Positions 1 through 40,000 of a stretch of DNA of 40,000 nucleotides are shown piece after piece. A model generated the notes under the pieces. The model saw only the letters and a program-made list of their open reading frames with translations, did not search any database and was not told the origin of the DNA. Numbering within the stretch: position 1 is the stretch's first letter; each line of letters opens with the position of its first letter. This DNA comes from Haloquadratum sp. Lineage in GTDB: Archaea; Halobacteriota; Halobacteria; Halobacteriales; Haloferacaceae. The DNA lies in assembly GCA_031580685.1 (NCBI GenBank), contig JAVLBV010000006.1:2221-42220 (forward strand). The letters run 5' to 3'. The position numbers and the translations under genes are program-made.

Positions 1-137
1 ATGCACACCACATCGAGGATGCGTCGACGGGCCCGCACCGGCGAGGCGCCGATCTGGCGGGCGATGATGGCATCACGGGCCCCCTCGAGGTGCGCACACA
101 GCTGGAACTCGAACGCCGCCTCGGTGTGGACGTCCAT
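1..137 (-). CDS. Conserved hypothetical protein, N-terminal 45 codons only (gene runs off the left edge)
   Basis: A minus-strand ATG at 137-135 overlaps the stop of the upstream ROK gene (ATGA). It reads MDVHTEAAFEFQLCAHLEGARDAIIARQIGASPVRARRRILDVVC with GC-rich third positions. It is absent from the ORF track because it is truncated. Confidence 0.4.
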   Translation of the reverse strand, partial: MDVHTEAAFEFQLCAHLEGARDAIIARQIGASPVRARRRILDVVC

Positions 138-1105
138 CACTCCAGCCGGCGCCGATCGCCGGTGCCACCGGTGATCGCCGCCGCGATCGCCCCCTGCAGC
201 GGTGCCTCGTTGCCCAGCGGGCTCAGCCGGATGTCCGGCACCGTGGTGATCGGCGCGCGCTCGATCGCCGCACGCACCGGTGCGACGACCGCCTCGGGGT
301 TGTGGAGGGCGACCGACCCCCCGATCGAGATGATGAACGGTGCGTACGCGCGGATGACGGTCTCGATGCCGATCCGGTTCCAGCCGGTGATCCCCGCCAG
401 GACGGCCTCCGCCAGCGGGTCATCGGCCGCAGCAGCGGCGAAGACCCCCGCCGCATCCACCGTCTCCAGTGGCATCTCGGTGTGATGCTGTGTGGTCTCT
501 GCGAGGTGGCGGGCGTACCGTGGGATCGCCTCACCCGAGGCGTACGACTCCCAGTGCCCGGCCCCACCGCATCCACACGGCAGTGCCTGTGCGGGGTCGA
601 CGATGATGTGTCCGATCTCGCCCGCATTCGCATCCCACCCGCGGAGCACGGTGCCATCGACACAGACCCCCGCCCCGATCCCCGAGGAGATCGTCAGGTA
701 GACCATGTTGTCGGGGTTCGTCGGCGCGTGGAACCGCTCCCCGATGACCCCCGCGGTGGCGTCGTTCAGGACGGTCACCTCGGCGTCGGGGTACGCGGTG
801 GACATGGGTCCGAGCAGGTCGATCTGCTCGATGGGGAACGCGAGGTTCGGTGGGGAGACGACCGCCCCCTGCTGCATGTCCAGCGGGCCGAAGGTGGCGA
901 CCCCGACGCCGACGATATCCTCCGATGACAGCCCGGCATCCGCACACAGCGATGCGACCGCATCAAGCACCGCCGCGGTGATCGCCGCTCCGTCGGGACC
1001 CTGTGTCGTCGGCAGGGTCCGCTGGGCGATGACCTCACCGGACGCGCCGGCGATCGCGACACGCAGATTCGTCGCACCCAGGTCGACACCCACCGACCAC
1101 ACCAT
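137..1105 (-). CDS. ROK family sugar kinase (glucokinase-like)
   Basis: The translation shows GVDLGATNLRVA (N-terminal ATPase motif), LNDATAGVIGE, ISSGIGAG and the ROK zinc motif GHIIV...CGCGGAGHWE. I chose the start at MVWSVGVDLG (ATG 1105), not the ORF maximum at 1144. Confidence 0.85.
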   Translation of the reverse strand: MVWSVGVDLGATNLRVAIAGASGEVIAQRTLPTTQGPDGAAITAAVLDAVASLCADAGLSSEDIVGVGVATFGPLDMQQGAVVSPPNLAFPIEQIDLLGPMSTAYPDAEVTVLNDATAGVIGERFHAPTNPDNMVYLTISSGIGAGVCVDGTVLRGWDANAGEIGHIIVDPAQALPCGCGGAGHWESYASGEAIPRYARHLAETTQHHTEMPLETVDAAGVFAAAAADDPLAEAVLAGITGWNRIGIETVIRAYAPFIISIGGSVALHNPEAVVAPVRAAIERAPITTVPDIRLSPLGNEAPLQGAIAAAITGGTGDRRRLE

Positions 1106-1179
1106 CAGAGCGGGGCCTCCTCGGGGCCGCAGCACGCACCGCACCGGTGGCGACGGTGGTTCGGTGGCACCGGTCCCGC

Positions 1180-1560
1180 TCAGAACTCCGGTGCGTCCTT
1201 GTCCATCTCACGCTTCAGTGAATCGCGCCGTGATTTGGCGTTCCGACCGGTCGCCTCGAGGAGGAACTCGTTCTTCGCGGCCACCGCGGCCCCAGCCGCC
1301 TCGAGGTCCGTGGGCGACAGCTCCGCAGGGTCACGCTCGATGAACTCGACCGCCAGGGTGTCCTTCTTGCCCGGATACGAGACCGCACCCGCGACGATCC
1401 GCTCGAACACCGGGTTGTCGGGTGTGCCGACGACGAACAGGTCACTCCCCTGATGCTCTGTGGTCTCGGTGATCGGCCCGAAATACGACTCCACCGATGC
1501 CCGGAGGTCGGGCATCCGCTCAGCGAGCGTCTCGCCGCGTCGCATCTTGTACTCTCTCAT
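1180..1560 (-). CDS. Conserved haloarchaeal protein of unknown function (DUF5611-like, from memory)
   Basis: A 126-aa ORF beginning MREYKMRRGETLAERMPDL...KDTLAVEFIERDPAELSP...KSRRDSLKREMDKDAPEF. It has coding-type GC3 and resembles a small protein family restricted to Halobacteria. Confidence 0.65.
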   Translation of the reverse strand: MREYKMRRGETLAERMPDLRASVESYFGPITETTEHQGSDLFVVGTPDNPVFERIVAGAVSYPGKKDTLAVEFIERDPAELSPTDLEAAGAAVAAKNEFLLEATGRNAKSRRDSLKREMDKDAPEF

Positions 1561-1599
1561 CTACTCACCCCTCGTCGAATCCCAGATTTACCAGTTTCG

Positions 1600-2307
1600 T
1601 CATCCCTGCCGCCTGGCACGTTCGGCGATGTAGCCCCCGCGGCAGGCCGGACAGATGTCACCGCTGCGCATCGACGTGAGCGTCGCAGCCACCGCGTAGC
1701 CACATGCCGGACAGTAGAACTCCACCGCCTCATCCGGCAGGTCTGCCACATCGACCGGCGCATCGGAGCCGCCCACCGTATCGACCGACCGGGTGGCGGG
1801 CCGCGCGGAGGTGACCCGGTCCACCGCCACCTGGTCGCGCTGAGATGTCCGCGGTGCGGCTGGCTCCTCCGTGGGGGGTGTGGGTGGATCGGGCGGCTGC
1901 TCCGTGGGGGGTGTGGCCGTCTCCGCTGCCGCATCGCCCGATGAGGCGGGTGGCTCGAGGATCTCCGCATCCTCCTCGGCGGGGTCGGCGGTCCCCGGAT
2001 CGAGCGCGCCGGTCCCGGACTCCCCGGTGGACCCTTGGCTGGGCCGGAGGCTGGGGTCGAGGATGTCGTCCAGATGCGGGTCACCGGCGGTCGCAGCCGA
2101 CTCGGGGGGGGTCGCCGCCGCCCCCGTGTCAGCACCCCGGATCGCGACCACCTCTGTGTTCTGACTGATCACCAGACGGTCACCGCACCGGGCACAGACA
2201 CGGACCTCACGCTCGGTCGTGACCATCTCACCGCCACGCTCCTCGCGCATCCGCTCGGTCGTCGCCTCGCCGAACTGATGTCCGATGAGCTGGCACGTCA
2301 GTCCCAT
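1600..2307 (-). CDS. Zinc-ribbon protein with acidic, proline-rich disordered linker
   Basis: Start is at MGLTCQLIGHQFGE (ATG 2307). The N-terminal module is C-x4-H...C-x2-C (VCARCGD). The C-terminal module is CPACG-x16-CPAC. Only the 3' 708 nt of the 612-aa track ORF is credible, because the rest is antisense to the next gene. Confidence 0.75.
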   Translation of the reverse strand: MGLTCQLIGHQFGEATTERMREERGGEMVTTEREVRVCARCGDRLVISQNTEVVAIRGADTGAAATPPESAATAGDPHLDDILDPSLRPSQGSTGESGTGALDPGTADPAEEDAEILEPPASSGDAAAETATPPTEQPPDPPTPPTEEPAAPRTSQRDQVAVDRVTSARPATRSVDTVGGSDAPVDVADLPDEAVEFYCPACGYAVAATLTSMRSGDICPACRGGYIAERARRQG

Positions 2308-2329
2308 ACCATCCCACAACTCGCATGGT

Positions 2330-2336
2330 TCAAAAG
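2330..2336 (-). promoter_or_regulatory. TATA-like element (CTTTTGA on minus strand) for the zinc-ribbon gene
   Basis: An AT-rich heptamer is centred about 26 nt upstream of ATG 2307. This spacing is typical of leaderless haloarchaeal transcripts. Confidence 0.35.
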
Positions 2337-2364
2337 CATGTAGCACCGGACGGCGGACGTCGGG

Positions 2365-2370
2365 CTTTAG
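2365..2370 (+). promoter_or_regulatory. TATA-like element (CTTTAG) for the YgfZ-like gene
   Basis: It is centred about 27 nt upstream of ATG 2395, which supports that start over ATG 2431. Confidence 0.35.
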
Positions 2371-2394
2371 CCAGATGCGCCCCGAGCAGGGGTG

Positions 2395-3489
2395 ATGACC
2401 GGCGGCTACCACCGTGACCTGGGGGGACAGATGATCGACACTGCCGATGCGATCGGTGTCGTCACGGACTACGGTCGCCCCACACGGACGGCGATGGCGG
2501 TCCGGAAGGGGGCGGGGGTGATCGAGCTGCGCTACGGGGTGATCGAGCTGCGGGGCGCCGACCGCGAGGCGTTCGTCAACAACACCGTGAGTGTGGATGT
2601 GCCGCAGACGGATGCGGCGGGGACCTACGGGTTCCTGCTCGACCCACAGGGGAAGATCATCGCGGACATGTACATCCTCGCGGGTGCGGACCGGCTCCTG
2701 TGCCTGGTCCACCCGCAGGTGACCGCGCAGATCGTCGATCAGTGGCAGGAGCGGGTGTTCATCCAGGATGTGGAGATCACCGACGCCTCGGACGCCTACA
2801 GCGTGATGGAGGTGCACGGGCCGCAGGCGACCGAGAAGGTCGCGAGCGTGCTGACCGGGCCGGGGGCGCCCGCGGACCCGTTCGATGTGGTCCGCGGGGC
2901 GATCGGGGAGGCGGGGGTCGTCGTGATGGCTGGAGATGGGCTGTTGGGCGAGGAGATGTTCATGATCGTCGGAGCGCGTGAGGCCGCTGAGGGGCTGTTC
3001 GACCGGCTGCTGACGATGGGGATCGGCGCGATCCCCTTCGGGATGGAGACCTACCGCACGCTCGCGATCGAGGCGGGGACACCGCTGTTCCCCGATGAGC
3101 TCGCAGGCGCCATCCCGAACACGTTCGACCTCGCCGTCGGGGTCGACTACGCGAAGGGGTGCTTCATCGGTCAGGAGGTCGTCTCGAAGGTGGCGAATCG
3201 GGGACGCCCCAGCCGGGAGCTGGTCGGGCTCCGGGCCCGTGGGCGGTTCCCGACAGCGGCGATCGTGGACGACGGGGCGGAGATCGGGCAGGTGACCGCC
3301 ACCGGGCAGGTGACCGGTGGGACCGACTGTGTGGGCCTGGGCATCATCACCCGGGGACGGGTGCAGACGGGTGCGACGGTCACCGTCGATGCCGAGGAGG
3401 TGTCGGTCGTCGCACTCCCGGTCATCGAGGGGTCGCACCCGTCGGGGCGTCGGCCCCAGCCAGACCTCGTCGCCTCAGAGTCGGAGTAA
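2395..3489 (+). CDS. Folate-binding aminomethyltransferase-family protein (YgfZ/GcvT-like)
   Basis: The translation has the GcvT-fold signature spread along its length (YGRPTRTAMAVRKGAGVIEL, FLLDPQGKIIADM, ETYRTLAIEAGTP, KGCFIGQEVV). The start could be ATG 2395 (TATA spacing) or 2431. Confidence 0.85.
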   Translation: MTGGYHRDLGGQMIDTADAIGVVTDYGRPTRTAMAVRKGAGVIELRYGVIELRGADREAFVNNTVSVDVPQTDAAGTYGFLLDPQGKIIADMYILAGADRLLCLVHPQVTAQIVDQWQERVFIQDVEITDASDAYSVMEVHGPQATEKVASVLTGPGAPADPFDVVRGAIGEAGVVVMAGDGLLGEEMFMIVGAREAAEGLFDRLLTMGIGAIPFGMETYRTLAIEAGTPLFPDELAGAIPNTFDLAVGVDYAKGCFIGQEVVSKVANRGRPSRELVGLRARGRFPTAAIVDDGAEIGQVTATGQVTGGTDCVGLGIITRGRVQTGATVTVDAEEVSVVALPVIEGSHPSGRRPQPDLVASESE

Positions 3490-4572
3490 CCGGCGGATCT
3501 GCCGGCCCGAGAACAGGCTCGTCGGGCGGTCCATGTGCACGTCGATCTCCCCGCTGAGAGCGCGCAGCCCGAGGCGCTGCAGCGGGGCGGGGAGGTCGTA
3601 GGCCCGGCGGACCCACGCCCCCAGACGGACCTCGCGGGCGAGCGCCCGCCGCCAGCGGCGCTCGTACCGCTGCAGGGTGGCGGGGTCGGTGGGGTCGATC
3701 GCCGCCGCAGCGATGTCCGCAGCCTGCATCCCATAGAGGATGCCACCCCCGGTGAACGGCTTGGTCTGTGCGGCCGCATCCCCCACCACGAACCCCCGAT
3801 CGCCGACCGTCGCGGCCGGGGGGCCGATCGGGATCGCCCCCGAACAGCGGTCGCTGAGCGAGACATCATACGCCGAGAGGAACCGACGGAATCGCGCCCG
3901 CAGATCGGCGCCCGGGGCGCCTGCGATCCCGTACTCCACACCCGCCTCACCGCGTGGGATCCGCCAGGCGAAGAAGCCGGGGACGATGAGATGCACGTCC
4001 ACATGGTCCGCCGCATCAGGGGTGGGGTCGAAGCCCAACACGCCATGGAGCAGCTCGCCGGGTGGGTCGATGCCGAGCGCCCGCCGCGTCCGAGAGGTGG
4101 GGCCGTCCGCACCCACGACCATCCTGGCGTGGACGCCCAGCGGACCATCTGGTGTCTGCACCTCGACGTCGACATGTGCGGGGCCCGGCGTCACCGCCGT
4201 GACGGTGTGATGGGTGCGGACATCCGCACCAGCGGTGGTGGCCGCCTCTGCGAGCGCCCTGTCGAGCCCGACGCGGTCGATGACCACCGAGATCGTCTCC
4301 TCGCGGTAGAAGCGATGCCCGGGGGCATCAGGACCCCCCACATGGAACCGTGCAGCGGAGATCTCGTTCTGTCGGAGCCCGCGCGCCGCACCCGGTGGGA
4401 GGTACCGGTAGATGTCGGTGCTCACATGCCCCGAGCACGCGAGGGGGGTGCCCACCGCGCCCTGCTCGAAGGCGATGACCCGGTGCCCGCGGTCTGCGGC
4501 CTGGCGCGCGAACCGGGCACCGGCGGGCCCGACCCCGACGACCGCGAAGTCGTAGAGCTCAGCGGAGCTCAT
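3475..4572 (-). CDS. Geranylgeranyl reductase family FAD-dependent oxidoreductase
   Basis: Seen in the translation: YDFAVVGVGPAGARFA (a dinucleotide-binding GxGxxG), VVGADGPTSRTRR, and FVVGDAAAQTKPFTGGGI. The start at MSSAELYD (ATG 4572) overlaps the pdaD stop by 4 nt. Confidence 0.85.
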   Translation of the reverse strand: MSSAELYDFAVVGVGPAGARFARQAADRGHRVIAFEQGAVGTPLACSGHVSTDIYRYLPPGAARGLRQNEISAARFHVGGPDAPGHRFYREETISVVIDRVGLDRALAEAATTAGADVRTHHTVTAVTPGPAHVDVEVQTPDGPLGVHARMVVGADGPTSRTRRALGIDPPGELLHGVLGFDPTPDAADHVDVHLIVPGFFAWRIPRGEAGVEYGIAGAPGADLRARFRRFLSAYDVSLSDRCSGAIPIGPPAATVGDRGFVVGDAAAQTKPFTGGGILYGMQAADIAAAAIDPTDPATLQRYERRWRRALAREVRLGAWVRRAYDLPAPLQRLGLRALSGEIDVHMDRPTSLFSGRQIRRLLRL

Positions 4573-5057
4573 AGCATCGGGCGGGCCTCCCCGTAGGTGG
4601 CGATGCACACCGCCGCGTGTGCGGCCGCATCGGTGGGGCCATCGGCAGCCTCGACGTGCGTCAGTGGCGGCCGCTCCCACCCCCGTAGCTCGCAGCCGGC
4701 ATGCAGGCCGGTCTCGACGCGGTCACGGAGGAGCGAGGCATCGCTGCCTGCGGCCTCATAGAACAGCCCCTGGCCCTCCCGATCGGTCCATCCGAGCACG
4801 GCCGCCACGGGCATCTCGCCCGCATCGACGGCGACCGATTCGACGACGAAGAGCTGCTCCCCCGCCGCACCCAGCGGGGGGATGGTCTCGACGCGGCGGA
4901 CCGTCGCCTCCGGGGGGATCACGGAGGAGACCGACACGAGGTTGTACTCGTGGACGTTCGCTGCGGCGAGCGCCGCATCGTACGCGGCGAGGTCGGTGGG
5001 ACCTGCGCCCACGCCGGTGCTGATGTGGATCACCCCATCGGCGGCCACAGCCGTCAC
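4569..5057 (-). CDS. pdaD: Pyruvoyl-dependent arginine decarboxylase
   Basis: A 162-aa protein with [31 protein letters not shown], the self-cleavage Ser-Ser site typical of PdaD. The GTG start at 5057 overlaps the pan stop (GTGA). Confidence 0.85.
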
Positions 5058-6280
5058 CGGTGGTACGCAGGGCCCGCGATCGTCGTCGGCTGGCTCGCGT
5101 GGTCGATCTTCTCGTGTGCGGCGTCGAAGTCGGCCTCACACACCTCTGTGCGGCCCTCCCGGATCGCGAACATCCCCGCCTCCGTCGCCAGGGCGGCGAG
5201 ATCGGCCCCCGAGAAGCTGCTGAAGCGCGCGGCGAGCACATGCAGGTCCACATCCGACGACAGCTGCATCTTCGCGGTGTGGATCCGCAGGATCTCCTCA
5301 CGGCCCGCCGCCTCCGGCTTCGGCACCTCGATGAGCCGGTCGAACCGGCCCGGACGCAGGATGGCCTCATCGAGCATGTCCGACCGGTTCGTCGCGGCGA
5401 TCAGGCGGATCTCGCCGCGCTCATCGAAGCCGTCCATCTCCGCGAGCAGCTGCATCATCGTGCGCTGGACCTCCGCATCCCCGGAGGTCTTCGAGTCGGT
5501 GCGCTTCGATGCGACCGCGTCGATCTCATCGATGAAGATCACCGCGGGCTCCCGGTTCGCTGCGAGGGCGAAGAGGTCCCGCACCAAGCGGGCGCCCTCA
5601 CCGATGAACTTGCGGACGAGCTCCGAGCCCGCCATCTTGATGAACGTCGCGTCGGTCTCGTTGGCGACCGCCTTCGCCAGCATCGTCTTGCCCGTCCCCG
5701 GCGGGCCGTACAGCAGCACGCCCGCCGGTGGTTCGACGCCCACGGCGGTGAACAGCTCCGGCTTCACCAGCGGGTCCTCGACGGCCTCGCGCACCTCGCG
5801 GATCTGCTCGTCGAGCCCGCCGATGTCGTCATAGACCACATCGGGCGACTGCTGGATCTCCATCGCCTGCGCCCGCGCATCCGTCTCCACATCCATCACC
5901 AGCTGCACGGTGAACGAGTCGTCGATCGCGACACGGTCCCCGGCTTCGACCACTGAGGCGAGCTGCGGGCGGACCTCCGTGAGCACCTCCTGGTTGTTCC
6001 CATGCTGACGGATGATCGCCTGCTCATCGGACAGCTCCTCCACCGTCGCCAGGTAGAGCGAGCCGCCCTTGAGCATCTCATTCTCCTCCTTCAGCCGGGC
6101 GGCCTCCGCACGCAGCTCCGCCTGCAGTCCCGTCGCCTCATCCAGGCGGTCCCGCAGCTCCGCATGGATCGCCTCAAGCTCCGTCTGGTGGGCCTGCATC
6201 GCGGCGAGCCGCTCGCTCACCGTCATCTCTGGGTCGAGGTCCAACCGTGGTCGATCCGGCAGTGAGGGGCTCCGTGACAT
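5054..6280 (-). CDS. pan: Proteasome-activating nucleotidase (AAA+ ATPase PAN)
   Basis: It has an N-terminal coiled coil, an OB segment, Walker A GPPGTGKT, Walker B IIFIDEID, and a C-terminal HbYX-type tail ...GPAYHR. Confidence 0.95.
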
Positions 6281-6308
6281 CCGTGTTGCTGACGCTTTGC
6301 AGAGCCGG

Positions 6309-6313
6309 TAAAT
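6309..6313 (-). promoter_or_regulatory. TATA-like element (ATTTA on minus strand) upstream of pan
   Basis: This is the only AT-rich patch in the 45-nt spacer between the pan start (6280) and the dut stop (6326). It lies about 29-33 nt upstream of the ATG. Confidence 0.35.
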
Positions 6314-6325
6314 GTGCCTTTGGGT

Positions 6326-6796
6326 CTACGGGGTGTCGAGATGCTCCCCCTGGAACTGCCCGTCGTACCCACCGTCGTGCTCGGCCTTCGCGAGCACCAG
6401 CTGTGCGACCCGGGCATCTGCGGCGATCGAGACCGGGGCCGTGACATCAAGCAGCCCCTCCCCGCGACCACGGTAGCCGCTGTCCCACACCGCGGTGTTG
6501 ATCATCGCCCCGTTGCGCAGCAGGCTCGAGCGGGGGTACAGGAACCCCAGATGCCCCTCGGGGATCGCGATCTGCTCGCGATACCGGATGATGTAGCCCC
6601 CGGGATCGAGCCGGTAGCTGCCGTCGACCGGCGCGAGCTCCTCGCGGGCACCGACGGTCGTCTCCGTCTCACCGATGTGTCCCGGTGCCGTCGGGCTGAA
6701 GATCGCCGCCACCCGGAGGTCCACCCCGTTCGGCTGTGGCTGTGCCGCATCCACCGGGTGGAGCTGGCCTGCGACGTACGTGCCGGCGCGAAACAT
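6326..6796 (-). CDS. dut: dUTPase / dCTP deaminase-family nucleotidohydrolase
   Basis: Seen in the translation: GVDLRV, GYIIRYREQIAIPEGHLGFLYPRSSLLRNG, and DSGYRGRGEGLL. The start was chosen at MFRAGTYVAGQL (ATG 6796), because the longer ORF would run into the acn promoter. Confidence 0.8.
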   Translation of the reverse strand: MFRAGTYVAGQLHPVDAAQPQPNGVDLRVAAIFSPTAPGHIGETETTVGAREELAPVDGSYRLDPGGYIIRYREQIAIPEGHLGFLYPRSSLLRNGAMINTAVWDSGYRGRGEGLLDVTAPVSIAADARVAQLVLAKAEHDGGYDGQFQGEHLDTP

Positions 6797-6879
6797 ACCC
6801 GCATCTCGCAGGTCCACCGCTTTACTCTGGTGCACCGCGAGGACCGCCCCACCCATCCAGAGGCTGGACAACGGCGGGC

Positions 6880-6886
6880 TTATCAA
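6880..6886 (+). promoter_or_regulatory. TATA-like element (TTATCAA) upstream of aconitase
   Basis: It is centred about 29 nt upstream of ATG 6912 in the divergent dut/acn spacer. Confidence 0.35.
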
Positions 6887-6911
6887 GATACGTCATGAAG
6901 GTGCGCGTGAT

Positions 6912-8873
6912 ATGGGACAGACGCTCACGGAGAAGATCCTCGCGGACCACCTGGTCGAAGGAGAGCTCGAGCCGGGGACGGAGATCGGCATCTCGGTCGA
7001 CCAGGTCCTGACACAGGATACCACGGGGACGATGGTGTGGCTGCAGTTCGAGGCGCTGGAGCTCGATGAGGTCCAGACCGAACTTGTCGCGCAGTACTGC
7101 GACCACCAGACGTACCAGTTCGACTTCAAGAACACCGACGATCACCGCTTCCTCCGCTCTGCGGCGGGGGTCTACGGCGCGTACTTCTCGCGGCCGGGCA
7201 ACGGGATCTGCCACAACGTGCACAAGGAGAACTTCGCAGCACCGGGCAAGACCCTCCTGGGGTCGGATTCGCACACCCCGACGCCCGGCGGGTTGGGCCA
7301 GCTCGCGATCGGGGCGGGCGGCTTGGACATCTCGGTGGCGATGGGTGGGGGTGCGTACTACGTGGAGATGCCAGAGGTCGTCAACGTCCGGCTGGAGGGG
7401 GAGCTGTCGGGGTGGGCGACGGCGAAGGATGTGATCCTCGAGATGCTCCGACGGCTCTCCGTGAAGGGAGGGGTGGGGAAGGTGTTCGAGTACACCGGCC
7501 CGGGTGTGGCCACACTGAGTGTGCCCGAGCGGACGACGATCACCAACATGGGCACGGAGTTGGGTGCCACCTCGTCGATCTTCCCCACCGATGACCGCAC
7601 GCGGGAGTACCTCGCCCGACAGGGGCGTGAGGCCGAGTACGTCGAGCTTTCCGCGGACGCGGATGCGGAGTACGCAGACGAGCTCGTGATCGACCTCAGC
7701 GCACTCGAGCCGCTGATCGCGCTCCCGTCGATGCCGGACGATGTCGTCCCGGTACGGGAGGTCGTGGGCACGCCGGTCCAGCAGGTGATCGTCGGGTCGT
7801 GCACGAACGGTGGGTACGAGGACATCCTGCCGGTCGCGAAGATGCTCAAGGGACGCGAGGTCGACCGGCGCACCGATGTCGTCATCGCACCGGGCTCGAA
7901 GCAGGCGTCGGAGCTGCTCGCGCGGGAGGGGTGGACGGCGGAGCTGATGGCCGCTGGTGTGAACTTCTCAGAGGCGACCTGTGGGGCCTGCATCGGCATC
8001 GGGCACGTCCCCGCCTCGGACTCGGTCTCCCTGCGGACGTTCAACCGGAACTTCGAGGGACGCTCGGGGATCGAGGATGATGCGGTGTACCTGTGCTCAC
8101 CCGAGGTCGCCGCCGCGGCGGCGCTGACCGGGGAGATCACCGATCCCGGTGACCTCGAGGGCATCAGTCCACCGGGTGTGGAGCTCCCGAAGGCGTACGA
8201 TGGGTCGACGGTCGACATCATCACCCCGGAGGACCCCGTCGATGAGCAGCTCATCAAGGGGCCCAACATCGGCTCCGCACCGATCGGCGAGCCGATCGAG
8301 CCGGACGTCGGTGGCGAGGTGCTGCTGAAGATGGGTGACAACATCACCACCGACCACATCATCCCCGGGACGGCGGAGGTGCTGATGTACCGGTCGAACA
8401 TCGAGAAGCTCTCTGAGTTCACCCTCTCACGCGTGGATGACAGCTTCGCCGAGCGGGCGATGACCGCAGGTGGCGGCGTGCTCGTCGCCGGGGAGAACTA
8501 CGGACAGGGGTCCTCGCGGGAGCACGCGGCGATGTGTCCGCTGTATCTCGGTGTGGAGGCGGTGGTGGCGCAGTCGTTCGCTCGGATCCACAAGGCGAAC
8601 CTGATCAACTTCGGGATCATCCCCCTCGAGATCGATGCGGAGACGTACGACCAGATCGAGCAGGGCGAGTCGCTGCGCGTCGATGATGATGCGCGGGAGG
8701 CGGTCCTGGGCGGGGCGACGAGCGTGACGATCGCGGGTGAGGGCTGGGAGGCGACGGCGGAGCTGGACATCTCCGCGCGCGAGCGCGAGATCCTCGCCGC
8801 GGGTGGCAAGCTGCGGCTCACGCGGGACCAGTTCGACACCGGCGCAGGCGGGGCCGCACCGGCGGACGACTGA
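6912..8873 (+). CDS. acnA: Aconitate hydratase
   Basis: A 653-aa protein: MGQTLTEKILADHL, DQVLTQDTTGT, the Fe-S ligand context GSDSHTPT and GSCTNG, and a swivel domain GENYGQGSSREHAA. The upstream 79 codons of the track ORF are rejected because they are antisense to dut. Confidence 0.93.
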   Translation: MGQTLTEKILADHLVEGELEPGTEIGISVDQVLTQDTTGTMVWLQFEALELDEVQTELVAQYCDHQTYQFDFKNTDDHRFLRSAAGVYGAYFSRPGNGICHNVHKENFAAPGKTLLGSDSHTPTPGGLGQLAIGAGGLDISVAMGGGAYYVEMPEVVNVRLEGELSGWATAKDVILEMLRRLSVKGGVGKVFEYTGPGVATLSVPERTTITNMGTELGATSSIFPTDDRTREYLARQGREAEYVELSADADAEYADELVIDLSALEPLIALPSMPDDVVPVREVVGTPVQQVIVGSCTNGGYEDILPVAKMLKGREVDRRTDVVIAPGSKQASELLAREGWTAELMAAGVNFSEATCGACIGIGHVPASDSVSLRTFNRNFEGRSGIEDDAVYLCSPEVAAAAALTGEITDPGDLEGISPPGVELPKAYDGSTVDIITPEDPVDEQLIKGPNIGSAPIGEPIEPDVGGEVLLKMGDNITTDHIIPGTAEVLMYRSNIEKLSEFTLSRVDDSFAERAMTAGGGVLVAGENYGQGSSREHAAMCPLYLGVEAVVAQSFARIHKANLINFGIIPLEIDAETYDQIEQGESLRVDDDAREAVLGGATSVTIAGEGWEATAELDISAREREILAAGGKLRLTRDQFDTGAGGAAPADD

Positions 8874-8881
8874 CCCCACCG

Positions 8882-9376
8882 ATGGGGGGTCCCTCCTCGA
8901 GGGTGGCCGTGCATGGACCGGATGCGGACGCCTGGTCCATCCGAGCCGCGCGACAGGAGGATGTCCACGCCATCGCGGCGATCGAGGCGGCGTGCTTCCA
9001 GCAACCCCTGCCGTACCGCTACATCCAGCAGTCGGTCGAGGGTGCACGGGTGGGGGTGGCGACAGCGGAGGGTGCTGTCGGTGGGTTCGTCATCTACCGG
9101 ATGGTCCCCACCGCCGCCGGACGCCGTGGGCACCTCGCGGACCTCGCCGTGGGGGCATCGGTGCGGCGACAGGGGCTCGGCCGTGCACTGCTGCGATGGG
9201 CGCTCCGACGTCTGCGTGGGTGCACGGAGGTGTGGCTCGAGGTGCGGGCTTCGAACCACGTGGCCCGCGCCCTGTACGCATCCGCCGGGTTCACACCTGT
9301 CAGTCGCCGGCGGCGCTACTACACGGATGGGGAGGATGCGCTGGTGCTGACCCGCGCGATGGGCAGAGGCCCCTGA
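8882..9376 (+). CDS. rimI: GNAT family N-acetyltransferase (RimI/Ard1-like)
   Basis: It carries the acetyl-CoA motif VRRQGLGRALL, followed by WLEVRASNHVARALYASAGF. It starts 9 nt after the acn stop. Confidence 0.8.
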   Translation: MGGPSSRVAVHGPDADAWSIRAARQEDVHAIAAIEAACFQQPLPYRYIQQSVEGARVGVATAEGAVGGFVIYRMVPTAAGRRGHLADLAVGASVRRQGLGRALLRWALRRLRGCTEVWLEVRASNHVARALYASAGFTPVSRRRRYYTDGEDALVLTRAMGRGP

Positions 9377-9795
9377 TGCGGGAGGACTGTCAGGGGCCTG
9401 CGGAGCCCACCGCGGTGCGAGAGGGGTATGCGACGGTGATCCCGACGGCGAAGGTCGTCCTCGCCGAGGTGGCGAACGGACTGGGGTTCGACCGGCAGAC
9501 CTACACCGAGCGGATCGACGCCTCGATGGTCGAACGGGTGGCGAACGTGCTCTTCGCCGCAGAGCTCCCGGTCGCATGTGCAGAGGCGGAGCGGTTCGAG
9601 AGCTACCGGCAGCATGTCGATGCGGCGGTGATCTCCCTGGGTGCGGCCCCGGCGGAGATGGTCTGCTGGCACCACGCTCGGGTCGCACAGGTGATCATCG
9701 CCGCGGGCTACCACGATGCAGAGGAGGCGACCAGCGAGGTCGTCCGTCGGGCGGCGTTCAACCGCTGTTACCGACCCATCATCGAGGGGGACTGA
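9376..9795 (+). CDS. Hypothetical protein (139 aa), translationally coupled to flanking genes
   Basis: The ATG at 9376 shares one nt with the rimI stop (TGATG), and the stop lies 1 nt before the NUDIX ATG. It has coding-type GC3. I recognise no family. Confidence 0.55.
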   Translation: MREDCQGPAEPTAVREGYATVIPTAKVVLAEVANGLGFDRQTYTERIDASMVERVANVLFAAELPVACAEAERFESYRQHVDAAVISLGAAPAEMVCWHHARVAQVIIAAGYHDAEEATSEVVRRAAFNRCYRPIIEGD

Positions 9796-9796
9796 G

Positions 9797-10360
9797 ATGC
9801 CCGACGACGGGCGACGGTACGCGCCGGTGGACGCGCCATCGTGGCCCGTGACCGAGAGCGTGACCGAGTATGAGACCACGTGGTACACGGGCGGGTACGA
9901 CATGGTGGTCCATCCGGATGGGTCACAGAAGCGGTACTACTGGGCGGAGCTTGCGGCTGCGGTCGTGATCGTCGCGGTCACCGAGGACGCGGTCGTCTGC
10001 GTCGAGCAGTACCGCCCGACGATCCGGCAACGCCACCTGGAGCTCCCCGCGGGCATCGTCGAGGCCGACGAGTCGTATCCAGCGGCGGGTCGGCGCGAGC
10101 TCGAGGAGGAGACCGGCTACCTCGCGGGGACGGTCGAGGAGCTGCAGCGGGTGTGGTGCGCGACGGGGCTGCTCCGCCATGAGCGGGCGTACGTCATCGC
10201 CACCGACCTCGAGCCCACCCGACAGCGGCTGGATGCCAACGAGTATCTCGAGGTCCGGGAGGTGCCACGGTCGCAGGTGCTGGCGCACGTCAGGCGGCAG
10301 CCGACGAATGAGGCCACCATCGAGGGGATCCTCCTGGCGAAGGAGGACGGCTACCTGTGA
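9797..10360 (+). CDS. NUDIX hydrolase (ADP-ribose pyrophosphatase-like)
   Basis: It has the Nudix box GIVEADESYPAAGRRELEEETGY (Gx5Ex7REUxEExGU pattern). Start is at MPDDGRRY (ATG 9797). Confidence 0.85.
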   Translation: MPDDGRRYAPVDAPSWPVTESVTEYETTWYTGGYDMVVHPDGSQKRYYWAELAAAVVIVAVTEDAVVCVEQYRPTIRQRHLELPAGIVEADESYPAAGRRELEEETGYLAGTVEELQRVWCATGLLRHERAYVIATDLEPTRQRLDANEYLEVREVPRSQVLAHVRRQPTNEATIEGILLAKEDGYL

Positions 10361-10362
10361 CG

Positions 10363-10656
10363 CTACGCGACGGAGAAGCCCTTCTCGCGGAGGAAGTCCT
10401 CGACGCGCCCGGTGTGGTTGCCCTGTAGTTCGATGGAGCCGTCCTCGACGGTGCCCCCACAGGCGAACTTCGATTTGAGATCCGAGGAGAGATTGTCCAT
10501 ATCCACATCACGCGGGTCGAACCCCTCGATCACCGTCACCTCCTTTCCATAGCGGCGCTCGTCGATGCGGATGGTGATCTCCTGGGACTCTTTGGCGACG
10601 TCCTCGCAGACGCAAAGTTCCTCAGGGAGCCCGCACGTCGAGCAGACTTCCGACAT
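10363..10656 (-). CDS. Translation initiation factor aIF1 (SUI1 family)
   Basis: A 97-aa protein: an N-terminal zinc knuckle [14 protein letters not shown], then [20 protein letters not shown]...[11 protein letters not shown]. Start is at ATG 10656. Confidence 0.9.
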
Positions 10657-10671
10657 TACAACCGTCAGGTA

Positions 10672-10720
10672 CCCGATGTGCGTACTAAACAGTATCGGGA
10701 GCCTCGCGGCGGATATCGGG
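10672..10720 (-). promoter_or_regulatory. aIF1 promoter region: TATA-like TTTAG (plus 10685-10689) bracketed by CCCGAT/ATCGGG repeats
   Basis: CCCGAT lies at 10672-10677. Its inverted copies ATCGGG lie at 10694-10699 and 10715-10720, and the two TATCGGG copies are 21 nt apart. The TATA sits about 31 nt upstream of ATG 10656. Confidence 0.35.
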
Positions 10721-10803
10721 GATTCCGGGGGCCTGATGCTGCCATCGACCGGCGAGACGCTGCCGATGCCAATCTTCATGTCCACCCATCACCGGCTCAG
10801 CAC

Positions 10804-11004
10804 ATGGTCAGCCTCACCGAGTTCGTGATCATGCTGGGGATGAGCATCATCGAGCTGGTGGTCACCTTCGCCACGGAGGTCTTCCTGGGGGTCGACCCGA
10901 TCACCGCGGTGATCTTCCTCGTCGGTGGGGCGCTGACCACCGCCGCTGTCGGCTTCTTCGGGGTCCTCGTCATGGGTGCAGCGATCGATGCGGTGACCGG
11001 CTAG
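10804..11004 (+). CDS. Small hydrophobic membrane protein (66 aa, 2 predicted TM helices)
   Basis: MVSLTEFVIMLGMSIIELVVTFATEVFLGVDPITAVIFLVGGALTTAAVGFFGVLVMGAAIDAVTG. It has hydrophobic periodicity and GC3 bias. The upstream part of the track ORF looks non-coding. Confidence 0.5.
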   Translation: MVSLTEFVIMLGMSIIELVVTFATEVFLGVDPITAVIFLVGGALTTAAVGFFGVLVMGAAIDAVTG

Positions 11005-11007
11005 GGC

Positions 11008-11991
11008 TCACACCAGCTCCGCGAGGAGGTCGATCGCCGTCAGGGGTGTCGGTCCGAGGGGGGCACCCAGGACCACACCATCCGTGTGCTCGCGCACCGC
11101 CTCGAGCCTCGCCGCCACGCTCGCAGGCTCGCCGGCGATCGCGAACGCATCCAGCATCCGCGGGGTCACCCGCTCGAAGGCCGCCGCGTGCTCGCCCGAC
11201 GCGAGCGCCGCTTGGATCTCGGAGGCGACGTCCTCGTCGATACCGTGGCGCTCGAGCACCGGGGGCGCCGCCCCAGCTGCGATGAACGCCACCGGCGGGC
11301 GTGCGGCCGCGCGTGCAGCATCCGCATCACCGTCGATGCTCACACTCGCATACGCGTGGAGCCTGCTGTCTCCGGCGTCCGGATCCCGGTCCTGCCGGCC
11401 GATGTCGAACTGCTCACGCGCCCAGCGGAGGTCCGCCGGATGTGACCCGTTGAACAGCAGGCCATCCGCCCGCTTGCCCGCCATCCGGCACATGTGGGGC
11501 CCCTCACCACCGACGTACACCGGGATCGGCCCCTCGACGGCGTAGTTCAGGCGCACATCGGTCGCCTGGAAGCGCCCCGCATGGTCGACGGTCGCGCCGT
11601 CCCACAGCCGGCGCGCCACCTCGAACGCCTCGAGCACCGACCGCAGGTCGCGGTCGTCGGCGAGGCCCAGTCGCCCCAACACGGTGGGGTCGCCCGGGCC
11701 GATGCCGAGATGGACCCGCCCTGGTGCCACCTCGCTGAGCGTGGCGAGCTGGCTCGCCAACGTGACCGGATGCCGCTCATATGGGTTGACCACACCGGGG
11801 CCGAGACGGATGTGCTCGGTGGCCTCGAGCAGCAGCGCCGCGACGGTGACCGGGTCCCGGTTGTCGTGGTGTGAGGAGACGAACGCCGCGTCGATCCCCC
11901 CCGCCTCGGCGGCCTGCGCCCGCTCGATGAGCTGTGCGATCGGCGCATCTGGGACCAGCTCCATCCCCCATGTGAACGTCTGGTTAGCCAT
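11008..11991 (-). CDS. mer: LLM-class F420-dependent oxidoreductase, Mer-like (5,10-methylenetetrahydromethanopterin reductase homolog)
   Basis: A TIM-barrel luciferase-like sequence (FTWGMELVP, FVSSHHDNRDP, LGIGPGDP, VYVGGEGPHMCRMAGKRADGLLFNGSHP). The start at MANQTF (ATG 11991) overlaps the cofE stop by 8 nt. Confidence 0.85.
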   Translation of the reverse strand: MANQTFTWGMELVPDAPIAQLIERAQAAEAGGIDAAFVSSHHDNRDPVTVAALLLEATEHIRLGPGVVNPYERHPVTLASQLATLSEVAPGRVHLGIGPGDPTVLGRLGLADDRDLRSVLEAFEVARRLWDGATVDHAGRFQATDVRLNYAVEGPIPVYVGGEGPHMCRMAGKRADGLLFNGSHPADLRWAREQFDIGRQDRDPDAGDSRLHAYASVSIDGDADAARAAARPPVAFIAAGAAPPVLERHGIDEDVASEIQAALASGEHAAAFERVTPRMLDAFAIAGEPASVAARLEAVREHTDGVVLGAPLGPTPLTAIDLLAELV

Positions 11992-12739
11992 CGTACGTCC
12001 ATCCCTCCAGGGCCTGCCTGATAAGGTCTGTCTCAGGCGCACGGAAGTGCGCATCTGAGGCGCCGTGATCGCCCCATTCGAACCCGGTGATGACCGCCAC
12101 CGGGGTGCCGCCTGCGCCCTCGCCCATCACGAGGTTCGCCGCCGCAGCGAGCTCATCGATCACGTTCTCCACGGTCGAGCTCAGGAGGCGGTCGGAGCGG
12201 TCCGACTCGCCGCGCCAGTCACGCGCAGGGTGCAGGCCGTGCCAGCCGATCGCCACACCGCGCTGCCCGTGCCGGAAGGGCCGTCCACAGGTGTCGGTGA
12301 TGATGACGCGGTCTGTCGGCAGCCCGGCTGCGATCTGCTGGGCGCTGGCGGAGGGGTCCTCCGGGAGCAACAGCAGGTCCGCACCATCGGTGTTGGAGCG
12401 GTCGATGCCCGCGTTCACGGTGATGTGACCGAAGTGGGTCTGCGTGAGCAGGAACGGTGCCTCCAGCAGCAGTGCCGCGCTCTCACGCAGGACCGCCTCC
12501 GCGAAGCGGGGGTCTTTGGGTGAGCCGGTGACCGCTTCGAGCCGCGCGGCGATGGCGTGCGCGCGCGATGATGGCTCGTACGCCTCAAGGGCCCGCGTGC
12601 GGCCCTCGGACTTCGAGACGACGGTCGATGCGATGCAGACGACCGCATCGCTGTCGAGCGTCGCGTGGTCGGTGACGACCGCGGCGAGGTCATCGCCGGC
12701 TGCGACCGTGGGCATCCCCGCCACCGCGTCCACCTGCAT
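11984..12739 (-). CDS. cofE: Coenzyme F420-0:L-glutamate ligase
   Basis: Seen in the translation: AGDDLAAVV, VVCIASTVVSKSEGR, NAGIDRSN, ITDTCGRPFRHGQRGVAIG and ELAAAANLVMGEGAGGTPV. Start is at MQVDAVAGMP (ATG 12739). Confidence 0.88.
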   Translation of the reverse strand: MQVDAVAGMPTVAAGDDLAAVVTDHATLDSDAVVCIASTVVSKSEGRTRALEAYEPSSRAHAIAARLEAVTGSPKDPRFAEAVLRESAALLLEAPFLLTQTHFGHITVNAGIDRSNTDGADLLLLPEDPSASAQQIAAGLPTDRVIITDTCGRPFRHGQRGVAIGWHGLHPARDWRGESDRSDRLLSSTVENVIDELAAAANLVMGEGAGGTPVAVITGFEWGDHGASDAHFRAPETDLIRQALEGWTYDG

Positions 12740-12761
12740 GCAGACGGTTGGACACGGCCGG

Positions 12762-12768
12762 GTAAAAC
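12762..12768 (-). promoter_or_regulatory. TATA-like element (GTTTTAC on minus strand) upstream of cofE
   Basis: It lies 23-29 nt upstream of ATG 12739, which fits a leaderless configuration. Confidence 0.35.
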
Positions 12769-12818
12769 GGGGCCCATCCATCGACACCGCTTCAAGCACG
12801 GCGGTCTGTGCACAGCGT

Positions 12819-12882
12819 GGTGGCGATGATGAGAGTTACCCCCACCGAGCCAAGGATGACGATCACCGATCCCTGAGCCACC
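12819..12882 (+). ncRNA. Candidate box C/D guide sRNA (about 64 nt)
   Basis: The terminal stem is GGTGGC (12819-12824) paired with GCCACC (12877-12882). The C box ATGATGA is at 12826-12832 and the D box CTGA at 12873-12876. Internal boxes are D'-like CCGA (12845-12848) and C'-like AGGATGA (12853-12859) or ATGACGA (12856-12862). The guide spacers are 12 nt and 13 (or 10) nt. The element lies in a 183-nt non-coding spacer. Confidence 0.5.
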
Positions 12883-12922
12883 CTATCGTCACGGCAAAGC
12901 CACTGCGGACGTGTTCTGGTGC

Positions 12923-13246
12923 ATGCCCGTCGGCACCATCTCCGCTTCCGAGCTGCAGGCGCGACTCGAGGGGCCAGAGCCCCCGCAGGTCATCGACATC
13001 CGTCACCCCGCCGCGTACGCGCGTGGACACATCCCGGGCGCGGAGAACGTCCCGTTCGTCGACCTGATCAGCGAGATCGACGCGGTCAGCTGGGCGGACC
13101 AGATCGTCGTCGTCTGTCCCCACGGGGAGTCGTCCATGCAGGCGGTGCAGCTGATCGATGCGTACGCGGGCGTCGACGGCGAGGCGGCCGTGCTGAATCT
13201 GACCGGGGGGTACGCCGAGTGGGCGGGACCGATGGTCACCGACTAG
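12923..13246 (+). CDS. Rhodanese-like domain protein (single domain sulfurtransferase)
   Basis: It shows VIDIRHPAAYARGHIPGAENVPF and the active-site loop VVVCPHGESS. Start is at MPVGTISA (ATG 12923); the track ORF begins at an upstream GTG. Confidence 0.8.
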   Translation: MPVGTISASELQARLEGPEPPQVIDIRHPAAYARGHIPGAENVPFVDLISEIDAVSWADQIVVVCPHGESSMQAVQLIDAYAGVDGEAAVLNLTGGYAEWAGPMVTD

Positions 13247-13866
13247 ACGAACTGCCGGAGTGGGTCGCGCCGGAGTGCGACGAACCGGTCATCCAGCGCC
13301 TCACGCAGTGCCACGAGGTCACCGTGGGCCGCGGCGATGGGTGCGAACTGATCACGCCACTGCTGCCAGGGGGGTGGCAGCCCGAAGCGGTCTGCGATCG
13401 CATCCAGCTGCGCATCACGGTCATCGAGCTTGTCGCACTTGTTGACCGCGAGGATGACGAACACCCCGAGCTCGTCGAGGAACTCGTACAGCTCGATGGT
13501 GTGCGGCAGCTCCCCCCGCTCGGCATGACGGTCGATGATCTCCACGGCGGCGTTCGCATCGAGCACCAGCACCGCCGCGAGGACCGCATCCGCGTGTGAC
13601 TCGAGATACCCCACGAGGTCGGTCAGGATCGCCTCCTGCTGCTCGCGGGCGACGCCCGAGAGGAAGCCGAAGCCGGGCAGGTCGGTGAACATGAAGTCGT
13701 GCTGGGGATGGGTGTAGTGCGCGGGGGTCCGCGTCACCCCCGGCTTGCGACCCGTCTGGAAGCGGTCGCTGCCGGTCAAGCCCCGCATGATCGTCGATTT
13801 GCCCACGTTCGACCGACCCACGAAGACGACCTCCTCGTGCGGGGGGCGCTCAGCGGCCTGCATCAT
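13243..13866 (-). CDS. engB: GTP-binding protein EngB (YihA family)
   Basis: G1 is GRSNVGKST, G3 is DLPGFG and G4 is NKCD. The start ATG overlaps the NOG1 stop (ATGA). Confidence 0.85.
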   Translation of the reverse strand: MMQAAERPPHEEVVFVGRSNVGKSTIMRGLTGSDRFQTGRKPGVTRTPAHYTHPQHDFMFTDLPGFGFLSGVAREQQEAILTDLVGYLESHADAVLAAVLVLDANAAVEIIDRHAERGELPHTIELYEFLDELGVFVILAVNKCDKLDDRDAQLDAIADRFGLPPPWQQWRDQFAPIAAAHGDLVALREALDDRFVALRRDPLRQFV

Positions 13867-14837
13867 CCCTGCCGCGACGGCGGCAGCTCCGGCGTCTCCG
13901 CCACCACCCCGAGCGCCGCCGTGATCACCGCATCCACCCCCACGTCGCTCTCGATGCTCATGTTGTACGTCGCCTCGGGCATGGGGGTGACGTCCGCCTT
14001 GTTGTTCACCATCAGCACGGGTGTCGCTGTCGGCTCGAAGGTCGCCGACAGCGACCGGTGCAGCTGGCGCTGGTCCGCCAGCGGGTAGCCACAGCGCTCG
14101 GAGGCATCATAGAGGAAGACGACCACATCGGCCAGATGTGTCAGTGCGCTCACCGCCTGGTCCTCGATCGCGTTGCGGTCGGCGGGGGGGCGGTCCAACA
14201 GCCCCGGGGTGTCGACCAGCTGCACCGGGTGTCGATCCAGCTCGAGGTGGCCCACATGGATCGTCGTCGTCGTGAACGGGTACGCGGCGGTCGGCGTGTC
14301 TGCCCGCGTCAGGGCGTTGACGAAGGAGGTCTTCCCCACGTTCGGGTACCCCGCGACCACCACCGTCGGGTGCTCAGGCCGGATGTCCGGCAGTCGCCGG
14401 AGCGTGTCGCGAGCCGCCCCGACCGCCCGGAGGTCGTCCCGCACCGACTCGACCACATCGGCGAAGCGCGCGAACGCCTGCTTGCGGTAGCGGCGGGCGG
14501 TGGCGACCTCGGTGCGGCGGAGTCGGGGCTGGTACTCACGTCGGAGCCGGCCGACCTGAGTCGCCGCCCACTGCGTGTGTGCGAGCTGCTGTCGGAGCGT
14601 GTCGACACCGACCAGCGCATCGGCCATCTCGTAGTAGAAGGGGTCGACCTCGTCGAAATCCGGCCACACCCGCCCCACCTGCTCGAGGTTGTCCGACAGG
14701 ATCGATGCCGCGGTCTGCAGCATCGACTGCTGGGCCAACAGCCCCTGCTTGGACCGCCCCGCACGTGCGGCGCGGCTGAACGCCTTCTCGATCAGCTCGG
14801 AGGCGCGAGGGGTCGTCGGGATGGACTCGAAGTACAT
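13863..14837 (-). CDS. NOG1-family GTPase (nucleolar GTP-binding protein 1 homolog)
   Basis: It has an N-terminal NOG1 helical region (MYFESIPTTPRASELIEKAF). G1 is GYPNVGKTS, followed by YPFTT, G3 DTPGLLDR and G4 NKAD. Start is at ATG 14837. Confidence 0.85.
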   Translation of the reverse strand: MYFESIPTTPRASELIEKAFSRAARAGRSKQGLLAQQSMLQTAASILSDNLEQVGRVWPDFDEVDPFYYEMADALVGVDTLRQQLAHTQWAATQVGRLRREYQPRLRRTEVATARRYRKQAFARFADVVESVRDDLRAVGAARDTLRRLPDIRPEHPTVVVAGYPNVGKTSFVNALTRADTPTAAYPFTTTTIHVGHLELDRHPVQLVDTPGLLDRPPADRNAIEDQAVSALTHLADVVVFLYDASERCGYPLADQRQLHRSLSATFEPTATPVLMVNNKADVTPMPEATYNMSIESDVGVDAVITAALGVVAETPELPPSRQG

Positions 14838-14903
14838 GGGGATCGCCGGTGTGCGTCGGCAGTATGACACACCCAGCGCCTCAGGCTTCTATACCTGTCG
14901 AGG

Positions 14904-15452
14904 TCAGCGTGTGCGGTCGAGGTACTCCTGCTGGATGGCGATCACCGCCGCCGCATCGGGCGCCGCGGCGTACCGGCGCAGCGGCTCCTCGTTGAGCTCC
15001 AAGAAGGTGTGCCCCCAGCGGAACGGGGCGAGCAGTGCTGCAGCACGCTCGGGGGCGCCGAGGATGTACACCGCAGCCGCGAGCGCCTCGGCGGTCGTCA
15101 GCGCGAACGGGCGACCGAAGTTGATCGGGTTGCCCGCGACCAGGTACGGAAGCGCCCGCCGGGTGAGGCCTGCGGGCACGCGCTGCGCATCCACCGAGGT
15201 CCACGAGCAGTCCACCGCGATCACCCGCGCGGGGGTGGGCAGATCAGGCGCGAGTGCGTACGCGCTGGTCGGGTCCAACACCACGCCCTCTCCGGGCGCA
15301 TCCGAGGGTGCGACGAGCTCGGCGTGGTCGAACTTCGCCAGCCGCCGTGCGGTGCACTTCTCGGGGTCATCATCGCCCACATACAGGATCGTCAGCGGGC
15401 GTTCGCCCGCCGCGGGCGGGGTCGTCCCGGGCGACGATGCGCGCTCAGTCAC
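14904..15452 (-). CDS. tsr3: 16S rRNA aminocarboxypropyltransferase Tsr3 (DUF367)
   Basis: The conserved core reads LYVGDDDPEKCTARRLAKF...VIAVDCSW...LPYLVAGNPINFGRPFALTTAEALAAAVYILG. There is no in-frame ATG upstream of the core outside serS. The nearest start is GTG 15452, which overlaps the serS stop by 8 nt. Confidence 0.78.
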   Translation of the reverse strand: MTERASSPGTTPPAAGERPLTILYVGDDDPEKCTARRLAKFDHAELVAPSDAPGEGVVLDPTSAYALAPDLPTPARVIAVDCSWTSVDAQRVPAGLTRRALPYLVAGNPINFGRPFALTTAEALAAAVYILGAPERAAALLAPFRWGHTFLELNEEPLRRYAAAPDAAAVIAIQQEYLDRTR

Positions 15453-16827
15453 GGAGCCCGGCACCGACGGCGGTCTCGCCGAAGTGGACCCCACCGGTGA
15501 TCTCGTGCCGACCACGCATGTACGGTCGCAGCACCGGCGGGACCGTGACGGTCCCCTCCGATGTCTGGTAGTACTCCAGGATGGCGACCATGATGCGGGG
15601 TACCGCGAGGCCCGACCCGTTGAGGGTGTGGAGGTACTCCGCCGATTCATGCCGCTCGGGGCGGTAGCGCAGCCCCGCGCGGCGCGCCTGGTAGGCCCCG
15701 AAGTGCGAGACGCTGGAGACCTCGAGCCACCGGCCGCCCTCCGGTGGACCATCGGCCATCTCGTCCGCTGGGGCCCACACCTCGATGTCGTACTTCTTGC
15801 GCTGGGTGAACCCGAGGTCGCCGGTGCACATCTCCAGGATGCGATACGGCAGCTCGAGCCCCTGCAGGACGGCCTCGGCCTCGGCGACGAGGCCATCGAA
15901 CCGGTCCGGGGCGTCCTCCGGGGTGGTGAAGTTCACGAGCTCGACCTTGTTGAACTGATGGACCCGCACGATCCCACGGGTCTCGGTGCCGTGCTCTCCC
16001 GCCTCACGCCGGAAGTTGGGGGTGTACGCCTGCAGCTTCAGCGGGAGCTCGTCCGCCAGCAGGATCTCCTCGCGGAACATGTTGGTGACCGGCACCTCCG
16101 CGGTCGGACACAGCCACAGGTCCGTCGGCGCGTAGGGATCCGTGTTCGACCCACCCAGCCGATACGCATCCTCGGTGAACTTCGGGAACTGCCCGGTGCC
16201 CTCCATCGCCGTCGATCGCACGGGGATGGGCGGGAACACGTCGATGTAGCCCTGCTCGCGATGGACGTTCAGCATGTACTGGATCAGTGCATGCTCCAGC
16301 ATCGCCCCCTCCCCGACGGTGAAGTAGAAGCCACCACCGGCGACCTTCGCCCCGCGGTCGAAGTCGAGGATCCCCAGCGACTCGCCCAGGTCATAGTGCG
16401 GGATGACCGGGTCGGGGAGGCTGCGGATGGTCTCGAAGCCCCACCGACGCAGCTGCACGTTGTCCGACTCGTCCTCCCCGACAGGCACCGCGGGGTCGGG
16501 CAGCTGCGGGATGCGCATGAGCGCCTCGATCAGCTCACGCTCCAGCGCCTCGGTCTCCGCCTCGAGCTCATCCAGGGCGGCGTTGACCGACTGTGACCGG
16601 TCGATCGCCGCAGCAGCGGCGGCGTCCTCACCCGCCGCCTTGAGCTCGCCCACCTCCCGCGAGATCGTGTTGCGCTGGTGCCGGAGGTCGTCGACCTCCT
16701 GCTTCTGCGCGCGCCACCGTCCGTCGAGTTCGAGCACCGCATCGAGGTCCACATCCGCCATCCCCTTCTGCGCCATCGCGACACGGACACGGTCCGGATC
16801 TTCGCGCAGGAGGCGGCGGTCGATCAT
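15445..16827 (-). CDS. serS: Serine--tRNA ligase
   Basis: A 460-aa protein with an N-terminal coiled-coil tRNA-binding arm and class II motifs (FRREAGEHGTETRGIVRVHQF; GSGLAVPRIMVAILE). Confidence 0.95.
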   Translation of the reverse strand: MIDRRLLREDPDRVRVAMAQKGMADVDLDAVLELDGRWRAQKQEVDDLRHQRNTISREVGELKAAGEDAAAAAAIDRSQSVNAALDELEAETEALERELIEALMRIPQLPDPAVPVGEDESDNVQLRRWGFETIRSLPDPVIPHYDLGESLGILDFDRGAKVAGGGFYFTVGEGAMLEHALIQYMLNVHREQGYIDVFPPIPVRSTAMEGTGQFPKFTEDAYRLGGSNTDPYAPTDLWLCPTAEVPVTNMFREEILLADELPLKLQAYTPNFRREAGEHGTETRGIVRVHQFNKVELVNFTTPEDAPDRFDGLVAEAEAVLQGLELPYRILEMCTGDLGFTQRKKYDIEVWAPADEMADGPPEGGRWLEVSSVSHFGAYQARRAGLRYRPERHESAEYLHTLNGSGLAVPRIMVAILEYYQTSEGTVTVPPVLRPYMRGRHEITGGVHFGETAVGAGLRD

Positions 16828-16882
16828 GCCACAGGTTCAGAATGTGCCGGCAAAACCGTGTCGCATCCGCCGAATCTCATGG

Positions 16883-16888
16883 TTTATA
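16883..16888 (+). promoter_or_regulatory. TATA box (TTTATA) for the MBL-fold hydrolase gene
   Basis: This is the best TATA match in the window. It lies about 20 nt upstream of ATG 16906 and about 26 nt upstream of ATG 16912, and it argues against the in-frame ATG at 16879. Confidence 0.45.
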
Positions 16889-16905
16889 CGGGACTGTTGG
16901 GTGAG

Positions 16906-17805
16906 ATGGGTATGGCCTCTGGGGAACCGGTCAGGGTGGACGCAGCCGAGGGATGGTGGATGCTCGAGATGGAGATGTATGGGACCCAGGGATACGGCGT
17001 GGTCTACGTGCTGGAGGCGGCCCACCCGGTGGTGGTCGACACCGGACTGGGGCGCAACACCGCATGGATCGTTGCGCTCCTCGAGGAGCATGGCGTCGAC
17101 CGCACCGATCCCATCTCCATCCTGGTGACACACGTGCATCTCGATCACGCCGGCGGTGTGGGGCGCCTCTGTGCGGCCTTCCCGCAGGCTGAGGTGTACG
17201 TCCACGAGCGGGGCGCCAGACATCTGAGCGAACCGGATCGCCTCGTCACCGGGACCAAGCAGGCTGTGGGGCACATGTGGCGGTACTACGAGGATCCTGT
17301 GCCGGTGCCCCCCGAGCGCATCACCACCGTCGGCGATGGCGACCACATCGACGCAGGCGGCCATCCGTTCGCGGTGCGTGCAGCACCCGGACATGCGCCG
17401 CACCAGGTCACCTTCCATGACCAGGATGCAGACGTGATGTTCTGCGCCGACGCCATGGGCATCCGGATCCCCGGGACCGGCCGGGTGATCGCCTCCACTC
17501 CGCCCCCGCAGTTCGACCTCGCGCTGGCGCGAGCAGACGTCGCGATGATCGCCGAGGAGGCGCCTGCGACGCTCTGCTATGCCCACCACGGGCACCGACC
17601 GTTCGAGCCGGCGGTCGCCGACCGGTACGATGACATCCTGCAGCGGTTCGTCGCGGAGACGGCTGCGGCGTTGGAGACACAGTCGCTGGAGGATGTCATC
17701 GATGCGGTCACCGCCGACTACGATGCGGAGGCCGTGTGGGGCGCAGAGAAGACCCGGGCTGAGGCGTCGCTCAACGTGCGTGGCATCGCCGCGATGGACC
17801 CCTGA
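16906..17805 (+). CDS. MBL-fold metallo-hydrolase
   Basis: It has the metal motif THVHLDHAGG and downstream His/Asp ligands (APGHAPH, FCADAMG, YAHHGH). Start is ATG 16906 or 16912 (MGMASGEP), and TATA spacing slightly favours 16912. Confidence 0.85.
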   Translation: MGMASGEPVRVDAAEGWWMLEMEMYGTQGYGVVYVLEAAHPVVVDTGLGRNTAWIVALLEEHGVDRTDPISILVTHVHLDHAGGVGRLCAAFPQAEVYVHERGARHLSEPDRLVTGTKQAVGHMWRYYEDPVPVPPERITTVGDGDHIDAGGHPFAVRAAPGHAPHQVTFHDQDADVMFCADAMGIRIPGTGRVIASTPPPQFDLALARADVAMIAEEAPATLCYAHHGHRPFEPAVADRYDDILQRFVAETAAALETQSLEDVIDAVTADYDAEAVWGAEKTRAEASLNVRGIAAMDP

Positions 17806-17811
17806 GAGGGG

Positions 17812-19746
17812 TCAGTCGTCGGCGGGTGCGGACGCCCCGGAGCTGACACCCGTGCCCGGACCGATGTCGATCCCGAGTGCCTCGAGGCGCTCATCGGGCA
17901 CCACCCCATCGACCCACTGACGGCGGGCGTAGTACTCCTCCTTCATCTCCTCGAGCTCGCACAGCTGCCCCTCCGACGCACCCTGACCGGGCACCGCCTC
18001 CTCGCCCTCGATGAACCGCCCCGGCAGCGAATCATCCGCCCCGTCGAAGCCGGCGAGGTTGTTGTAGTACCGCTCGAGGGTGTAGATGCGGTCACCCGTC
18101 TCGAGCAGCTCCTCCTCGGTCACATCGAGTCCGGTCATCCCGTTGTACTGCAGGACGTACTCCTCGATCCCCTCGGCGAACGCGTTGAACTTGCAGATGT
18201 CGAAGGAGTCCGAGACCGCATGGAGGTCCTGGAACAACGCACACAGCTCACCCTTGCCCTCCCAGTCGTGGGGGTCCACCTTCTCTGGGATCCCCAGGAT
18301 CTCCGCTGCCGGGGTGTACCCCCGGAGGTGACACGCACCGCGGTTGGAGGTCGCATAGCCGATGCCCATCCCCTTCATCGACCGGGGGTCGTACGCAGGG
18401 ATGGTCTGGCCCTTGACAGCCAGTGAGTTGTTCTGTGCGTCATGCGCCTCGGCGACCCGGCGGGGGCCCTCCGCGAGCAGCCGCCCCAGCTCGGAGGTGT
18501 GCCGGCCCATCTGGTCGAGCAGGTCGATCATGTGCTCGGTGTCGCCCCACTCGATACCGTCATCCAGGTCCGCCAGCTTGCCCTGCTCGGTCATCTCCAT
18601 CGCCATGGCGATCATGTTGCCCGCCTCGATCGTGTCGACACCGAGATCGTTGCACATGTTGATCATCACGGCGATGCTGTCGCGGTCATCGTTCATCGAG
18701 TTCGGCCCGAGCGCGAACGCAGACTCGTACTCGTAGGACTCCCCACGGACGTTCAGCTCCTCACCCTTGTGCCGGTACGTCACCTCGACCTCCTTCTTGC
18801 AGGCGACCGGACAGGAGTGACAGGTGGGTTCGTCCACCAGGATGTTCTCCCGGACGTTCTCCCCGGAGACCCGCTCTGGGTCGATGTTCGGGGACGACGC
18901 ATCGGCGGCCGTCTCGGAGTGCGCCGACGTGAACCGGCCGTTGCGGGTCGGCAGCCCGTCCATCTCCTCGGTGAGGTTCATCAGCACGTTCGTGCCGAAC
19001 AGCGAGAGACCACCCTCGTTCGGGGCGGTCACATCGTTCTCGCGGATCAGCTGCATGGCCTGCTGATACCCCTGCTTGAACGTCTCGGGGTCCTTCGGCT
19101 TGGGCATCCGCGTGCCCGCCTTGATGACCACGGCCTTCAGCTGCTTCGCACCCATCACGCAGCCGGTGCCGCCCCGGCCGGAGGACCGGTCGTCCTCGTT
19201 GACGATGCAGGCGAAGCGCGTGCCGTTCTCCCCACCGGGACCGATCGCCATCGCCGAGAGGTCCCGGCCGAACGTGCCGTCGATCTCCTCCTCGATCGCC
19301 GCCATCGTGTCGTGGACGCCCTGTCCCCACCATGCCGACGCATCGCGGATCTCGACCTCACCATCCTCGACGTAGAGGTACCGTGGCCCATCCGCAGCAC
19401 CCTCGACGAGCAGGCCGTCGAAGCCGGCCCACTTCAGACGCGCTCCGGACCATCCACCGTGATGGGAATCGGTCACGGTCCCCGTCAGCGGTGATTTGGT
19501 GCAGATCGCGATGCGGCCACTCATCGGGGCCTGTGTCCCTGTCAGCGGGCCGTTCATGAACGCGAGGAGGTTGTCCGGGCTGTCCGGGTCAACCTCCGGA
19601 CCCTGGTCGAAGACGTACTTCACACCGAGACCGCGACCCCCGATGTACTTGCGTGCGGCATCCTCTGGGATGGATTCGTATGCGACCGACTCGTTGGAGA
19701 GGTCGATCCGTGCCACGTGATCTTGGAATCCGCCTTGGTCTGTCAT
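17812..19746 (-). CDS. aor: Aldehyde:ferredoxin oxidoreductase family (tungstopterin enzyme)
   Basis: A 644-aa protein with the AOR N-domain (IGGRGLGVKYV) and the [4Fe-4S] ligand context CHSCPVACKK. GIGYATSNRGACHLRG is typical of AOR-family proteins. Confidence 0.93.
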   Translation of the reverse strand: MTDQGGFQDHVARIDLSNESVAYESIPEDAARKYIGGRGLGVKYVFDQGPEVDPDSPDNLLAFMNGPLTGTQAPMSGRIAICTKSPLTGTVTDSHHGGWSGARLKWAGFDGLLVEGAADGPRYLYVEDGEVEIRDASAWWGQGVHDTMAAIEEEIDGTFGRDLSAMAIGPGGENGTRFACIVNEDDRSSGRGGTGCVMGAKQLKAVVIKAGTRMPKPKDPETFKQGYQQAMQLIRENDVTAPNEGGLSLFGTNVLMNLTEEMDGLPTRNGRFTSAHSETAADASSPNIDPERVSGENVRENILVDEPTCHSCPVACKKEVEVTYRHKGEELNVRGESYEYESAFALGPNSMNDDRDSIAVMINMCNDLGVDTIEAGNMIAMAMEMTEQGKLADLDDGIEWGDTEHMIDLLDQMGRHTSELGRLLAEGPRRVAEAHDAQNNSLAVKGQTIPAYDPRSMKGMGIGYATSNRGACHLRGYTPAAEILGIPEKVDPHDWEGKGELCALFQDLHAVSDSFDICKFNAFAEGIEEYVLQYNGMTGLDVTEEELLETGDRIYTLERYYNNLAGFDGADDSLPGRFIEGEEAVPGQGASEGQLCELEEMKEEYYARRQWVDGVVPDERLEALGIDIGPGTGVSSGASAPADD

Positions 19747-19870
19747 AGTATGTGCCTACACTTACCATGGTCCTGTCAGACAAAGAGGGTTCAGGCCACC
19801 CCGTAATCAATAATCGTTACACATCAGATGCGCCCGGTGGGGCTAAATCCACCGCACCTGTGGTCGGGGC

Positions 19871-20965
19871 ATGAGCACGCCGAGCCCCGAACCCCGCGAG
19901 GATCATCGGGGCATGGACGCACACAACGCGGTGATGCGCGAGATCCGGGGGCTGAACGAGCAGTCGTACGCGCCAGATGCGCCCACCCGGGTGTGGATGG
20001 ACGAGGACAACACACCGGCGGGGATCGTCCGGTCGCTGACGATCATCATGAACACCGGGGGGTGTCGGTGGGCCCGCGCTGGCGGCTGCACGATGTGCGG
20101 GTACGTGGCCGAGTCCGTGGAGGGGGGGACGGTCGCACACGCGGACCTCATGGCACAGATCGACGCGGCCCTCGCACATGAGGCGGGGGCTGCAGAGACC
20201 CCTGCCGCGCAGGTGAAGATCTACACCTCCGGATCGTTCCTGGATGACCGGGAGGTCCCCCCGGAGACCCGCGAGGCGATCGCGGCGCGGTTGGGCCCGC
20301 GGGATCGGATCGTGCTCGAGTCGCTTCCGGACTTCGTCGAGCCGCAGAAGCTGCGTCCGTTCCTCGCACAGGGGATGGCCACTGACATCGCGATCGGCCT
20401 GGAGACGTCCTCCGACCGCATCCGGCGGGATGCGGTGAACAAGTACTTCGCGTTCGAGGCGTTCGAGCAGGCCGCAGCGGCGGTGGCGTCCGCGGGCGCA
20501 GCTGCCGACCCTCCAGCGGGCATCAAGGCGTACCTGCTGCTGAAGCCACCGTTCCTCGCGGAGGGGGAGGCCGTCGAGGACATGATCAGCTCCATCCGTG
20601 ACTGTGCGGCCACCGCGGGTGTGCACACCGTCTCGATGAACCCGACCAACGTGCAGTCGTACACGATGGTGAACGAGCTGTACCGTGCGGGCGGGTATCG
20701 TCCCCCATGGCTGTGGTCGGTCGCGGCGGTGCTCCGGGAGACGGCTGCGGACCCGGTGCTCGTCGTGTCCGACCCCGTCGGTGCAGGGGCCGATCGCGGT
20801 GCACACAACTGCGGGGAGTGCGATGACCTGGTCTACCGGGCGATCAAGGACTTCAACCTCCGGCAGGACCCGTCGGTGTTCGATGAGGTCAGCTGCACGT
20901 GTGAGTCCGCATGGGACTTCGTCATGGCGGAGGAGACGGGGTACAACCAGCCGCTGATCAGCTGA
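19871..20965 (+). CDS. Archaeosine biosynthesis radical SAM protein RaSEA (TIGR01210-type)
   Basis: It has the atypical radical-SAM cluster motif GGCRWARAGGCTMCGY, followed by KIYTSGSFLD, ESLPDF, IGLETS and a C-terminal CGECD. An alternative start is the internal MDAHNAV. Confidence 0.82.
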   Translation: MSTPSPEPREDHRGMDAHNAVMREIRGLNEQSYAPDAPTRVWMDEDNTPAGIVRSLTIIMNTGGCRWARAGGCTMCGYVAESVEGGTVAHADLMAQIDAALAHEAGAAETPAAQVKIYTSGSFLDDREVPPETREAIAARLGPRDRIVLESLPDFVEPQKLRPFLAQGMATDIAIGLETSSDRIRRDAVNKYFAFEAFEQAAAAVASAGAAADPPAGIKAYLLLKPPFLAEGEAVEDMISSIRDCAATAGVHTVSMNPTNVQSYTMVNELYRAGGYRPPWLWSVAAVLRETAADPVLVVSDPVGAGADRGAHNCGECDDLVYRAIKDFNLRQDPSVFDEVSCTCESAWDFVMAEETGYNQPLIS

Positions 20966-21644
20966 GAGGGCGGGCCAGCCCCGCGAGGATCGCTGCACCG
21001 TCGGTCGAGTGGGACACCCCCGAAACGGTGGCCCGCTCCGGATGTGGCATCATCACGGCGGTGCTCGGGTGCGCCCCGATGACGGCCGCGATGTTCCCCA
21101 CGGACCCGTTCGGGTTCGCCGCCGGTGTGACCGCGCCGGAGGCATCACAGTACCGCAGCAGGATGCGGCCGTCGGCCTCGAGCCCCGCGACCGTCTCCTC
21201 GTCGGCGAGGTACCGGCCCGCACCGTGGGCGATGGGCAGGTGCAGGACGTCCCCGACCTCCAGCGCGGCGGTGAACGGGGTCGCAGTCGTCTCGACCCGG
21301 CAGTGGACCCATTCACACCGGAACCGCGCCGACGTGTTCGTCGTGAAGCTCCCGGGGACGAGTCCACGCTCTGCGCCGACCTGCGCGCCGTTGCAGATGC
21401 CGAGCACCGGCACGGTCCCCAGCCGGTCCTCGACGTGTGCCATGATGGGCGAGCGTGCGGCCATCGCCCCCGGCCGCAGGTAGTCACCGTAGGAGAACCC
21501 CCCCGGCAGCACGACCGCCGTCGCGTCCGCAGGCAGTGCGTCCGCGTGCCAGATCCGCTGTGCTGCAAGCCCGATGTGGTCGGTGGCGGTCACCACATCG
21601 CGGTCGCAGTTCGACCCCCCGAACTGGATGACAGCGACGCTCAC
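20958..21644 (-). CDS. purQ: Phosphoribosylformylglycinamidine synthase subunit PurQ (glutaminase)
   Basis: Seen in the translation: [23 protein letters not shown], the catalytic GICNGAQ, and MPHPER. Confidence 0.92.
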
Positions 21645-21892
21645 CGGGGGTGTACCTCGACATCGTAGCTGTGGAGTGTGGGGTTCGCGAGCAGCTGCTC
21701 TGCCATCGCGGTGGCCGTCGTCTCCGCCGCATCCGCAGAGGTGGCATCCAGCGTCACCTCGAAGCGATCCGCATGTGTGAGCGCCTCATGCTCGAGGCCG
21801 AGCCGCCTGAGCGCCGCAGAGGTCGTCTCCGCCTCCGGGTCGAGCACACCCGTCTTGAGCCGCACGGTGACCACCGCAGAGTACCGGGGCAT
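21641..21892 (-). CDS. purS: Phosphoribosylformylglycinamidine synthase subunit PurS
   Basis: An 83-aa protein, MPRYSAVVTVRLKTGVLDPEAETTSAALRRLG... Its stop overlaps the purQ start by 4 nt. Confidence 0.88.
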   Translation of the reverse strand: MPRYSAVVTVRLKTGVLDPEAETTSAALRRLGLEHEALTHADRFEVTLDATSADAAETTATAMAEQLLANPTLHSYDVEVHPR

Positions 21893-21917
21893 ACCGGACG
21901 CTGCACCCGTCAGCGCA

Positions 21918-22943
21918 TTAGCTGTTCTGACCATCGATGAGCGCATCGACACGCTGGGCCGCCGCCGACAGATCCCCGACGCCGAAGTGGTCCCTGCCGG
22001 TGTAGCCGTCGGCACCCGCCTGGTACAGCCGTTCGACCGCCGTCTTGAGCGCCGATGGGAGTCTGGGTGGCTCCACGTCGACGGCCGCCTGCCAGCCGGG
22101 GCCGTCGGTGCGCTTGGCCTCCCGGATGGCTCGGTACCAGCCTGGGGCGGCCTCACGGTAGTGCATCCGGAGCACCTCCTTCGAGACGGGGACCCCATCA
22201 TACCGGAAGCGGTTCTCGTCGAACGTCCCCGCCACATCAGCCACGCGCAGCTCGCCCGCCGCATAGAGGCACTCGATCTTCCCGTCGAGATGGTCGAAGC
22301 CGGCCGCGGTGGCGGCCGCGGTCACCTCTGCGTTCACCGCCCGGGCGAGCGACTCGAGCTCGTCGAGGTCGGCGGGTCCCGCGATCGCCGCCGCCTCCTC
22401 GCGGTCGAGGTAGCGATCCTGTGGTTCGAACTTCGTCGAGAACTCGACCAGTGGGGACGCGAGACGGACCGTCTCCGGTGGCCACTCCCGGCGGTCGATG
22501 CCGCAGGCCCTCGGGGCCAGCCGACTGCGGACGCTCGAGGCGGGTGGGATCGCGTTGCGGAAGACGACCTCCAGGGGGACGAGCTGGTGCGCTCCACCCG
22601 CATCGTGATACGCCGCGTAGTCGAACCCACCGTCCACCTGCGGCAGCTCGGGTGTCTGCGTCAGCTCGATCACCATCCGCCGTGGGGGTGAGGCGGCCCC
22701 GGCGAGTGGCTGCGGTGCAGCAGGATCACCCACCCCCGCATAGTGGGTGGCGATGCCCGCGGCCTCCAACCGCTCGAACGTGTGCGCACCCATCGTGCAC
22801 AGCACCGCCCCCTTCTCCGCGAGGCGGTCCGGCATCACCCCCCAGTCGAAGATGGAGTACCGGTCGGTGAAGTAGAACGCACCCACGCCGGCGGCCTCGG
22901 GGGTGGGTGGGGTGAGCACCTCGAACTCCTTCACGCTCGTCAT
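21918..22943 (-). CDS. purC: Phosphoribosylaminoimidazole-succinocarboxamide synthase (long archaeal form)
   Basis: Seen in the translation: FYFTDRYSIFDWG, LVPLEVVFRN, EFSTKFEPQDRYL and DGKIECLY. Start is at MTSVKEF (ATG 22943). Confidence 0.9.
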   Translation of the reverse strand: MTSVKEFEVLTPPTPEAAGVGAFYFTDRYSIFDWGVMPDRLAEKGAVLCTMGAHTFERLEAAGIATHYAGVGDPAAPQPLAGAASPPRRMVIELTQTPELPQVDGGFDYAAYHDAGGAHQLVPLEVVFRNAIPPASSVRSRLAPRACGIDRREWPPETVRLASPLVEFSTKFEPQDRYLDREEAAAIAGPADLDELESLARAVNAEVTAAATAAGFDHLDGKIECLYAAGELRVADVAGTFDENRFRYDGVPVSKEVLRMHYREAAPGWYRAIREAKRTDGPGWQAAVDVEPPRLPSALKTAVERLYQAGADGYTGRDHFGVGDLSAAAQRVDALIDGQNS

Positions 22944-23024
22944 GCCGGAGAGGGGACCGATGGTGACAAGAACCCTTCTGGGAGACGGCCACACTCAAAT
23001 GCTCCAGCGCCCGATGCACAGACG

Positions 23025-23573
23025 ATGATGGTGACCACACACGTGGCGATGGGACTGCTGCTGGCGGTGCCCATCGCCATCGTGGCGCCGGTGTACGCGC
23101 CGGTGGCCGCGCTCGGGGCGATCATCGGCGGCATCGTCCCGGACATCGACCTGTTCGTGGGGCAGCACCGCCGGAGCCTCCACTACCCCACGTACTACCC
23201 GCTGGGGGCGGCCGTGGTGGGAGCCCTCGCGGTGGCCACCGCAGCGCCCATGGCGGTCGCCGCGGCGGTGGCGCTGGGGTCCGCAGGGCTGCACTCGATC
23301 ACGGATTGGCTGGGCGCAGGTGATGAGCTCAGGCCATGGGAGCGCACCTCCCCACGGGGGGTGTACCTCCACGTGCGCCGGCGCTGGCTGCGGCCGCGGT
23401 ACCTCGTCCGGTACGATGGCGCACCGGAGGACCTCATGCTGACCGTGCTCTGTGCCGCACCGGCGATGGTCGTCTATGAGGGGCCGATCCGCGCGATCAT
23501 CGCCGTCGGCATCGTGGTCGCGATGCTCTACACCCTGGTCCGCAAGCGCCTGCCCGACCTGCTCGGCATCTGA
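23025..23573 (+). CDS. Membrane-bound metal-dependent hydrolase (YdjM/DUF457 family)
   Basis: A 182-aa polytopic protein, MMVTTHVAMGLLLAVP...GGIVPDIDLFV...HRRSLHYP...HSITDW. The upstream part of the track ORF is antisense to purC. Confidence 0.7.
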   Translation: MMVTTHVAMGLLLAVPIAIVAPVYAPVAALGAIIGGIVPDIDLFVGQHRRSLHYPTYYPLGAAVVGALAVATAAPMAVAAAVALGSAGLHSITDWLGAGDELRPWERTSPRGVYLHVRRRWLRPRYLVRYDGAPEDLMLTVLCAAPAMVVYEGPIRAIIAVGIVVAMLYTLVRKRLPDLLGI

Positions 23574-24653
23574 TCATCCCCCCTCGGCGAGGACCGCTGT
23601 GAGGGCTGGGTCCGCCTCGATGACCGCACGGATGCGCTCAGCGACCCACCGGTCATCGGGCGCCTCCAGATAGCGCGTGTGGACGGCGAGACGCTCGCGG
23701 AGCGTCCCACCCTGCGCGGCGACGACCGCACGCAGGTGCTCCACCGCCGGCCAGGGGTGCGCCGGGTTGATGTGGTCCACGGTCACCGGTGAGACACCGC
23801 CGAGGTCATCGACCCCGTAGCTGAGCAGCCCCTCGATCGGCGAGAGGTTCGGGGGGACCTGGACGGCCACCTCCGCCGGCAGGATCGTGCGGGCCATCGT
23901 GAGCACCCGCCGTATCGTCTGAAGCCCCGGCTGTGGGTACGGTGAGCGCTCGTTGGGGACCACCCCCTGGATGATCACCTCCTGGATGTGTCCATGCCGT
24001 GCGTGCAGGGAGGCGATGGCGGCGAGGCTCTCGGCACGGTCCCGCCAGCTCTCGCCGATGCCCACGAGGATCCCCGTCGTGAAGGGGACCCGTGCGCGGC
24101 CGGCGGCGGCGATCGTCTCGAGGCGGTCCGCCGGTGTCTTGCGCCGCTCACCCGCATGGGCGGCGACCTCCGCGGTGGTCTCGAGCATCACGCCCATCGA
24201 GGCGTTCACCGGCGCCAGCTGCTCGAAGTCCGCGTCGGTCAGATCCCCGGGGTTCGAATGCGGGAGCAGCCCGTGCTCGAGCGCACGCTCACAGCAGTCA
24301 CGCAGGTACGACAGGATCGACGCGTACCCCCACGCTCGCAGCTGCTCGTGGATCGCGGTGTACCGGGCATCCGGCCGGTCTCCGAAGGTGAACAGCGCCT
24401 CGGTGCACCCGACGGCCTTCGCATCGGCAAGCAGCTCATCGACCGCTGCGGGCGACAGCAGCGACGCCTCCCCGGGTGGATCGTAGTAGGTGCAGTACCC
24501 GCAGGTGTACCGACAGGCCGTCGTGAGCGGGATGAACACGTTCCGGGCGAAGGTGACCGGCTCGCGGACGCGGACGGGAGATGGTGCCAGCTGTGCGACC
24601 CCCTCGATCTGGTGTGGATCGAGCGACGCGACGATGGGGTGCGTGGCTGCCAT
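23574..24653 (-). CDS. cofG: 7,8-didemethyl-8-hydroxy-5-deazariboflavin (FO) synthase subunit CofG
   Basis: It has the radical-SAM motif CRYTCGYCTY, followed by ALFTFGDRPD, GLLPHSNPG and GILVGIGES. Confidence 0.9.
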   Translation of the reverse strand: MAATHPIVASLDPHQIEGVAQLAPSPVRVREPVTFARNVFIPLTTACRYTCGYCTYYDPPGEASLLSPAAVDELLADAKAVGCTEALFTFGDRPDARYTAIHEQLRAWGYASILSYLRDCCERALEHGLLPHSNPGDLTDADFEQLAPVNASMGVMLETTAEVAAHAGERRKTPADRLETIAAAGRARVPFTTGILVGIGESWRDRAESLAAIASLHARHGHIQEVIIQGVVPNERSPYPQPGLQTIRRVLTMARTILPAEVAVQVPPNLSPIEGLLSYGVDDLGGVSPVTVDHINPAHPWPAVEHLRAVVAAQGGTLRERLAVHTRYLEAPDDRWVAERIRAVIEADPALTAVLAEGG

Positions 24654-24703
24654 TGGGTGCGCGGTCTCGGGGATGCGGTCACCTCACTGTTATGATACCG
24701 GCA

Positions 24704-25330
24704 TCACCGACCCATCGCGACCCGGCCGTCGGTGCGTGTGAGGCTGCATCCCCACGAGCGCAGGAGCCGGGCCGCCTCACCCTCCGTGTGCAGCAGCAGC
24801 TCCGGGAGGTCCTCGGGCTCATCGATGTCCGTCGCGAGGCGCATCGAGTCGACCTCCACGGGGGCATCCCCCAGCGCGTGCGCGGTCTGCCGGTGATCCT
24901 CGATCGACACCCCGTGGAAGTCGGTGCTGAATGCGGGGTCCCGGACCACCAGACCGTTGGTCCCCCCGCCGCGTCCCGGAGCCAGGACGACAGCGCCGGG
25001 GGTGCAGACGAGCCGCTCGACCGCCTGAGGCGTCACCAGGGCGCAGTCGGCCATGATCAGCGCCACCGCATCGGCGTCCCCGGTGAGCCGCCCCTGCAGC
25101 TGCGTGGTCACCGCAGCCGACAGTGGCTGCTGGTCGCGGACCACCGCACAGGCACACGGCAGCGAGCCCCTCGCGGGCGTCAGGACCACCGGGGTGTGTC
25201 CGCTCGCCCCGATGGCCTCGAGCACATCAGACAGCATCGCAGCCGCGAGAGCCTGCCGCTCGGTCGCATCGAGCACCGGCGCGAGCCGCCCCTTCGGCTC
25301 GGCGGGGTCGAAGGGGACGAGCACGTCCAT
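24704..25330 (-). CDS. cofC: 2-phospho-L-lactate guanylyltransferase
   Basis: Seen in the translation: MDVLVPFDPAEPKGRLAPVL, MLSDVL, IMADCALVTP, GRGGGTNGL and ATDIDEPEDL. Start is at ATG 25330. Confidence 0.85.
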   Translation of the reverse strand: MDVLVPFDPAEPKGRLAPVLDATERQALAAAMLSDVLEAIGASGHTPVVLTPARGSLPCACAVVRDQQPLSAAVTTQLQGRLTGDADAVALIMADCALVTPQAVERLVCTPGAVVLAPGRGGGTNGLVVRDPAFSTDFHGVSIEDHRQTAHALGDAPVEVDSMRLATDIDEPEDLPELLLHTEGEAARLLRSWGCSLTRTDGRVAMGR

Positions 25331-25337
25331 CGCCCGC

Positions 25338-26123
25338 TCAGCCCAGCCGGTCAGGGCCGCCCGTCCGCTGCAGATACAGGTAGATCCCACCACCGACGAG
25401 CCCCAGCAACACCACCCCGACGACCCCGTACAGGATGAGCCGGTTCCGCTGATCGGTGCCCGCCTGCTCGTTCGCCATGTCGGTCGCGTCCACCGCCAGA
25501 TTGGTCGCGAGATCGAACTCCTCCCGCTCGTACGCGGTGACCGCATTCGCGAAGGTGCGCTCGGCCTCGGGCGCGTCGGTCACGGCGATCGCCGCCGCCG
25601 CGGTGTCCATCGCCTCACGGGCCTCGATCGACGTGGGTGTGTAGTGCGTCGCGGTCATCGTGTCGATGGGCTCGACCGCGCCGCCCACCTCGGTCTGGCC
25701 CAGCTCCATCACCACGAAGCTCTGCATCGGGTCCCACGTGTACGCATCGATCGCCGGCACATCACCGCGGACGTTGACGGTCACGCGGCTCGTGCCATCC
25801 TCGACATCGACCGAGGCCCCGTTGAACGACTGACCGGTGTACCGGTCCTGCGCGATCTTCGAATCCGTCTGGTCGTAGTAGGTGACCGTCCAGGTGACCT
25901 CATCGAGGTCCGTCTCACCGGTGATCACCCACGAGTCGTAGTCCGGGCCGCGGTACAGCTGGGTGAACTCATACTCCGCGGAGACCTGCTCATCCACCGC
26001 CGCCGTGTCGACGGACTCGGTGACCGTCGCCGACAGTCCCATCGCGGGAGCGCTGAACAGCGACAGTATGAGCAGGCCCGTCAGAAGCGCTCTAAAAGAG
26101 CGATTCAAGCTCATCACCATCAT
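25338..26123 (-). CDS. Exported, C-terminally membrane-anchored protein of unknown function
   Basis: It has a Sec-type signal peptide (MMVMSLNRSFRALLTGLLILSLFSAPAMG), an acidic extracytoplasmic domain, and a C-terminal TM helix (LILYGVVGVVLLGLVGGGIYLYL) with a short tail. The start cluster ATG 26123/26120/26114 lies inside the cetZ 3' end. Confidence 0.65.
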   Translation of the reverse strand: MMVMSLNRSFRALLTGLLILSLFSAPAMGLSATVTESVDTAAVDEQVSAEYEFTQLYRGPDYDSWVITGETDLDEVTWTVTYYDQTDSKIAQDRYTGQSFNGASVDVEDGTSRVTVNVRGDVPAIDAYTWDPMQSFVVMELGQTEVGGAVEPIDTMTATHYTPTSIEAREAMDTAAAAIAVTDAPEAERTFANAVTAYEREEFDLATNLAVDATDMANEQAGTDQRNRLILYGVVGVVLLGLVGGGIYLYLQRTGGPDRLG

Positions 26124-27282
26124 CGCGCACCAGTGATTCGAGATTCTCCTGGCTCTGGTTGCGGATGTCCTCGATGTTCTCCTGCGCCTCGATCGCCACC
26201 TGCTGGAGCTCCTTGATGCGCGGGACGTTCGTGACCCCAGACAGCAGTGTGACCGCGGCGACACGGTCCGATTTGCTGAGTGGATAGTCCCCACCACGGA
26301 CCTCCATGCTCCCGGTCTGGTCCTCGATCCAGCGGCGACCGCGTTCGATCCCCTTGCGGTTGAGGAACTCCGGCGGCCCGGCGATGACCAGCAGTGCCCG
26401 CTCGGTCCCCTCGATCTCGCAGGGGAGTGTCAGCCGACCCAGCGCCGCCTTCCGGACCAACGAGGTGATCCGGTTGGTCGTGTTCGCCGAGTCGAAGCTC
26501 CCGAGGTCGTTGCTGTTCCCGGTCAGCCGCGACAGCAGCCCACCGCCCCCGCTGCTCGACTGGACCTCGACCTCCTCCGAGGCGTACCCCAGCGTGGAGA
26601 CACCGCCACCGGCGAGGGTGTTGATGATCTCAGAGGAGTCCACGACGGACTCGGCCACGTCGCCGCTGGCGGTGATCTCCCCCGCCCCGAACAGCACGCC
26701 GAAGCGGGTGACGATCTCATCGTTGATGACCTCGAAGCCACCGGAGACCGACTCACCCGTCTTGCGCCACGAGTCGTTGTCGAACACCAGCAGGTTGTCG
26801 ACCTCCCGGATGAACGTCTGGAAGGACCGTGCGGCATTCAGCGTGTAGATCCCACCCTCATCGGTGCCGGGGAGGATACCCAGCCCGTACACCGGCTCCG
26901 TGTAGATGCGCTTCAGATGCTTGGCGATGACCGGAGCGCCACCACTGCCGGTGCCGCCACCGAGACCGGCGACGACGAGGAATGCATCGACCTCGTGCAC
27001 CGGGATGTTGTCGATCGCCCCCTGGACCTCGTCCACATCCTCTTCTGCGATCTGTGCGCCCAGTTCGTTGTCCGCACCGACACCATGACCCTTCACCCGG
27101 GCCTGCCCGATGAGGATGCGCTGATCCATCGGGATGTTCTGCAGGCCCAGCAGGTCGGCTTTCGCGGTGTTGACCGCGATCGCAACCCGCACGATGTCGG
27201 ACCCATGGCGCTGGTCGTACTCGACGAACTTGTCGATGATCTTCCCACCAGCCTGCCCAAATCCGATCATTGCAAGCTTCAT
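26092..27282 (-). CDS. cetZ: CetZ (archaeal tubulin/FtsZ-superfamily cell-shape protein)
   Basis: Seen in the translation: MKLAMIGFGQAGGKI and the tubulin signature GLGGGTGSGGAPV. The sequence has a CetZ-type rather than FtsZ-type character, with an acidic C-terminal tail ...DDGDELESLF. Confidence 0.92.
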   Translation of the reverse strand: MKLAMIGFGQAGGKIIDKFVEYDQRHGSDIVRVAIAVNTAKADLLGLQNIPMDQRILIGQARVKGHGVGADNELGAQIAEEDVDEVQGAIDNIPVHEVDAFLVVAGLGGGTGSGGAPVIAKHLKRIYTEPVYGLGILPGTDEGGIYTLNAARSFQTFIREVDNLLVFDNDSWRKTGESVSGGFEVINDEIVTRFGVLFGAGEITASGDVAESVVDSSEIINTLAGGGVSTLGYASEEVEVQSSSGGGGLLSRLTGNSNDLGSFDSANTTNRITSLVRKAALGRLTLPCEIEGTERALLVIAGPPEFLNRKGIERGRRWIEDQTGSMEVRGGDYPLSKSDRVAAVTLLSGVTNVPRIKELQQVAIEAQENIEDIRNQSQENLESLVRDDGDELESLF

Positions 27283-27370
27283 GGTGTGGGTCCCCTCAGC
27301 ATTGCGTCATATAACCCTGAATGGGGGAATAAAGGTTCTGATACCTGCAGACGTGCGTCAGACGGGGTCC

Positions 27371-28267
27371 TCATCCCCCCGTGCTGGATGGGCGGAGGTA
27401 GGCCCACAGACTCGTCAGCTCATCGGTCGAGAGCCCGAATGCCGTGATGTCATTGTGCGTCGTGACGTTATCGAAGCGCAGGGACCGGAACTGATCGAGC
27501 CCCATCGGGACGCCGGGGACCGCATCCCCGAGGGTCAGCCCCACCCGCGCGAGGGGCATCGGGAGGGGGAGGACGGTCACGGACTTGCCGTCCGCCCGGT
27601 GGATCAGCTTGGCGATCTCCGCGAGTGTGAGGCGTTCGGGACCGCCCAGCTCATACGTCTGCTCACGGTGGGCGGGATCCATGATGACCTCCGTGATGAT
27701 CGCGACGAGGTCGTCGACGTGGATCGGCTGGAACCGGGTCTGGCCCCCACCCGGGAGCGGCGCGATGTACGGAGGTGCCAGCAGCTTGGTGAAGGAGATG
27801 AACTCACCGCCCGGGCCGAAGACCACCGAGGGGCGAAGGATGCTCCAGGAGAGCCCGGACCGTCGCACCGCGTCCTCCGCAGCACCCTTCGCACGGATGT
27901 AGGCGGTGGCCCCACCCGGGTCGGCGCCCAGGGCGCTCATCTGGATGAAGTGTGCGACGTCGGCGCCCTCTGCAGCCGCCACCAGGTGCTCGGTCCCCTG
28001 GCGATGGACCACATCATGCTGGTCGTTGCCGCCTGCCGGGGTGAACAGCGGCGAGAGCGCGACGAGGTTGACCACCGCATCGACGTCCGTGAAGATGCCC
28101 TCCAGGGTCGCCGGGTCTGTCACGTCGGCGGCGACTCTGTCGACAGCGGCGGGGAGGGTCGCATCCGCCGGTGTGCGGGAGATGACGCGCACCTCATGCT
28201 CATCGATGAGGTGCTCGGCGAGCGCGCTCCCGATGAATCCGGTCCCGCCCACGATGGCGATGTGCAT
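27371..28267 (-). CDS. NAD(P)H-binding SDR-family protein (NDUFA9-like epimerase/dehydratase fold)
   Basis: It has the Rossmann motif MHIAIVGGTGFIGSAL, followed by YIRAKGAAE and RPSVVFGPGGEF. Confidence 0.85.
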   Translation of the reverse strand: MHIAIVGGTGFIGSALAEHLIDEHEVRVISRTPADATLPAAVDRVAADVTDPATLEGIFTDVDAVVNLVALSPLFTPAGGNDQHDVVHRQGTEHLVAAAEGADVAHFIQMSALGADPGGATAYIRAKGAAEDAVRRSGLSWSILRPSVVFGPGGEFISFTKLLAPPYIAPLPGGGQTRFQPIHVDDLVAIITEVIMDPAHREQTYELGGPERLTLAEIAKLIHRADGKSVTVLPLPMPLARVGLTLGDAVPGVPMGLDQFRSLRFDNVTTHNDITAFGLSTDELTSLWAYLRPSSTGG

Positions 28268-28272
28268 GCGCA

Positions 28273-28303
28273 GTAGCTAATGGGGCTGGCTAAAATTAGC
28301 TAC
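28273..28303. promoter_or_regulatory. Mirror-symmetric bidirectional promoter: perfect 9-bp inverted repeat GTAGCTAAT / ATTAGCTAC
   Basis: The arms at 28273-28281 and 28295-28303 are separated by 13 nt. They fill a 38-bp spacer between divergent ATGs at 28267 (minus) and 28306 (plus). Each arm therefore places the same AT-rich element about 25-36 nt upstream of its gene. Confidence 0.45.
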
Positions 28304-28305
28304 CG

Positions 28306-28926
28306 ATGTCGCAAGCGCGCGCCCACGGGGACGGCGAGGGCAGGCTGATCACACTCGAGGGGCTCGATGGGAGCGGGAAGTCGACCGTCCTCGCGGGGCT
28401 GCGGGAGCGACACCCTGCGTGGACCTTCACCTGTGAGCCGACGGGGTCGTGGTACGGTGATGCGGTGCGTCGATCCGTCGGGAGTGAGACGGCGGACCCC
28501 ATCGCGGAGCTGTTCCTGTTCATCGCCGACCATGCGGAGCACCTGCGGACCACGGTCCGGCCCACGCTGGCCTCAGATGGGGTGGTGGTCTCGGACCGCT
28601 ACATCGACTCACGTGTGGCGTATCAGGCGGTGACGCTCACGGGGGTGATCGATGATCCTGCGCGGTTCATCTGGGGTGTGCACGAGCCGTTCACCATCCT
28701 CCCGGATCTGACGGTGTTCCTCGATGTCGACCCCGAGACGGCGGCCGAGCGGGCTGGCGCGACGAACAAGTTCGAGCAGGTGGCGCACCTCCGCCAGGTC
28801 CGTCGACGGTATGAGACGATCATCGCGGGTGCGCCCGAGCGCTTCGCGCGGGTGGATGCCGCGGCGGCGCCGGAGGCGGTGCTCACGGCGGTGGAGACGG
28901 CGATCGACGCGGTGGTTCAGCGCTGA
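28306..28926 (+). CDS. tmk: dTMP (thymidylate) kinase
   Basis: Seen in the translation: the P-loop LITLEGLDGSGKST, DRYIDSRVAYQ, and a LID region. Confidence 0.9.
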   Translation: MSQARAHGDGEGRLITLEGLDGSGKSTVLAGLRERHPAWTFTCEPTGSWYGDAVRRSVGSETADPIAELFLFIADHAEHLRTTVRPTLASDGVVVSDRYIDSRVAYQAVTLTGVIDDPARFIWGVHEPFTILPDLTVFLDVDPETAAERAGATNKFEQVAHLRQVRRRYETIIAGAPERFARVDAAAAPEAVLTAVETAIDAVVQR

Positions 28927-29231
28927 GCGGGCAGCGGTGCCGGGGGTGGCTCCATGTAGAGGTACTCGACCGTCACCCCCAGCAGCAGCGGCAGGAGCAC
29001 GGTCACCCCCACCGCGAGCACCGGCGAGCCCAGGTCGACACCGAGGCCGAGGCCACCGCTGAGCACGAGCGTGCCCACCAGCAGCACCAGCGGGATGAAC
29101 ACGACCGCGAACAGCAGCTGTCCCCAGGTGGTCGCCAACCGCAGACGGAGGAACCGCATCATGATCCCCGCGACGATCGTGTGCAGGCCCACGATCGTGA
29201 GCGTCCCCACGACACCGATGACACTGACCAT
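28917..29231 (-). CDS. Small integral membrane protein (104 aa, about 3 TM helices)
   Basis: It has hydrophobic segments (VIGVVGTLTIVGLHTIVAGIMM; LLFAVVFIPLVLLVGTLVL; VLAVGVTVLLPLLLGV). It starts 5 nt after the upstream RAM-domain gene. Its 3' end overlaps the tmk 3' end by 10 nt (convergent). Confidence 0.55.
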   Translation of the reverse strand: MVSVIGVVGTLTIVGLHTIVAGIMMRFLRLRLATTWGQLLFAVVFIPLVLLVGTLVLSGGLGLGVDLGSPVLAVGVTVLLPLLLGVTVEYLYMEPPPAPLPAQR

Positions 29232-29236
29232 CGCCG

Positions 29237-29467
29237 TCAGTCGATCGCCACGTAGGTCTTGGTGTCGATGACACCGTCGATGTCCGCGACCGCATCGGCG
29301 ACGAGCTGGAGGGCATCATAGACCTCATCGGTGTGGGTCTCCGCGATCAGGTCATACGTCCCGGCGACGAGGTGCGCCTCCGCAACGGGGTCCAATGCGC
29401 TGATCGCCTCGAGGACACCCGTCCGGTCGACCTGCCCGATCTTCGCGAAGACGAATGCATCGGCCAT
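29237..29467 (-). CDS. Stand-alone Lrp/AsnC ligand-binding (RAM) domain protein, 76 aa
   Basis: MADAFVFAKIG...VAEAHLVAGTYDLIAETHTDE...IDGVIDTKTYVAID has the beta-alpha-beta-beta-alpha-beta pattern of AsnC_trans_reg domains. It has no HTH. Confidence 0.8.
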   Translation of the reverse strand: MADAFVFAKIGQVDRTGVLEAISALDPVAEAHLVAGTYDLIAETHTDEVYDALQLVADAVADIDGVIDTKTYVAID

Positions 29468-29513
29468 GCGTGACCACCCGTCCGATGGACAGATGAATCA
29501 TTCGGAGGGTACG

Positions 29514-29518
29514 TTTAT
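29514..29518 (+). promoter_or_regulatory. TATA-like element (TTTAT) upstream of the TrkA-like gene
   Basis: It is centred about 29 nt upstream of ATG 29545 in the divergent spacer 29468-29544. Confidence 0.4.
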
Positions 29519-29544
29519 GCGGTGGCATACCACACCTCTCGCAC

Positions 29545-30231
29545 ATGCAGATCATCATCCTGGGGGCGGGGCGCGTGGGGATGCGCACCGCACGGGTCCT
29601 GCGGACGGAGGGCCATGAGGTCACGGTCATCGACACCGACCGGGACCGCATCCAGGTGGCCGCAGAGGATGGGTTCAGCACCGTCTTCGGCGATGGGTCA
29701 CACGAGGAGGTGCTTCTCGAGGGGGGCGTCGAGTCCGCAGCGGCCATCGGGGCACTGACGGGCGATCTCAACGTGAACTTCGCCGCATGCTCGATCGCCA
29801 AGTACCACACCACCTGGACCGTGATGCGGGTCGACATCGACCACCGCGAGCGGGTGTACCACCGGTATGCCGACGAGATCGATGAGGTGGTCTACCCCGA
29901 GCGGCTGGGGGCGATCGGAGCGAAGAACGCCCTCTTGGGCGGGTCGGTGCGCGCGATCGCGGATGTGGCACAGAACCTGCAGGTGGTCATCATGGAGGTG
30001 ACGGAGAAGTCGCCGATGCGGGGGTACACCATCGAGGAGCTGGCGCTGCCTGGCGGCGCAGAGGTCCTCGCCTTCGGGAAGGCAGACGCGCCGATGCGGA
30101 TCCCCCTGGCGGATGACTCGCTCGCGGTGGGTGACCGGATGGCGGTGCTCGCGGACTTCGATGTCCTCGAGGAGACCCGCCAGCTCATCGTCGGGCAGAA
30201 GCTCGTGCCCGATCGCGAGGTGGTCTCATGA
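29545..30231 (+). CDS. trkA: TrkA-like RCK protein (TrkA-N NAD-binding plus TrkA-C domains)
   Basis: It has MQIIILGAGRVGMRTARVL (Rossmann GxGxxG), DTDRDRI, and a C-terminal RCK_C segment (VIMEVTEKSPMRGYTIEEL...GDRMAVLAD). Confidence 0.88.
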   Translation: MQIIILGAGRVGMRTARVLRTEGHEVTVIDTDRDRIQVAAEDGFSTVFGDGSHEEVLLEGGVESAAAIGALTGDLNVNFAACSIAKYHTTWTVMRVDIDHRERVYHRYADEIDEVVYPERLGAIGAKNALLGGSVRAIADVAQNLQVVIMEVTEKSPMRGYTIEELALPGGAEVLAFGKADAPMRIPLADDSLAVGDRMAVLADFDVLEETRQLIVGQKLVPDREVVS

Positions 30232-30455
30232 TCGCGTACGTGCTCGTCGATGCGAGCTCGGGACGCGTCGACCACCTGACGGCCGCGATGGAGGGGGCAC
30301 ACCCGGCGGTCGAGTGGGTGCGGGTCGTCGCCGGAGATGTCGACTACATCGTCAAGGTCGATGTGGCTGAGGCCGCGACGATCCACGAGGTGACCGCAGG
30401 ACTGCTGGCGATCGATGACATCGACGATACGCTCACCTACGTGGCGATGCAGTAG
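30228..30455 (+). CDS. Stand-alone Lrp/AsnC ligand-binding (RAM) domain protein, 75 aa
   Basis: MIAYVLVDAS...VEWVRVVAGDVDYIVKVDV...IDDIDDTLTYVAMQ is a paralog of the 29237-29467 product. Its ATG overlaps the trkA stop by 4 nt. Confidence 0.8.
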   Translation: MIAYVLVDASSGRVDHLTAAMEGAHPAVEWVRVVAGDVDYIVKVDVAEAATIHEVTAGLLAIDDIDDTLTYVAMQ

Positions 30456-30461
30456 CCGTCC

Positions 30462-30956
30462 TCACCCCGAGGGACCGGCCGCGCGCTCGAGGAGCGTGCG
30501 CGCGACATCCGTGTAGCTGTACCCCGGGATGATCCCCTCCGCATAGGTGCCCTCGATGTACTCTGCGACCGCGGTGAGGTCATCCAGCGCGCGGTCGAGG
30601 TTCCGGTCGGCGAGCGTGATGTCCACGGCGATCATCGCCGGCCCCCGCTCGGTGCGCACCTCCAGTGCGGTGTGACCACGTGTCGCGCCCGCGATGTCGT
30701 CCAGCCGGAGCTCGAAGGTCCGGAACCACTCATCCTCGACCACCGACGCGAGGGACTCCTCGGTGACCATCCCGAGCGGGGGGACCAGCGCCCGCAGCTC
30801 GAACGCGGGCTCGCCGTCCACGCTCGACGGCTCGACAGAGATGGTGAACACCGTCGCCTCGAGACTGAATGCACCCGTCTCGGTGGGGACGGCCATCGAT
30901 GCGGCGGTCAGTGCATCCCGTGCAGCGTCTGTCGGGTCGCCCATGGTCACCACCAT
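30462..30956 (-). CDS. Conserved hypothetical cytoplasmic protein (164 aa)
   Basis: The ORF has coding GC3. Start is at MVVTMGDP (ATG 30956 or 30944). The longer track ORF would run through the hairpin region and into the tRNA gene. I can name no confident family. Confidence 0.6.
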   Translation of the reverse strand: MVVTMGDPTDAARDALTAASMAVPTETGAFSLEATVFTISVEPSSVDGEPAFELRALVPPLGMVTEESLASVVEDEWFRTFELRLDDIAGATRGHTALEVRTERGPAMIAVDITLADRNLDRALDDLTAVAEYIEGTYAEGIIPGYSYTDVARTLLERAAGPSG

Positions 30957-31024
30957 GCCCGGATCCGACTTGTGATGTGCGGTCGCTGGGGCAGGTTTAA
31001 GATGAACGTCCATGAACAATTGCG

Positions 31025-31110
31025 TGACGCTTCGTCTGGAGGGCCGAAGCGTCAATCGGGACCACCACAGGGCGGTGGTGGACGCCGGAACATCCGGCTC
31101 CACCCTTTTC
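31025..31110. other. Cluster of three inverted repeats (two mutually exclusive) followed by TTTT on the plus strand
   Basis: The first is a 10-bp stem, 31025-31034 with 31045-31054. The second is a 7-bp stem, 31062-31068 with 31075-31081. The third is a 12-bp bulged stem, 31077-31089 with 31093-31104. The last two share 31077-31081. A T-run lies at 31106-31109. Confidence 0.5.
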
Positions 31111-31117
31111 ATACGGA

Positions 31118-31202
31118 TGCGGGGGATGGGATTTGAACCCACGAACCCCTTCGGGAGCGGATCTTAAGTCCGCCGCTTTTGGCCAGGCTCAGCCACCCCC
31201 GC
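31118..31202 (-). tRNA. tRNA-Leu (anticodon UAA)
   Basis: I folded it by hand as an 85-nt cloverleaf. The acceptor stem is GCGGGGG/CCCCCGC with discriminator A. The anticodon stem is GCGGA/UCCGC with loop CUUAAGA. It has a long variable arm (type II) and a T-loop UUCAAAU. There is no intron and no encoded CCA. Confidence 0.93.
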
Positions 31203-31262
31203 ACCACCGGCGTCCGCACCCAGCGTTCGCCAGGCGCTCAAAAGTAGCTTCGCCTCGGTCGG

Positions 31263-31625
31263 TCACCAATCGACGCTGAAGGTGCCGTCGCCGTGTGGGT
31301 CAGGAGCGACCTCCGCATCCGTCCTGCGGTCGATGATGTGGATGACCCCCGCACCCTTTTTCGCCGGACACAGCTCCGCTGCATGGATGTTCTCCTCGAG
31401 CTCTGCCTCATCGATGAAGTACGACCGGGGGCGTGCGAGCCCGGAGGTGATGTCCATCTCCCAGTTCGCGGCGACCTCCGCACACCGGCCGGCGCCGATG
31501 CAGCGGTTCGCCTCGAAGATGATCTTATACGGCTTCTCCTCGACAGGAGGGGCGTTCGCGGAGTCGCCGATCTCGCTTGGGGAGACCGTGGGGGTCGGGT
31601 CGGCCATACCGTCCGTTGCCGGCAC
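31263..31625 (-). CDS. Ferredoxin-like single-cluster protein (CxxAxxC...CP, [3Fe-4S]-type motif)
   Basis: The translation reads KIIFEANRCIGAGRCAEVA...AELCPAK. It has an acidic or disordered N-terminus. The start is ATG 31625 or 31607 (MADPTP). Confidence 0.65.
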   Translation of the reverse strand: MPATDGMADPTPTVSPSEIGDSANAPPVEEKPYKIIFEANRCIGAGRCAEVAANWEMDITSGLARPRSYFIDEAELEENIHAAELCPAKKGAGVIHIIDRRTDAEVAPDPHGDGTFSVDW

Positions 31626-31645
31626 AGCTGATTGGCTATTTCGTC

Positions 31646-32161
31646 TCAGCCTTCGACGGTGACCGCCTCGATGCTCACCGCCTCCACAGGCCGGTCCTGC
31701 GCATCGGTCTCGGTCCCGCCGATCGCCTCGACGACCTCCATCCCATCGACGACCCGTCCGAACACCGCATGCCGGTCATCCAGATGGGGCTGGGGAGCCA
31801 GCGTGATGAAGAACTGCGACCCGTTCGTGTCCGGCCCACGGTTGGCCATCGAGAGCACCCCAGCTGCGTCATGCCGCAGCTCAGGATGGAACTCATCCTC
31901 GAAGGTGAAGCCGGGGCCACCGGAGCCATCTCCTGCGGGGTCGCCGCCCTGGATCATGAAATCGGCGATCACCCGGTGGAAGACCGTCCCCGCATACAGC
32001 GGATCGGTGCGCTCCTCGCCCGTGTCGGGGTCGGTCCACGACCGCTCCCCCATCGCGAGTGTACGGAAGTTCTCCACGGTCTGCGGTGCCCGCTCATCGT
32101 AGAGCTCGATCTCGATCATCCCCGCGGAGGTCTGCATGTGTGCGGTCAGGCCAGCTGTCAT
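31646..32161 (-). CDS. Peptidyl-prolyl cis-trans isomerase, cyclophilin type
   Basis: Seen in the translation: [44 protein letters not shown] and [14 protein letters not shown]. Confidence 0.93.
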
Positions 32162-32205
32162 ACCCAGGCTCGGAGGTGGAGTCGTAAAGCCGCCCGGGTC
32201 TGCAC

Positions 32206-33288
32206 TCAGAACGCCCGCGCCTGCTCGAGCACGGCTGCCGCCTCCCCATCTGCAAGGCTCGCACGGGCCATCTCCAGGCCCGTCTCGATCGACGAGGCAT
32301 CCTCCCGTGCGTAGATCCGCAGCGCGGCGTTCAGCAGTGCTGCGTCACGGATGGGTGCTGCTGCCTCACCGGCGAGCACCGCCTCTGTCAGCCCCGCAGA
32401 CGCAGCCGCGAGGTCAGCCCCCTCGACCCGCAGGTCATCCTCGGTGAACGTCAGCCCGTAGTGGTCAGGCTCGATCGCATAGTCGGTGAAGCTACCATCG
32501 GTCGACTCGCCCACGGTCGTGTAGCCCGGCCGGATGTCGTCATACCCCTCCATCCCCTGGAACATCAACACCCGTCGGGGTGTCGCGTGCTCCATCGCCG
32601 CGAAGGTCTCGACGATCTTCTTCGCGAACGCAAGATGGTAGAAGGAGCCGAGGTGCACGGATGCCCCAGCCGGGTTGGCGATCGTCTCGATCGTGTTGAT
32701 GAACGTCCGCACCCCCATCTGGTCGCGGCGGTCCGTCAGCGCCGCGATGTGGGGTGCGAACGCCGACTGGTGGTAGAAGCCGAAGCCGACCGCATCGGTC
32801 ATCCGCGCGGACTCCTCTGGCTGCAGGTCCGTGCGGACCCCCAGCGCATCGAGCACATGCTTGTACGCGTCCTGCTTCTGCGTGGGCACACGGTCCCCCG
32901 AGTGGACCACGATCGGGGTGCCCGCGCCCGCGGCGATGAACCCCGCGATGACACCCAGGATGGCGGTGCGACCCTTCCCGTCGTAGTTCGCACCACAGTC
33001 GACCGGGTCCACATCCGGGGGCACGACCTGCGTCTGCTCCATCATCACATCCGCGTACGCCGCCAGCTCCGTCGGTGTGTTGTGCTTCCATCGGTTCGCG
33101 AGCCAGAACGCCCCGAGGGTGGTGGCGTCCGGTTCGCCTGCGAGGATCTGGCGCATCGCGGCGGTCGCCTGCGGTCGGCTGAGGTCCTGGGCGGATTTGA
33201 TGCCCGTGCCCACGACCTCCGTCATCAGCCGCTTGAGCGGCCACGACTCCGTGTCGGCAGCGGGTGGTGCCTGGGCCATGTGGACCAT
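32206..33288 (-). CDS. Anthranilate phosphoribosyltransferase-family paralog (TrpD2-like, glycosyltransferase family 3 fold)
   Basis: It has a TrpD-like N-terminal helical domain ([26 protein letters not shown]). The PRPP loop GTGGD of the true TrpD is replaced by [11 protein letters not shown]. Start is ATG 33288 (MVHMAQ) or 33279. Confidence 0.78.
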
Positions 33289-33360
33289 GCGTGCGGGGCT
33301 GGCAAAAGGCACGCGCCTCGGGGCGAAACCGGTACATGTGCACCCCCCGCATGTGGGAGC

Positions 33361-34398
33361 ATGAGCGCGGGGGCAGGGGACTGGCAGGTGGGGCTCGATG
33401 CGACGGACCGTGCCCTGATCGATGGGTTCCAGAGTGGGTTCCCGCTGCACCCGGACCCGTTCGAGGCGGTCGGCCGGGCGCTCGAGACGAGTGCGGCGGA
33501 TGCGTTCGCCCGACTCGAGCGGCTACGGGAGCGGGGGATCGTCCGACGCTTCGGGGCGGTGCTGAACCCGCCGGTGATCGGGTCATCCACGCTGGCGGCG
33601 GTGCAGGCACCGCAGGAGCGGTTCGACGAGATCGCCGCGGTGATCAACGGGTACGACCAGGTCAACCACAACTACCGGCGCAAGCACGCGTGGAACATGT
33701 GGTTCGTCGTGACCGCCGCCACGCAGGACCGACGCGACCGTATCCTCGCAGAGATCGAGGAGACGACCGGGTGTGAGGTGCTGAATCTCCCGATGCTCAC
33801 CGACTACTACATCGACCTGGAGTTCCCGGTGGTGAACGACGATCGCATCGCGCGCGAGGGCATCACCCAGACCGAGGTGTCGGCGACGCGCATCAGCGAG
33901 GAGGCCATCGGTGATCTCACCGACACGGAGCGGGCGGTCATCCTGGCGATCCAGGATGGCTTCCCGCTGACGATGACCCCCTATGCGGCGATCGGCAGCG
34001 AGCTGGGGATCGACGCGGTACGGGTCACCGAGACGATCAGCGGGCTGATCGAGAAGCGCTGCATCAAGCGGGTGGGCTGTGTGATCAATCACATCACCAC
34101 CGGCTTCACCGCGAACTGCATGGTGGTCTGGGACGTGCCAGATACGGAGCTCGACCGTCGGGGCGAGGAGGTCGGGCGGCTCCCGTACGTCACACTCTGC
34201 TACCACCGCCCGCGACGGCCCGAGCAGGGGTGGCGGTACAACCTGTTCACCATGGTGCATGGCCGGGAGTCGGAGATCGTCGATGCGAAGATCGACGAAC
34301 TCGCGGCGGAGCATCTGCCCTACCCGCATGAGCGGCTCTACTCGGAGGAGAAGCTGAAGCAGACCGGTGCGCGGTACCGCGCGCTGGTCGATGGGTGA
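33361..34398 (+). CDS. ahbAB: Siroheme decarboxylase, fused AhbA/AhbB-like (two Lrp/AsnC-HTH plus NirD-like modules)
   Basis: There is an internal duplication: LDATDRALIDGFQSGFPLHPDPFEAVG... and LTDTERAVILAIQDGFPLTMTPYAAIG... Each copy is followed by a VNHNYRR- or LCYHRPRR-type C-terminal half. Start is at ATG 33361, and the upstream 300 codons of the track ORF are antisense to the previous gene. Confidence 0.82.
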   Translation: MSAGAGDWQVGLDATDRALIDGFQSGFPLHPDPFEAVGRALETSAADAFARLERLRERGIVRRFGAVLNPPVIGSSTLAAVQAPQERFDEIAAVINGYDQVNHNYRRKHAWNMWFVVTAATQDRRDRILAEIEETTGCEVLNLPMLTDYYIDLEFPVVNDDRIAREGITQTEVSATRISEEAIGDLTDTERAVILAIQDGFPLTMTPYAAIGSELGIDAVRVTETISGLIEKRCIKRVGCVINHITTGFTANCMVVWDVPDTELDRRGEEVGRLPYVTLCYHRPRRPEQGWRYNLFTMVHGRESEIVDAKIDELAAEHLPYPHERLYSEEKLKQTGARYRALVDG

Positions 34399-34407
34399 TC
34401 CGCACAG

Positions 34408-35175
34408 CTACAGGAGGCGGTCGATCGTGCGCATCGCCAGTGATCGCCCGCGGCTGGTGCTGCCGCTGACCGCACGGGCGGCGCCGTAGCGGAGCTTCCG
34501 GCGGGCTGCGGTGAGGTAGTGTCCGAGGGCCATCCTGAGGGGTGTCCGTCGCCCATCGATCGCATACGGGCGCTGACGCAGTGCGTCGATCACGAGCGCC
34601 GCATCTGCATCTGCGCGGGCATCGATCGGCAGCTCGACGGTCGTGTAGGCCCGACCCACGTAGCCCGCACGATGTGCGTCACTCCCGGCGACACCGGGGT
34701 AGTCGTGCCGTGCGGCGTAGCGGGCGGCGCGGCGGTTCTGATACCCCGTCAGGGTCCAGGAGTTGTACGTCTCGATCGCATCGGGGCGCACCCCCCGAAG
34801 GCGGCGACGGGAGACCCCATGCCGGGAGCGCTGGAATGGGTGGGGGATGATCGAGACCCCTCCCTGTGCGCGCACGGCCTCGATCGTCGCCGCGACGGAC
34901 TGATGCGGCTCCGGCAGCGTCTCGATCCCGAGTGCAAGCAGGTGCCCCGCGGCCGTCGAGACCTCAGCGCCGACGATGCCGATGAGCCCATACGTCGGGG
35001 CGAGGCGCGCCGCCCGAAGCGACCCCTCGATCGCGTCATGATCGGTGATCACGACCGCATCCAGCCCGATCTCCGCAGCCTGCTCGACGAGCAGATCGAC
35101 CGGTTCGGAGCCATCATACGATGCGTCCGAATGGACGTGCGGGTCGATGCGCAGGGGGACTCCCACACCGGTCAT
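34408..35175 (-). CDS. PHP domain metal-dependent phosphoesterase
   Basis: Seen in the translation: RIDPHVHSDASYDG, VVITDHD, IIPHPF and GSDAHR. Confidence 0.85.
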   Translation of the reverse strand: MTGVGVPLRIDPHVHSDASYDGSEPVDLLVEQAAEIGLDAVVITDHDAIEGSLRAARLAPTYGLIGIVGAEVSTAAGHLLALGIETLPEPHQSVAATIEAVRAQGGVSIIPHPFQRSRHGVSRRRLRGVRPDAIETYNSWTLTGYQNRRAARYAARHDYPGVAGSDAHRAGYVGRAYTTVELPIDARADADAALVIDALRQRPYAIDGRRTPLRMALGHYLTAARRKLRYGAARAVSGSTSRGRSLAMRTIDRLL

Positions 35176-35206
35176 CGCTGGCGCAGCGGTAAGAATCTGG
35201 CCGCCG

Positions 35207-36253
35207 TCACCCCTCGATGGTCTCGGCGATCACAGCCGCCTGGTCGTACCCGTTCCAGAACGCCGCGGGCACGCGACCCACACCGGTCACCCAGTCACCG
35301 GCGACGCGGAGGCGTGCATCCGCCAGTGGGTCATGAACCACCGGCTCGACGGCATCCTCTGGCAGGGCGTACCGCCACCACTGATGGTCGGTCCAATCCG
35401 GCAGCCGATAGCGGTCATCCCCGACCGTCTGCGCGAGGATATCCGACACCTCATCGGCGATCTGTGCATCAGGTGTCTCCGCATGCCGGCGGGAGTAACC
35501 GCCACTCAGCTGGGCGATCCAGAGGCTCTCACCGGCCGGCACGCGGCCCTGCTTGCACTCCTCACGACTCAGCCAGCCGACCGGCCGGGCCTGATCGGGG
35601 TCGACGACCGCGTACCACTCGAAGCTGCTCGGGAACGGATAGTGCAACACGACCGTGTGGACGGACCGGTAGGGGACCGCATCGATCGCGGCCACCACCG
35701 GATCCAGCGTGGCAGGAGCGTCCGATGCCGCGAGCAGCGCGGCGGTCTGGGGCGCAGGCGGCGTCAGCACCACCCACGCGTACGGTCCGTGGCGGCCCCC
35801 ATCGGTGTCAGAGAGCGTCCAGGCCCCCGAGGCCGACTCCAGACGCACGATCCGTGTCCGACGGTGGACCGTCGCATCCGCCCCCGCCAGCACCCGCTTG
35901 GCGAACTGTGTGATGCCATCCTCGTAGGTCCAGTGCACCCCGCTCGGTGGGTCGCCGGGGGTGGGACGGCCATCCTCATCGTACACCCAGACCGGGGCCT
36001 CGATCGCCGCGGCATCGGCTGTGCCCAACCGCTCGATCAGCGCGGCGGTACGGTCGTCATCGATCGTGATGTAGTTGGCACCGTGGTCATAGGTGCAGCC
36101 ATCCCGCCTGCGGCTCGCCGCCCGCCCGCAGACCCCGCCGCTCTTCTCGAACACCTCGAGGGCGACACCGGTCTCCGAGAGGCGGTCGATGACCCCCATA
36201 CCGGCGGGGCCTGCGCCGATGACGGCGACGCGGGGAGGGCTGGAGGTGCTCAT
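35207..36253 (-). CDS. NAD(P)/FAD-dependent oxidoreductase (amine-oxidase/renalase-like fold)
   Basis: Seen in the translation: VAVIGAGPAGMG (GxGxxG), FEKSGGVCGR, and a C-terminal GDWV flavin motif. Confidence 0.8.
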   Translation of the reverse strand: MSTSSPPRVAVIGAGPAGMGVIDRLSETGVALEVFEKSGGVCGRAASRRRDGCTYDHGANYITIDDDRTAALIERLGTADAAAIEAPVWVYDEDGRPTPGDPPSGVHWTYEDGITQFAKRVLAGADATVHRRTRIVRLESASGAWTLSDTDGGRHGPYAWVVLTPPAPQTAALLAASDAPATLDPVVAAIDAVPYRSVHTVVLHYPFPSSFEWYAVVDPDQARPVGWLSREECKQGRVPAGESLWIAQLSGGYSRRHAETPDAQIADEVSDILAQTVGDDRYRLPDWTDHQWWRYALPEDAVEPVVHDPLADARLRVAGDWVTGVGRVPAAFWNGYDQAAVIAETIEG

Positions 36254-36283
36254 GGGTGAGGCAGCGACCGCGCTTGCAAGTAC

Positions 36284-36889
36284 TTACTGCCCAACATCGT
36301 ACCACCGCAGGAAGTTGGCGATCAGCTGATGCCCCACACCGGTCAACACCGACTCAGGGTGGAACTGGACCGCCTCGAGGGGGTACTCCCGATGGCGCAC
36401 CCCCATGATGAGCGCATCAGCGTCGGCGGTCCTGGCGGTGACCGAGAGTGCTGAGGGCACCGTCGCAGCGATGAGTGAGTGGTACCGTCCTGCGACGAAC
36501 TCCGCGGGCAGGTCGGTGTAGATCCCCGCACCATCATGGGTGATCGGCGAGGTCTTGCCGTGCACCGGGGTGGGTGCCCTGTCGATCTCCCCGCCGTAGA
36601 CATGGACGGCCGCCTCAAGGCCGAGACACACCCCCAGGACCGGCATCTCGGGCGCGAGCTCGGTCAGCACGGCGGTGGTGACACCCACATCGCGCGGGCG
36701 CGCGGGGTGCCCCGGCCCGGGACTGATCACGATCGCATCGGGCGCGGCCGCCTCGATGTGCGCCAGGTCTGCGGTGTTGCGGAACACCTCAACGGTCGGT
36801 GCGGATCCACCGACCGTCTGTGTCGAGAGGTACTCCACCAGGTTGTAGGTGAAGGAATCGAAGTTGTCGATCACGGCGATCGTGGTCAT
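36284..36889 (-). CDS. trpG: Anthranilate synthase component II (glutamine amidotransferase)
   Basis: Seen in the translation: IAVIDNFDSFTYNLVEYL, the catalytic GVCLGLEA, and the FHPES triad. Confidence 0.92.
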   Translation of the reverse strand: MTTIAVIDNFDSFTYNLVEYLSTQTVGGSAPTVEVFRNTADLAHIEAAAPDAIVISPGPGHPARPRDVGVTTAVLTELAPEMPVLGVCLGLEAAVHVYGGEIDRAPTPVHGKTSPITHDGAGIYTDLPAEFVAGRYHSLIAATVPSALSVTARTADADALIMGVRHREYPLEAVQFHPESVLTGVGHQLIANFLRWYDVGQ

Positions 36890-38451
36890 GCCTCCTCCGT
36901 GGCCGCCTGCCGGAGCGCAGAGAGCACCGCCCCCATCTTCTGCTCGGTCTCTGCGTACTCCGCAGCCGGGTCGCTGTCTGCGACGACACCTGCACCGGCA
37001 CGCACGGCGACCTGGCCATCCGCCACGGTGGCCGTGCGGATCACGATGGCAAAATCCGCATCACCCGACCACGACCAGTAGCCGACACCACCGCCATAGA
37101 CGCCACGGGGGCCCTCCTCGAGCGCACGGATGATCTCCATCGCCCGGAGCTTCGGGGCCCCGGTCAGCGTCCCCGCAGGGAAGGTCGCACGGACCGCATC
37201 GAACGCATCACACTGGGGGTCGAGCCGGCCAGAGACGGTCGATTCGATGTGCTGGACATGGCTGTACTTGATCACCTCCATGAACGCGTCGACCCGGACC
37301 GACCCCGCCTCGGCGACCCGGCGCACGTCGTTGCGCGCCAGGTCGACCAACATGGTGTGCTCGGCGCGCTCCTTGTCATCCGCCAGCATCTCCCCGGCGA
37401 GGCGTCGGTCCTCCACCGGCGAGCCGCCGCGCGCGCACGTGCCCGCGATCGGATTGACGACGACCGTCCCATCACGGACCGACACGAGCGTCTCGGGGCT
37501 TGCGCCGATGACCTGTCGGTCGCCATCGTTGAGGAGGTACATGTACGGAGACGGGTTGATCGCACGGAGCGCATCGTACAGATGCGTCGGGTCCAGGTCC
37601 GTCTCGAAGCTCCGTGCGCGCGCGATGACCCCCTGGTAGATGTCCCCTCGCTCGATGTGATCGATCGTCGTCGAGACGGCGCGCTCATACGCCAGACGGT
37701 CCATGTCCCCGTCTGTGGGATGGAACGTCCCCGTCACAGGGGCGGCCGGCGACAGATCGGTGAGGGCAGACCGGACCTCCTGCAGCCGGCGGTTGAACCG
37801 CTCGAAAGCCGCATCCTGCATCTCCGGGGAGGTCATCAGCGGGGTGTGGATCAGGGCTGCCTCATCGGCATGATGGTCCACGGCGACCGTCGTCGTCGTC
37901 ATCGCGAACACCGCATCAGGTCGGCTGGTCGCGGGCCGCTCGACGCCCACCTCATCCAGCCAGATATCGTAGACCGATTCGTACGCGAGGAAGCCGACGA
38001 GCCCACCGCTGAACCGGTACGGCGGACGTGCGGGGATCGCCGAGGCGTCGATCGGCGAGACGATCGCGCGCAGACGGTCGAGCACATCACCCTCGACCTC
38101 CGCCGCTGCGGCCCGCAGCCGGGAGAACGGCTCCGTGAAACGGGGCGCATGGACATCGATCTCGATGCTCCCGCCGGTGACGGCGATCGTCGCGATGGGG
38201 TCCAGCCCGATGTACGAGAACCGCGCGTGAGACACGGGTGCCTCATCACCGACGAACGCACCGGCTGGATCGGAGGAGGCGATCTTCGCGCCGCTTTCGA
38301 GCAGGAACCCATGTGGGGATGACCGGGTCAGTGCCCGGTAGGCATCCAACGGATCGACCATCGGGAGCGGCGCATGGAGGTACCCCACCGCGGGGTACGA
38401 CACGGTCGACAGCGCATCGTCGAACTGGGCCTCGGTGACCGCCGGGGCCAT
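36886..38451 (-). CDS. trpE: Anthranilate synthase component I
   Basis: A 521-aa chorismate-binding enzyme with PSPYMYLL, GTLTGAPKLRAMEII, RGVYGGGVGYW and AGAGVVADSDP. It overlaps trpG by 4 nt and shares 1 nt with the trpF stop. Confidence 0.95.
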   Translation of the reverse strand: MAPAVTEAQFDDALSTVSYPAVGYLHAPLPMVDPLDAYRALTRSSPHGFLLESGAKIASSDPAGAFVGDEAPVSHARFSYIGLDPIATIAVTGGSIEIDVHAPRFTEPFSRLRAAAAEVEGDVLDRLRAIVSPIDASAIPARPPYRFSGGLVGFLAYESVYDIWLDEVGVERPATSRPDAVFAMTTTTVAVDHHADEAALIHTPLMTSPEMQDAAFERFNRRLQEVRSALTDLSPAAPVTGTFHPTDGDMDRLAYERAVSTTIDHIERGDIYQGVIARARSFETDLDPTHLYDALRAINPSPYMYLLNDGDRQVIGASPETLVSVRDGTVVVNPIAGTCARGGSPVEDRRLAGEMLADDKERAEHTMLVDLARNDVRRVAEAGSVRVDAFMEVIKYSHVQHIESTVSGRLDPQCDAFDAVRATFPAGTLTGAPKLRAMEIIRALEEGPRGVYGGGVGYWSWSGDADFAIVIRTATVADGQVAVRAGAGVVADSDPAAEYAETEQKMGAVLSALRQAATEEA

Positions 38452-39083
38452 CAGATCGCCCCCCGGGCCGCCGCGATGAATGACCGCACTGCACGGGGGT
38501 CCTTCCGCCCCGGTGCGGCCTCCACACCCGAGGCGACATCGACCGCGTATGGGTGCAGGCGCCCGACGACATCAGCGACCGTGTCGACCCGGAGCCCCCC
38601 CGCGATGATGCAGGGGAGATCGACCCCCTCCATCGCCGCGGTGACCCTCGAGAGGTCGACTTGCTCGCCGGTTCCACCGGCGCCTTCGGCCGTCAGCGAG
38701 TCGACCAGCACCGCTGCGGGCCCCACCTCGACATCCCGGTAGGCCCCCAGCCCTGCCGGGTCTGTCACAGCGACCACCGGACATTCGAGGGTTTCGACGG
38801 CCTCCTGGATGGCCGCTGGGGGATGATGGCCATGGATCTGCACGCGGTCGGGACCGATCGCACCGACGAGCTCCACCGCATCGACCGGCTGCTCCGGCGT
38901 GCACACCAACACGGAGGTGATCAACGGGGAGGCGGCGGCGACCAGCGAGCGTGCGGTCGCCGGGGAGACACCGCGGGGCGTCTCGAGATCGGTCACGATC
39001 ACCCCGAAGGCATCCGCCCCCGCCTCCTCGATCACCCGAAGATCCTCCTGCGTAGTCGTCCCGCAGATTTTCACCCTGGTCAT
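38451..39083 (-). CDS. trpF: Phosphoribosylanthranilate isomerase
   Basis: Seen in the translation: MTRVKICGTT, ADAFGVIV, QIHG and LLVDS-type segments, and IIAGGL. Confidence 0.9.
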   Translation of the reverse strand: MTRVKICGTTTQEDLRVIEEAGADAFGVIVTDLETPRGVSPATARSLVAAASPLITSVLVCTPEQPVDAVELVGAIGPDRVQIHGHHPPAAIQEAVETLECPVVAVTDPAGLGAYRDVEVGPAAVLVDSLTAEGAGGTGEQVDLSRVTAAMEGVDLPCIIAGGLRVDTVADVVGRLHPYAVDVASGVEAAPGRKDPRAVRSFIAAARGAI

Positions 39084-39088
39084 GTCGC

Positions 39089-40000
39089 TCAGGCTCCCAC
39101 TCGCATGGCGTCCAGCAGCTCGTGGGCGGCGCCGGAGTCGATCGCAGCCGCGGCCGCTGTGGTGCCCGCCTCGAAGGATGAGACGACGTCGGTGATGTAC
39201 AGAGCGGCTGCGGTGTTCGCGAGGACCACGTCGCGCTTGGGGCCCTCCTGTGAGCCATCGATGACCGCCTCCAGCGTCGCTGCATTCTCAGCGGGGCTGC
39301 CGCCGGCGACCGCCTCGATGGGTGCACCGTCGAGGCCGAAGTCCGCCGGCTGCAGCTCGTAGCTCTCGATGGCATCGCCGGTGACCTCCGCCACGGTGGT
39401 GGTCCCGTGCAGCCCGACCTCATCGAGCCCGGGGCTGTTCACGACCAGGGCACGCGCCACGGGGAGACGCGCGAGGGCCTCCGCGAGCGTCGGGACGAGT
39501 GCTGCGTCGTACACGCCCAGCAGTTGGGCATCTGCACCAGCGGGGTTCGTCAACGGCCCGAGGATGTTGAAGATCGTGCGCATCTGCAGCTCGCGGCGGG
39601 GGCCGATCACCGCCCGCATCGCCGGGTGGAACACCGGTGCGAGCATGAAGCCGATACCGATCTCATCGATCATCGCCTCGACCTCCGTGGGCGCCGCATC
39701 GATGGTCACACCCACCGCATCCAGGACATCTGCGCTCCCAGATGCAGAGGAGACCGAGTAGTTGCCATGCTTCGCGACGGCGGGCCCCGCGGCCGCAGCG
39801 ACGATCGCCGTCATCGTGGAGACGTTGATCGTGTCATGTGCATCACCGCCGGTACCACAGGTGTCGAGCAGTGGTGCGCTCTGAGGCGCGATCTGCTCGG
39901 CGGCTGCCCGCATCCCCGCTGCGAAGCCAGCCAGCTCTGCATCCGTCTCGCCCTTCATCCGGAGGCCGGTGAGCAGGGCCCCGATCTGTGCGGGCGTTGC
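39089..40000 (-). CDS. trpD: Anthranilate phosphoribosyltransferase (C-terminal 303 codons; N-terminus beyond right edge)
   Basis: The frame stays open to position 40000 (...TPAQIGALLTGLRMKGET...). It has the canonical LDTCGTGGDAHDTINVST PRPP motif and KHGNYSVSSASGSADVL. Confidence 0.92.
   Translation of the reverse strand, partial: ATPAQIGALLTGLRMKGETDAELAGFAAGMRAAAEQIAPQSAPLLDTCGTGGDAHDTINVSTMTAIVAAAAGPAVAKHGNYSVSSASGSADVLDAVGVTIDAAPTEVEAMIDEIGIGFMLAPVFHPAMRAVIGPRRELQMRTIFNILGPLTNPAGADAQLLGVYDAALVPTLAEALARLPVARALVVNSPGLDEVGLHGTTTVAEVTGDAIESYELQPADFGLDGAPIEAVAGGSPAENAATLEAVIDGSQEGPKRDVVLANTAAALYITDVVSSFEAGTTAAAAAIDSGAAHELLDAMRVGA

Follow-up and report, generated by a model that had tools for sequence, protein, structure and literature searches.

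The window, by which we mean the whole 40,000-nt stretch of DNA analysed here, very probably carries at positions 12819-12882 of the forward strand an independently transcribed gene for an archaeal box C/D sRNA of ~64 nt, which belongs to a haloarchaeal family whose members are predicted to direct the 2'-O-methylation of 23S rRNA within helix 69. This helix-69 guide family has been known since 2008, so the novelty of the finding is low, and the element in the window is a further member. A preliminary description of the same DNA had presented it as an unannotated candidate, which is right in that no Rfam model reaches threshold on it but overstated its novelty, given the earlier literature.

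Architecture of the element

Read directly from the sequence, the RNA is GGUGGC-G-AUGAUGA-GAGUUACCCCCA-CCGA-GCCAAGGA-UGACGA-UCACCGAUCC-CUGA-GCCACC (Table 1), and the stretch between the D' and D boxes, which comprises the loop, the C' box and the D spacer, is GCCAAGGAUGACGAUCACCGAUCC. The terminal stem is perfect over 6 bp and leaves one unpaired nucleotide ahead of the C box, and together with the C and D boxes it would be expected to fold into a K-turn, with its 3-nt bulge and tandem G.A pairs. The preliminary description had recognised a box C/D sRNA with this geometry, and its reading of the boxes and of the stem is borne out at the same positions, by the full architecture of the family and by the score of a family covariance model (see below). 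The spacers of 12 nt (C to D') and 10 nt (C' to D) lie within the ~10-12 nt taken as the norm for archaeal C/D RNAs, as does the 8-nt D'-C' loop within the corresponding range of 3-9 nt; the C' box UGACGA departs once from UGAUGA, yet most family members have this form. For the C' box two registers had been offered earlier, AGGAUGA with a 13-nt guide as the primary choice and AUGACGA with a guide of 10 nt as the alternative. The family alignment, in which UGAYGA follows 8 nt past the D' box, rules out the former and upholds the latter in the form of UGACGA and 10 nt.

Table 1. Coordinates of the sRNA gene, its parts and the neighbouring features in the window
Feature	Position	Strand	Remarks
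cofE (F420-0:gamma-glutamyl ligase)	11984-12739	-	PF01996; homologues named cofE; divergent from the sRNA
TATA-like element CTTCAAG	12790-12796	+	-29 to -23 from the first stem base; TTCAA at -28 to -24
Terminal stem, 5' strand GGUGGC	12819-12824	+	Pairs with 12877-12882
Unpaired G	12825	+	With R and U of the C box would form the 3-nt K-turn bulge
C box AUGAUGA	12826-12832	+	Direct read; box included in the collecting pattern
D' guide GAGUUACCCCCA, 12 nt	12833-12844	+	12834-12843 pair with 23S 5'-GGGGGUAACU-3'; C12840 is the fifth base 5' of D'
D' box CCGA	12845-12848	+	Direct read
D'-C' loop (K-loop) GCCAAGGA, 8 nt	12849-12856	+	Family length, non-family sequence
C' box UGACGA	12857-12862	+	Family register; aligned so to Rfam sR1 and to model R1; outside the collecting pattern
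D spacer UCACCGAUCC, 10 nt	12863-12872	+	Orphan guide, probably a spacer only
D box CUGA	12873-12876	+	Direct read; outside the collecting pattern
Terminal stem, 3' strand GCCACC	12877-12882	+	Covaries with 12819-12824
Conserved block CTATCGTCACGGCAAAGC	12883-12900	+	Near-invariant in the window and in relatives L246, L248 and L250; the sequence beyond diverges
Rhodanese-domain gene, 107 aa	12923-13246	+	PF00581; 40 nt downstream of the sRNA, same strand

When the sequence is folded singly, the terminal stem is kept in the minimum free energy structure, but a z-score of only -2.1 and a different centroid structure were obtained, a weak signal that is expected for an RNA scaffolded by proteins. 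The window has a G+C content of 68% and holds 23 RUGAUGA heptamers when both strands are counted, of which this element alone has CUGA 35-75 nt downstream and, in K-turn register, a terminal stem of 4 bp or more, in agreement with the earlier statement that no other RUGAUGA of the window stands in the full context. None of 300 shuffled windows yielded a candidate with a 6-bp stem.

At their gathering scores, the Rfam families recovered only a tRNA from the whole window and none of them reached the element. Below gathering scores, 16 C/D families matched 12819-12883 over their full model length with E-values from 5e-7 to 4e-3, and the best match was to sR1 (RF01152), with 33.1 bits against a gathering score of 45 (E 5e-7). 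Such an alignment of many sub-threshold C/D families is the pattern expected of a C/D RNA with unrelated guides.

A conserved family in Halobacteria

One genome per GTDB species was scanned with the pattern GGCTNNGNGGGGGTAACN{2,3}TCRTCAY, the reverse complement of the C box, the guide, the D' box and GCC, in which the stem, the C' box, the D spacer and the D box were left free. The scan matched at least 120 loci (species), and among the matches listed all are from Halobacteria, spread over dozens of genera. At 12835-12851 the window itself has the D' guide core GUUACCCCC and, directly after it, CNNA and GCC, and so matches the collecting pattern. The conservation of the D' guide among these at least 120 species partly follows from the pattern; four relatives anchored by cofE, described below, are free of this bias.

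Of 121 parsed elements, which comprise that of the window and the matches listed, 118 have the full architecture, with a total length of 63-67 nt. Among these 118 copies, the C' box is UGAYGA in 108 (UGACGA in 77, UGAUGA in 31) and lies 8 nt past the D' box, and the D box is CYGA in all except one (CCGA 92, CUGA 25; 117/118). The D' box is more variable (CCGA 63, CUGA 30, CUCA 16, CAGA 6), and the C box has the consensus RUGAYGA, the AUGAUGA of the window being shared by only 17 copies of the 118. The unpaired nucleotide before the C box may be any of the four (G 71, A 25, C 18, U 4), and nothing on the 3' side changes in step with it. The stem, by comparison with this position, varies on both sides: GGUGGC/GCCACC (60 copies), GGCGGC/GCCGCC (36) and GGCGAC/GUCGCC (11) are the main types, and GGUGGU/ACCACC (3), UGCGGC/GCCGCA (2) and GACGGC/GCCGUC (1) are rarer ones. 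In an alignment of 113 sequences the stem is 99.7% paired, with two-sided, compensatory changes in five of its six pairs, a level of pairing and covariation that was reached by none of 500 shuffles and approached by no slid register.

A covariance model, a check that the preliminary description had suggested, was built from these 113 family sequences with the window left out (model R1). It gave one match in the window, at exactly 12819-12882 of the forward strand, with 62.9 bits, an E-value of ~1e-14 and the full model length (1-65), and the runner-up scored 16 bits. The Rfam C/D families, as noted above, remained sub-threshold.

A peculiarity of the element is its D'-C' loop, which in ~96 of the 118 copies is GCCCCKUG and in the window is GCCAAGGA, so that only the length is kept. 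The close relatives that form the clade of the window have either GCCAAGGA or GCCUCAGA as loops. The difference is treated here as a variant of this clade, and the loop is not stated as a defining feature by the original authors of the family. No complement near helix 69 was found for GCCCCKUG, nor for the GCCAAGGA of the window.

Relatives were also chosen through the cofE protein alone, with no use of an RNA pattern. Contigs with cofE products 87, 84 and 82% identical to that of the window carry the sRNA in the same spacer, where it scores 65.7-66.6 bits with R1. The stem, the C box, the 12-nt D' guide and the D', C' and D boxes are 100% identical to those of the window in these cofE-anchored relatives, while the spacer from the promoter to the start and the distal flank have diverged. 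The comparison of orthologous cofE-rhodanese spacers that had been proposed earlier thus gave conserved boxes, and the stem covaries in the 113-sequence alignment.

The predicted target in helix 69 of 23S rRNA

The central part of the D' guide, AGUUACCCCC (12834-12843), has exactly one perfect 10-bp complement per operon, which lies in 23S helix 69, in six haloarchaeal rRNA operons, four of them named (Halorubrum, Halomicrobium, Halococcus and Natrinema) and two metagenomic; the 23S gene of the source organism lies outside the window. The preliminary description had predicted that the D' guide is complementary to the helix-69 loop in its 5' half, and such a site is found once, and perfectly, in each haloarchaeal 23S tested. 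The target stands in the context ...AACGGC-GGGGGUAACU-AUGACCC..., and the base predicted to be methylated is the one before the asterisk in 5'-C-GGGG*G-UAACU-3'. At least 120 metagenomic contigs contain the exact 29-mer GGGGGTAACTATGACCCTCTTAAGGTAGC, with a C as the base 5' of the G run wherever upstream sequence is present. The contigs examined are archaeal LSU rRNA by Rfam, and one of them, L185, has a complete 23S with 91.8% identity to a plasmid-borne rRNA operon of Halorubrum.

C12840, the fifth guide nucleotide 5' of the D' box, pairs with the fourth G of the run. In E. coli, GGCCGUAACU occupies positions 1906-1915, and on this numbering the alignment puts the fourth G at E. coli 1909 (C1909), the position to which the earlier application of the N+5 rule had also led. 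A12844, at guide position 1, faces a C and is mismatched, so the duplex comprises 10 bp, guide positions 2-11; position 1 is variable in the family and may be A, G, U or C. The literal target given earlier has to be corrected accordingly from UGGGGGUAACU to CGGGGGUAACU: the G run and GUAACU were right, whereas the U at position 1 is a C in the rRNA and the duplex has 10 bp, not 11.

The N+5 base is the base reported as Gm1950 in Haloarcula marismortui. Grosjean et al. 2008 (BMC Genomics 9:470, PMC2584109) record three ribose methylations in the 23S rRNA of this species, including Gm1950 (E. coli 1909) in helix 69, in line with what the preliminary description had stated; these authors assign Gm1950 to 'aFib + sRNA', give Gm1950, Um2587 and Gm2588 and no others as the 2'-O-methylated sites reported in haloarchaeal rRNA, and list HVO_2737, HVO_1670 and HVO_1669 as the RNP genes of H. 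volcanii (PMC2584109). Genes for fibrillarin, Nop5 and L7Ae are absent from the window. In the searchable literature we found no experiment tying any family member to the helix-69 Gm, and the H. salinarum C/D RNP study of Weisel et al. 2010, where it is cited in a later paper, is cited for the tRNA-Trp intron and not for the helix-69 sRNA. That the sRNA would direct Gm formation at the 1909 equivalent is a prediction made in 2008 which is very well supported, by the complementarity and by the modification mapped in another species.

Genomic context and promoter-like signals

The genes flanking the spacer are those that had been named before, cofE and a rhodanese-domain gene, and the gene calls for both come from a metagenomic contig of identical sequence (ENA ERZ926644 k127_16379). 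A 348-aa open reading frame on the reverse strand (11008-12054) is probably a frame that was called too long. The best named cofE matches of the window are from Halorarum, with 66-67% identity, and the lineage is Haloferacales-like and uncultured. In dozens of family loci, cofE lies upstream and divergent, and the rhodanese gene and/or a gene for a 207-aa GTPase lies downstream; the rhodanese gene is found downstream in ~15 loci, in most of them with the opposite orientation. This gene order is not kept everywhere, as some genomes have the sRNA away from the cofE locus.

When 116 loci were aligned on the first stem base, the A+T fraction rose to 0.68-0.87 at -29 to -26 (mostly T) against a background of ~0.3, and again to ~0.7 at -11/-10. 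The second rise matches the haloarchaeal WW element, and a TATA-like box together with a WW element would place the transcription start within about a base of the stem. In the window, CTTCAAG may act as a promoter element, and the TATA-like block is kept in relatives L246 and L250. Past the stem, positions +2 to +4 are ~50% T across the 116 loci, and the conserved block that follows in the window and its relatives, CTATCGTCACGGCAAAGC, may mark the 3' end of the sRNA and/or be the promoter of the rhodanese gene.

Comparison with known systems

The closest known system is the haloarchaeal sRNA predicted by Grosjean et al. 2008 for Gm1934 of H. volcanii and Gm1950 of H. marismortui, for which Additional file 7 of that work aligns sequences from six haloarchaea, several methanogens and Pyrococcus (sR41) with the target 5'-CGGGGmGUAAC-3' (PMC2584109). 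The haloarchaeal layout in this file is GGUGGCG-A, UGAYGA, NN(N)GUUACCCCCN, CNNA, GCCCCUUG, UGAYGA, ~10 nt, CYGA and GCCACC (PMC2584109), and the window fits it position for position, from which UGACGA follows as the C' box and 10 nt as the length of the D spacer. The window and this system share a GGYGRC stem of 6-7 bp, one unpaired nucleotide, RUGAYGA, NN(N)GUUACCCCCN, CNNA, an 8-nt loop, UGAYGA, a spacer of ~10 nt, CYGA and the closing stem strand, as well as the same rRNA target and N+5 position, and the cofE/rhodanese/GTPase neighbourhood is common to many members. The differences are that the window has GCCAAGGA in place of the near-invariant loop GCCCCKUG, that its C box AUGAUGA is rare and that its D spacer has a sequence of its own, like that of nearly every species.

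In Pyrococcus sR41 and its methanogen homologues, as in the window, the D' guide is proposed to act on the equivalent helix-69 position. However, the guide of sR41 is CGUUAGCCACG, and the Rfam sR41 model had no match to the element in a search at the E-value threshold. The Methanococcus and Pyrococcus homologues also differ from the window in having D guides of 12 nt that are conserved within each group and are probably functional second guides, and the D'-C' loop, which has 8 nt in haloarchaea, measures 3-4 nt in Pyrococcus/Thermococcus and far exceeds the haloarchaeal length in Methanococcus. The tRNA-Trp intron guide (Cm34, Um39) and sR-tMet (Cm34) work with the same RNP machinery and belong to the very small set of C/D guides in haloarchaea, but they have tRNA targets, and the tRNA-Trp guide is encoded in an intron rather than in a free-standing gene. 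Rfam sR1 (RF01152), snoPyro_CD (RF00095) and sR55 (RF01307) have the box and spacing architecture of the window with unrelated guides.

Alternative interpretations

It is improbable, in our estimate, that the sRNA is a true double guide in which UCACCGAUCC also directs methylation, at the C before the asterisk in 5'-GGAUC*GGUGA-3', of a further RNA, for example a tRNA, an mRNA or the rRNA of the source organism itself. The preliminary description had found no target for the D guide, and our scans of the rRNA operons, the tRNA-Leu and the window had the same outcome. The complement of the D spacer, GGAUCGGUGA, has no conserved site in the six haloarchaeal rRNA operons (8 matches against a shuffled mean of 4.6, with 14% of the shuffles reaching 8), is absent from the window's tRNA-Leu(UAA) and matches window-wide at chance level; the complement check proposed earlier, run on these operons and this tRNA, thus located a 23S site for the D' guide and no conserved site for the D spacer. 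Two matches just upstream of the 23S gene, in Halococcus and Halomicrobium, were rejected because their positions are not homologous, one lying at the 3' end of a tRNA. A comparison of 102 distinct D-spacer 9-mers with the rRNA operons, made in search of a second target common to the family, likewise returned no site with more than two near-identical guides. The intact and conserved C' and D boxes speak for a double guide, as a second active site could form on them, and so does the composition of the RNAs scanned, which from the source organism comprised one tRNA and no rRNA. Yet the spacer drifts among close relatives in which every other functional part is identical: the cofE-anchored relatives have UGAUCAAUCC, UCACCGAAUU or UAACCCAUC where the window has UCACCGAUCC, with differences at 2-4 of 10 positions and one nucleotide in length at 82-87% cofE identity. 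Across the family the spacer is hypervariable and 9-12 nt long (97 of 118 copies have 9-10 nt), and the best length for an archaeal C/D guide is ~12 nt. The short list of methylated sites reported for haloarchaeal rRNA, Gm1950, Um2587 and Gm2588 only (PMC2584109), also argues against a second guide. As far as can be seen, the D half evolves like unconstrained sequence of constrained length and would not be a guide.

A still less probable reading is that the element is a cis-acting leader of the rhodanese mRNA, in which translation would be controlled by L7Ae bound to the K-turn 40 nt before the start codon. The element does share its strand with the rhodanese gene and lies only 40 nt from its ATG in the window and close relatives, and binding of L7Ae to K-turns of archaeal mRNAs has been proposed (PMC5539422). 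In most family loci, however, the downstream gene is on the opposite strand or is a different one, such as the GTPase gene, and the usual opposite orientation argues against leader function, as do the genomes in which the sRNA is away from the cofE/rhodanese locus. A leader would also leave the invariant D' guide and its single rRNA complement without a role, and a conserved GGCAAAGC block ~27 nt before the rhodanese ATG is consistent with a promoter of the rhodanese gene's own. There is hardly any likelihood left for a chance cluster of short motifs in a GC-rich spacer or for a decaying, unexpressed relic. The single boxes are indeed short and the K-loop of the window is atypical, but the functional parts are identical in relatives despite the diverged spacer around them, the R1 match has an E-value of ~1e-14 and comparable candidates arose in 0 of 300 shuffles. 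The stem covariation over 113 sequences, the R1 score and the cofE-anchored relatives effectively refute this reading. The preferred interpretation is that of a free-standing C/D guide gene directed at helix 69.

Proposed mechanism and significance

The assembly of C/D RNPs and the steps of N+5 catalysis are established for archaea. In the element of the window, the terminal 6-bp stem and the C and D boxes would form a K-turn, and the D' box (CCGA), the 8-nt loop and the C' box (UGACGA) a K-loop. L7Ae would bind both, after which a Nop5 dimer and two fibrillarins would assemble. Positions 12834-12843 (AGUUACCCCC) are predicted to pair with 5'-GGGGGUAACU-3' of helix 69 in the nascent 23S rRNA, where fibrillarin would methylate the 2'-OH of the rRNA base opposite C12840, the fifth guide base 5' of D'. 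Within the G run this rRNA base comes fourth, and its counterparts are position 1909 in E. coli, Gm1950 in H. marismortui and Gm1934 in H. volcanii. The 10-nt D spacer would most likely serve only to maintain the two-fold architecture.

With the D half as a neutral spacer, the helix-69 sRNA would be a natural example of a one-sided C/D guide. A bolder proposal, which we consider unlikely, is that helix 69 of haloarchaea may be served by a C/D RNA with a single guide, the sole rRNA methylation guide to be kept class-wide, the D half of which decayed to a neutral spacer, and that the near-invariant GCCCCKUG K-loop had a second function, perhaps in contacting a protein or in pairing during 50S assembly, that was lost or rewired in the window's clade, the only one to have replaced the loop.

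For the window, the finding fills a gap in the gene annotation. The helix-69 guide family is not represented by a model in Rfam, for which reason genome pipelines miss these genes, and the alignment made here could seed one. Helix 69 forms the inter-subunit bridge B2a and contacts tRNA. The helix-69 sRNA is the sole rRNA-directed C/D guide proposed for Halobacteria, in which the rRNA has three ribose methylations only, and the deletion of one gene in H. volcanii could show the contribution of one guided rRNA methylation.

The D'-C' loop and atypical copies of the sRNA

For the 8-nt D'-C' loop, the sequence GCCCCKUG was found in about 96 of the 118 haloarchaeal copies with full architecture among the family loci listed (L001-L120), a conservation across the family that far exceeds the apparent need of a K-loop. 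The loop reads GCCAAGGA or GCCUCAGA in the clade of the window, and CAAGG is the reverse complement of CCUUG in the loop consensus. A complement of the loop in rRNA was sought near helix 69, and none was identified there.

Several family copies depart from the common architecture. In one subgroup (L017, L045, L081 from Halorutilales, and L101) the terminal stem is UGCGGC/GCCGCA or GACGGC/GCCGUC, the internal region differs, reading GCCCGAGYGUGAAYGA, and the C' box departs from a clean UGAYGA. In L103, a Halobacteriales MAG, the D spacer is about 37 nt long and is followed by CUGA-GCCGUC (around 17-110, plus strand). The copy in L007 (around 7488-7560, plus strand) retains only the 5' half, comprising the stem, C box, guide, D' box and GCCCC, followed by A+T-rich sequence, and it looks like a disrupted copy.

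Genomic context of the sRNA

The 183-bp spacer between cofE and the rhodanese gene (12740-12922) seems to contain three promoter-like blocks that are kept in relatives (Table). As the outer two lie about 27 nt from the respective ATGs, their spacing suggests that the cofE and rhodanese mRNAs are both leaderless. The 207-codon ORF was left uncalled by the metagenome gene caller and most likely represents a spurious reading frame in high-GC sequence. The tRNA-Leu(UAA) has no complementarity to either sRNA guide.

Table. Features of the window.
Feature	Position	Strand	Remarks
207-codon ORF	12444-13067	+	antisense through cofE; spans whole sRNA
Promoter-like block GGTAAAAC	12761-12768		minus-strand reading GTTTTACC; ~27 nt from cofE ATG
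Promoter-like block CTTCAAG	12790-12796		putatively for sRNA
D'-C' loop	12849-12856	+
Promoter-like block GGCAAAGC	12893-12900		~27 nt upstream of rhodanese ATG
Ribosome-biogenesis-type block	13243-14870	-	downstream of rhodanese gene
tRNA-Leu(UAA), 89 nt	31115-31203	-	sole Rfam match above threshold in window

Linkage of the sRNA to cofE is common but not universal, since no copy was found within 2.5 kb of cofE in Halorarum halobium (L251) or Haloferax sp. (L252). The ribosome-biogenesis-type block, which includes a 207-aa GTPase (MMR_HSR1), a NOG1-family GTPase and a Ribo_biogen_C (PF04034) gene, is conserved at loci L121 and L246-L250, and thus in many genomes ribosome-assembly factors adjoin a predicted rRNA-modification guide.
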